NCBI GenBank assembly: GCA_976226885.1
Contig: OZ320314.1
Location: 58,962,001-59,026,000 of the forward strand
DNA length: 64,000 bases
Source of the DNA: Iphione sp. A-MEVVRFRX5
Lineage: Eukaryota
Direction: 5' to 3'
A model generated the notes under the pieces. The model did no database searches. It had not been told where the DNA came from and worked only from the letters and a program-made list of their open reading frames with translations. This document shows, in pieces, positions 1-64,000 of this stretch. A program made the translations under genes and the position numbers. The number at the start of each line of letters is the position of its first letter. Position 1 is the stretch's first letter.

Positions 1-187
1 TGTAATACATATTTCCACGTAACATATACATTTGGTCACTTACAACATACTTTTCTGAAATAGATTTTGGTGTTAATTTCTTTATAGAATTAATTGATTA
101 ATATGCAATGTGTTCCTTAATAGTCATCATCCCTGTTTGTTGAAACACGGCTATTGTAGGTGTCAACATGGGTGTATAGGATTCTGT

Positions 188-262
188 CCCCTATGCACAA
201 AAAGACCCCAGAAACCTATTCGAAATAAGAGTAGGGGGCAACCCTGGGTATTCTGGTCTCTC
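188..262 (+). mobile_element. Possible SINE core fragment (Meta-domain-like)
   Basis: ctatgcacaaaaagaccccagaaacctattcgaaataagagtagggggcaaccctgggtattctgg resembles, from memory, the conserved GCAC..AAAGAACCC..TTCG.AAAGAGTAGGGG..CCC.GG core of metazoan SINEs. No tRNA-derived head was seen. Confidence 0.35.
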
Positions 263-1345
263 AATTCTCAACAATAGATGGTAGTATGCTATCCCAGGAG
301 GATATGGAAGAGCTCTGTTGTGTGATAGAGAATATCTAGTTCCTGGTTAAAGATACAATGAAATGAAATATCCAGACCCGAAGCATATTTCAATGTTCTA
401 TTAAACATTCTCTGCATTTGCCCTATCACTTGCTCATAAGCTAAGGACCAGAGCAAATCCATGTAGTCTATCAAAGGTATAAAAAATACTTTCATCAAAA
501 TACTTAGATGAGATACTAAGTTGACTGCTATACTACCAAAAGGACATAAAATCTGCCGGTATTATTTTTTGCGGGGCTTATACTTGTTTAGCCCCATTAC
601 TGACGTCTGCAGATCAAACCTAGGTCTCCCTCAATTTCTTAAACGAATCACCCATATTATATACTGAACCAATTACCTTGTAAAGGTTAAATATATCAAT
701 GAGTCACCCATATTATGTATTTCTCCCTATATATCATATCTATATAAGAAGAGTAATATATTTTTTACCATGTTTTGTGAACCAATAACCTGTAAGAGCT
801 AAACATACATATAAAACATTCTACTAGAGAATCAAATATACAGACATGTATGTCTATACCAGAAGTGTTTTCTTTTTACGGCTTTACCTAAGAAAAACCA
901 TGGCAAACAGATTAGAGGAGGAGTTCTTGCTCTGTTTAGTAGCGCCCCAATTATAGTAATATTGATGGCTTGGCGACCCATATTCAATTGTAATTGGTAT
1001 AAAAAAAGAGCCATAAAAAGTCTTTAGCGGTCCACTCAAAATATTGCTGTCGTGGGTTTGGATTTTGGAACCATAGATTACAAGCGCCATGGTGAGAGGA
1101 GGACTGCAGTTTGCTTTGACAGAAAAATGAGGTAGTGTAATTCGTACTGTCACGAGTCATCATTCAGTTATGTGTACTGAAACCAGCCCGACACTGAACT
1201 ACTTTATAGCAGCTGATTCATACGTTTTCCTGACTGTAAGCAACGGTCCTATCCAGCTGATGAAAGAGTTCTACGGGTAAGGCTTAGAAATTTTAGACAT
1301 CTCCCAATAAGTCAGCTTTCAATGGCAGAAAGAAAAAGTGCTAAC

Positions 1346-1424
1346 CTTGAAATCTAAATTTCCTCTCTGTTGGTCTTCCTGTTGTAGGTGGACGGCCGGT
1401 CACTTGGCAATACTTTGTCCAAAC
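1346..1424 (-). CDS. DAXX: DAXX exon, histone-binding domain (VWTKYCQVTGRPPTTGRPTERKFRFQG)
   Basis: AG acceptor (cacctcaag|) and GT donor (|gttagc); phases 0 and 1. The peptide aligns to Daxx HBD LFGRLCELKDCSSLTGRVIEQRIPYRG. Confidence 0.85.
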
Positions 1425-1936
1425 CTTGAGGTGCACAACAACATAAAAAATTAAAACAATCACATGACCACCACAACTTATACAATATACGAACCAAGAT
1501 ACCAGTTGGATACGTATGTAAGAACATGAGCAATGTCGATATCTGACTGCTTTTATCCATCCCCGTCTCTTTCTCAGCTTGCCCATTCTGAAGTTCTAGC
1601 ACGTGTACATATGTAGTTTGTTTTAGTTTTATTGTATCTACTGGTTGTTTGTGTTTATTTGCCGTTTAAGACGTCTTTCTTAAATAAGACTGTAACTTGT
1701 ATTCAAAAACTAGTTGGCTTTATTATGTATTTGATTTAATATAGCAGTAGGCTTTCAACCCACCCAGGTCTTCCGCCAGCTTAGATTGTTGTGAATCTTT
1801 CGTGTAGTATTTTTAGATCACTGATATATTTGTGTATGAGGCCTTTTGTCCTGTCTGCCAACCCCAATCATTAAGTTACTCCATTCAGTCTATTAGACAC
1901 AGCTTGTATAATTTGGTTCGCGAAACAGGTTTTTAC

Positions 1937-2050
1937 CTGCACAAATTTCTTCTTGTAAAGGTGCTCTCGGGTATATGCTGTGTCTTCATGTTCCAACTCC
2001 TCCAGTGTCAGCTCTTTTTCCTCTTCTTCATTTATTTTTCTCTTCAACAT
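1937..2050 (-). CDS. DAXX: DAXX exon, histone-binding domain (MLKRKINEEEEKELTLEELEHEDTAYTREHLYKKKFVQ)
   Basis: tttttacag| acceptor and |gtaaaa donor; 114 nt, phase 0/0. Aligns to Daxx ..EIRRLQEKELDLSELDDPDSAYLQEARLKRKLIR. Confidence 0.9.
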
Positions 2051-2441
2051 CTGTAAAAATTATGTGCATAAATTATCCGTTGCGCCAGGACAATGTATGG
2101 AAAGAATCCACAAATGAATGCAGAGGCCATTTTTCAATCAATATATCCTTATAGTGTTTAACTATTCAATCGTACATGTAGCTGTTTAAATCATACTGCA
2201 AAATTCACGAGGATATACATGTATACATATACCTAAATCTATTACAAGGTCTATCTGATTGCCCCGAGATTAAAATCGTCATTTCAAAGTAGCATCAACT
2301 CTACTTAAAAGGTCTCTGGGTCAATCTCAAACATTTTTTCCACTATTTACGAACAGAGACAGTAGTTGACTTCCGACCTTAAAAAGAGTGCAGTACTGAA
2401 CCATTTCTTACACTTAGAGCGATAACAATTTCTTGTTTTAC

Positions 2442-3974
2442 CTCAAGTAGTTTCTCCAATTTCTGTAGCTGTCGTCTTGAACAGTGTCTTGGTGTTGTTT
2501 CCTCTTTACTCTCTTCCTTCTGCTCCTGCGTCTTCCTGTCTTGCTCTTCATCGTTCTCGTCTTCAGACTGACTGAGAGGAATATGCATCCAGTTCTCAGC
2601 CTCTTCCTCTTGTGCATCTGAATGGAAGGCCTCTCTTGAAGTACCAGGAGCTCCAGTTAGGTCAGTATCACCATCAGCTAGGATTGGTTGGTCAGCAACA
2701 TCAATCTCGATAACTGCTCCACTTCTGCTCTGGGACACATCTGAAAAATTGACATGATGCAAAGACTGCGCTGCTTTTTTATGAACACTGTCTAAACGAC
2801 AGGTAATTATTTCTTGTGAAGCTGAAAGGGTTTCAACGTCACCTTGACCCTCTTCCAGTTCTTTGGACAATACCGTGTTATCAATACATGACTTGTTCAC
2901 CATAGGAACAAATGTGTCTCCACTGAGGGCTACCTCATCTGCAAAAGTAAGCTGTTTGTTCTCCGCCATGAATTCCTGGAGAGAAAAGATATCTGGACTG
3001 ATACATTTAGTTCTTGAACTATGCTTCATATATTCAGACTGACATGCAGCACTACCTTCCTCTCCTTGTGATTCACATCTTTGATTGACAGCTTTTCCTT
3101 GTGCTTGCTGCAACCTGCTACCATGTTCTGTGCTTCCACCTGTGGATGTCTCATCAAGCACTTCACTTCTTGATGTCCTCTTCACTAGTTCAGAAGGCCC
3201 AGCCGAGGTCTCCACACTGATGTTATCATGAGGGCGATCTTTTGATTTCGAGTCTTTTTCTTCTGCTCCTTGAATGTTGACAACTTGTCTGCCATGGTCT
3301 TTGGCGCTTTCTGAAACATTTCCAGATCCATTTGCGTCAGTCCTGATACAAGTTGTTTCATCTTGAGCAGGAAGGATTTGCTTAGTATCACCCTCCGTAC
3401 AAGATATGGTGTCTGCCTGCTTGAGGTGAGTTTCTGTCTGCTCTATGATGCTCGGTGACTTCCTAGAAGGCTGGCTATCTGAGGACTCTGTAAAGACATC
3501 AATATTCACGACAGACAACCCTGCTGAAGCGGACGATGCAATATCTTTATTTCCATCTCCTTCCAAGTGACATTTATGCAGTACTGAAGATTCCTCACGT
3601 ACAGGATCTACAGTAGTAGCACTTGAACAACCAGAATGCCTCCTATCCGTTTCCTTGTTTGATTCTGTGCATAGTAAATCTTTGCTCTCAGATCCAATCA
3701 GTTTGGGTCGCTTGCTGTCGGACACACTGCTGTCTGTGTCACTGTGTCGCTTTCGATATTTTGGATCCTTTTGTGATTTTAGAAGTTCCATTAACTTTTT
3801 GAGATGGACATACTTATTCTTCTGGTCAGTCTTGAGTTTGTCCTGTGTTTTGCGGAGGGACTTTCTAAAATCACTGGATGTGAGATATGAGATATCTGTT
3901 CGCCTAAAGTACTTCTTGAACAAGTTGATCACGTCAGCATCGTTGTCAGTAACTTCACGACATACCGAGAGAAA
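2442..3974 (-). CDS. DAXX: DAXX large exon: helical bundle + long acidic/Ser-rich linker + start of histone-binding domain
   Basis: cactttcag| acceptor and CTTGAG|gtaaaa donor; 1533 nt, phase 0/0. The N-terminus FLSVCREV..DVINLF..YLTSSDFRKSL..KYVHLKKLMELLK matches the Daxx helical bundle. The C-terminus SRRQLQKLEKLLE matches Daxx SRRQIQRLEQLL. Confidence 0.88.
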
Positions 3975-4021
3975 CTGAAAGTGCAAGTGATGAACAAGAG
4001 ATCAGCTTTTATTAAAGTAAT

Positions 4022-4528
4022 CAACCAGTGAAATATGATCTTGATTTTATAATACTGTTGTCTGAGATATGTCACATTGGCCAATTACCCAGGCAGGTGC
4101 TTAAAGCAAAACAGCAAGAGGATGTGAAAGAAAGAATCAGAGCCTATAGCTAAAGAAGGGGAGGGAGAGGAGGGCAGATAGATAACATTGTACAACAGTA
4201 TTATAAAGTCCAGATCATATTTTACTGGTAAGATTATATCATTAACTTATTTTACTTCTACTGCTGTACACTAGGTGTTCCTCTGAGACTTCAAAGCCAT
4301 GAGGGTCTTATGAGAAACAGCATCCTCTTGCTGAATATCTTGTAAATAGAACAACTTGGAGGTTTTAGCATGACTTGGCATGCCCCTCTGCATGATTTAT
4401 GACAAAGGCATTCCCATTTTAAGATAACTTTGAGGCAGAAACTGATCTAATGGAATGTACAGAAAATTTCCGAGTATTAATGCCTGGCACAACGATAACC
4501 ACTAAAGTGCATCTTGCTATGGTCGAAG
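4022..4528 (-). mobile_element. DIRS1-type retrotransposon 3' relic: tyrosine recombinase C-terminus + ICR + right terminal repeat
   Basis: The minus strand encodes (one frameshift, stops) STIARC..GINTRKFSVHSIRSVSAS..IMQRG..KTSKLFY, the YR HxxR..Y region. 4024-4060 is an inverted repeat of 4193-4229. Shares ccagtgaaatatgatcttga and ttgaagtctcagagg with the element at 6395-9902. Confidence 0.8.
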
Positions 4529-4530
4529 TA

Positions 4531-5606
4531 CAGTTGACCCTCCCCCTGCAGACACATCTACAATGCAGATGTGTCTGAAATGTGGATGATTTAGAAAAGA
4601 ACTAATTTCATTTCTATACATGACCAATATAACAATATGTCTTTAATCAAAACACCCATTTTAGAAAGCGTGGATGTGGATGAAAAGAACTAATTTCATT
4701 TCTATACATGACCAATATAACAATATATCTCTATTCAGGACACGCATTTTAGAGGAGCATCTCCCTCCGGACAAGGTGTTGTTACATGAATTTGCGTTCA
4801 CAGGCAGGCTTTAAAAGTACTTTTAATAGGTTGACCGCAATATCCCCCTCCAGACACCATGTTGTCACAGTGATTTCAGGTCTCAGAAGTCTTGTGACTG
4901 CCACAGGTGTTATTATTAGTACAGTACACTCTCCCCATTCCGGACACCCTCGGTTCTGCTCCAAATCGTCCGCATTTCAGAAGTGTCCTAATTATAGAAC
5001 ACTTAGTAGTATATGAGATGTGTAGACATTATTTTTTAATTCAATGAGGAAAGGTCGTAAAAGTGCTTAATTTGATGAGTAAGAGTCCTAAAAGTACTGA
5101 ATTTGACGAGTAAGGGTCCTAAAAGTACTGAATTTGAAGAGTAAGGTCCTAAAAGTACTGAATTTGACGAGTAAGGGTCCTAAAAGTACTGATTTCAAGG
5201 TGAGAGAGACATCAGAGAGGTTGCCATTGATGCCCATGGTCTCCCCCAACCACTCTTTTAATTGTTCATAGAGGTGTGATGTACATCAGAGAGGTTGTCA
5301 TTGATGCCCCCAGCAGGTTTAGACCACAAATTGGGGGGATTAGACCACAAATAGATTGATTTAGACTGATTTCAAGGTGTGAATTTGCATTTCAAGGTGT
5401 GAATTCGCACAAAAACATGTACAGAGGCATCAAACACTACCCTTTGAGGGTGTCCATAGGGAGACGCTCTAAAAAATTAACTGTTTCTGATTAGAGACAT
5501 CCCCTTATAATGGTTAACTGCAGGAAACATTTCTGTTCTGCTTCAAATCGTCCGCATTGGAGACGTATCTGCTTCCGAGACGTGTCCGCAGGGAGGAAGT
5601 ATACTG
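4531..5606. mobile_element. Tc1/mariner-pogo-type MITE (CAGT...ACTG, TA TSD) with nested repeats
   Basis: TA|CAGT at 4529-4534 and ACTG|TA at 5603-5608. Degenerate TIRs of ~70 bp (4531-4605 vs rc of 5530-5606). Internal ~88-bp tandem duplication (4598-4760) and a second left-end-like sequence at ~4920. Confidence 0.6.
5040..5195 (+). repeat. 31-bp tandem repeat, ~5 copies (aatttgacgagtaagggtcctaaaagtactg)
   Basis: Units read directly from the sequence. Confidence 0.9.
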
Positions 5607-5607
5607 T

Positions 5608-5815
5608 AAGCACTTTTAGGACTCATCAATTCTGCACTTGTTTTGGACTTGTACAGAAAATTCTGCACTTTTTGGATTTTAACTCATCAAATTCTGCATT
5701 TTTTTGACTTTGGCTCATCAAATTCAGCACTTTTAGGACTTTTCCTCAACTAATTTGACACTTTTAGGGCTTTTACTATCAAATTAATCATTTTTAGGAC
5801 TTACTCATTAAATTT
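5608..5815 (-). repeat. Inverted, degenerate array of the same 31-bp unit (~6-7 copies)
   Basis: aaattcagcacttttaggact-type units equal the reverse complement of the 5040-5195 unit. Confidence 0.75.
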
Positions 5816-6173
5816 GCTCATACTACTCATAGACCAGTTTAGCGAGACACTTTGCATATCCTACTATTACTAACAGATCTATAATGTGAATGCTCCTGAG
5901 ATCAGGATAGTTTGGGGAACAACAGTGGGTGCCCGGATTTTTGAGAGTTTACTGTAATTAGAGCTAAGGTTTATTACAAAGAAGGACGTCTTTTAGAAAG
6001 ACTCCCTTCGTCAATGGGAAAAATACACTTAACCAGTGCAAAACTTTTTGCTAAACGTATATGTCAGGAATACTTGGCTACCAGTAACCTTTGGAATCGT
6101 GCTAAGGACGAAATACTCTGGAAAACTTCAAATACTAGAGTATAATGATCGGTTTATATGACTACCCTCTTAC

Positions 6174-6203
6174 TTTATTTCTTTCCTCCTTTGCCTCTTC
6201 CAT
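6174..6203 (-). CDS. DAXX: Putative DAXX first coding exon (MEEAKEERNK); exon 6174-6232 including UTR
   Basis: ttttattgcag| acceptor at 6233, ATG at 6203, AAA|gtaaga donor. Phase 0 matches the next exon. There is no strong protein similarity to confirm it. Confidence 0.5.
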
Positions 6204-6611
6204 GTTCAATGTCCACGTAAACTCAACATCACCTGCAATAAAAAACCACATTCCAAACTAAATAATGCTGTTAAAATGCGATGATTGTATCTTGGTGACC
6301 ATCAGTGCCTCTATGAGAAGACAGAATATCATGATGCCCTGGTTTAAACACCAAAACCAAATTTGTAAAAATATTAGTTTTTCCTCTAAAGATCAGTAGA
6401 TTATATGAGCTCACCAGTGAAATATGATCTTGACTTTAGGACATTGCTCCGCACAGGTGTACATCTGAGATAGTATCACACGACCTCACACTCAAGCATA
6501 GCCAGTCATTCAAAGGAGACTTCAGCAATAAGATCCAAATGGAAGAAACAGAGCAGAATGGAATACCACCAACAACAAGTACATCATACCCACCAGGGAG
6601 GGAGAGGTGGG

Positions 6612-6706
6612 CAGATGTACAACTGTGTGGAGCAATGTCCTAAAGTCAAGATCATATGATCTACTAACTTTAGTTCCATTGCTCCACACCAGGTGTCCCT
6701 CTGAGA
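6612..6706. repeat. DIRS internal complementary region (ICR)
   Basis: rc of 6612-6657 matches 6422-6467 at 44/46; rc of 6667-6706 matches 9860-9899 at 39/40. Confidence 0.92.
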
Positions 6707-6717
6707 CTTCAAAACCA

Positions 6718-7911
6718 TACCCATACCCAGCTCATATGGCAACCATCTACCTCCAATCCTAACCTCATCCATATGAGCTCCCCACCCAAATTCTGAAGCA
6801 TCAGTGTACAAAATGTGGGTAAACTCAGATGGTAGGAAAGACCTAGAAACTAAAGGCAAATTCTCCTGCCACCACAAGAGATCTGACCTGGCGGCGTCAG
6901 TCAAAGACATAGTACCCTGATAATTCTGAGGACAATTAAGTGGACCAGCCTGAAGCAGAGACCACTCCTTATTGGACCCCAACCTCCTGAAATGTTTCTT
7001 CCCATAAGAAGGAGCTCTAGAAAGGTCCATAATTTTTCCCAGGACAGAAGCCATATTGCAGATAGTATGCACCTCAGCAGCCAACACAGACTGAATGTGA
7101 TCCAACACTTTGGCGACTCTTGACTGAGTAGGGTAAACAGTCATAGAAATTGAGTGCACCATGTATCCCCAAAACACAACTTTTTGGGCAGGCTTCAAAG
7201 AAGACTTCTCATAATTAATGAAAAACCCCACAGACTTGAGTAGGAAAATAGTTTTACCAACAAAGAGAGAGCACTCTTCTCTAGTCCTGCCAATAACCAA
7301 ACCATCATCAACACAGGAAGCAATAACAACTCTCTCCTGTCTGAGGTGAGCTAGTGGAGGATCCTTAGTAAATATCCAGGGTGCTGATGACAACCCAAAA
7401 GGCAATACATCATACTGGAAAACCTGGCCCTGCCACTCAAAACAAAGGTACTTCCTATGCCGAACCCAAACAGGCAATGTGTGATAAGCATTCTTAAGAT
7501 CAATGGATGCCATAAAACACCCAGGAGACACCAAAGGTAAGACAGACTCCAGGGTCTCCATCTTAAAATGCTTATACTCAATAACCTGATTGAGCTTGGA
7601 CAGATCCAGGATCATCCTGAAAGAGCCATTAGGCTTAGGCCTGGGGAAAATGTTACAGAAAAAAGCCCCCTGAGGGGCTGAATGCACAACAGAAATAGAT
7701 TTAACAGCCAGGAGATTAGACAGCTCCTGATCCACAAAAGAAATTTCCTCCTGAGAAAAGTTAATTAGCCTAGGCCTGAAAACCTGAAAAGGCTCCTCAA
7801 TTAATTCCAGACAATAACCAGAAACAGCCTGCAAAACCTCATCAGATGTGAGAGCTGCCTATTGCTTCCTAAAATGCACCAAACGCCCAGCCACAATACT
7901 CACTTCCTCAC
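6718..7911 (-). pseudogene. DIRS family A pol (RT + truncated RNase H)
   Basis: VAGRLVHF..*(W to stop)..GSFRMILDL..IDLKNAYH..VLPFGLSSAPWIFTK..SCVDD (degenerate YLDD)..LYTDASEFGWGAH. Truncated after GGRW. Confidence 0.92.
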
Positions 7912-9325
7912 CTGAGGAATCTGCTGCTGCTGGTGTTGCTGCTTCTGGCTGGGCTGCTGTAGCTAAGGCTGAGGCTGATAACCTATTGGTATCAACTGTT
8001 GAGCAGGATATTGTAACTGTACCTGAAACTGTTGCCTCTGGAAAAACAGGCACCTGCCCCTGTTCCTGCCTTGCCCCTTGCCCCTGCCTCTGCCAAGAAA
8101 CTTCTGAGACTGAGGCTGGGACGGAGACATTGGCCTTCATTCTAGCAAGCAACCGGGTATTCTGCTCAACAACCTTAGCATTGTCCATAAGGTTATTCCT
8201 GTACAGCCACTTCGCCAACGGAGGACAATCATCAGAGACAAGCTTCCTAAGGGTAGGAGAAAGGGCAGGCCTAACCTCCTCCCTCTTGACCCTAATCAGT
8301 GACTGTATAGCTACACCAGAGAGAATAAATGCATCTGAGAGGACCCTAAACAGATCAGACAACCAAGGAGCCTCTTTAGCCTCTGCCTTAGGATTGACCA
8401 TCTCAATAGCCCTAGGACAAGCCATGTGCAAAGAAAGCAAGTCCAACTGAACTTTCTGAAGAGACTTCTCTCTGTCCTTCCTATCCTTGGCCAAAGCATT
8501 CCATAACACCTCATTAAGGTGATACAGGCCGAACCACTCATTATAACAAGGCCTCAAATGCCTTTTCCTCACTGTGGTTACCAACTCTGGCTGCAGAGAG
8601 AGTGGCAAAGTCAGAAACCACATCATCTAGAGGAAACCCCAACTTCTCCTCTGCACTCATCTGAGCCATAGCTGCTCGTAATGATTCCGGATCTGGTTCT
8701 GGCTGAGGAAGATTCTCCCCACTAGGAGGCGCCTCCTCCGGACCACCCACAGAGTCCTCCTCATAGACTGCCTCTTGGGCATCCATCAACATATCAAACC
8801 CTGCTGCTAAGTTCTCTCCCAGGGACATGAACCCCTGTCTGGCCGCATCCTGGTTCTCATCGATGTCCCCAGATGCCATTGTCAACCTCTGGCCCATCAC
8901 AGCCTGGCTTGAAGTAAATGCTCTACACATTTCCTTTAAAGTTGACAACAACACAGCACTGTCACTTTCCCCATTCTCCAAAGGGGCTTTCCCAACAGCC
9001 TCCGCACATGGGGTGGATTTTTAAGGGGCACCGGGGCACAGACCCCATCCAATCCAACAACAGGAGGAGGAGGAGTGACCTGGTAGTCAGCCAACAAAGC
9101 ACCCCCAACTGAAGGGACAACAGCACTGCTGCCTAAGGTTGACACGACTGAGCATGCTGAATCAGTTGGCACAGCAGACTCACCAGCCCACCGACACTTG
9201 GCCACTTCTGCAGGGACTGAATTGTCCACCTGCTTGTGTTTCCAGCCCTTGGAAGAGGTGCGTTTCCTGTCACCTTTGTCAATATCTTTGACAACGCCAG
9301 AAAGGCAGAACTCTTGGGTTGACAT
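7898..9325 (-). pseudogene. DIRS family A gag-like ORF1, frameshifted
   Basis: ATG at 9325; ORF-track pieces 8936-9367, 8541-8981 and 7859-8626. Contains the LWNAL..DREKSLQKVQ motif. The GRGRG-rich tail FLGRGRGKGQGRNRGR lies in a shifted frame after ~8125. Confidence 0.75.
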
Positions 9326-10006
9326 AGTACAGGGCAAACCGACAGGCTGCCCTACTGTGTTGCCCACTTTGATCGACTAAAATGGTGACAACACAACGCA
9401 CGCCAATCCGAAATCTTGACGACCCCAATAGTTCTAAATTTACCTCAAAATAACAGAGAACAAATGGCTTCTAGACTGCCACTGGTAGCATTCAACAACA
9501 ACAAATGTAACGATACAACGTACACCAGGTCGAATCAAACACTGTGATTGACTAAAATGCCAAAGACACAATGCACAAAGTCAAAACCACGACAACAATG
9601 AAAGTTCTCAAAAATGGCGACGACGCAACATACACCAGGTCAAACCAAATATCACTGCCTCTACGTGTCTACAGTGCTACTAGTAAATCCCCAGGGGAAA
9701 TACAATGCAAAAGACACATATACTAACCAAAACCAATCAATAAAATACCAAAAATCTATGAAAAATCGAAGACAACACTCCTCAGAATGACAAGCGTGTA
9801 GCCGGGTCAATGACTTTGAAATGACTGTCTATGCTTGTGTGTGAGATCACGTGATACTATCTCAGAGGGACACCTAGTGTGGAGCAATGGAACTAAAGTA
9901 GTTGTTGGAAGTAGAATAATGTCGCCAAAGAGTGCTCATTCAACATAAAAACAAGCTATAATTGTGCTCTGTGCAACAGTGTTGTTTTAGGTGTGTTTCT
10001 GATCAC

Positions 10007-10313
10007 GACCAGCCCAAACCCTAGGTAGCGTGGGGGTATTTCTTTTAAAAAATTGTTTCCTTCACTTTCTTTCTCTGGTATTCAATAATAATAAAGACAA
10101 TATGAAGAATTGTGACCAATTTGCATGGGTTTCACAGTTTTTTTCTGACTTTCCATGGATTTTGTTGTTTTTATACTGAATTTACCAAAACGTGCTGTGA
10201 AAACATGTATCTAAGGAAACTAAGCATTGGAAACTCTTTGGGGCCAAAAAAATTTCAGGTAGGGTGAGGTTTTACTAGGTAGGGGTGGGTGACCAGAAAC
10301 AAACCTATTTTTG
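10007..10313 (+). mobile_element. End-truncated copy of the MITE at 16814-17180
   Basis: Colinear similarity across ~300 bp (ctaggtag..gaatttaccaaaa..tatctaaggaaa..ggggccaaa..ttcaggtagggtgag..ttactaggtagggg..accagaaac). Confidence 0.8.
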
Positions 10314-11019
10314 TTTTGCAAATAAAATATATTGGAGCTAAATATTGACCAATTTATCAGTATTTACTCTTGAATACTAGAAAGATTTTAAGTAATCCCC
10401 CCAAAGGTCAATCAAACTGGTCATGACCCAATCCAAGTATACCAATAGCAAAGTCCACAATTGATTGATTTTAAAATGATCATAAAAATATGTATCTAAG
10501 GACACTTATAACCACAGACTGCTTGCAGGGGCCAACAAAAAAGTTACAACTTTTGTAACTAGATATATATGTACACATGTAACATAATTATTTTTTGCAT
10601 AAATTACTCTGTATCATGCTGTTATTGAGTGTCTTTTATGGTGTGTATGCAGATATATGACGATTTTTTATGTATCAAAAAAAAACCCTCAAGAGTGTGG
10701 ACCTGCAAGGTCTACTGTCCCCCACCTAAGTGGTCATTTCATGCTTGATTGTACTTCCCTTGGTCAGGTTGCTACAAGGTGGTGCTGGTAGGAGGGATGC
10801 ATTGGTGAGTGTGTGTTCATGTGTAGGACTGCATTGTTAGATTTAGAAATCACTAAACAAGGTACATATAATATTTGTTTGTGGTTGTGGTAGCAAAAAG
10901 AGTACATAATTTCACCTTTAGAATAATTGAATAACTACCAAAATTACCCAGTGTCATGGGCTCACATATATAAATACCATATATCAAAATCAGTTTATTG
11001 ACTGAAGAGTTTTAGAGTT

Positions 11020-11200
11020 ACAAGACCCACAAGAGTGTGACAGAAGGCTGAACAGTTGAACAGCAGCATTCCTAAGGTCCCCCCTCTCTATGAGGTAGAG
11101 GAAAATAAGTTGCATAACATGTTGCTGCTTGTGAGCATTTTTTCTGAATAAGATGGTGATGGTTAAAGGTCCATTACCAGTTCTTCCACTTAAATACAGC
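11020..11200 (-). mobile_element. Possible decayed L1/Tx1 ORF2 fragment; paralogous piece at 12690-12780
   Basis: FKW..LPHREGG resembles the FxW..LPxxxGGLG motif. The two segments share aagacccacaagagt..cagcagcatt.ctaa.gtccc..tatgaggt. Confidence 0.35.
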
Positions 11201-13109
11201 CACATCTGGTAGTTCCCAGGACAGCGCTAGTGCACTTTAACACTCTGACTGTTATTAGGTAGAACTATCTTCTAATTGTTAAAGAAGAGACCCCGCAAAC
11301 CCTTTTTGGGGTACTTCAAAACATCTTTAATGATGCTAATAGTAATCTTACTGTAACCTTAAAAACGATAATTTACAGTTCTTAACATCATACAGTGGAG
11401 ACTCAATTAAAATCTGTGTGAACGACGAAAATTGGCTGGTCCCAAGCTAGGTCTCCAATCTTGTCTTAACTGTATATAATGTTTTTAGGTTGTCTACAGA
11501 AAAACTGTCTGTGGAAGAATCAAATAATGTTTTAATACACAGATGTGTCAAGTGATAAGGTTACGTCTTATCACTAACCATCACACAACACGCCACTTTT
11601 GGTTCCTTCTACCACATTTAAAGGAATCTATGTGATGATCGCAACAACTGCTTTGATGTTGTGAATGAATCTATACCTTTTGCTTGCTTTCATTAAATTT
11701 CTACAGATTTAACAAGCCATCATCACTAGTTGGCTGGCTTAGTAAAAAGTTACAAACAATACAAAAATCTGTTTATATAAAAGAAGTAAATCTTTTATAC
11801 ACCAACTTCTTACATGGTTTTTGATTAAGACTATTTAGTAGTTTAGTTATATAATTACATTATGACAAGTAAGGAGGGGGTCCCATGTGCATTCATTGAC
11901 ACTATGCACATCCATACATACTTCACAGTATGGATATAAACATATTCTCGTGTGCATTTGTGGGCACAGTGTGAATATGGGTGTGGCAGTTAGTCGCTAT
12001 TTTGGACCCAGGTAACTTCGGACCAGGCATGGTGATTTTGGAACAGCTGATTGCTGACAACAATTGGAGAGGGTGTGGGACTGGAATAGAGCAGTGTGAG
12101 CCCCCAAATCTCCCGTGACAACACCCCGGTGATGTCTACACCAATCTACTCCACAGCAGGAGGTACAAACCCGCTGATTCATGGTATAAAGCCTCTGCTA
12201 CTATGCGGTGGGTTTACACTGTGAATCGGTAGGTCTACATTGTTTCAACGGCCAAAAATCTGTATGTAAAGAAAACCTTCTTAAATGTAGACTTTACATA
12301 TGATCAGGAATAAAGTGTCATTCATATGCCCGAGGCAGCAAAACTTTACACAGAACTTCACACTTTATACATAGGCCCCTGATGGCTGCAGGTGGTGCTG
12401 GCAGTTTTACATCACTGTCAATGAATGCCTGTCCGTACTAGACACTGCCAATAGCTGACAGTCATTAGCCGACATTTCCCACAAATTTGCACACATCCAT
12501 AGAAATGCATGTACTATATCATTACTCTATCATTAATAAAAAGTCAAACTCGAGCTTTAGACTGGCTAGACTTGTAAAAAAATGAATGTGTATCACCTTC
12601 CATACCTGCATGGCAATGTCATTCTATATAAGTACTATATCATTGTCAATTATCATAGATTAAAATCAGTTCTTTTAAGCGAATGGTTTGAGAGATATAA
12701 GACCCACAAGAGTATGATGGAAGGTCAGGACAGCAGCATTTCTAATGTCCCACCCCTTTATGAGGTGGGGGATAATAAATAGCAAAGTCATTTTTGCGCT
12801 AACATCCCTTGGTATGCAGTTAATAGCTGACAATGACAGTAGCCAACAGTCATTAGCCTACAATAACACTAACACCTCCCCACCAAGTTGAAGCTGCTGG
12901 CTGGGGGACAAGGGAGGGGTGTTAGCATGAAAATACGGTGCCGGATAGACAGGCAGGCTAGGGGACGAAAGGTTAGGTTAGGAGAGGGACAAGTTGATGA
13001 CATTATCCATTCCTTCTAAGTATAAGTCTGGAGCGGTGTACCTGTCTCGTAGATGATGCCAAAGAACTGACTGAAGGCCAGTGTCAGGATTTCTCCTTCT
13101 GTTTGTTGT

Positions 13110-13270
13110 GTAGCTGAAACCATATGCTTCACAAAATGCTGTTTATGTTAGAGTATGCCCTGAGGTGTCTACCACTTGACCAACATACCTGATACCCCGC
13201 AGTTGCCACCTGCTCCGTAGAAGGGAAAGATCCTTTGCTTGAACAAAGTCATTGGACCACAGTCCATCCA
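13110..13270 (-). mobile_element. Decayed L1/Tx1 LINE ORF2 C-terminal fragment
   Basis: GLWSNDFVQAKDLSLLRSRWQLRGIRYVGQVVDTSGHTLT*TAFCEAYG fits the Tx1 pattern LWxN..W..GI..(V/I)xD..DxxG..L..F..Y. Contains an in-frame stop. Confidence 0.55.
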
Positions 13271-13630
13271 ATCAGACTGTATCAATTTTGGTCAGGGATG
13301 TTAGGTCTGCACAGGGGTTCTGTTGCACTTGGTCCTGCGAAAATTTGTCTACTGACTGTTGGCATTGGCATTGTCAGCTACTGACGGGTATTCCGGGTCT
13401 GGATGTTTCGTCAACTAGATCTTTTGCACTGGACAGTTCGTCGATGGCTTTGAACAGTTTGTCAACTGCTGGTAGTGGTAGCAGTAGCAGTAGTGTAGCA
13501 GCTGCAGAGGTGCCTATGATGGCCGTCGGGGTTCAACTGCTGGTGGTAGCCCCTGCAGGATTTTATTTCTCTAAAATTTAGTAGCCCTACTGGGACAATA
13601 TATCAAGTACATGCTCTACAAGGTATGTAC

Positions 13631-13790
13631 CTAGGTTTTAAAGCACGGCGGCCATTATTTAAATAAAAGGACAGTGTACATGCTAAGACTGAATTCAGAA
13701 TTGACCGATCGCCGAATTACGTCATTACGACGTTAAATGACGTTGTTTACTTCTTCCGCGGGTAACTGGCGAGTAACAGGTGCGTAACTG
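13631..13790 (-). promoter_or_regulatory. Candidate DAXX promoter / non-coding first exon
   Basis: CpG-containing patch with an ETS-like cttccg and a possible donor TAG|gtacat at 13630. The position is inferred, not demonstrated. Confidence 0.3.
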
Positions 13791-14894
13791 GTGAAATTTT
13801 ACAGAGCCATAGAATCTGTACCAATGGTTCTAGAGAACCATACTATAGCTCATTTTCTTGCTTAGAGTATTAGCTTTAATTTCATATAAATTTTATTAAA
13901 ATCAGACATCTAGAACTGTGCGTTTTGGGGTTAGTAATACATCCCCTATGTAGATTATTTACAAGCAGCATGTCATAGCTGTTGTAGTCTGATATGTGAC
14001 TGTCGTAGTCTCTCTACCAGTTACAATGATTGTTGTGCTTCATTTTGCATTGTAATGACGTGAAAAGGCGACCGGTCAGTGGGGCTGCCTAACCGGCGAA
14101 GCCCTGCAGTCTCAAATACTGCAAATGAACGTCAACGCTAAGGCTTAACATGTTCCCATCGGACCCCCCGACGGCTGTCTATGGGCCTACATACAGCCGC
14201 CACCACCCCCAGTTGACAAATCATCTAAAAATCGTGCGAAACGTCCAGTGCCAACTGTCTAGTTGACAAAACGACTGGTAATCTGGTATTCCACCCCTCT
14301 CAAATCCCCTGGCCTCCCTGCCCTACCTGCTGGGGGGGGGGGGGCATTATAGGCTGCTGACTGTCGGCTACTGGCATTGTCAGCTAATGATTGCATACCC
14401 TGTCAACCTGTGGTCTGAATTCACCACTGTGGTCCGAGGTTACTGGTCTGAAACTGTTGCAGTCCAAAATCACCGGACACTGTTAATGTTATGGATATGT
14501 TGTTACCTACACAAGGTTATGACAAATGATTATAACTCTGATTCGAACAAAAGTGTATCCGCATATATATACTTGTTTCTGCTTACAATCAGTTCCTTAC
14601 TGATCTGAAGTATACATGAATTAGGATGATGTGCACATAGGACATGCCCATTAGCCTGGCCCATTAGTCACAGCAAACTTTGCTTGTCAATTTTGGACCT
14701 AGGCTATATGGTTAGATGGAGAAGTAACAAGCCTGCGAAGTGGCGTATGGAAGTCACACAATATATTCGATGATTTCCTTGTATACAAAAAGGTACACCA
14801 ACATTTTCAAAACTTTGTGAAACTCTTTCAGAATCGCACTTCACTATTTACAGGCTATACGCAAACATTTCCAACAGCACTTGCAACACAGTAC

Positions 14895-15125
14895 CTTATT
14901 TAACCGGAAACTGAACCCAAAGCTTGTTACGATGCGCGCGCATCACTTCGGTGTCCCAGTTCAAAATATTGAATAAAGTTTGGAAAAATAAAATAAATCG
15001 TTTCTAGTTAAATAATATTTAACATAATGTGTTGTGAATCTTATCATCGTCTTTAAGGAAAATTCAAATAGGAACGTTTGTGTATATGATACCCTCCCAT
15101 GATGCCCCACACGCCATTTTGAATA
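14895..15125 (+). promoter_or_regulatory. Candidate promoter of the F-BAR gene
   Basis: ETS-like ccggaa (~14904); 14-bp palindrome gatgcgcgcgcatc (14931-14944, NRF1-like); ZNF143-like tcccatgatgc (15095-15105); YY1-like gccatttt (15113-15120). All lie just upstream of the first coding exon. Confidence 0.45.
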
Positions 15126-15229
15126 AATAATCGCACTATCAAAGCAGTTCCTGTTTGCGAGTCGAGTGGATTCTCTACGATTTGGATATATATTTTTTTT
15201 ATTTCAGCGTTCATGGTTTACCATACGAC

Positions 15230-15253
15230 ATGAGTTGGGGAACGGAGTTGTGG
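15230..15253 (+). CDS. FNBP1L: FNBP1/FNBP1L/CIP4-family F-BAR protein, first coding exon (MSWGTELW)
   Basis: Identical to the family N-terminus MSWGTELW; donor |gtgagt. The symbol denotes the family orthologue. Confidence 0.93.
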
Positions 15254-16634
15254 GTGAGTGACCCTGGACATATTATAGAAGTATATGAGCTTTGGAAGTT
15301 TGTTCGTGTAAACAGAGATTCTAACTGTCAGTGCCTGTCTTACCATCGTCTAAAATTGGGTCAGTCGCAGGTTCGGGAGGGTCTACAGACGATCAGTTAG
15401 TGTATAGTATAATATAAGTTCATACCAAAGCACCATCCAGTCTTCTTTTTTGTGGCCACGATATGTTACATTTTCATTTTCACCAGGTTTCCTATGTCTG
15501 ACGCCCTTGCGATCAAGTATCTTGCAAGGGTGGCAGCAGTGCCATGATAAACATTGAGTTGACCGTAGTCTAGTCAGTTAAGACAGTTTGAAATGTTATT
15601 ACTAACTTTAAAGCAGAAGGACATGCTATAGCAAAACCCCCTTTATTCTCTGCGTTGGGGTAATCCGGACTCGGGGTTCTCTGTATGAAGCTAACCCTAA
15701 CCTCACCACTGATGATTTCCTCAAGGAACATATTTTATGTGGAATCCACTATAAACTGTACATAGTCTACCCTGGACATTGGCGAGGGTTCGTATTAGTG
15801 TAATGCTTGTCAAATTTGACTTATTAATCTACACCTAATCCTCAGTGGGTTTGTTTGAAAGAGCCCCTTGCAGATAGGTGTGCCACTGGCAGTTGGAGTA
15901 GTAATTCGCTGAAAAATGGGAATTCCATCCCTACCTGTATGTCTGATAAACCATAATGTTTGCGGCTTGGGGATTTCAGGGTAGTTGCCCTTGGATCCGG
16001 CTGCAATGACTTGGGAGTATGTGCAGGGGATTGTGAACTTGAAGTGTGGAAACTGACACAGAAAAACTGATCTCGGATTTTGTTTCAAATGAAAGAATAG
16101 TGGTGAAATTGCTGCCATGCATACATCAACATGTGAAGATCAATTTCAGTACTCATCAGTGGAATGAGTCATCACATCCAAATAATATCCTGCTGACCTG
16201 TGCACAAAACTTATTCATCGGAGGATTTGAATAGTCATTTGGCATGAATTAAATACGCCTTTAAACATGGAAGGTGGAAGTGAGTTTAACTTAGGTTGGC
16301 GGAAGTACATACACATTCACGAAAGTGCCCATGGATGAATGTTGCTCACAGGACTCAGACTGTGGACATGTACCTGGTTATTCATGTGCGTGTGCTTAGT
16401 TTAACCATACTTCTCGAGCAGAAAAAAACTGTTTAAGTGTATGAACCCTTTACCTGACGTTAGATATGACAGTTTCAATTGCTTTTGACATCACAGTGAC
16501 AGTTTTCAATTAAACCTATCTTGACAACTCCAACTTTCTACCACTCTAATTTTGTTATTTCTTACCAGTGTGCTTTGCACGATTTTTGATTTTTCATACT
16601 TTGACATTTATTTGAACCTTCTCTAATTTGTGAG

Positions 16635-16692
16635 AAATCCCATGAGGCAACAAACCTCCCATCATGCAACCAACTATCCAGAATGCACCGCG
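16635..16692 (+). promoter_or_regulatory. Three tandem ZNF143/Staf-like sites
   Basis: tcccatgaggcaa, tcccatcatgcaa and tccagaatgcaccgcg at ~19-20 bp spacing. Confidence 0.5.
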
Positions 16693-16813
16693 AAGGGCCA
16701 GATTTTCCGGAGTGATGCCTTTTTATATAAGTAGTGTAAACATAAACCTCGCAAAGTGTGCATGAATAATCTGTAATATGTTATTTACACATATACCAAA
16801 CCGTTTTCTCTTA

Positions 16814-17180
16814 GGCCCCCTTCCCCAAAATAGGTGTGTTTCTGGTAACCAGCTAAAAAAAACTAGGTAGGGAAGAGGGGTATCATTTTTTTGTATAGAT
16901 TTTTTCCAGTTTCTTCCTCTGGTTTTCAATGATAACAAAGACAACATCAAGAATTTTGCCCAATCTGTATGAGTTTTACATTTCTTTTGGTGAATTTCCA
17001 AGGATTTTGTTGTTTTTCTACTGAATTTACCAAAAACATGTGAAAACACATACCGGTATCTAAGGAAAGTCAACCTTGGAAACGTTTTGGGGCCAAACAA
17101 TTTTCAGGTAGGGTGAGCTTTTACTAGGTAGGGGTTGGTTACCAGAAACACAAAGGTCTATATATATATTTTTTTTGGCC
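16814..17180. mobile_element. PIF/Harbinger (Tourist-like) MITE
   Basis: TTA|GGCC...GGCC|TTA gives a 3-bp TTA TSD. Subterminal inverted gtgtttctggtaacc / ggttaccagaaacac. An empty-site paralogue lies at 17205-17263. Confidence 0.8.
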
Positions 17181-18342
17181 TTACCTTATACCCACTAAGT
17201 TTGAATGAATAATCTGTGATACGTTACCTACACATATGCCAAACCATTTTCTCTTACCTTGTATAGTTTATATGGATTGGTCTGAAAAAGAACATACTGT
17301 ATGAGTGTTTGGGAGGATTCCATGTGGCTAGTGTATTTGTTGAGGGAGTCTTTGGTGCACATGCTCTCTGTCCTATTTACCTTCTGCAAGGGCAAACATG
17401 TATCGTTGTAACGGGTGAGGCAAAAGGTCCATTACATGTCCATATTCCTACCTGAGAACAGTAGCTCATAAATAATGATGAATGATAATCGGTGTGTGTA
17501 AGAAACAAGACCAGCATTCCAATACTCGATTTCAGTTCGAGTCAGTAGTGCACAAAGAGTTCAGATGCGTCAATGTTCCGGCGATGTTCTAAGTGATGCT
17601 ACAATTGACACAGGTACTATCATGAGTTTCAGTTTTTAGTGCACTACTGGCAGTCACTTTACCCCCCAAAGGATTTGGGGCGGAATTTAGAATGACATCA
17701 GTCAGTATTTGACCTTATTTCCAGATTTGTTGGGTCGTGTTTACACTGAATCGAAACAATAGATTTAGTCCCCACGAATTTGTCGAGCATATAATTTCAA
17801 ATGATAGTTTAAAATGTTTCACTAGGATGTGCATGATTTACAGTATTTTGTCCGTTGACTCATTTTACATTAAGAAACGACTGACTTACTTGGTGGGCTG
17901 TAGAGCATTCGGCCTAGTGGTTTAGGTCATCAGGTGTGTCGCAATCACGCGAACGTAACATTCTTTATGTACAATGCAATACCTTTAAGTATAACATGAT
18001 TCCCAATAAGATAAATTTAAGCGGAAAAAAATGATTTATTTCATGCCTTCTGGCGCGGTTTAATGGAGGACAATTAGCAGGTACCATGCTAACCTCATCA
18101 GATCAAGCACAAATTCACCAACATACAACCGATGATCTGTTAGGGAATTCGCAACTCTCATGTTAACCTGGTGTGTCTGATAAGATGCTTTTAAAACCGT
18201 GAAGGCCGTTCCCTGCATTTATTCAATGCGCTTATACACGCAGTCATGTACACACTAATTGTTTATGAAGCAATGGTAGTTGTATCTATGATAGTAGATG
18301 TATCAAATACGCTAGGTAAGCTTTGCTGGGAAGGGAAGAATT

Positions 18343-18408
18343 AGTAGATTATATGAGCTTATCAGTGAAATATGATCTTGATCTTAGGACACAACGGCGC
18401 ACAGGTAT
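18343..18408 (-). mobile_element. Solo right-terminal fragment of a DIRS family A-like element
   Basis: agtagattatatgagcttatcagtgaaatatgatcttgatcttaggaca..gcacaggt matches 6395-6460. Confidence 0.75.
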
Positions 18409-18773
18409 CAGTTCTAGTCTAATTTACGCGATTTGGCTCTGTCTCGCCATTCATCAGGTTTCACGTTTTGTTTAGCGTTCACCTCATTTGTTGTCAGGGA
18501 GATTGTAAGAGTGAACATGGTTGTCTGTAATAGCCATCTCCTTTCTCTATCCAACTCCGCCAAACGATCGCTCCAATCAATTACAGTAGACTATTGACAA
18601 TGGAACGACCGCCAAGTATACAGTCGTCTTTTATAAGAACAACATGACCAAGGGTCCCTTTCTTTGTCCGTGCTTTTTTCAGGTAGAGAGCAGTTCCTGA
18701 TTACTTGAAAGAACCTGTTCCGATTCATATATATGCATTGCACTCATATGTGATTCTTGGTCTAATTTTGTAG

Positions 18774-18889
18774 GATCAGTTCGATAATATAGCTGACCAC
18801 ACACAGAAGGGGCTGGACTTCTGCGAGCGCTACCAACACTTCATCAAAGAACGCTGCGCCATCGAGCAGGACTATGTCAACAAGCTCAA
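18774..18889 (+). CDS. FNBP1L: F-BAR gene exon 2 (DQFDNIADHTQKGLDFCERYQHFIKERCAIEQDYVNKLK)
   Basis: ttttgtag| acceptor and |gtatgt donor; 116 nt, phase 0 to 2. Aligns to FBP17 [31 protein letters not shown]. Confidence 0.95.
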
Positions 18890-21832
18890 GTATGTACATA
18901 CATGTACTTCTGAAACTGGTTATATCTCCACCTCGACTCCCACCAACCCCTGACCTGCTCACAGCACGTGTTCGGCGGAAGCAAGCCCTTGCTGTGGGTA
19001 GCGTAGGTTTTCAGTTTTCATAAAAGCATATGTTGAAGGATGGTGTTTTAGGGGCTTTATGTTGAAAAATTACCCGATGTACTGTCAGGAAAGAAGCCCT
19101 CTTCAATGGATCTGCTGTCGGTATAGTTTCTATTTTAGGTTCTTTTAATTACAGTAGTTGTTTCCAGGTTACACTAGACACGCAGAAACTAGAGTCGTCT
19201 TTCTCTTCTTAGGTCAGGCTGGAGTTTTACCAGGGCCGGTTGATATAGCATACATGGACTGAGATATGAACCCAGGGTAATATTTTGACAACATGAGGGG
19301 ACAATTTGCCAGCACGAGGAAGCTGAGCCATGTTTAACATGATAGTTCCTTCTTCCATCATCTCTGTATGAGCTACTGTCATCCTGCAAATGCTGCTCCC
19401 TCTTTCTGTCTGTCTGTGTGTCTGTCTGTCAGTCTGTCCGTCTTTCCCCTCATTTCTCACATTTTGTTTGGATACATGTATTGAACATATATAGTGTGAA
19501 CCCATGAAACCTCATAGTACCTTGCATTTATGTGAAGAAGAGTCTTTTCCCATGCAATATACACAACGATGCCAAACTGGCCACTGATAAGGCGCTGTTA
19601 GTTTTAACTTAACTGTCAGATACATTTGGAAATGAGTCGATTTCCAGTCTCTGTAGTGTCAAATAAACAATGAGGCGACAGCATCTCCCCAGGCTCCTCT
19701 TTTGACTTCAGTGCCCTAAGGGTGAACCATAACCTCAGTGTTCTTCATGTTATGAAAACTGAAAGTCATCTATCACTCATTATATCACAGAAGGCCATAA
19801 AATGCCTAGTATAGGCACAACATATACGTTTTCATCTCTCTGTGTCATTTCTGTCTCTCTCATGTATTGCGCCCCTTTGGTACGGTTTGTGTGGTTTAAA
19901 ATGCCCAGTGAATTCTTTTAAGTTATCGAGCTCTGTTGCCCCCTCCTCCCTCCCGTTCGTCGTGTGTGTCTAGCCACGTGAATGTCTATTTGTTTGTGTT
20001 TCTATTTCTGTACACGTCGGCCAGTTTCTCATGCTAATTAATCACTCCTCAGCCTGCACACCGCATTGTCACTTAATGACCGAGTGCCAAACTGGTGACA
20101 AGGGACCCCGTGAACAGGCGAGTGCCCTACTTGTCATGGTCGCTACCTCAGTCCTATAACAATGGTCTACTACCTGGGTACACAAGTGTGTAACACTCAA
20201 CTCCATGTAGCCGGCTGCTGCTGGTGGAGCATGGGGGGGGGGGGGGGTTCTCGACTGCGAGGAAAAGACCGACCTCGTTTGGCAAAGAGTATGACTGGAG
20301 AGCCCAAGGAGAGCGTACATACGGATGTGCTCCACATTCTGGCGGCATCACATTAGGTCACCGCTAAGGGAGAGAGTTGGGGGGGGGGGGGTTGGACTTG
20401 CGGCAAGGGTGTGGTGTAGACGTTGGCTAGATCCTGCTGTATACTGTCTCTAGCCAGGAAGCATGTAGGTTCCTCGCTGTTCGTATTGAACCAGATATTT
20501 TTTTTTTCGCTTTGGCGCTTTCGAGCTACACACGTGTCAGTAAAGACGGCCGCATATGAAGGCGCACACACATACACATATATATATATATATATATATA
20601 TACACTCTTACTGCTCTGTTCGTCTCTCTCCCCTCTCCCTTTCACATCCGGACGGGCACAATATTCACATGTTAGTGCTAATGTGTCATCCCTATGAACA
20701 CATATAAAACCCCGCCGCACCCAGTTGGATGTATTTACAAGATGAAGCCAATAAAGCCATACCGCGCATTCAAATACGTATACGTCCTCGTGATTACATT
20801 GAACACTTGGGCGCAAACGTAGCCATTATGGTACAATTCCCCCTTAACTCAGTATGACCCTGAATACAATAAACGGGTGCATATGTTCTTAGAGTAAGAT
20901 CAGCTGCACGGATTTCCAACTCATCTCTCCTCTTACCGACGGACTGAAAGTCCTCTAACTTTGGGGCGTGCATTATCAGTGCTGCCGCTTTTCCGGATGT
21001 GCCCATCAAAGGGAGGTCTTAGTCACCGAACTGTGGTCTGTGAGGTCTGTCGAAACCTCTACAAAATCTACTCTGTAGGCTTTTTTTATTTGTAAACGTC
21101 ATATCCGGCTATGCATTTCATGGATACTTTGGCGATTTAATCTGCCATCTGTATAGAAAAAAATGTTCATGTCTACACCTAGAGCATTGCTTATGTAAGG
21201 AGAAACATACAGCTACATACATGTAGTTGAAACTGCGTATACCTGACAAGAAGTTATGACTAAGTGTGTCTAATACATGTTAAACTATCATAACGACGTA
21301 CAAGTGTTAAGTGATTTTACTTCGTTGAGGGAAACTTCTTTATCAGAGACGCATAATTTGGACTTGATCATTGAGATGCATGTTATTAATTAATAATTGA
21401 ACCTACTCATAGTTTATGTCTGAATGTTAATTTGTTTTCTCCTTTGTCGGTTAGCAACTGCCAAAAATGTTTGGTAGAAAGTGGTCTCAGGTCACACAAC
21501 TAGTACATGAAGCAGCGTTGTTAGAAGAGATTTTGTTCTCAGAGGATTCGTTAACAGAGTTATATCTGTAAATCCGTAATGTTCAGTGTACTGTATACTT
21601 CGGGCTTTCGTTCATCCTGATGAAGCATCGATGTTTTAGAGGTGGATAGGTAGTCTGTAGCTCGTTTATTCAGGTGCCTAGTTTTCAGTCGGCAGAATGC
21701 TCCTCTAAAAGAATATTTCCTATTTATAGATAATTTTAATGTGGATTTATTTAGAGATTACATAACGCATTTATTTACATCCATGATCTCAGTCTCAAGG
21801 AGTGCCTTAACAGATGAAAATGCACACTAGTT

Positions 21833-21834
<2 letters not shown>

Positions 21835-21913
<79 letters not shown>

Positions 21914-21967
21914 CTCCCTCTATCACTCTCTCCTCTTCCTTCACTAAAGTCTATCCTATTCTATCAT

Positions 21968-22026
<59 letters not shown>
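21835..22026. repeat. Two (CT)n microsatellites (21835-21911, 21971-22026)
   Basis: Read directly. A 31-bp direct repeat (gatgaaaatgcacactagttaactctctctc) occurs at 21813 and 22031. Confidence 0.97.
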
Positions 22027-23549
22027 TTCCGATGAAAATGCACACTAGTTAACTCTCTCTCTTTCCCGTCTTTTGCCCTCCTTTCCTATCCCTGTTTTTT
22101 TTTCGCCTGCCTTTCCGTTGTCTCTCCCTCCCTTCATGTTCCTTCTAACTACCCCCACCGTTTTCTCACGCACCATGTCTCTCCAGCTTCCTGCCCCTGT
22201 GATCGTCCCGATGTTCTTTTCAACACATCTCTAATAAATAGCGTGGCATACATGTGTGCAACGTGTCCATCCATACTTGACTTGACCATCGACACCTCCA
22301 ACCTGGCGCCCCGACCCTTTGTTGACGTCATTGATCAGGGGGGTGTCAGGTTGTATTGCATCTGTATGGTTCTCCTGTCTGTTTACACCTGGCGCCTCAT
22401 GGTCAGCCAGCCAGGGCGGCTCACATTCCACTGACTACTTACCTACCCGCAGCCACAGGGGGACCACACAGGTCCCACGCCCGCGTTTCTCATACTGAGC
22501 CTATACCGCCTTACACACAGACACAAGCCCACTCCACCTCATTGTGAACACTTACCCATACCCCACGCCCTATCACGAGTACCGGTGGCACATATATATA
22601 CACCCCCCAACACACAGACACACAGACACACACATACGATCTCTCTATCTCTGTCTCCATCTGTCCTTCTATCGCTCAGTCTCTATTTACATACAAACAC
22701 TCAAGCAAAGTCGCATACTCCAGTGCCTTTGGAAAGTTGGACTCTAAAAATAGACTCCGAATAAATACTAAGTAGACACCTCTTGTAAGGCATAAGTCGA
22801 CTTAAATTTGATCAACGCCTATTTTCTGTTTTATGTCTTCTCCAAATGTAATAATTCACACCCCTCTACCCTTGGAGAAGCTTTCGTTCCGTGCACATAC
22901 ATGTATAAATGTGTCTTTAGTATGTGTGGAGTTGGGCTCTTTGCTTTGTATTTTTTTTGTCAGGTCCGACATTGCATTTCTTCCAACTGGCTTGAATGCA
23001 TCTTCACGCTGCTATTTTACTTGCTCCTTTTTAGGTGTTCTTCCTGCTCCTGTTTTTTTGTCGTTGTTGTTGTTGTGGTTATTGCTGTTCTTCTGCCTTC
23101 CTCGTACTATAGTTTTGCTACAACTTTCTTTTTACCACCGCCGGCGCTTAAATAACATGATTTCAGCAACTTTCACCAAGACCCGTGTGGAGGGTATTTT
23201 CGACTGTATTGAAGGGGCAACGGCCAGGCAGGGGTTTCACGTCAAGAAATCATTTATTCTTGGTGTCTGTCATCTTTCTGTTTTTGGACCCGTAGCTTCG
23301 TCACTTCGGTTCCCTCCTCATATCCTACAGTACCAAGTCTTCGTTCTTCATTTCTTTTTTTCCCAGACTCTTTCTCAGACGGTGATTCTCGGTCCCCCTT
23401 GTCCACATGTCTCTTCTCTCCCCTCTGTGGCCTCTCTCCTTTTCTCTAGCGCCTACTGACCCTGTTGTCCTCCTCTCCGTTCAGCTCTCTTTGTATTCTG
23501 CCTCACTCCCGCCTCTCCTTTCCCCTCGGGTCATTTTATCCTCGCTTTT

Positions 23550-23550
<1 letters not shown>

Positions 23551-23627
<77 letters not shown>
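23551..23627. repeat. (CT)n microsatellite
   Basis: Read directly. Confidence 0.97.
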
Positions 23628-23630
<3 letters not shown>

Positions 23631-26231
23631 TTAATCTCCTTCCCCTCTTTTGTCCCTCTTTACCCCCGCTGTTTTTGTCTGGATCCGTGTCTTGCATGAT
23701 GTGTATTACATGCCGCCTAATGTCTTTGCGGTTGTGTTTGACATGCATGAAGTCCATGGAACACCTCCATCTTTCTCTGTCAGACATGCCACTGACTTAG
23801 GCGATTGTAGGTCTATCTTGTTGTGTGCGGCAGGCCTCCAGTCTAAGATGGATATTGTTCTGTGTATGACTTACTCGCATCCTTAGCCAGTGCCTTCTTC
23901 TAGCTCGATGAACATACCCCTAGCGTATAAGATAAGGTTTCGGCTGCTGTCTGACACACTCCCTCTCAGCCATAACACAAACATACACACTCAGGACTCC
24001 AGGCAGCACCTCTTTCTCGCTCTGTGATACATTCCCACCACCGTACATACATGCACTACATGCCCAAGACAGCTCGGGACAGTATAGCTTTCCCACTGTT
24101 CTCTACGGCTCGTGCTTAATATGTTCTTCATCCTATATGCCGACGTCCTGACCCCAGACAAGGGGAGGTATTTTCACGGTGTTTGCCTCTGTCCAGGTGA
24201 AGCCAGCCAAGTGTGAAGGGTGACCGCGACTTCTAATAGAGACGCACTGTCTGTGTTTACAGGGGTGCGTGACCAGTGTATTTCGGGTATATAAGTGTAT
24301 GTGTGTAAGTGGATGCATATGTGTGTTACTGTTTATTAGTTTGAATGTGTGTCTGTAGTTGTGTTTGTGTTCGGTGTTGAGTGTGTGATGGTACGTTTAT
24401 ATGACTTTTCACATAATTAGTGGACTAAACATTAAGAATGCTAATAACATTAAGAATACTATTTAAAAATACTAATAATCCATGGATATATCAGAGTATC
24501 TCACTACCACCAGACTGGCTGATGCAAGTTCATGGTATTTCTGTCCGTGGATGACTGGCTGGTTGGGTAGGTCTCATATCCTATGAAACAAGGCTATGCT
24601 TCCACTCAGTGATACGACCGTGAATCAAGGGGAGATCTGAGGTACAAACCTTTCTTTTGACCCAGTGGTTGTATGGGAGAAATGTGAGTACAGTGCTTAT
24701 GACATCACATGTTTAATGTGGTGCCGAAACAGGATGTTGTATCTTCTATACTTCGCTAATATAAATTTGATCAGTCACTTCTGGTTGTCAAAAACACGGC
24801 TTCGAATTATACCTCTTCAGGCGTAATTGTTCTGCGTTTGTATGAAAACGACTTTGTCTTATCAGATTTTGAATCTTCAAAATTTAAGCAACTTATCGTG
24901 GTCATAAATGTGGCATCACCAGATGTGAGAGGGAAGGTAAACCCAGAGACACTGACAGGAGCATCGTTGATATCTAAATTCTAACATTCTTTATTGTACA
25001 AAGGTCTGTACAGAGATCCAGAACCTCTCATTTGGGAACATGTACTGTACATGTATATTTATACATGATGTCCGAACAACAAAGAGAACTTGCTGGTACA
25101 TGGAGATGACCTTTCAAAGGCCCTGAAGCTAAAATCGCTCGGTTTTATTTTAACCGCCTAACCATTAATGCTGTCCGAATATTAACTTTTTGCAGCCCTT
25201 GGACTGAATAATTCATGCCCGAACCAGTCTAAGATGTGGGCCAGAAACGCTTTTAAGCCTTTTCGTCATTCTTCAAGTGGGCATGACGTCACAGTAGCTG
25301 ATAAGCCTGGTAGTCTCAGTCATATATAGGTCAAATCCCTGGGGTGGAGGTGAATCGTAGTGGATTTCTCTCTTTGAGCTATTATAATGTTTAGGCATAT
25401 AATAACCATTTGGCATTGATTTCAATGCTAATTCTGACATTATGATTAAGACACATGTAGTACTACCTTAAGCTGAAGAGCAAATGTCAAAATTATAATT
25501 GGTTTGTTTTTACCAGGCTTTAGAGTTCATATTAGAATATGCAGAAACTCCCTGATTATCACCCACTTTTCACCTCTGTAGTGTTTTTCCTGAATTATGA
25601 CTTTTAACAAAGACTATAAATTTAGACACTAATCTGGTCATTTAGGTTAACCATAAACATATGTATATATCCCAAAGAATATACAAGACACTTTAGAAAT
25701 CTGTACCTAAAAGGGTTTGACAACATATTGTTTACATCTTACTGGCCACAAGTACCCGGATTCCCCACTCCAAGAATATACCAGTGCCCTAATGACCGCC
25801 ATCCCATCGTACTAATACATAAATAAATACAATTACATGGACTGATCATTCATAGGCGTGAGGATGACAGGGCCCACTTATCTGAGATTCTGAATATGCA
25901 TGTAAGTAGTCTATGCAATTTTCGTACCACTACGTTCTTGTTAATCAAAAGGGTTGTTTAAAGCAAGGTTTGTGTCTGTTTTTCTTTTTTTTGTGCTTGC
26001 CTCAGATCTTGGGATTCAAATTCAATTCAATTCAATTCAAAAACAATTTATTCTCCTTCTGTCGCCATAATAACGGCGGTGTTAACAGATAAGAGTTACT
26101 TACACTGCACATGCTGACAAATTATTGCAGGTGCAGGATGATTAATGAGATGGATACATGGTACAATAGAGATACATATATATAGAAGAGCATGTTATGT
26201 TATGGGATTTTAGTACAGTTGTTAAAGTGAC

Positions 26232-29111
26232 TTAATGTACAACAGTAATCTTGCATAGTGATATAAAGTCTTTTCTCTCTGGGATGTTTCTTAACAAGGC
26301 ATCAAGGTTGTTCCACATTCTAGGCCCAGTATATGCTATCGAGTGTAGAACCTTTTTGGATTTAGGTATTGGCAATTTGTAAGATAGACTATCGTTAAGT
26401 CTTGTCTCTATATTCTTCTCACTATTCCTGTTTACTATTGCTAGATTTGATGATCTGTACATCAGATCAAGTATAGATACTTTGTGTCTCTGATTAATCC
26501 CACTAATTTGATAATAGGAGTGTAATTCATCTGATGTTTTGTCACAAACCCTATGAAACTTCTTGTAAATTAAGTGTAATAAGCGATTCTGAATTCTTTG
26601 CAATCTGTTCATTAGCATCACAGAACTACAGCCAATGAAGGCGTTACAGTAATCTATAAGTGGTAACATAAAAGATTTGTATATTGTTAGGGCTGCTGCT
26701 TCTGTTATTGTATATAACACCTTGGATAACATATATGATTGACTTGTTAGTCTTTTGATTAGATGTAATACATGGGCCTTCATTGTTAATTCACAGTCAA
26801 TTATTAACCCTAGATATTTGTATTCATGAACAAAGTCAACATTTCTATGATTCAAGCTGAATAAATGTACATCTTTGCAATCAATATCATTAGTCCCTTT
26901 TATTGTCATAAGCTTAGTCTTGTCAACATTGATCATCAGTTGGTTCATTTTACACCAGGATTGTACTTGATTCATGATGATAACCATTTTGTCACATAGT
27001 TTTGCTGCACTTTTATCACTACAGTAGCATATAGTTTCATCAGCGAATAATATCGAAGACCCTGAAACTGATGCAGGAAGATCATTTATGTACATTGAAA
27101 ACAATAGTGGCCCTAGTGTGGAGCCCTGTGGAACACCAAATTGTATCGTAAGATCAGTTGATTTTGTACAGTTTACGTTGCAGCATTGGGTTCTGTTGCT
27201 TAAATACGAAGTAAACCAGTCTGTGCTATTCTGAGAGAAGTTGAAGTAGTATTTTAGTTTATGGACTAGTAATTTGTGATTTATCGTGTCGAAAGCCTTA
27301 CAGAAATCAATAAAAAGCAATAGACTATTATTTTTGTTTTAGTACTCTAGGTAGAGGTCGTTAAGTAATTTATGTATAGCATTTTGAGTATTTCTCATTT
27401 TCCTAAATCCATATTGCTCTACACATAATAGACTATTTCTCTCCAGGTGATCATAAAGTTGATTGTATACAATCCGTTCAAGAATTTTTGACATTAAAGG
27501 TAGGAGAGAAATAGGTCTGTAGTTATTCAACTGGGTAGCTGATCCACCCTTGTGCAATGGCTTGATAGTTGCGTCTTTCCATTTTCTGGGCACATGACAT
27601 TCCTCAATAGATTTGTTTATTAGATAATGAAGCTGATTGACAGATAGTCTTAGTAAACATTTTAATACTTTAGTTTCTAAACCATTTATGTTAGATGATT
27701 TGCTTACATTAATGCTTTTGATGATGGGAACAAGGTCAGAAATCATGCAAGGGGCTAGTTCAAAGCTGGGGACATCCTTGCCTTGATTAGTGGGTAGTTC
27801 ATTCACATCCGTATCTATTTTGGCATCCTTCAGTTTTGATTCAGCAATTTCAACAAAGTATTTGTTGAAGACATCAGCAACTTGATCATCACAAAGTGAA
27901 GAGCCATTGTGAGTTATGGTAATAGGGTTATTTACAGTACCATCTCTACCCATAAGAGTGTTCATTACCGACCAGAATTGTTTCGGATTGGATTTGCTAG
28001 TACGTAACTTTTGCCTATAGTAGAATGATTTGGCTCTTGCTATAGTATAGTTTACACTGTTTCTTAAATAACGGTAGATATTGGCAGTGTTCTCATCATT
28101 TTTTCTATTCCGGTACTTTGACATGTAGTAGTTCTTTAATCTTATCAACCGTAATAGTGATTTACTCATCCATGGGGGGCTCTTGTTGGTTATAGTTACT
28201 TCCATCATAGGAAAGTGTTTATCTGCAATTTGGATGAGGTTATTGTAGTATATATCCCAGCAGTTATCTACATTTCCTTCATGATAAAATTGGTACCAGT
28301 TGAGAGATTTTAAATCATCCTTTACTTTTACTTCGTCCACATCCATCATTGACCGGACTTGTATAACTCTAGGCTTAACAGTGTCTTTCTTTTTCAGTAT
28401 TTTCTTTATTATAAAGGTTGTTTCATGGTCCGATATATTCCAGCCTACTGTTCCACTTTTAAAGATATGCTTGCTGTTAGAAGATATCGTGTCTATTAGA
28501 CTGGACGATTTCTTATCTACTCTTGTAGGAGTAGTTATATGATTAATGATGCCATAATTTTTAGTCAAATTTATGAATTTCATACATATTTGATCTTTCT
28601 TGGCCAGATTGATATTTATGTCACCAAGTAGGAAGATATCTCTTTTTTGGTTTACTTTTGATAGAGCCTCTTCTAAGTGATGTAGGAAATTTGTAATTGA
28701 ACCACTTGGAGGCCTGTATATGTTAAAGATCAGCATCATTTTCCAGTTGTTTGCTTTCACTTCCAATACTTGTAATTCAATGTCACTTGATGAGATGTTT
28801 AGATTTGAATACACATTCATGTCCACTAAGAAGTGATCTGTCAGATATGTTATTAAGCCACCTCCACTTTTGGTGGTGTTATTATTGGTAAGATGCTGTC
28901 TGTCATGCCGTATATGTTGATAACCATTAATTTTTAGCAAATTGTTAGGGTAGTTGCTGCTTAGCCATGACTCTTGTAGACCTAGGATATGGCATCCATG
29001 CATATTTAAGTAGTACTGAATAGAGGCTACTTTATTAATAATACTTCTGACATTGAGCTGCATTATTACAAGTCCGTTCTTGTGATTTGTAATTTTATTG
29101 CAGTTAGTCAT
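26232..29111 (-). pseudogene. LINE ORF2: AP endonuclease + reverse transcriptase, one in-frame stop
   Basis: APE motifs: QLNVRSI, LQESWL, YRPP, LGDININ, IDTI, SDH. RT motifs: NYRPISLL, QYGFR, IDFCKAFDT, GVPQGSTLGPLLF, FADE, YKYLG. ORFs 27339-29168 and 26232-27320 share a frame and are split by TAA at 27339-27341. The expected catalytic DD reads DE (27036-27041). Confidence 0.95.
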
Positions 29112-29157
29112 TAATTGATACAAAAGAGATAATGGTAGTGCTACTCTCCGCAAGGTA

Positions 29158-29875
29158 TGGTTTAACAATAAACCAATACAACTTGTCGAAGATAAATAGA
29201 CAAAGGCTTGTAGTGTGTTTGGTATTTATGAAGATGTACAGACATGAATATACATTTCCGTGAGTAAGACATGGAGCTACTGATGAGCATGGTTTATCCA
29301 TAAACCAATGCCCATATAGTGTAGCACCAACATTACTAGCGCTTATACAAATTGTTACATTTTCGTTATTATGTTTTTGATACGGTTTGACCACAAACCA
29401 GTATTTCCCACTTAGAGACAATAAATACAGTAAAATGAGTATCCAATGAACGTGCTCTACTGATACATTTTTATACAATACAAATGCGATCATAATGTTA
29501 GTGCGAATGGATAAGGCACACTTTGGATCAGCGAAGTAAGATATTGAATCCATATAGTTTCGAGATAGAGACTTTACAATACTAGACAACGAAGTGCTTA
29601 TGGCCTTTGATAAGGTGATTTAGAATGGCACGGTATACCTATATACCCTTGCCACTGTCAGATACGCTAAATTGACATGACATACTCCTCGCAATCACAT
29701 ATATTTATATGGACTGATGTAATGAGACGGATCATCTTGTGAGAACTGGTGTATCCATACACCAAGTAGTCAACAAGAGACCCAGCTACGTTCGATGTAA
29801 CCATACATCCCAACGAGCAAATTTAATGATAGATATATTTGCTATTAAATGTGAGCATGGTTTATCCATAAACCA
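29158..29875 (-). repeat. Array of 5-6 tetraloop hairpins in the LINE inter-ORF spacer
   Basis: 18-nt hairpins at 29158, 29290, 29383, 29747 and 29858, plus a variant at 29632. An identical 37-nt direct repeat occurs at 29284 and 29852. Confidence 0.8.
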
Positions 29876-29912
29876 ATGCCCATATAGTTTGTCAACTAGA
29901 TCGATAATATGG

Positions 29913-30599
29913 CTAGTGATTGCGAGTGCATGCCAGTGCTATTTGTTTGGCCCAAAACTGTCTCGTGTCCACAGTAGGATGTATGCCATCACTCAATTTA
30001 TTGAAGAAAGCTCTGTATCTCTTTCCTTGGTGTATATGTACCGGTCTTTCGGTCCAAGGTGTTCTAAGGTTCTGTAAGTCATTAGTTTTGATAATCAGCT
30101 TGTTTATCCTAGCTATTGCCTTAATAAAGTTTATTTGCACATCAGGTTCACATTTTGCGACTACACCCTTGTTGATTAGATGTTCATTAGTTTTGTCAAA
30201 GTCTACAGCTGTAATGGGCGCCCAGATGATTTTTGGGCAGTCTACTAGTTCAAATAATCTCTGTTTGTGCATCAATAGAAGTGAAGCGAACCTGAGATAC
30301 AGAGCATTCTCGTCATTATCCACTGGTATTGTTGCTTGGATAGGTGATGGTGTTCTCTTGATTAGATCACAGATGCCACCAAATATTACTATTTGCTCAT
30401 ACAAATACAGGTTTTCTGAGAGATAGATTGTTTTCATCAGTCTATTAAGGTCGCCGCCCGGAAAACATTCAACTTGATAGTTCGTGTTGTCAGTTTTAAA
30501 TCTCTCAAGGTCTTCAAGTAGGTGTCTCCCTCTCGAGTCAGAAACAATCAGTACGTTAGGTGGCGGCAGATGTATATCATCTCTCAGCGGGGCATCATT
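29913..30599 (-). CDS. SGNH/GDSL-type esterase frame of the LINE (open from 30599; first ATG only at 30437)
   Basis: Block I VLIVSDSRGRHL, block II FPGG, block III IVIFGGICDL, block V DGIHP. The frame is open for ~54 codons upstream of the annotated ATG. Confidence 0.8.
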   Translation of the reverse strand, partial: NDAPLRDDIHLPPPNVLIVSDSRGRHLLEDLERFKTDNTNYQVECFPGGDLNRLMKTIYLSENLYLYEQIVIFGGICDLIKRTPSPIQATIPVDNDENALYLRFASLLLMHKQRLFELVDCPKIIWAPITAVDFDKTNEHLINKGVVAKCEPDVQINFIKAIARINKLIIKTNDLQNLRTPWTERPVHIHQGKRYRAFFNKLSDGIHPTVDTRQFWAKQIALACTRNH

Positions 30600-30683
30600 C
30601 TAAAGAGAAGTTAGTATCATATAGTTTTGGGGGATAGATCAGTGCGATTAATTCTGAATTATTAGAATTTGCATCAAATCAGA

Positions 30684-31780
30684 TCAAGTTTTGTTTAGTT
30701 TTTCTCTGATTTCTACTAGCGATTTCCCAAGCATATTGTTACCTGGGTAGTCATTTTGCTGACCGATCGTTTCGTGCAGTTCCTTCCCCGTTCCAAGCTT
30801 TGTGTCCCTGCTACAGTATACGATCTCCCTGAGTCCAGTTCCTATTAACGTCTTATTTAGTTCCGAGCTTTGAGAGAATTTGGCTGCTAGCAATTGTTTG
30901 AGCGATTGTTCGAGTTCACGACCCCAGTCTTTGTTGTCGCCTAGTGAGTTGTTGATTTCGTTTATTCGGTCTTCCGAATGATTACGTAATATTACCTCGA
31001 ATAGATCAGGTCGGTTCAGTACTTTAGCTTTACTGTATAGTAGTCCTTGTGAGACTGATGTGAACACAGTACCTTTGAAGGAAAAATTACACAAGGCAGC
31101 GTTGGATAATGATGTATGCTCCTTGGAGAAGAAAAGGTGGGTTTTAGTTTGATAGTTGCATGCATTAGTCAGGTTTATTCCTTTAGGTAGTTTGTACAAT
31201 TGATTGAAGGGGATTTTGTTGCTATCGACTATGATATATAGTCCATACACAGTAGCCTTGTGCTTCTTCGCTCTGGCTAGTTCTGCGATTAGTTTTAGTT
31301 CTCTTTGAACGTTCTGGGCTTCAGATGGTAAATCTTCGTTAACCCATACATGTTTGTACTGTTTTATCACATTATGCCTGTTCTTGTAAATTTTGTCTCG
31401 TACAGAGATTGACTCAAATTCAACAACTACTACAGTTTTTTTACCTGTTTCCCTTATCTCAGTTATATCATCTTCAGTGATACCGGGGGTAATAGATTTT
31501 AGGATCTGCAGAGTTTCCTCAAGTAATTTTTCCTGTGTAAATTTATAGCCTGATATAACAAGGTTGCATCTTCTTGCCTGGACCTCATCTATCAGACGTT
31601 TGTCAGACAAAGACTGTATTTCGGACTTCAATTTACTCACTTCACTGGTTAGTTGTGCCTTCTCCTTTCTCAGATTGACAATATCTTTTTTTACCTGGTC
31701 AATGTTAGTTTTGTTAGTGTTAATACTAGATGTAAGAGAGTCATTTGTTTTACTGATCAGCGCTTTTAGTACATCACAAG
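30684..31780 (-). CDS. LINE ORF1, 3' part: coiled coil + RRM-like/CTD core + NADAR (YbiA-like) domain
   Basis: Heptad region followed by RRCNLVISG..VVVEF..RDKIY..VWVNEDLP (L1-ORF1/Tnp22-like). NADAR ~30690-31140: LSN, YSKA, W, AKFSQ, LIGTG, SRD..GTG, GNNMLGKSL..R. Confidence 0.8.
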
Positions 31781-32341
31781 CGCCTTCGGCACTTTCACTG
31801 GTTGCTTGGAGGATAGCCCTGTCCCTACAATGTAACCAATGCATGTGTGCTGTGATGTCTGCTGATTACTTAAAGTAATTTCATGCAAAATCAACTGTCT
31901 CAGTGATGTCCCTACACATCTAGATGATCCTCTGCCACCCATCCTACACTTCTTGGAAGACTTCGCAGCTTCCCTGGGTTATTCCCACACTAATTTTCAC
32001 TGCCTTCACCCCCCCCCCCTCCTCTTTTCCCACCCCCATAGCTGTGGCCGCAATACAGCCACATTATGTAACTCCAGAACATCATGAATCTGGGTCAGCA
32101 CCTGGCATCCCCTTTGTATTCATACTCTGGACCTCAAAATGTAGGGCCCAACATCATATGGTTTTGATAAACAGCCTTTACCAAACATAAAATATACATA
32201 AATTACACTTTGTTTCTGTACTGTTCCCTTATAAATGAATGTATACAAAAACTATAGTACTTTTTAAGACCACATCATCATGAGATGAGACTTCACTGGG
32301 GACGGACTACTTTCGGGAGACGTTTTTAATAGGTAGTGTAA

Positions 32342-32613
32342 AAATGTTTTGTTTGCTCTTCAACTAGTTTGTCAATCTTTTGCTCTAGCGAGGAACCTGA
32401 GCTGTTGTTACCAGGTTTGGGCGAGGTCGGTTCAGCACTTGTATCACTCTTCATCCCAGTCTCTCCATTGATGGAGTTATCCCCAACTTTATCAGGTGTA
32501 ACAGGTACATCATCGGTCTTTTCAGGATCAGCCTTTGAATGAGAATCAGATTGAGGACTGTTAGCAGTATCATTGGTTTTTAATTTTGTCTTTGTCTTCT
32601 TGGGCTTCACCAT
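32342..32613 (-). CDS. LINE ORF1, 5' part (MVKPKKTKTK...LEQKIDKLVEEQTK), separated by a ~560-bp interruption
   Basis: ATG at 32613. The basic/disordered N-terminus ends in the start of a coiled coil that continues naturally into VLKALISKTNDSL at ~31775. Confidence 0.65.
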
Positions 32614-34524
32614 GTCTAGATTCAAATGTTCAACGCTAACCGTTAGTGATTGGACTAAGCAGTAGCAGTAGCGATTATGGAGAGTAGAATTATACAAGGT
32701 ATATGTGTCAGGCAAATTATTACATACAACTGCTTGTGGCTGGCACGTAATAATAGTATGTTAGATGTTGGGAGTACTTAACTCAAGAACCACTTGTAGC
32801 TCGTACGGTCCTACGGCTTAACGCTCAGGCTGCACACACTCAACGGTCAACGGTCAACGGTCAGCTGCTAGACTATTGACTCGCACGATCTGTCGTTGTT
32901 GTTGTTCAGCATATCCTACGCTTACTGATTGAATTCCCATGGCATTTTGTAGTTCTATGCAATCACTGTAGTATTGCTCAACATTTTACAGGTCCATGGT
33001 ATGTATTTCAGTAAGTGCGCCTTTTCTTTGTGAACAATTATCTCAGAGCGGCTCTCGCACACGTCAATCTCGGTCCGCCATCTTCTTTTCCTTTGAAGGT
33101 CACTCGCAAATGGAATGGCAATGCACTGGCCCAAGCCTGTCCTCGAGTGAGGTGCAGTCATTCATTTGCTAGTTGATATTAGCAAACCCTATCTCATTCC
33201 TCCACTTGAGAAGTTTTGTTTATGTACAGTCGTCTCAATAAATGAATGGATCTATTACATTGATTTTCCATGGGAAATCGAGGGAATTGAAGTAATGAGT
33301 TGTTTTTCCATACTAAGAAGCCGGTGAGTTCCCGGGAGATATATTTGGGGATGGGATGCTCTTGGGTACGCAGTGTACAGAAATCCTCGCATTAATTGAA
33401 CAAAATTGGACACTCTGCACAACAGTTTCTTTTGCTTTTGTAGTCGTTGTTGTTTTTGTTTTAGTTGTTGTTGAGTGTGGAGTGACTGCCTTCGTCACTC
33501 TATGCTGTACCTCGAATCAAGCTCTTGAACAGTGTTTGATGCTCCATTAGTATGACCTCGTCCTCCTCCTGCCCCCCACCTTCCGTCACCCCCGCCTGGA
33601 CACGCACTAGTGACGTCGTGCGTGAAAGACCTGTCCCATGTATTGATTCCCTAGACAATGCGCCACGGGTCGGAATGATGCCTTAAGTAGCTGGTTGTGG
33701 AGAACCCTGGACAGTGCACTTGTTTGACAGAAGGCTTGGACTACATTTTACATGTACCTGAAACAATATACATGTACTGCCATGAATGTTTGTGTATCAG
33801 TGCTGTCCATTTTCAAATTCAAACCGAATTCATCTGAAAACTGCTATCAGTTGAACAAAATTTGGTGAAACCCAGTGTTGCATTATAAATCTGAGCTCTC
33901 ATTTTCCAGACCTGAACTGTTGCATCATGGTGTTTGGTTTGCAGCCTCTCGCACTTCTGTCCCTTTATTTCCCTGCCCCGTCTCCCTTCTTCACTCTTTA
34001 CATAATGCGTTGAAAGTGTTCTTTTAATAAGTTTTATTGACCGTGGCCTCCAGGTCCTAGTCTATCCAGTAATTGCTTGGGATCAAACGACAGGCACATC
34101 TTATGTCTTCATAATTGCTGCTAGCAGTGCTTTCACAATTCAGATTACATGTATCGTAATAGTCAGTAAATGAAAGCGGTCGAGGGAAAAGACCAGCTGA
34201 CTGCCAGAAAGGGGCAGGCAAAACCACTTACTGTCACGAGCACATGCGTGTACATATACATGTATGTCATGGGGCTCTATGTTTTTTTTTTACTTCATGT
34301 AAATTGTAATCACATATTCGTCATGCCTAATGTAACGATCTGTTTAAGTAAGCTGGAGAACATTGTTTACCATAGTAAGTTTTTCTGGCACTGCACATCC
34401 GTAAATGCTTTAGATTTCGTCAGTGTACGATGGCAGCATCACAAAAATTGGAGTGGGATCGGCCTATAGGGAGAGAGGAGAGGCAGAGAAATGCATGAAA
34501 GAGGGAGATGGTGGAAAGAATGAT

Positions 34525-34525
<1 letters not shown>

Positions 34526-34608
<83 letters not shown>
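34526..34608. repeat. (GA)n microsatellite
   Basis: Read directly. Confidence 0.97.
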
Positions 34609-34611
<3 letters not shown>

Positions 34612-34798
34612 ATACATGATGCACACAATAATATACATCTACATTATACACATGCATTTGTTTTACCAGAAGTCGACTTCCCAACCGATAACTGGACAGG
34701 CCATATCTTTCCGGTTCCTGTCAGTCCCGGTTGTAGGCCGTTATTTCCCAACCCCCAACACTTCGGGACCATTTCAAAATCTCTCTCTCTGTGCCTCT

Positions 34799-34944
34799 NN
34801 NNNNNNNNNNNNNNNNNNNNNNNNNNNNNNNNNNNNNNNNNNNNNNNNNNNNNNNNNNNNNNNNNNNNNNNNNNNNNNNNNNNNNNNNNNNNNNNNNNNN
34901 NNNNNNNNNNNNNNNNNNNNNNNNNNNNNNNNNNNNNNNNNNNN
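34799..34944. other. Assembly gap (N run)
   Basis: N run. Confidence 1.
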
Positions 34945-37290
34945 GCCCCTGCATCAAGGCTGACCAAAACTTCTGGTTTGTGCAAAGGGGTTGGTATGTT
35001 GATGTTTAATGCTGTCGACACTTAACCCGTGTCCCTCTGCCCTCCCCCCCCCCCCCCCCCCCGCCTTTCCAAAGCACATGCGGCTTTTTAAAGGGATAAC
35101 ATAGTTGGTGTTTTGCATCCGCATCCCGTTCAAGTATGATTCTATACTCCACCCCAGTTTCCCTAGAGGAGGATATGTGCTTCATTTACAGAAGATGCTG
35201 TGGTTGATATTTTGTGTCCCCATGTCTCCGCTTCTCGCCTCAAGATATGCGGCTGGTGCACAAGGATGGTGAAACTGGTGTTTAGTCTCCCCTCGGCGCA
35301 CCCCCCCCCCCCTTTACACACACACGGCTCATGCCAGGATATCCGGTTCTAATATATAGAAAGTAGAGTGCAAGATGATTAGTATCTCCGACTCCTTACC
35401 CCAATTCCCCCTAACTTAATGGCTTGTGTAAAGAGATAGCATTGGTGATATTTGTTGCCCCAGATTGGTAATACACGAATCTTTAGCTGTAAATGCTAGA
35501 ACAATAAGCCATTGAAAGTCGAGAGGATTCTGGTGCTCAAAGCCAGTGATATGTCATATATAGACTATCGGACATTTCCCACTGGCGCTTCCCCAACACT
35601 CTGTGAAGAATTGAAGCTGATAAACATATCTTTTGGGTGTTCCTTTTTCTCAAAGATACATAGATGTATAAGCGTGTGTGGGGCATGTGGCAGTGACTTT
35701 GAGAGAAAGGGGCAGCAATGGCAATGACTGAGAGAAAATGGGGGAATAAACCACAGGTAGACCTCCTGGGGGTTATGATGAGGCTGATTGGTAGAATCTG
35801 TGCTGACGTTATATAACACTGGGCAGGTTTGTGGCCGTGACTTGTAGAGAGACAGAGTGAGAAAACCACAAGGCAACAGTAAAGTTGGGTGGAGGCATAC
35901 GGAGCCATGCTATGCCAGTGCTATCTGCAGTGGTAGAGAGAGTGAGTCATTGACTCTGTGTGTGTGTTGTTTATTCATAATGTGAAAATGGATAGTTGTG
36001 GCAACATTAAAAAATCAAATATAAAAAAGTTGGGATTGCCGAAGCAAAATTTTGATCAGAACATGACATTTTTTTCCTAGTGCCAAAATGACAGCGAAGA
36101 GTTTGAACTCCACTATGTAGCTGACCCCTGCGACATCAACTAGTGTAGCAGTTTGTCTTGGCACTTGTTCCAGATGATGCACATACACACATCCTTTTAA
36201 TTTGGTATCAAAGCCTTTCCCATAATTCGTGTAAAGTAATTAAGAAACTCAGCGATAGGCAATAGTTGATGACCTGTCACTCTTTGATGTACGTGTAGTC
36301 GGACTGTGGTCGGGGTTGGCCGTGGTGCCTGGTACTTCTCTGTATCTAGTATAGCACGCGCCCCATTCATGCTTCATACACCTTCGCAGAAGTAAGAAGC
36401 CAGTCTGTATATTTATGAATAAGGAATATACAGAACCATTCATTCATATTCGCAAATGTAAAATTTGTTAAAATACATGTACTAACTGTATCTACAGTGC
36501 TTAAATTTAGATTACTCATAAGATGATACTAGAAAGAAAGGATTGAAGGAAAAGAGAACCTAATAATCAGTATTTTAATACAAAGTACAAGTAATATGCC
36601 ATGCACCTATGCAAATCCATGCCTGATCACTCAACTATTGCAGGTGTCTCTCGCCGTCCGTCTGTCCGCTTCTCTGTTTATGTCTGTCTGTTGGTCTGTC
36701 TCTCATCTGTTATCAATTAGCGGAAATGGTTTGTTGTATGAATGTGGAGGGATCTTAACTCTACACAGGAGGCACTCAGTTTTGGACTAGTGGTAGCAAG
36801 TTCCCGCGTCATAGAAGGCATGTACGTGCACTGCTTTAGAATGGTTGCCATGTTTATCTTTATTCTAGACCTTATTAACAGAGTACAGGCTTCGGATGGT
36901 GATGACTTACTGACCATATTTTCGGGAAGTTAAACTGGAGCAGGTAAAGGGTTCAAGGGTCTCCTGCCCTTGTTTTCTCATCTAAAAGTAGCTTTCTGAC
37001 GCCGAGCCACTTGTCTGCGGTAGATATGTCGAGCAGAATGACTGACCCCCAACCCGAATCCCTGGCAGGTTATGGTGAGCGTGATAGTTATCCTGTCTTC
37101 TGTCTGTCAGTCGCTCACTCAGGCTGTATTTTCTCGTGGTTGCGCACTACTGCCATTGATATCCCTTTGCATGATAATCATTGACATATTTGACATATCT
37201 TTTCACAATCGACCGTAGCAGCAGCAGCAGCAAACACGGCAGCACACAATAAGTGTGGTGATGATGACAAGGCCGTCCTCCTCGGAGAGG

Positions 37291-37451
37291 NNNNNNNNNN
37301 NNNNNNNNNNNNNNNNNNNNNNNNNNNNNNNNNNNNNNNNNNNNNNNNNNNNNNNNNNNNNNNNNNNNNNNNNNNNNNNNNNNNNNNNNNNNNNNNNNNN
37401 NNNNNNNNNNNNNNNNNNNNNNNNNNNNNNNNNNNNNNNNNNNNNNNNNNN
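37291..37451. other. Assembly gap (N run)
   Basis: N run. Confidence 1.
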
Positions 37452-37852
37452 AGTCCTTTTTGGTGGGTGTTGGATATAAATCTTTACCTCAGAAACTTTT
37501 CGTCGTAAGGCAATTCGTCATAAGGCATTTCTTATTACGTATTGTTTATAAGTCAGTGCACTTGAATCTGTTAATGAAAATGGAGTGCTTCTTTTATGCT
37601 CCGGTGGCAGGTGGTGTGGGTGTACCTATAGCTAGGTACCTGTCTGTATACCACTGGAAATGGATGGGGTGTGAAATAGGACATTTTCACACGGTTATCT
37701 TTATCGATGTTAATGCTAATAGACAGCTTGGAGCTATCGTCAGCCAACACTGATCTCATTGTTACTGGCTGGTACTTCACGGGCACTGCTTCATGTTAAA
37801 GTGACTGATAGTCCAATCGAAAGTTACGTATTGACAGTAGATGGTGACCTAA

Positions 37853-38162
37853 GGCCCTGTACACATCTATCTGTATTATTTGAAAATGGATATGGTTCCG
37901 TGGACGTATTTGATCAGTCCTATAGGAAGTGTACTAACCTGTTCACATCGGTTTATTTTAAAATGGATACGGACCCGGTTCCGTTTTTCAAACAATCAGT
38001 GATGGTTTTTTTTACAGACCTGGGTCCATTTTCCATAGGCAGCAATGGTGAAGAGACATCTGGAATTACATGTGGGACGTTCTTAAATAAACAAAGCAGA
38101 AGATTGTCTACGTCTATGGACCAGTAGACGTATTTGTGTTCCGGATATATGTGAACAGGGCC
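37853..38162. mobile_element. Harbinger-like MITE (310 bp)
   Basis: TIRs ggccctgtacacat / atgtgaacagggcc (13/14). Flanked by TAA and TTA, an imperfect 3-bp TSD; a TA TSD with AGGCC ends is the alternative reading. Confidence 0.7.
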
Positions 38163-40044
38163 TTAGCATCGCATCCTCAGCCCTTTATTTGAGCATTTGT
38201 GCAAATATCATTGGGGATTTTTAAGGTTCGTTTGCATTGGATATTTAGCAGTTTACGTATTTATTTCCACTTATGGAGGACATTGTAATTCTATTACTTT
38301 CACACAAAGAAACATTCCCATACCTAAAACTCTGAAATACATTTTTTGTTACCAATTTAGCACTGTGTGAGATGCAAGGGATTATCCCACTTCCACCACC
38401 ACCACCAGCACCACCCCCTAGCTACTGGAGCAGGAAGGGTGTCTGACCAAAGGAGGTGCAATCAAGCAAGAAATGGGCATTTTTACATGTGTTTATTCGA
38501 ACAGTGAGGACAGGGGACAGTGATCTTCCCAGGTCCACATGCTTGTTGTGCTTTTTGTGGGCGTATATTACAAATTCTTGAAATTCAATGTTATTTCTTC
38601 TACTTAAACTAGTTGAACAGACACCTCAGGCATACTTTTTTTGCAGTATCTTTTCTTGCCAAGACTTCCTTCATGCAGGTTTCATGCTGTACTTATATCA
38701 GCTAGTTTAGAAATAAAGACAAAGAACGGACATTTCAGATAAATTAGAGGTATTTGAAATACTCAGTTAAAACGACATGTATTCGTCCTATGAACACCAC
38801 CTAGTCTGGGGGATCTGGTGGAGTGAATTTGCGTCAAAATCTGTGAGGATTTAGGAGGAAGGGTAAAACCCATCGATTAGTTTTGTCGATCATCTGGCCA
38901 CCTGTTGCACGTGGTAAACCAGATGTGACGGCCAACCGGAACACAACTTTAGCAGAAAGGAGGTGGGTGTAAGAGAGAGGAGGGGGATAGGATAGTAGCA
39001 CGGGATGGGAGGGGGCAGGTAAACGTGGGTAGAAATGTGGACGTTATTAGTTATGATGTGTGGTGAGTGGGGTTTGGGTGATGGTTAGCGCAGCTGCGGA
39101 TATAATTTTTAATTGTGAGATGTAGAGAGGACAAGTATGGTGAAAGTGGCTGAAAATGTGGTTGTATTGGAATATGTTGTGTGCAGGCAAGGTGATGGGT
39201 AAAAATGTGAAAGGTTAACGTTTACTGCTGTGTGTGATGTGGGCAGAAAGATGCGGATGGGTGACTTTCAGTTGTTGGCTGTGGCGGATATAAGTAGGAT
39301 TTGGGCAGGGAGGTCAACTGGTAGGAGAGAATATGTATATGGGTTAACAAGAGGACAGTAATGAGTACTTCGGTATAATGAGAGTAGATCAACATGAACT
39401 TGTTGGTATTTGTGTATCATGAATGCGTGTCGGATGAAAGAGGTTGGAAAGGCAGATATATACATGTATGTAGTGAGTTCTTGTAGGTATACATGTGGAT
39501 ATTTGTATCCAGAGCATGATGCATTCAGAAAATAACCAATCCTTTGTAAAAACCTGTGTTCATTTTGTTTTCATAGAATTGTCTCATTGCAATCCTATAA
39601 TCTAAATAAGACTGCTGAAATCTGTACTGGAAGTAGGGTTAAGTGTGGTCTGTCACCGTTACCATTTTCTATGTATTACTTGGGGGAGGGAATGCAGGCA
39701 TGTACATCTAGTATTACTTGCATCTGATGGCAGATAGATACATACAGCCTGAAAAATATACCCATGGTCGGCCCCTGACAGTGTGACGCTGTCACTAGAG
39801 TAGAACATCACCATAGAGAGGTAGGAGGGGGTGGTCGCCATGGCAATACTCAGTGACGTGCTCACTGACTGACTCACTGACAAGTAACTATGTGTTCAGC
39901 AACATGCCACACGCTGCCCTCACCCCCTTCCCCCATATTGCCACCCTCCCCACAGCCTTATTCCTAAAGGACACCTTACATAGACTAGAGCAATAAAAAA
40001 GTGTCGGACACACAGTCAGAGTTGACTGACTGTATGAACAAGAA

Positions 40045-40189
40045 NNNNNNNNNNNNNNNNNNNNNNNNNNNNNNNNNNNNNNNNNNNNNNNNNNNNNNNN
40101 NNNNNNNNNNNNNNNNNNNNNNNNNNNNNNNNNNNNNNNNNNNNNNNNNNNNNNNNNNNNNNNNNNNNNNNNNNNNNNNNNNNNNNNNN
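40045..40189. other. Assembly gap (N run)
   Basis: N run. Confidence 1.
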
Positions 40190-43100
40190 AGGCACAAACC
40201 GACCGACAGACAGACAGACATGAACATGTACAATGTACTTACTTCTCCAGAGGCAAACCTACCAGACCACCAGAATCACGGCATCTGTGGCATTGTTTCA
40301 TTATTATACATGACCACTCCTACCCCAGCCATTCCGTACCCCTGCTCTCTCGACCCCTCCCCCAGGTGCCATGCTGTGCTTGAGTAACAATAGCCCCGCG
40401 ACCAAGCTTGGACAACGTAACCGTTCAAGGCAGCTGAAATATTCAGTATTGCTGGCAGATGTGGACGGGGTGCGGGCTGGGCTGCAGCATGTGGATGGAG
40501 CGGGGCATAAGTGGCCAGAGTGAGTAAGTAGATGGGTCGATAGGTGGAAGTGGGAGCATGGAGGGAGGGAGGTTGGCTGAGTGGGTTGTAGTCTCCTGGG
40601 ATTGTTGGCTGACCAAGGATGCTGGAATGAACCTGCTCCTGAACTGTCCCTTGCGGACTCCTTGGAGGAGACTTATAATGCTAATATAGGTCCATTATCT
40701 ATGTATATACATGTATATGTCGGTATCCTATTTGGACAATCAAATAGCCAACTTTTTATTTATCAGTCCATGTGCTGATGGGGAGGGAGATTGGTGGGGG
40801 GGTGTATTGTGTGGTATGTGTTACAGAATTGACCCATGTATTTAGAGCAGTGCTGGGTTTTGTCCAACTCAAATACACACTGCCTATATACACATGGATT
40901 ATGCATCTTAGTCTTAGTAAGAACGAACCTGATATCAAGAATAATACACAAGGATCTCGCCAACAAGCCAACAATCTCCGGAATGATCAGTAGTCATTGA
41001 AAGCCCAGCATTATCACACAGTACATGTAGTAGTAAGCAGATGAGAACTCGGAGAGATCCAGCCCTGTCATTCATTGAGAGTAGTGTTGTCTGATACTGC
41101 AGTGCTCCTACCAGTCTGCATTAATGCCCAGTGCAGTCTCCAGACAGAACGACCGGTCTACAATACATGTACATTGTTTCCACCGCTGCCCCTTGCAGCC
41201 ACGTTAGATTAAATGTTATGTACTGGTGTCGGCTCCTTTGTTGCTGTTCCACCTCTCGCACTCCCCACGAAGAACAGTTAGTATGCTGTAGTCTGCTTGT
41301 CGAGGGAATAGTAGTTCAGCAGTGCTGGTTGCATATCCTTGAATGGTGAGACATGCTCTATGGTTGTGGCACTTACGTAGTTCACCACCGTAGCACCTAC
41401 TCCTGTGCTTTGATTAATAAAGGAATGTCACGTAAAGTGAAGGCGCCACCTGGTACAGATTAGTATTCAGATAAAACAATAAAGGTCATGCATGATGAGG
41501 AAAGTTTCGAAAAGAAACCTTTACGAATCTAGGTTGCAGTGACCGACAACTATGAAATACATGTATCTCTACTTTGGAGACTGTTGATATGGTGTCAGCC
41601 TTGTTTTATCAATATTACTTTACTCTTAAACCTGATACAAGATATGTTTTTAGTATGGTCTGCATGTTTCTGCCTTCATCTGTACCTCCCCCTGCGGATC
41701 GGCCCTAGATCAGCCAGACCAATTGGATTGTTGACGTTTATAGGTTGGAAGGGCGCAGTGGGCTCCTCCTTCCCACCGCCTTCCTTCCAACCCCCTGCCC
41801 TCCCAACGCCCAGTCCGAGGATTGTCAATACTGTGTGTATAGATGTACACGTATGCGAAAACCCTTCATCATAGTGGTGCCTGGCACCAGGGCTCACACT
41901 GTAGAATTCACTTATGTAGGGCCCTTATCGTTAATGAATAGCTTTAGAAGTGAGATTTATTCAGAAACAAATACGTCTACTCAAAATATTGGAGGCGAAT
42001 CGATTTCTTTTTATTTTGATCAAACCAACCGCAAACCTCAGCCAGGTATGTTTGGTGGCGGTGTATTTTTGAGGGTATATACATGTATGTACATGTATCT
42101 GTCGCTGTAGACTGTAAAGACATCTGCCTGCCTTTTGGTATAAGAGGATACAGGGCTGAACAATTCATCTCTGACAGCACAGGCAGATGCCTGATTTTGC
42201 TGACTGTTTAAACTTGTGTTATAAAGGCATTTACGTCACTGTATGATCTGTAGAGGCAAATATTGGTAATACATTTATTCCATGCCCGTGCAGTACACTT
42301 CACCAGTTATGCCCTCACCCTGGCCGGTTTTTCTACTATCGTGTTCAGCACACCGTGCCTTTCTAAATAGTGTACAGGTACTTAACAGGTCAAGAGGTAA
42401 CATCTCAATGGGCATGCCCATCGTCATCCCACCACTTCATGGCTGTATTCTCTTAGAATTTTTGCTTTTAAAGATCCAATCGTGCAACAGAACACAAGTC
42501 TGAACCACAAGCCCTGAATATGCCAGCCTGCTCAATCACATGCCAATACACACGTTTACACATATATTTCTCAAACGTCAGTTGAGTTGTACTTTTAAGA
42601 AATTGTTTTCCCCAACGATTAAGAATCTGCTGATGCAATTATCCACTTCCAGTTTCTACATGTGCAAGCGGTGAACAGAAGGTAGATGCAGTTAACCATT
42701 GCACTTAGCTCTATTCAAAATGCACCTTCTCTCATTGTCCCAGATTAAATAGACACAGAATTAGATTAATCGCCATGGTTGGAGAGATATTGTTACAGGT
42801 ACATCTGCCATGGCCCTGAGGCTTGAAGCTCATCTGATTGGTTCGTGCAGCCCACGTGACCAGCGATTGTCTACAGCGCGCCTTGTTGACCACAAATTAG
42901 GATTGTTTTGTTTGATGAGTCACTTAATGCCACAATGGTCCGTGGTGGAAAGTGGCAGCTTATTTCTTTTACCCATTTCATAGCAGCATTCCCTGTTATA
43001 GATGATTTACGCGAGAACTTGCCAATAACGGATTACTCTTTTTTCAATTTTTGTGAACAGTGATCACTGTTGATGCCGTTATGCTGGTCTTTCATTGGGG

Positions 43101-46100
43101 AAGGGGTTAGGATTTGCCACGATAGAGGAAATAACTGGAAGTCCGTGCTATCATGGCCTGAAGAGCCTTTGGCGGTATTCCTTCTGATGTAGTCACCATG
43201 AGATTACTGGGCAGGTCAACCCTTCAATATTAGTTGGCACATGGGACATGACACGTTGACCTTCACAAAGTCAGCCTTACCGAGTCTGCTTGTACATAGT
43301 TAACCCTCGTCAAACTAGATTCTTGAAAGAAAGGGTAGTTATTACATGTCAGTATTAGGGCTAAAGTTATCAATAAGATGAAGGTTACAGTTAAGGAAAG
43401 TGCAAGCGGTTTGTCGTTGGTAAGAACTACAGGTGAAAGTCGGTTGTTATACGAATATATCCATATACTTGGTTTTCATTATAAAATTTTAAAATCGTAT
43501 TTAGTTTTACTGGTCATTTTGTAACGATTGTTCGGAGAGCACTGGTAAGTGTACATATACTTGTCAAGGGAACACTGCAAGTCTTGGGGGCCTCTCCAGT
43601 TGCACCGCGCATAAACTACTACAGCTTCTCCAGATTGGGCACCTAGGCGTTGAAGGACGAGGTGTGACGAAGCATAACAATGCAGGACTCTGTGTGTCAA
43701 GTACGGGCAGGCACTTCTTCTCTGGTTCGGAGAAGAGGGAGCTGTCACACTGCGGCAGGTGGTTAAGTCTTCTGAACTACACCATTCGAGTCCCCTGCAC
43801 TGAGTTGTTGATCTCAGTTGCTCAGGGGTGCTATAAATCTTTGCACGTGCCTACGACTTCCGCGACCATGCGTTGCGTGTGCTGATACTTTTGCGGTAAA
43901 ATTTTGAAAAATTCCTGATATTTTCTCATTCTTTAGGCAAATTTGGGAGAAACTTTTGACTCTTTCCCTTCCTCTAAACTTGAGTGTTAAGGGGGGGGGG
44001 GGTCATACGAAATACGTGTATGTATACACGTGCCTGTATAATTGTTGTTAGGCCGTCCATTCAAATAGATGCGGGTATGAGGAGACCCACAGTTGTCATT
44101 AGAATGTCAGATCATTGACAACCAATAGAATATGACGCTCCCATAAAGCTGCCAGGTGATTTATCCGCAGTGAAGACCCCGTGCCCGGTCATGTTCCTGG
44201 AAATGGCTAGGAACTACCCACGGTCAGTCTTCGTGCGCATATGAATAAATCATGACGGAAACATTGTTCCAGTTTGTATATATATATATATATTTATATA
44301 GACAGGCTATGAGGTACTGGATTTCTTCAGTTTAAGTTTTCACCTTGATCCACGCGGTAGTGAGAGGGAACGCGGTGTTATATCGGAAAGCATTCGTCAG
44401 AATAGGCTGTTTAAAGGATCAAATATTGACATTACATTGAAAGATCCAATTGGTCTGTACCGCTTATCTAATTCTATAATAGGGAAAGGGCTGGGACTAG
44501 AGCATTTATTGATTTGATTGTGCTTTTCCAGAGAACCTCGTCGACCCAAGACACTTGAATACCTAGCTCCCCACCTGCCCCCTAAACTACTGCACATCTG
44601 CTTTATATCTATGAATGTCTATAAGATTATAAGACTATGCGATTTTTTGTCTTCAACCACCGTACGACAGTTTAAAATCTCTCCGCAGCAGGGTGAAGTG
44701 TTACCTTTTCCCGTCCACATCAGGATCAGGTACCAGGGTTGAAGGTTACGGGGTCATCGATCGCATGCAGCTCAGAGAAAGTGAGAACAAAAGACCCGAT
44801 GAATCAACAGGGACGCCGACGCTAGCGAGACGCCAGCTCAGTCTCTGTCCCTTTCCATGACCTCTGTCCATTTGCAAGTGGTGGCAGGGGCTGTATGGGC
44901 ACTTCTGTTATAGTGTCAGCGTCACCATCAGCTACCGGAAAGAAGTGTTTATTTTATGTCCTTTACTTCTTCATGGGACTTCATTATTCTGTGATATTAA
45001 ATTTATATATTGAAAGCGATATAGCAAGAAAACACCAAAACGTCCGGCGCATGGTATTCGAACAATGCCATCTTTAGTCCGCTGCGTGATAAACATCCCA
45101 AGTCTTTGTGCAAGATATGCAGAACGTTTCCTTCGGCGTTCTCCAAAGGGGTAGAATTTCCATAATCCTAAAGATTGACAATTGCCGTGTTAACGCCGAA
45201 ATGACTGCAGACCTTCTCATTGTATACATTTAGATAGAGAGATAGGTGCATGCATATATATGACTCATTCCACCAAAAAGTGTAACATGCGTTTATCTCT
45301 GGGATCATGTTTATCTAGTAAAAATCAAAGTTAAATCTCATATTTTGAGTCTTTTTTGCTATGGCTGAGTCTAGGGGGTATCAGTAATATGTCCTGATTT
45401 TTTTTAGCATAATAAAATAATTCCTTCGTGTAGTTTTTAATAGTCCCAGAGATTACAGCTGGTACATTTTTGGGTGGAATGAGTCATATATATAAATATG
45501 CTTGTACGCAGTGCATACATAAAGATACATATGTATAGGATTTCCATGTGCTGCTTTTCCTTTGTCTTCAGAGACCTTCCATCATTTTTATTATAAAGTA
45601 TATCTAACAGGCTTTTATTTGTCATAGAACTCCAAAAAATGTTCGGTATTTTGTATCGATGAGCTATGACCATCTCTATAGGAAATAAATCAGCGAGACA
45701 GTATCTATTTAACAAGTAACCTAGCAAGCTTGACGCACGGGTTTACAAATTTCATCACATGGTATAATGGAGTCGCCATGCCGTATATGGTGGACTACGG
45801 CTGCTCGTGGGGAGATACAGTGACAGAAAGGGATCCTTTTCTGTGTAGGTGACAGTCAAACAAGAGGCCTGTGCCACCCCTTATCAGATAAGACTGTGTG
45901 TCTTGATAAAGCTATTACCTACATTCGAGATTTACTGCAGAGCGTGACTGAGATTCAGCTACATCCAGTTGACTGCAAATCATATGATGAGTAGTAATCC
46001 AACGAAGCACGAACTATACTTTCACAGTCTTCATCCACATACTAGAGATTTTGTTTTCAACTTTGGTACATAAACTAGATCCGCACAGACAGACCTCTGA

Positions 46101-49100
46101 AACGCAGAAACCTAGAAAGGCACTGCGTACTTACATGTGTAGTACCTGTATGACAGGTTAGTGTCTTGGTTATAAATCATGCACCTGATGTTTGACGTCT
46201 GAAAGTAAAAAAATTAAATAAAAGGTTGTTGCTATCTGCAAATATAACAATCTACATTTTTGTAACATCACATTGCTGTATCCTCCTCTTGTGTCTCCAC
46301 TGCTACCACAAGCTGCATCTACTGTAAACAGAACTACCGGTATAGCCATTGAAACCGATTGCTGTAAGTCCTGGTTACAGAGTATCCAGGTTAAATAAAA
46401 GTTCTAAAAAATCTCTGACTGCCTCATGATTTATCGCCGTGAATGTGCAATTCAGCATTTGAATCTCCAGGAACTAAGGCCACACCTGTGTATACCGGTA
46501 CATATATTATGCTACATGCTCTAGTCAGAGATGTGCCGTGTTCATTGCAAAGGGAGGTTAGGTGGGGAATAAACTCTGGCATCATGCCTCACATGGATAT
46601 TCCCTATACCACAGGATGTACTCAACCCATAGGGTAAGGAGGTTAGGGGACAATTTCCCTTGCCACTTTGTTATTCTTACACCAATGTAAACCATACTAT
46701 GGACTAGGCGAAGTTCTATATTCACAGCATTGTGAGGGTTAGTATAACACACAAGGGATGAGGTGTATAGTACACATTTAGCAATAACGTGACCAGTCCT
46801 CGCTGGTATTCCGGCCGCCAGCACGGATCCGGGTCATCAAACAAGACTCGGCCGTTACTTGCGTCCGTAGTAAAGTGAGAGTACATTCCTGCTTGGAAAA
46901 AAGCTACAGCTGATTTATCCGAGATTAGCATTTTCCCCTATCTGTGTTTTGCTGTCTGTGTCTCTGCTTCCCTCTCTCTTTCTCTGTCTCTGACTCAATA
47001 AAGTCTCTATGTATCTCTTCTTGCCCCCACTGAACCTTAAAAATGTCCCTTCGTCCGTTTGTCCGTGTGTGAGTTTGTGTGTGCTGCTGGGTTGCACAGG
47101 TGGGTATTACCCGGAGCCTGACAAAGGCAGCATGACGTCAGGTCAACCCAGAAAACACACCTGTCTGCCTCAGCCGTCGACGTCAGCGCTGCCGCAGGCA
47201 GGTAGTACCTGGATAACGAGAGACCATAGATTTACCGTAGGTGGGCGGGGTGGGTCGGGGTGGGGGTTGTACTACGATTCAGGTTTGGAATGTCTTCGGA
47301 TTGACACATGGGTTGAGAGATTAGTATGAATGAATACAGGTAGTACCTAGTTCTTCTCAGCCCTCGATTTCACAAACACCTAAATCCTACCCGGTTACAC
47401 ACCACATCTACAACATGCACATATGTGCACGCGCTTACTCACATACAGACTTGTACTCAATTGAAAAACAATACACACACCGACCACGTGCCGCCCTGTC
47501 TCCCTTTGAATCCTTACATTCCTGTGTCCTACTAATCCACCTGCACACACGCACAGGCACTCACTCACTCACCGACGCACGCACACAGGCACTCTCGATC
47601 TCACCTCTCGATCTCCACCTGTGTCTGAACCCTTTGTGTCACCCGCCTCCAAGGAATACTGCTGTCCGACTGTCCTAACCTGCATCAAAATGATAGGACT
47701 TGTTAATATAGTGTTCCCCCATATGAAATCTTGCCACTGGCGTATTTTTGTATCTTTCCAAGTCATTGAAAGGCCAAATGATTGTTTTAATATAGTTGTA
47801 CACACAGACAAACACACATAGAATTTCAAGACACGAAGCTTGACACGAAGCAGGACACGAAGAAATAGTTCCACTTGATTGGATAGCTGGTGGGTGACAA
47901 ACTTCCTGGGTTTCCTTCCATGTTAAAGGTTTCCTTCCATGTTAACTCTTGAAATCCCAACTCCTAAAGAACAAATAACCCATATAGATCCTAACCTCAT
48001 CAATGCACACGCCAACCGCACCCTGACCTGGTTTTAACCCGTATATTCCTTTGTCAGCCCAGTAGCCCATATAACACCTGACCCCCGCCATCCCAGGCTA
48101 GTGTTCAAGATTTAACGGGGGCACTGTACAGGTGCGGGTCCTTGTGGTCATGCTGCTGGCAGTGGGTGTAGGTTGTTTAGATGTACGTCCGTATGTGTGC
48201 TTGATTCTGGGTAACTCCTGTACATGTATATGGGTCATTGGGTCTCTCTGGGGACAGTCCTTCCCTAAGGTCCTAACTTCCTGGCTGCCTGTCTGTCTCT
48301 CAGCCAACCAGTACATCTATTGAAGTATGCTTCTTGGCGGCATCCGTATGTCTTTATTTTTCATTGTCCTGCCTCTACTGTGTCTTCTTTGCCAGTCTAT
48401 TTTCAGCCTCATTTTTCATATTTTTGTCCGGTTTCATTCTGTGAGACTTTTCTCTTGTTTCCCGTCCTTTCTCCTCACATCCACCACTTCTCTCCTTCTT
48501 TCGGCCTCATCCTCTCTCTTCCCGTCTCCTTCTCACTCCTTTTTTCTCCGATGTTGCTCCCCCCCCCATCCCACTATCTCGTCTTCCTTCTGTCTTGATA
48601 GTGCTCCACTTGGCGCCACTTGGCCCGGACTACTCGTTCACGTCCGTCTTCTAGACTGGGTTACCATCATTAAGTACAAATCCTATCTACAGATGCCATC
48701 TTGAACGGCACATTAACCTTCGCCGTCTTAAAAGAGAAACGCATATATTCATTTAAAGTATACATGTACACTTTGAATGCTCTGAATGTGAGTACTAACT
48801 GGAAACATCCTCTTTCTGAATTTGACATGATATGCAACATTTATTTGAGAGGATTTCTATGGTGATAAAATGCCTGCATCAGTTTGTTGGTAGGAAAGTA
48901 CAGGCTGAGATTGCACGCTTATTGTGTGCTCTATCAGATAGAGAAAGAGACTCTTGACACTGGATCAAGATGGTCAGAGAGAGGAAGAGAGTGGGAAAGA
49001 TACACATTATAACACACCCACACACGCACAGACACAGACATACATTCACGCAAACTCAGTTATTCACCCGTTTTGAATGTATCCGTACACATCCTTTATT

Positions 49101-49922
49101 TCTCTTGCAAAAATAAACACAAAAACTTATTTCCCTTCACACAAACCAAGGTGGCCATAAAGCGAATGACAATAGACGCGACTCAGCGACCGACTGGCCC
49201 TGATGGGTGGTGGATTCAACTTGACATGACCTTCGATAAACGCGAAGTTCTTTGAAATAACTATCTCGCTTCTAGCATCATCTGATGGGATATGTACGTA
49301 GCACATACATGTACATGTACTCTTGTTATAACCTGCGTATACATTTGTAGGCCTGTAAACTTGTTTTAAATGAATGCCGCACTCAATCACCAACTAAATC
49401 ATGGCCTTAGGAATCTACGCATATGAAAATACCATGGCCAATTTATGTACACAATTTTTGGTCAGAGATATCATAATGATAACATCCATATTGTTAATGC
49501 AAAGAATAAAAGGATACGATGCCGTGAACTTATAATGGTTTTATCCACGCACTATCAGGGAAATTGTGAGGCAGGTATCATCAAGTTTGCTATAGTGTAT
49601 CAACCTAAGGTGATAAATATATGATTGAATCATAGTGATAAAAATAGTAAAAAGTATAGAAATTACCATTACCATTTACAGGTACCGGTGTACCTTTGTT
49701 AGCGAAGTAGATTAGTTCTAAAATACCATGATACAAGGGTAAGGTAGAAACAGAAATAATTTATAACGACAGACACCAGGGCCAACACTGAAACCCTTGA
49801 TATCGTTATCACCACAACATATGACTTTATCGTCATGTGCTGTGTTTCTGCTTTAGAAAATTACATTTTTGGGAGTGGACAACCAGTAGTCGGTTTTCGT
49901 GAAAGAGTCATGACGTTTCTTT

Positions 49923-50130
49923 NNNNNNNNNNNNNNNNNNNNNNNNNNNNNNNNNNNNNNNNNNNNNNNNNNNNNNNNNNNNNNNNNNNNNNNNNNNNNN
50001 NNNNNNNNNNNNNNNNNNNNNNNNNNNNNNNNNNNNNNNNNNNNNNNNNNNNNNNNNNNNNNNNNNNNNNNNNNNNNNNNNNNNNNNNNNNNNNNNNNNN
50101 NNNNNNNNNNNNNNNNNNNNNNNNNNNNNN
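49923..50130. other. Assembly gap (N run)
   Basis: N run. Confidence 1.
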
Positions 50131-52899
50131 TGCTTGGTTTCTCACAGCTGCTCCTCATCCCTTGTAAATGCTCCGCGGTAGTTAAGGCTTGTACCAGTTG
50201 ATAAGGGAAGTGGTTTGGTTGAAGGATGTTTCCTAGAAAACACAACAGTCAAGGCTCCAGACTCACCTCTTTCTCCACCAGTCGTACTTGAGGCCAAGCT
50301 GCCATCATTCTAATAAGTAATCATAGGTGCAGTGAGGTCTAACTCGAGAAGCAACAGCAACACCAGGAAGTCAAATGATAAGGCAATTAGGAATACCAGA
50401 GTATCAAATAATGAAGCCCCACGAATGCTGCCAAATCCGATGATGAAGGCCAGAAAAAAATTAAAACAATTTTTTTATAAATGGCACTTGCAATATTTTT
50501 ATTCAGAGAAATAAATACATGGGATGTGCGGTGCCTGTTTTTTTATTTTTGGGGTTAGTGGATGAACAATTGTCGTTTTTACATTATTACACTCAATAAA
50601 CCATTGGAAATACAGGAATAATGAGGATTTTATTAATATGAAAAAGAACACAAAACAAGATGATACAAAGCCTTATAATACAGGCCATAAGTATAAAACT
50701 CTAACCTAATCGTAGTTGGTTTTGACTGTAGATAGAAAGAAATAGCACCAGGAATACCACTAAGTCATAAGGAATCACCAATAAAACCAGTCGTCACCAG
50801 GAATACTGCGAAGTTAAATTAGTAATGAAGAAGAATTGAGGAGATTTAAATACCACTTCCACTCTTTTTTTCCTGGAATCATACGGTCTGTACAATGTGC
50901 ATGTATATCTGTGCTTTCACAATGAATATATTTTTCCGGTAATTAAGGGGAGATCTAATTTTTCATGGCCTTGGTCGTATTTAAGTATTGAAGAAGTGTA
51001 TTTTTTTCTTATATATATATATATATACACTAGACAATAAATGCAGACGGAATTGGGAAGCCACGGGAAACATACAGCTTCATTATTCAGTTAATATTCT
51101 TCATTGTTAGCTGCGAAATAGAGTCATTGCCTCGTGCGCTGTTTTAACTGGTCATTTGTCACAAGCACCGTCTTCGTCAGGACTGAGATCTATACTTATT
51201 TTGGTAATTATACCTCACATTTGTGCTAGAACCTGACGGCAGATGTTTGCTAAAATCAGACAAGTCTGTCGGTTCCAGGAAGAACTTGTTGACTGACTGC
51301 GGAGGTCGTGCGTGAGGACCACTTATTGCTGCTCTGAATGGCTGACATACGTTTGTGACACGAGGAATAGTGAACGACACCCTCTGCAAACACATTTGAA
51401 CGAAGCATCGGCTGTTTATCGAGCAGTGTCAGGCTCTTGATTAACTCTCTAATACTTAGCACCAGTCAGCATTTACAAGTCCTGTTATTAACGTCTTCTC
51501 GTGAACCAGTCAAAATTGACGTAAAGCACACATTTCTGCTTTCGTGTCTGGCAGATTTATATGTACAATAGTACCTCACACCGTGGATAATTGAACTCAG
51601 AGGCCAGCTTCGGTTTGAGGGCATACAGGTATTTGGTGATTCAAGGACATTATTATACATACGAAAATTAATGGTCTGTTACGGCCTCGTGTTCGCATTG
51701 GAGGCTTTGTGATACGTATGGGCTGGGTAAGGAGGTTGTGATGGAAGGGCAGGCTCCTACTAGTTTGCTCCATTATGTAAGAATATGCATTTTTTTTTAT
51801 AAAGTGTCACCAAGCGGCATCATACGTAAGACGCACACTGTCCACGAAATAGGGAATTCTCTACACAGCAGTTACATGTAATGACATTTGTCATGAAAAC
51901 GATTCAGATACAATTTGAATCATGTGTAACATACCCGGGAATTCATGTTAGTGAACAAGGTGCCCTCTGTTGGTGAAGTGATCACCCCAGAGAGCCACCC
52001 CTCCCCCGCCCCTTCTATGGCAGCTCCACTGTATCAGTAATGGTCATAGATTATATGGACAAATTAAGTATGCCTACTAATACGGAACAGATCAAAGGCT
52101 GTAGGAAAACATACTCATGTACAGTAGACACGCGAATGTAGACTGAATTCATGATTGACGCACACATTACAGGACAGACACCTTTTTCGCCGTCGATATA
52201 AAAGAGCCCACTCCTTGACATCCCTTATCAGTCATGAGCATAGTACTGCCCTGAAAGTTTCCTACTTGATATAAATTAGTGACCTCTTTGGTGTATTTGT
52301 TCATGCATTGATACCATGTCCATTTTTACTGTTATGTTCAAAAATGAATTTCTGGTTACGTACCTCGTTGTAATAACGGGGGGGGGGGTGTTGTCGTCAC
52401 TGCACAGCTGATAACGTCCACCAAGAATTTAAATCTGTAATAGCGCTTAAAGAATGAGCAAATAACACTTTACCAAATATTTATCAACCTGCAGTGTATA
52501 ATGTTTAGTGCTGAATTCAGAAAGCAAATATCGATTCGCGCTATATTAAAATTGCCAATAACGCTTCACCAGAATAGTTGACTCTCCCTGTAATAATGAT
52601 CTGAATCTTAAACGCTCTCTGCATAAAAAGAGAAGAGTTGGGGTTTAGATAACAATCATGTAGGGAAGCAAGCACTAATATTGGAGTCCTGTGGCCTCTC
52701 CGGACTGGGCGCCTGGCCTTTAGCACTTGACAGCTGGGCCTCCAGAAAGTTAAGGGTTTCCTGTCAGTTTACTAGGCCGATGTGAGTATTTATTTACCCA
52801 ACTCTGACCCCGAATGCACTGCTCACTGTCTCTTGAGTCGACTCGTCCGACTGGGCGATGATTGAGGTGCATCGCTCGAACTACTGTGCCGCGTGTCTG

Positions 52900-52934
<35 letters not shown>

Positions 52935-53587
52935 ATCTGTCAGTTTGTGTCTATGTACATATCTGGCGCTGTGCTGCTTCGGGTGTTTTCCGTTTACTGC
53001 TGTTAGAATGGATCTCAGTCTCTGTCGGTCTTTTCATTCTCCTCTTCACTGCATTGCCTCTCGCTGTCTTTCACTTCCTCTGCCTTCTGTAACTATCCTT
53101 ATGCCTCTTCCTGTGTCCCATTCGGTTGAACTCCCGTCCCACAATTCTTTAAACCCCTTATACGGTTCATTTTAATAGATGTGTGTGTTCTGAACCGGGC
53201 CTACCTCCCTCATCTCAGTCTCACGTCCCTTGTTTTTTTTACAGAGTTGAAATCAATTCAGTGAAGGTAATGACCTGTTTATGAACACGTAATGACATGT
53301 ATGTATAGGACTATAGTTACGTCCGTGTGGTGAAGCCTGAATTTAATATTTGAAAAGCTTAGATTAGATTTGGATGATTAGAAAACTATAGACTTGAAAT
53401 GTTTTTTCCCCAGTATATCCTATGGAAAACGCACTGATATTTGGATTTTTGTTGCTGTAAAGAGTACCGTAGGGATTGTTTTTGTGTTTATCGTATGAAG
53501 AATCTGGACAAACTGATGCACCTCAACGAAGAACAAATTAGATGTGTGATTTGAATACTTTATCTGAGTGTATCTTCTCTTTTTCAG

Positions 53588-53647
53588 GAAATTGGTTAAA
53601 AACTACAGCTACCAATCGTCGAAAAAGAAAAACGATGACGGCTTACA
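53588..53647 (+). CDS. FNBP1L: F-BAR gene exon 3 ((K)KLVKNYSYQSSKKKNDDGL(Q))
   Basis: tctcttttttcag| acceptor and |gtaagt donor; 60 nt, phase 2/2, matching exon 2. Aligns to Cip4 RRLVKNYQPKKKEEED. Confidence 0.88.
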
Positions 53648-56600
53648 GTAAGTGAATCTTTCTTACGGGCATCGGCGCTCACCAAGTGCCTGTTTGTTAT
53701 GACTTCTTGTATTTTTCTTATTCTCTCTTTAGCAGGATAAAATTCACTCTCAATGTAGAACCGTGTTAAAATGATTGATGGAAGGACACTAATTCTTCCG
53801 TAAGGTAAAGGTTAAAGCAGGGGCCCGTTGCCAAACACAACTCATTTTCTGCTTCATTTTGGTATGTATGATTTTAAAGCTATGCTAGCTGTGTAACGTT
53901 TAGTGGACTTACTGCTAAATATACCTGGTCGTATGTTTTCTCAGGTTAATTGAACCAGAGGTGGCAAGCTGGCAGTATTTAAATGAAATATCTTAGGCAA
54001 CAGACGGCGCGTCTCGAGAGGCTGCGCAGGAAGTCGCTGATGTGCTTTTAGCTTATGACCCCCTAGGTGGGGGGCACAACCGTGGCCCTACTGACCACAG
54101 AGCTGGGACATTGTGTAGTCCTGATCATTAGGGACTAAATTACTACTGGGATTTTAGGGAAGAGAAAGTTACAGTCAGTAAATGCTTCATCACTAATTAG
54201 TGGCTTTCCATATAAATCGTTGGTGTGCATACTCCATGAAAGCCCTTTGACGTGGAATGTGAATCTCCTCCTCCCACACAAGACATCAATCAGGAAGAAG
54301 GAAAAGTTGATGGTAAAAGACTAATAAGATAGAGAGGATGTTGGGGGTGGGGGGTAAGAATAGCGATGGAATCGAATGGTCTCAGTCCTTATTCCTTGCT
54401 CTACACGCACATGTGATGTTTTGTTTGATTTATTTGTTGTTAATGTTATATAACATTATTATATATCCAAGTACAGTTGTACTTTTCATCAGGTTTTTCC
54501 TTACATCGTCACCATAGTTCATGAAGAAAAACGAGATAACAAATCCGTCACACAAAATCCAAATCAGACTGGTTTTGAACAGAATCGTGTTCTCTGTCCA
54601 CTTGTATTGCATTTACCAGCTCCCATATAGTCACCGACTTACAGGCAAGGTGGCAGACCACGCCAACCCCCCTGACAAAATGGAGCTGCACACCGCCCAA
54701 CTCCCTTGCGTACTACTTCCTCTGATTAAAGCCGCCAGGTGTTTGGGGGGGGGGGGGGTTGCATTGAAGGTTCATACTTCAAGACCGAGTATTCCCTCTC
54801 GCGCGCCCCAAGTACTGGACCAACCCACCAAAGGCCCTGGTTGGCAGCAAGCTTTCGAGGAGCTTAATTGGGTAAGACCAGCTAACACACCCAAACAGCT
54901 ATTGTAGGGGCAGATATTTAGGAATCCGTGTGAACGTTTGTGTCCATGCGCGCGTGTGTGCGTACATGCAACCATACATTATATAATGCATGACCTTCGC
55001 CGGGCAGCTCGGACACTAGTGCGTGATCTGCAGATGTATATATGAGGTTCCAATGACATCCTAATGAGAATTGAAATTCGTGAAGGACCTTGACGGAAAA
55101 CAGGGATGAGGCTACTGTTGGGAGTTTCTTTGTCAAGGATCATCATGGTAGAGATCAACTCAGCTATGTAAAGTTCCTTGCTTGGGGACTTTTGTTGACT
55201 ATATCGTGGATAGTGATCAGATAAAGTGACAAAGCGATTTTTCCTGTACAAGATAGAAGATGGCGGACACTTTCTATCCTGAGTGGCTACACGGTCGAAA
55301 ATGTAGTGCTGTGTTTGTCGGCATCATTTACCCATGCACAAATATGTCTGTCTCTCTTTGTGTCTGTCTTTCTCACTCTGACGCACGTACACCCGCACAC
55401 ACAGCAACACGGACGCTGACCCCTATCATTAGAAACTAACCATTGGTGATCAGGATATTGCGTAATAGGAGGACAGCTATAATGTATTCATGCCACTTTT
55501 TATCTAACGTCCACTGTACTCGCTAAACCACCACTAAACCTTAGTCTAAAAGGCCTGAAGTGAAGGTTCTTACAGATCGTTTTTTTCTTGTTGGGAGTTA
55601 CCTGGCAAATAACGTTTCAAAGAGGACAGTGCATATTTTGGAGTGTTTTCTTCACTGGTGTTGCAACATAGCTGCTTTGAAGTTGAACAACAGGCCAGCA
55701 GCCAGTGTACAGCTGACCCCCCACAAGCTAAGTCCCTCCCCATTCCTTCAGTGCATGTGTACTTGCTTTGTCGGTCTGCACCTTACCGTATTCCTCGCTA
55801 CTGAGGTATATAGTTTTCATATTTTCGGCACAAACTTTACTTGGTCGAAGTCACAGAGCTGCAGTTAAAACGTTGGGGGAAGGTGTTCTAAACAGCACCA
55901 GTGGTACTTGGGTATTGGTGGCTGGGTGTATATGTAGGAAAACGAACACACAAACACACACACGCGAGTGAATCATACACACGTTCTCACACCCTATCCA
56001 CATGTACAGCATCTACCTGAACATACACCCAGGTGCAGGTCTGCTGGTGTTGCTCCAGGGTGTGTCTGGGATCAATTACTGCGGTGTAATGGAGCAGGTT
56101 GTAATGATCACTGGCCTCCAGACTGTTAATTAAGTGAGTGGAGGGACCTCGAGGTCCCAACCCGAGTTCTCGGACCCACCTTTCTGGCCCACCTCATGCG
56201 TTTTATACTGTTTAAATGAGCAATACAGTAGCTCTTCAAATAGAATATGGAATGTGTCAGTTTGATCAGCCTTCAGGCTAGAACACATCGCATGCGGCCT
56301 GCAAATCAAAATATGTTTACTCAGGTTCCTTTGGTCGGAATTGACTTGTAAGCTTCCACCAAACGCAGCTCAGCCCAGATTAGAGTAATGTTGCTCCCTC
56401 AGCATGACTGGTGGTCCAGTTCAATTCAATTTTCGCGTTCATCTTTTTTTTTTGAGATTGTCCAGAAGTCCTACATATCCAGGTGTTCATAAATTCGCAA
56501 AGATTCTCGTCATCGTTGTACTCCTTTGTATACTGACTACGTAAGATACGCAGTAACTCGTAGTCATACACTGTCATATTGCAAACCCCGTGATTCTGTA

Positions 56601-59600
56601 AATATACAGAACTTAGGTGATTCCATCGATCTATAACATTGGAACTGTCCGTACATGGCGTTATGGTCACTTTAAGACTCAATCGAGATCAGTGTACTTT
56701 CACGGATAGAGCCTTGATCGTATCTCCAAAATAGTCGCTGCTAACGTTTCATTTAAAAAGTTAAAAAAAAAACGATTTGCCCAGTGGAAACATTCCCGTG
56801 TTTCTCCTGTGACCCGCGACATATGTTGTAAATGCCCTCAGTGTATGCCTTAAACTATAGTGTATACGCCATATACGTGTAGATATAAACCTAATTCTGG
56901 CTGACTGCCAGCTAATCCATATAAGTTGGCTGACACATCTATGTATATTTATCAAATCTTATTCCTATTCCTACCTTAGCCATGATGGAGTGTAACCAGA
57001 CCAGGCCTGCCACTTGAAGTCCTAGAGTGGCGAATGACTTAACAAATGGTAAAGGTCCTTCGGTGATGGGGAGCCCTGCTGAGCTTAAGTCTGTAGATAA
57101 AGAATGTATAATTTATATTTTCAAAATACATTATCTTTCATTGTGGGCAAGTGACATAAACATTAAGCCAATTTGCAATTGTTAGTGCTGCTGGTGATCA
57201 GAAAAATGAAGTGAACGTGTTATTTGTGCTGTATTTCACAGAATTTCGCTCGTTTATGAATAGTCCTAACTAGAATGCGTGACGTGTATTGCGTTTAGAA
57301 TCTGTCATCTGCACTGAAGGGAAATGGTAGGACCAGTCTCTATGCAAAGTCAACAGGAAACATCATGCCAAGTCTCGTAGGCTGACAACGACTGGCGTGA
57401 TCTTCCGTGGTCTAAACCAGAGAGGAGACCGGTAATGTCGCCGACCGAATTTATGTTGGGAATGCTGGCAATGGGGCGGGAGACGGGCATGGTGGTTCTC
57501 TCAGGCTACAGGTAGACATGCTAACTACGAGACTGAGACGTAAACCATTAGTACACAGGGTCTGATATCCCGGTCAATTAGAGACTGCAGAGCCAGGGCA
57601 TTCGTCCCTCCATGGAATGGAAGGGGAAGATCCCACGAGCCATTTTTTGAAGAACTGATGGGTTTCAGTCTCTCTTTCTTGGACTTTGGATTCTCCACCA
57701 GTTATCATGGCAAATATAAATGTTTCGAACAGCCACGGCCTGAACTTGGGTCCTCTGATTTTACAGGCAGACATGGTAATGCGGACCAACGATCAAGTGT
57801 TTTTTTTTTCTAATTCAGCTTGTAACCAGAGTAGGGCTGTGTTGGGCGCGGACACAGAACGGTGGTAAAATGACCATTTCTGTGGTGCGAAAAAAAGTTA
57901 CATTTGTAATGGAAGAAGCCCATAGTGACACGAAACGAAGGCCAATCCGAGGCTGTGAAGTGTGACATGGCATTGATGTACATAATGTTAATGGTCTAGG
58001 TTAACAACAATATTTCGTAAGCACGAGGCTTCTGATGTCTCGAAACTCATGTGTGATTGGTGTTCTCTGTGTGTTCTCACATCATATTTCCAAACAGCAT
58101 AAACAGTTGAGAGTTTGGCATAATTGTAGATAGATTTAGTCTGTATATTATCTAATATTTGGTGTATGTCAATTTTCAAGCGCCCTTGTACATTGCAGAA
58201 CTTGACTTTTATTATATATATATTCATGCTTCTGGTGGTATTTTTTCAATGAACAATTTTTAAAAAATTATCTGTTCCTTGACGTAGAGAGACAATGTGC
58301 AGTAAGCTCCATATCCGTCAGAATATCTATGTGTTCGCAACTTAGAATCTACTGATGTTTTATCAGTTGCACTTCACAGCTTGATCATTTACCTGACCTA
58401 GATGTGCAGCACGAAATGTGAATTGACACAGGCACTATAATTGTCGTTTTTTTTTCTATCTAGCATGAAAGAGCATGTTGTATAAAATCTGAGCGCCATG
58501 AACCAACAGGCACTGGACCGATTGACGCTCTGCTGCGACCATTTTTTGTATAGCTGCTATTTTGTAGTTATACACGTAGTTATGAATGTGGATGGGCGAC
58601 TGAAAGAAGAGGTGGCAGACAGTGCGAGTTTAGTGCATTAAACTTGATGAATCAATGAAGAATATCAGCAAAAAATAGCCACGCTTATTCATAAAGTGTT
58701 CAATGATGTAGGTCCGCCAAAAGTTAAAAGTAATAAGAGGTTTTTTTTTTGACCAGTTTGATGTTCAGTCGCTACCTCGGTCTGTCATGGATTCCATTTG
58801 AATTGTCCACTCTTAGACTTACAGTGCCACATCTGTGATCCTTGAGCCCAACCCACCGCGTAACCTAAACATGCCCCTTCTTGGACTAACAGCTGCCCCA
58901 GTCACCTGGCCATGGAGGCCCTTACCCACCCCCTGAGCCTGCCACACATCCCTGCTTGTAGACCAAAACAACCACCAACCTACTTCCCAACATGTGAAGT
59001 ACCAACCCAAATCCGTCCAATGACCCCACACAGGCAGTCCTACATCGAAAAGAATCGAAAGTTTTGTGTGGTTTGTAGACTCTTTGCCCCCATCAAACAG
59101 GGTCCTTGGCCACACCCACAGACAGACAGGCAGACAGACAACTCTTCCCTTACGTCCATAGGTTGGCAGATCTGCATGTTTTTATGCACACTAAGATAGG
59201 CATACAGAGGCAGATGCTTTTGCTTATACATGTGCACCTAAGGAGCAAGCGTGCACACACAGTGTATACGCACACAGACGGATAGATAAACAAAAAATGA
59301 GGTAGATACTTACAGGCTTACTCTTTGTGCGTCCCTTTCAATCTGTGTAGCAATTGTGTCCCCCTCCCACTCCTGCACATTCCTCTCTTTTCCATTCATA
59401 ACCACTGCCGCGAGGTAAGTTATGTCCTTGAGCTGTATTTGAAGTAGCCTCTCCCAAGGCCCTCTTCTGGGCAGGTTTCCATCACATCTGAGGACCACCA
59501 GCTGTTCTGACCGTGCACCTGAAGGTACTAACGATGGCGGGAGGAACACCCTCAAACGAGCATCCAACACCTCTTTATACTACCGCTCGTTTTTTTCAGA

Positions 59601-61420
59601 TACTTCAATTAGCTGCTCTTTTATCACTGTGTATGTCCTGGGCAGAACCGTGAGGCCTGTGCAGTGCACGAAAATATTGGAGTATAGTCGTAGCTTAATA
59701 TGGCAATCAGTTCTCATTTTGTTAGGTTTATTTGAACTTCAAAATTGTCGCTGATGACGCCTGAAACCGGAGCAAAATAATTCAACCAATAGGTAGATAC
59801 AAATACAACACGTACTCGTTTTTGTGCAAGTTATCTGGTACTTATTGTTATTGTGGGGTCACAGTTCACCAGTGTACTTTATATCAATGCAGCCGAGAAA
59901 TTTTGTCAGGTACGTTACTACAAGGAATTCCCAGACTAATGTTTCTTTCTTTCTTTCTTGGCCAGTCTTTGCTGATTTTGTAGCTGTGCTGTGCTCCCAA
60001 GCTGAGACTGAGTGTTGACGTCTAAGAGATCCACTTAGCTAATACATACATGTACATCACAGGGGACGAAACTACAGTTGATTTGGAGAGACATCATTTC
60101 CTCTGTTCCTCCGTGGAACGTACTAATCAATATCTTACCACAAGAATAACAGTCCTTAATACCTCAAATGCGCTTACTGTATCTTAAGCAGACGATCGCA
60201 ACTGTCGAAAGGCCTTCATTAGGTGGAAGTGACAGTAAGATTGACTTCGAGGCATCACCCAGGTTGTGAAATATGCTATCAAAGCGCATTTGGAAATAAG
60301 GTTTAGCCCAGTCTACTTAGGTCCGAATGCCTACACATGAGCCGAAGATAAATGTGATTACCTACGTGTAGGGCTTAGTGCCAAGCCGTACGGTACTACA
60401 TTGCAAGTAAAGGACCATCTTACTTGATCGTAACTCTACCTCGCTGCTTCTCCACCAGAGTGCAGCAGGTGATATAGCGTCCCCGCCAAGCAGCTCACAC
60501 ATGCGCATTCAGTTCGCGTCACCCCTTCGAGCGGCTCACACGCAGATAAGTACATTTCGATTACTTTTTGCCTTTTCTTGCGCATTTACATACGCTATTG
60601 CTACGCTAATCGATCACAACGTACGCAAAGTCGAACCTTTTCATGTATTTGACGTGTTTTTGGCGTGTTATTACGCTATCGGGTCGAATATTCGACTTTT
60701 ACGTGTGTGAGCGTACGAATTCTAACGGTTTTCGCGTGTAACGAGAGTCAAGCCACGTGCGCTAACGGCATACGCTATTGTTACGCAAAGTCGTTAACAT
60801 ATGCTAATTCCAGGTGATTTACCTCTATAAATCCCTGAATAAGAGAGCACTAACCTGATCTCATTGTTATTTACCCCGAATTTATTGTAAAGAGAGCTTT
60901 TCCGACCTGATTTTGTTGTAAAGAGAGCCACTTGACCTGCATTCATTGTAAATCTCACTAAATCACTTGAATTGGAGAGCCAACTGCCCTGTAAAGGTTG
61001 TAAACTCCCTAACAACAACCCTTATCTATTGTAAGCAAGAAACTTCAAGAGAACATTACTGCCTTTACTTTTTAAATACAGTGGGTTAAACTCGAGCCTT
61101 TTGTGCTACTGTAAGGCCTTTGTGCCACACTCCACACTTTCATAACAAGTGCGCTTAGTAGTGCTCCTGTCACCGACGCACATATCTTATACAAAGAGCG
61201 CTTGTGTGTGGAAAGCGCAGAACCCATCCAGTGTTCGCAGGCTTTCACCCGCCGTGGGTTAGAACCTGGCAGACGCACCCCTGACCTAGATCAGTTGCGA
61301 GTGCGGGTATACCAACGAGTCTCCCGGCTTCTAGTCGTTGAGAAGACGGTGTGGATTACCCTTACAGAGGTGGTTAGCCTGGTCACTGCTCATCTCTCTC
61401 TCCCCCTCTCTCCCACTACA

Positions 61421-62569
61421 ATGGCATCCCCTCAACCTCCACAGGATCGGACAGAAGAACCCGCACCAAAAAGGAAAGGTAATTCAAAAGCCAACGCGGA
61501 GAAGGGCAAGCAACCTGAACCGAGGACAACCCGTGCGAACCAGGATGCACCTGCTGTCCTGGACGCGATAATCGCCTTGAATGAGACGATGACAGGGTTC
61601 AGGACAGACATGGCCGGATTCCACGATGACTTCAGAGGAAACTTCGATTCCCTCACAGATGCAATCAATTCGGGCTTCGAAGGACTGTACGAGGAAGAGA
61701 CGGAGGAACCGACATCGGCGGCAGACACCAATCCCACGCAGGAAGAAGCCTCTTCCTCGGCCGCTTTGATGAACACACTCTTCCAAGAGGACAACTCTGA
61801 ACATCCTATCTCAGAGGACTCGGACGATGATGTCTTCACGGAGTATAAACAAGAGTATTACTCCACGGAGCGCAAGGGACCCGCGATAAAGAAAGACGTG
61901 GCCGAGTTTGTCGACGAGCACCAACTTAAGGTGTGGAAGGATGACGAGGTACAACCCATGCGAGCCCTCTACCTGCCTCCGGTCAACTGTGAGAGTCTGC
62001 AGGTCACGAAAGTGAATGAGGCGATCTGGCCGACGCTGTCCAAGCCCTTCAAGTCGAGGGAGAAAGCGCTACAGAAGGCCCAGAGCATTCTCCGAGTCGG
62101 ACAGGCAGCCCTCACCCAGGGAGCGACCATTGTTCTAGAACAAGCGCAAAGAAACAAAGAAGTAAAGAAGGCAGTGAAACCCCTTCTAGATGCGATCGCC
62201 CTGATAGGAGCGTCCAACGCGGAGACAATCAAGGCAAGGCGCACGGACGTCCAGTTCGCCCTGAAACCCGAGTACCGCAGGCTGGCCTCAGACGAACACC
62301 CGCCGTCACATAAACACCTCTTCGGAGACAACCTCGAAACATCTCTGAAGTCCCTAGAGGCTGTGAACAAACTGACGACGAAGGTCGACAGGTCCCGTGG
62401 TCGTGGACAACGAGGCAGAGGACGCGGGAAGAGAGGCGGACGAGGGCGAGGCCGGTTTCACCCTTTTCAACGCCCCACGTTTAGGCACGACTACCGCCAC
62501 GGCTACAACAAACAGAACCAGCAGTCAGCCGACAAGCCGGATTTTCAGGTGAGACAGGCGAAGAAATAG
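61421..62569 (+). CDS. DIRS family B gag-like ORF1 (ATG 61421)
   Basis: YLPPVNCESLQVTKVNEAIW..REKALQKAQ..LFGDNL and an RGRG-rich tail, typical of DIRS1 ORF1. Confidence 0.88.
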   Translation: MASPQPPQDRTEEPAPKRKGNSKANAEKGKQPEPRTTRANQDAPAVLDAIIALNETMTGFRTDMAGFHDDFRGNFDSLTDAINSGFEGLYEEETEEPTSAADTNPTQEEASSSAALMNTLFQEDNSEHPISEDSDDDVFTEYKQEYYSTERKGPAIKKDVAEFVDEHQLKVWKDDEVQPMRALYLPPVNCESLQVTKVNEAIWPTLSKPFKSREKALQKAQSILRVGQAALTQGATIVLEQAQRNKEVKKAVKPLLDAIALIGASNAETIKARRTDVQFALKPEYRRLASDEHPPSHKHLFGDNLETSLKSLEAVNKLTTKVDRSRGRGQRGRGRGKRGGRGRGRFHPFQRPTFRHDYRHGYNKQNQQSADKPDFQVRQAKK

Positions 62570-64000
62570 GTCCTGATAGCTTTGTGGCTGGGAACATCAA
62601 ACGCAAACTCCTATCCTGGCGTAACATCACATCCGATCAAAACATACTTAACATCGTCAAGGGCATCACCTTGACTTTCCTTTCCCAGCCACCTGCTAGA
62701 CCTTTCCTTCGCCCACTCCGTTTCGTCCCGCATGAAAGTTCACAAATCGATGCTGCGGTCAATGATCTCCTGCAACAGGGGGTCATTGTCCCCGATGAAC
62801 CACCTTCACCTTTTCAATCTCGCATCTTCCCACGTGCTAAATCAGACGGCTCTGTCCGCATCATCTTAGACCTGTCGGTTCTCAACACTTTCATGCCTTT
62901 CATCCATTTCAAAATGGATACTTTCGAATCAGTAACACAATCACTGTACGAAAATTGCTGGATGGCCTCTGTTGACTTACAGAGCGCGTACCACACCGTG
63001 GCAGTAGACCCCCAATACCAGAAATACCTAGCGTTCACCTGGGGGTCCCACGCCTATCGCTACACTGTAATGCCCTTCGGCTTAACATCAGCCCCAAGGT
63101 TATTTACCAAATTGCTGAAACCACCCCTAGCCCTCTTACACGAAGAGGGGCATGACGTCATTGCATACTTAGACGACCTGCTAATAGTAGCACCTACACC
63201 GACAGCATGCTCAGCCTCGATCAAGAGAGTCACTGACCTCATGTCCGAACTTGGCTTTACCATAAACTGGAACAAATCTTCTCCAACCCCAACGCAACAA
63301 ATAGTGTTCCTAGGCTACAACTTGAACTCAACAAACATGACTATCACACCCACTCAAAAGAAAATCGACAACCTTGTCCCACGAATCGAAGACGTTTTAC
63401 TGGGCACAGAGTTTTCCATCAGGCACATCGCCTCCCTAACAGGGACTCTCGTAGACCTTTCAAAGGCAGCACAATACGGCCTAGGACACTACAAAGCGTT
63501 GGAAAAGGACAAGATCCGAGCCTTGATACGTCACGGAAAAAATTTTGAAGCACCCATGACACTATCCCTGGATAGTCCTGAAGACCTCCGTTGGTGGCTA
63601 ACTAACGCCACTGCTCTATTCAGACCAATTCGAGTACACGCACCCAAAGAGACATTAACCACAGACGCATCAGGGCTCGGCTGGGGCGCAGTTACCCAGA
63701 CACAGGCTGCAGGAGGGAAGTGGCTACCAGAAGAACAGATGTGGCACATTAATGCCCTAGAACTTAAGGCCATCTTATTAGGCCTAAAAACCTTCTTCTC
63801 GGAAAGGCAGACATTCGAACTTTTGATCAGATCTGACAACACCACGGCTGTAGCATACGTCAACAAACAAGGTGGTACAAAATCGTTTCTCTGTGACCGC
63901 TTAGCCAGAAAAATCTGGGCCTTCCTAGAAGCCAGACAAGCCTGGGCGGTTGCCTCTTACATACCAGGCATCGAAAACACAGAAGCCGATTTCCTCTCGA
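62485..64000 (+). CDS. DIRS family B pol (RT + RNase H), -1 frame relative to gag, partial
   Basis: FVAGNI..W..IT.D; GSVRIILDL; VDLQSAYH; MPFGLTSAPRLFTK; YLDD (63166-63177); TDASGLGWGA (63661); HINALEL; SDNTTAV; IPGIENTEADFLS. No stops to the window end. First in-frame ATG is at 62893. Confidence 0.96.

What the first reader, a model, noticed from the sequence alone, without database searches (positions are those of the whole stretch)
26015..32870. Three-module LINE carrying both a NADAR domain and an SGNH esterase
Seen: one co-oriented element, with a LINE tail, encodes (i) ORF1 with coiled coil, RRM-like core and a C-terminal NADAR/YbiA-like domain, (ii) a separate SGNH esterase frame and (iii) APE-RT. 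Lesions are few (one TAA, a DD to DE change, one insertion), so the family is young. Established: esterases occur in ORF1 of some CR1/L2 elements (e.g. ZfL2-1). Characterised NADAR proteins are N-glycosidases or remove ADP-ribose from guanine. Inference: the element may carry an anti-ADP-ribosylation (or nucleotide-binding) module plus a lipid/membrane-engaging module, comparable to viral macrodomain counter-defence. I do not know of a described LINE with both as separate frames, but could not search.
Basis: partly seen in the sequence, partly recalled or inferred. Interest (0 to 1): 0.9.

Follow-up and report, generated by a model that had tools for sequence, protein, structure and literature searches.

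The report
Three-gene LINE with NADAR and esterase
This is a dead copy of a jumping gene (a LINE retrotransposon) from a large, barely described lineage that carries three genes instead of two: an RNA-binding protein ending in a NADAR domain, a free-standing esterase and the usual endonuclease-reverse transcriptase. In this copy the NADAR domain has lost the residues it would need to bind or remove ADP-ribose.

Summary
On the minus strand, about 26014-32870, lies one co-oriented LINE.

- **ORF1** has a coiled coil, an L1-type RRM and a NADAR domain (Pfam PF08719, E 4e-19).
- **Esterase frame**: 228 aa, separate from ORF1. Pfam is silent, but an AlphaFold model (pLDDT 91.7) matches only SGNH/GDSL hydrolases.
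- **ORF2** is APE-RT with one TAA stop and FADE in place of YADD.
- **Tail**: (TTGAA)n.

The layout belongs to the family and is not a one-off capture. At least 141 clusters of public proteins share RRM+NADAR. Seven of eight contigs with such an ORF1 and sequence downstream carry the same esterase ORF and then APE-RT, although protein identity between them is only 25-32%.

- The "insertion" between esterase and ORF2 is a normal long spacer of this lineage.
- The esterase frame here has no start codon.
- The NADAR has lost four conserved ADP-ribose-binding or catalytic residues (SNYL against EKEW in 106 of 141 relatives). The codons show the loss predates this copy. An anti-ADP-ribosylation role is therefore plausible for the lineage but not for this element.

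In print I found only a passing 2025 remark on NADAR in oyster LINE ORF1s, and nothing on the three-gene layout. This scan has already reported the same architecture on other DNA of this genome.

The parts
26014..26040 (-). 3' tail, (TTGAA)n pentanucleotide repeat on the element strand
   Evidence: Tandem Repeats Finder: period 5, 5.2 copies, 95% matches. Sequence read.
26041..26231 (-). 3' UTR
   Evidence: No ORF. It lies between the ORF2 stop (26234-26232) and the tail.
26232..27338 (-). ORF2, second part: RT palm/thumb and C-terminal domain ending in a ...YTGPRMWNNL... motif. The RT catalytic box reads FADE (27047-27036), not xADD.
   Evidence: Pfam RVT_1 E 3.9e-22. Alignment with five relatives that all have ADD. 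Coordinates.
27339..27341 (-). In-frame TAA stop interrupting ORF2
27342..29111 (-). ORF2, first part: APE endonuclease, linker and N-terminal RT; ATG at 29111-29109
   Evidence: Pfam Exo_endo_phos_2 E 6e-9 and RVT_1 E 1.4e-7. Full-length alignment to relatives without frameshift, 29-32% identity.
29112..29912 (-). Non-coding spacer of about 800 nt between the esterase frame and ORF2. It holds a 37-nt perfect direct repeat at 29284-29320 and 29852-29888.
   Evidence: Relatives have spacers of 452-1845 nt at the same place, with no shared ORF or DNA similarity.
29913..30599 (-). Stand-alone SGNH-type esterase frame (228 aa plus stop). Ser22, Gly48, Asp204 and His207 are kept, and Cys77 sits at the block III Asn position. 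There is no in-frame ATG near its start.
   Evidence: Alignment A2; AF2 pLDDT 91.7; Foldseek and VIA-align matches to SGNH hydrolases; block alignment to 3P94; coordinates.
30600..30683 (-). Short spacer between ORF1 and the esterase frame
   Evidence: Relatives have 1-106 nt between the ORF1 stop and the esterase ATG.
30684..31124 (-). NADAR domain (ORF1 residues 241-386, plus the stop). The active-site signature is degenerate: S265, N295, Y343, L350.
   Evidence: Pfam PF08719 E 4.2e-19. Family column statistics. Mapping to 8BAU and YbiA. Codons.
31125..31607 (-). L1-type RRM and following linker/CTD-like stretch of ORF1p
   Evidence: Family profile A3 (window is row 1) hits L1 ORF1p structures 2YKP, 2YKO, 2LDY and 2W7A, E 7e-11 to 9e-8. 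3 of 41 members hit Pfam Transposase_22.
31608..31844 (-). ORF1 N-terminus with a heptad-rich, coiled-coil-like stretch; ATG at 31844
   Evidence: Weak hits to coiled-coil Pfam families (DivIC E 7.5e-6, CENP-F_leu_zip and others). The same region aligns in full-length relatives.
31845..32870 (-). Presumed 5' region. It holds an upstream Lys-rich ORF (32613-32326) and a (CCGTTGA)3 repeat at 32840-32863. The boundary is unverified.
   Evidence: No target-site duplication found.

Best explanation
The region is a full-length-looking but inactive copy of an APE-type LINE. It belongs to an old, diverse, probably mostly lophotrochozoan lineage whose RNA carries three cistrons.

1. **ORF1p** is an L1-type packaging protein (coiled coil, RRM) with a YbiA-family NADAR domain at its C-terminus.
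2. **The esterase** is a free-standing SGNH-fold protein of about 220 aa. In relatives its ATG lies 1-11 nt (once 106 nt) after the ORF1 stop, so it is probably made by termination-reinitiation.
3. **ORF2p** is APE-RT and follows a long non-coding spacer.

Shown here: the domains, their order, and their recurrence in distant relatives.

Inferred:
- ORF1p trimerises and coats the LINE RNA as L1 ORF1p does.
- In most family members the NADAR keeps the Glu/Lys/Glu/Trp signature. It probably acts as a glycohydrolase that removes ADP-ribose from bases of the element's RNA, cDNA or target DNA.
- The esterase engages lipids or membranes, or removes acyl groups, as shown for the ZfL2-1 esterase.

In this element's own sub-lineage the NADAR had already lost its ADP-ribose-binding and catalytic residues before this copy inserted. 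It still kept its fold-defining residues, so here it is at most a structural module or a pseudo-enzyme. The copy itself is dead: a TAA in ORF2, FADE in the RT catalytic box, and no start codon for the esterase.
For: - Domains.
- Family size: exhaustive HMMER found 560 representatives at E<=1e-10. Of the best 150, 140 (141 rows of the alignment with the window's own sequence) align from the RRM to the end of NADAR.
- Synteny: NADAR-ORF1, then esterase ORF, then APE-RT in L001, L002 (contig ends after the esterase), L003, L004, L006, L009 and L011. These come from at least three samples, and the esterase HMM gives E 1e-27 to 1e-83.
- ORF2s of these loci are only 29-43% identical to each other, so the layout is old.
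- Junctions between the ORF1 stop and the esterase ATG are 1, 8, 11 and 106 nt.
- Catalytic signature EKEW in 106 of 141 sequences, against SNYL in the window.
- The four window codons need at least 8 nucleotide changes from Glu/Lys/Glu/Trp, while the copy has a single stop in about 1570 codons. The loss is therefore older than the copy.
- 15 of 18 columns conserved at >=90% are kept in the window's NADAR.
- Biochemistry of NADAR and of the LINE esterase: PMC11543638, PMC11125620, PMC12945103, PMC3905857.
Against: - No biochemical or expression data exist for any member, and no sequencing run could be listed for this genome.
- No second copy of this exact family was available, so the lineage-level loss of NADAR residues rests on a codon argument and not on a comparison of copies.
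- The esterase family has Cys where SGNH enzymes have the oxyanion-hole Asn, so its activity is uncertain.
- One NADAR-ORF1 locus (L010) lacks a detectable esterase.
- The RT clade was not placed by phylogeny.
- Termination-reinitiation is inferred from spacing only.
- The 5' end and the target-site duplication were not found.
Confidence: 0.8

Rival explanations
1. The NADAR is an active counter-defence enzyme of this very element, erasing host ADP-ribosylation of LINE nucleic acids.
For: NADAR fold present (Pfam E 4e-19). NADAR enzymes reverse guanine and cytosine ADP-ribosylation. CARP-1-type guanine ADP-ribosyltransferases occur mainly in bivalves and some other invertebrates (PMC12945103). 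Most relatives keep the catalytic signature.
Against: In this copy the equivalents of E43, K75 and R79 of the P. nicotianae NADAR and the last-strand catalytic Glu are Ser, Asn, Asn and Tyr, and the conserved Trp is Leu. E88Q at the first position inactivates the E. coli C7 enzyme.
Confidence: 0.07
2. The NADAR and/or esterase segments are one-off captures of host sequence, or the result of nested insertion of unrelated elements, and are not part of the LINE family.
For: No other copy of this exact family could be retrieved. Word-based protein searches gave no hit for ORF1 and only one weak, partial hit for the esterase frame. No target-site duplication delimits the element.
Against: The same three modules, in the same order and orientation, occur in seven independent public contigs with 25-32% protein identity. 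All window pieces are co-oriented and even in the same frame.
Confidence: 0.03
3. ORF1 and the esterase are not separate cistrons. They would be joined in one protein by splicing or readthrough, for example coiled coil plus esterase as in ZfL2-1 ORF1p.
For: The window's esterase frame has no ATG and is in the same frame as ORF1. It opens directly after a pyrimidine-rich ...ctctttag, which resembles a splice acceptor. ZfL2-1 ORF1p is coiled coil plus esterase. Another first-stage note (s1-353868) proposes this reading.
Against: In relatives the esterase ORF has its own ATG 1-11 nt after the ORF1 stop (L001, L002, L006). It is called as a stand-alone protein of 215-250 aa in about 20 public clusters. 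No long NADAR-ORF1 protein has an esterase in its C-terminal tail.
Confidence: 0.08

Closest known systems
ZfL2-1 / CR1-L2 'type IV' ORF1p esterase (Kapitonov & Jurka 2003; Schneider et al. 2013, PMC3905857)
   Same: A LINE-encoded SGNH-fold esterase upstream of APE-RT, with the Ser and Asp-x-x-His catalytic triad and the block II Gly conserved. The model also matches PAF-AH, the classical structural neighbour (Z 14.9). The element has a short-repeat 3' tail.
   Different: Here the esterase is a free-standing ORF with no coiled coil, and it sits behind a complete L1-type ORF1. The oxyanion-hole Asn (N195 in ZfL2-1) is an invariant Cys. Metcalfe & Casane (PMC4120745) found esterase ORF1s only in vertebrate CR1/L2 groups, whereas Schneider et al. 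also list cnidarian and sponge elements.
Human/mouse L1 ORF1p (type II ORF1p: coiled coil, RRM, CTD)
   Same: Coiled coil followed by an L1-type RRM. The family profile hits 2YKP, 2YKO, 2LDY and 2W7A at E 7e-11 to 9e-8.
   Different: A NADAR domain follows the RRM and linker. ORF2 is not particularly L1-like: the profile scores 106 bits against L1 ORF2p and 93 bits against R2. ORF2 has no Cys-rich C-terminus and the element has no poly(A) tail.
NADAR-containing ORF1 of Repbase Tx1 LINEs of Crassostrea gigas, and NADAR in Ectocarpus Gypsy Pol (PMC12477816)
   Same: A YbiA-family NADAR domain carried by a retrotransposon protein, in a LINE ORF1 in the oyster case.
   Different: It is only a passing remark, with no mention of an accompanying esterase ORF, of the family's extent or of catalytic-residue status. 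Whether those oyster families belong to the same LINE lineage could not be checked, because Repbase is not available here.
Characterised NADAR/YbiA hydrolases (DarT1-NADAR antitoxins, phage gp30.3, P. nicotianae NADAR 8BAU, E. coli YbiA 2B3W)
   Same: The same Pfam family. The LINE family consensus keeps the YbiA-type last-strand Glu and the E43- and K75-equivalent residues.
   Different: Here it is fused to an RNA-packaging protein of a eukaryotic retrotransposon. In this copy the functional residues are replaced, and no partner ADP-ribosyltransferase is encoded.

Membership tests
APE-type non-LTR retrotransposon (LINE) | APE endonuclease followed by reverse transcriptase in one ORF | tested here: met
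   Pfam PF14529 E 6e-9 and PF00078 E 3.9e-22. Full-length alignment to five LINE ORF2s.
APE-type non-LTR retrotransposon (LINE) | 3' tail of simple repeat or poly(A), and flanking target-site duplication | tested here: inconclusive
   (TTGAA)n tail present. No target-site duplication found and the 5' end is undefined.
CR1/L2 group (Jockey superfamily) LINE | RT domain groups with CR1/L2 references in a phylogeny | not testable with these tools
   No Repbase or reference RT set was available. Indirect signs only: a short-repeat tail, no Cys-rich ORF2 C-terminus, and a C-terminal ...G(P)xxWNxLP...F(K) motif shared with relatives, which I recall as CR1/L2-like. L1 ORF2p is not a close match. Repbase is said to file oyster NADAR-ORF1 LINEs under Tx1.
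L1-type (type II) ORF1p | N-terminal coiled coil plus L1-type RRM | tested here: met
   Family profile including the window hits L1 ORF1p structures at E 7e-11. Coiled-coil-type Pfam hits over residues 11-99. The window alone does not reach Pfam Transposase_22.
NADAR (PF08719, YbiA family) | Sequence match above Pfam's gathering score | tested here: met
   69.8 bits against a cutoff of 35.1, profile positions 8-162 of 163.
NADAR (PF08719, YbiA family) | Catalytic and ADP-ribose-binding residues (E43, K50, K75, R79 of PnNADAR; last-strand Glu) | tested here: not met
   The window has S265, K272 (kept), N295, N299 and Y343, and also L350 for the conserved Trp. The wider LINE family does meet this feature (EKEW in 106 of 141).
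SGNH/GDSL hydrolase | Flavodoxin-like SGNH fold | tested here: met
   AF2 pLDDT 91.7. Foldseek E 5e-8, with the top matches nearly all SGNH/GDSL-type hydrolases. VIA-align Z 17.5.
SGNH/GDSL hydrolase | Block I Ser, block II Gly, block III Asn, block V Asp-x-x-His | tested here: inconclusive
   Ser22, Gly48, Asp204 and His207 are invariant or nearly so and are present in the window. The block III Asn position holds an invariant Cys (GICD aligned to GIND of 3P94, a weak sequence alignment).
ZfL2-1-type esterase ORF1p (type IV ORF1p) | Esterase fused behind a coiled coil within ORF1 | tested here: not met
   The esterase is a separate ORF after the ORF1 stop, both in the window and in relatives.

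The most novel reading that the evidence does not exclude
A large share of 'animal NADAR proteins', whose role is an acknowledged open question, are in fact ORF1 proteins of a three-cistron LINE lineage. In that lineage the NADAR acts as a retrotransposon-borne eraser of base ADP-ribosylation written by host enzymes (CARP-1/pierisin-type ARTs or PARPs) on LINE RNA or cDNA. This would be a eukaryotic parallel to phage NADAR and viral macrodomain counter-defence. Sub-lineages such as this one would then have turned the domain into a non-catalytic module.
Probability: 0.2. Interest if true: 0.85.

Novelty: new variant of a known kind. Interest (0 to 1): 0.6.

Why it matters
LINE ORF1 proteins are usually seen as RNA chaperones, and the esterase of CR1/L2 elements was thought to be the only enzyme found in them. 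This lineage adds a second enzyme fold, NADAR, on an L1-type ORF1p and keeps the esterase as a third cistron. It is therefore a natural system for asking three things: what accessory enzymes do for retrotransposition, how a LINE RNA expresses three ORFs, and whether ADP-ribosylation of nucleic acids restricts retroelements in animals.

It also bears on the NADAR field, which states that the role of animal NADARs is unknown (PMC11125620). Many of those proteins may be transposon proteins. This particular copy adds one point: an active LINE lineage went on propagating with a NADAR stripped of its catalytic and ligand-binding residues.

Tried and rejected
- Pfam on the esterase frame gave nothing, even at E 10.
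- A single-sequence AF2 model failed (pLDDT 36).
- phmmer of the esterase against PDB gave only noise.
- The word-based protein search with ORF1 found nothing. With the esterase it found one partial hit.
- The look-up of sequencing runs listed no run. Copy number, expression and variants at the lesions therefore could not be examined, and read laying was not used.
- No other copy of the element exists within the window.
- C-terminal tails of long NADAR-ORF1 proteins were tested for a fused esterase. They are low-complexity and have no esterase match.
- Cluster look-ups gave no names or taxa.
- APE domains gave no informative PDB hits.
- The Atlas search with ORF2 gave no clade-informative names.
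- Supplements of PMC4120745 and PMC12477816 hold no reference sequences, so no RT phylogeny was made.
- The spacers of relatives share no ORF or DNA similarity.
- The search for a target-site duplication was negative.
- The search of earlier findings by sequence was blank.
- One Pfam call failed on a mis-framed reference and was not repeated.
Full report
**Anatomy**

The element lies on the minus strand. Translating 25900-33300 in three frames shows that every coding piece is in the same frame.
- ORF1 runs from 31844 to 30687 (386 aa from the first ATG).
- An open frame of 228 aa runs from 30599 to 29916.
- ORF2 runs from 29111 to 26235 and is interrupted once, by TAA at 27341-27339.
- The element ends in a pentanucleotide repeat, (TTGAA)n on its own strand, at 26014-26040.
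- There is no second copy in the window and no N in the region.

**ORF1**

Pfam places a NADAR domain (PF08719) at residues 241-383, with E 4.2e-19 and 69.8 bits against a gathering score of 35.1. Residues 11-99 give only weak hits to coiled-coil families.

The middle part does not reach Pfam's L1 ORF1 model on its own. However, a profile of 41 family sequences that includes the window (alignment A3) hits the crystal and NMR structures of human and mouse L1 ORF1p: 2YKP at E 7e-11 and the RRM-only construct 2W7A at E 9e-8. Three members hit Transposase_22 directly. ORF1p is therefore an L1-type (type II) ORF1 protein, coiled coil plus RRM, with a NADAR domain at its C-terminus.

**The esterase frame**

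Pfam is silent, even at E 10. A single-sequence AlphaFold model was useless (pLDDT 36).

Relatives were recovered from the contigs that encode NADAR-ORF1 homologues and from a profile search. With them, a 21-sequence alignment (A2) gave a model with pLDDT 91.7 and pTM 0.88.
- Its 50 best Foldseek matches in the PDB are nearly all SGNH/GDSL-type hydrolases (the others are a few designed scaffolds), with E down to 4.9e-8 and probability 1.00.
- VIA-align gives Z up to 17.5 and includes brain PAF-acetylhydrolase at Z 14.9. PAF-AH is the classical structural neighbour of LINE esterases (PMC3905857).
- The family motifs are ADSRGR (block I), PG (block II), GGICDIT (block III) and LxDGCH (block V).
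- Asp21, Gly48, Cys77, Asp204, Gly205 and His207 are invariant, and Ser22 is conserved at 90% or more. The window keeps all of them.
- One departure from the canon: the block III Asn that lines the oxyanion hole (N195 in ZfL2-1) is an invariant Cys here. GICD aligns with GIND of the GDSL lipase 3P94 (this sequence alignment is weak but agrees with the fold match).

**Is the architecture a property of the family?**

An exhaustive HMMER search with ORF1 against 1.84 billion representatives found 1985 proteins at E<=1e-3 and 560 at E<=1e-10. The best hits are only 25-29% identical but align from the coiled coil to the end of NADAR. In the NADAR alignment, 141 rows (140 of the best 150 hits plus the window's own sequence) span RRM plus NADAR.

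I fetched the DNA around nine such proteins or around esterase homologues. The order NADAR-ORF1, esterase ORF, APE-RT was found in:
- L001, L003 and L004, three different families in one assembly;
- L002, where the contig ends after the esterase;
- L006 (with L007 and L008, the same element in three runs), approached from the esterase side, where the upstream frame is NADAR at E 6e-26;
- L009 and L011.

An HMM built from A2 finds the esterase in L001, L009 and L011, which were not used to build it, at E 5e-28, 6e-29 and 6e-41.

One locus, L010, has NADAR-ORF1 and ORF2 but no detectable esterase in the 1-kb gap between them. L005 has esterase and ORF2, but too little upstream sequence to judge.

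The ORF2 proteins of these loci and of the window are 29-43% identical to each other, so the three-gene layout is old. Atlas clusters nearest to ORF1 and to the esterase are eukaryotic, with annelids and molluscs the commonest recorded phyla. The window's organism was not identified.

**How the three ORFs relate**

In relatives the esterase has its own ATG 1, 8, 11 or 106 nt after the ORF1 stop. About 20 public clusters call it as a free-standing protein of 215-250 aa.

Long NADAR-ORF1 proteins (570-780 aa) do not contain it. Their C-terminal tails are low-complexity.

The close stop-start spacing suggests termination-reinitiation. This is an inference from spacing only.

Between the esterase ORF and ORF2 every relative has a long non-coding spacer of 452-1845 nt, with no shared ORF or DNA similarity. 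It contains a 37-nt perfect direct repeat, which I did not follow up.

**State of this copy**

- ORF2 aligns full-length without frameshift. It has the TAA stop, and its RT catalytic box reads FADE (27047-27036) where all five relatives have ADD.
- The esterase frame has no in-frame ATG in the region where relatives start.
- The 5' part is unclear. A Lys-rich ORF (32613-32326) ends about 480 nt upstream of the ORF1 ATG. No target-site duplication was found, so 32870 is not a verified boundary.

**The NADAR active site**

In the alignment of 140 family NADARs, four strongly conserved columns read Glu (94%), Lys (83%), Glu (94%) and Trp (91%). The window has Ser265, Asn295, Tyr343 and Leu350. 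The signature EKEW occurs in 106 of 141 sequences, and SNYL is unique to the window.

The pairwise alignments to P. nicotianae NADAR (8BAU) and E. coli YbiA, read with the residue numbers in PMC11543638 and PMC11125620, give these equivalences:
- Ser265 corresponds to E43 (E88 in E. coli C7, where E88Q inactivates the enzyme).
- Asn295 and Asn299 correspond to K75 and R79, which hold the pyrophosphate.
- Tyr343 corresponds to the last-strand Glu that defines the YbiA family.
- Only K272 (K50) is kept.

By contrast, 15 of the 18 columns conserved at 90% or more are retained. Among columns conserved at 70% or more, all 4 of these functional positions deviate, against 5 of 30 others (Fisher P 0.003). 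I picked the four positions after seeing the data, so this P value is only indicative.

The four codons (TCA, AAC, TAC, CTT) need at least eight nucleotide changes from Glu/Lys/Glu/Trp codons. The whole copy has only one stop in about 1570 codons. The losses were therefore almost certainly already present in the active element that produced this copy. The wider family probably encodes an active YbiA-type NADAR. This sub-lineage carries a NADAR fold without the known ADP-ribose-binding and catalytic residues.

**Function**

Shown: the folds, the order of the ORFs and their conservation.

From published work:
- NADAR enzymes remove ADP-ribose from guanine, and as reported in 2026 from cytosine, in DNA and RNA. 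They serve as antitoxins and as phage counter-defence (PMC11543638, PMC11125620, PMC12945103, PMC11825919).
- The roles of animal NADARs are stated to be unknown.
- CARP-1-type guanine ADP-ribosyltransferases occur mainly in bivalves and in some other invertebrates.
- The ZfL2-1 esterase is a weakly active SGNH hydrolase that binds acidic phospholipids.

Inferred: in the family at large, ORF1p coats the LINE RNA and brings with it a de-ADP-ribosylating activity, and the esterase acts separately on lipids or acyl groups. For this copy the first part does not hold.

**Literature and novelty**

Esterases in LINE ORF1 are known for CR1, L2, RTEX and Penelope elements (PMC3905857, PMC4120745, PMC5408684).

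For NADAR in retrotransposons, the only mention I found is one paragraph in the Ectocarpus TE paper (PMC12477816). It reports a Gypsy lineage with NADAR and, in passing, NADAR-like ORF1s in Repbase Tx1 families of the Pacific oyster.

No paper in the searchable library combines NADAR, an esterase and a LINE. Repbase and Dfam could not be searched.

**Earlier notes of this scan**

The scan's own notes show that the same three-ORF architecture, including intact copies, has already been reported and followed up on other DNA of this genome. Several notes also mention degenerate NADAR catalytic residues. I did not rely on them, but they agree with what I measured here.

**Clade**

Not resolved. A profile of five relatives' ORF2s scores 106 bits against human L1 ORF2p over APE plus RT, and 93 bits against R2 over RT alone. 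L1 is thus not a close relative.

The short-repeat tail, the lack of a Cys-rich ORF2 C-terminus, and a shared C-terminal G(P)xxWNxLP...F(K) motif look CR1/L2-like from my own knowledge. This was not tested by phylogeny, and the 2025 paper cites a Tx1 label for the oyster families.

Noticed in passing
window 29284-29333 and 29852-29901: A 50-nt direct repeat (37 nt perfect) lies 568 nt apart inside the non-coding spacer between the esterase frame and ORF2. Another first-stage note (s1-353902) covers this spacer.
   Followed up: no
window 30369-30371 (Cys77 of the esterase frame); alignment A2: In all 21 esterase sequences of this LINE lineage the SGNH block III Asn (oxyanion hole) is replaced by an invariant Cys (GICD against the canonical GxND).
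   Followed up: partly
window 30600-30612: The esterase frame opens right after a pyrimidine-rich ...cttctctttag that resembles a splice acceptor, and it has no ATG. Relatives have an ordinary ATG instead.
   Followed up: partly
window 32326-32613: An upstream Lys-rich, low-complexity ORF (96 aa from its ATG) ends in a heptad-like stretch. About 480 nt without an ORF separate it from the ORF1 ATG. It could be an N-terminal part of ORF1 cut off by an indel or insertion, or a separate upstream ORF.
   Followed up: no
P0005 (public protein, 1075 aa): A protein with five tandem NADAR domains (Pfam E 1e-133, five stretches) appeared among the ORF1 hits.
   Followed up: no
L010:9968-11008: A relative with NADAR-ORF1 and intact APE-RT has no detectable esterase in the 1-kb gap between them, so the esterase cistron can be lost.
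   Followed up: partly
window 7907-9325 and 61421-62553: Other first-stage notes report DIRS retrotransposon copies in the same window. I did not examine them.
   Followed up: no
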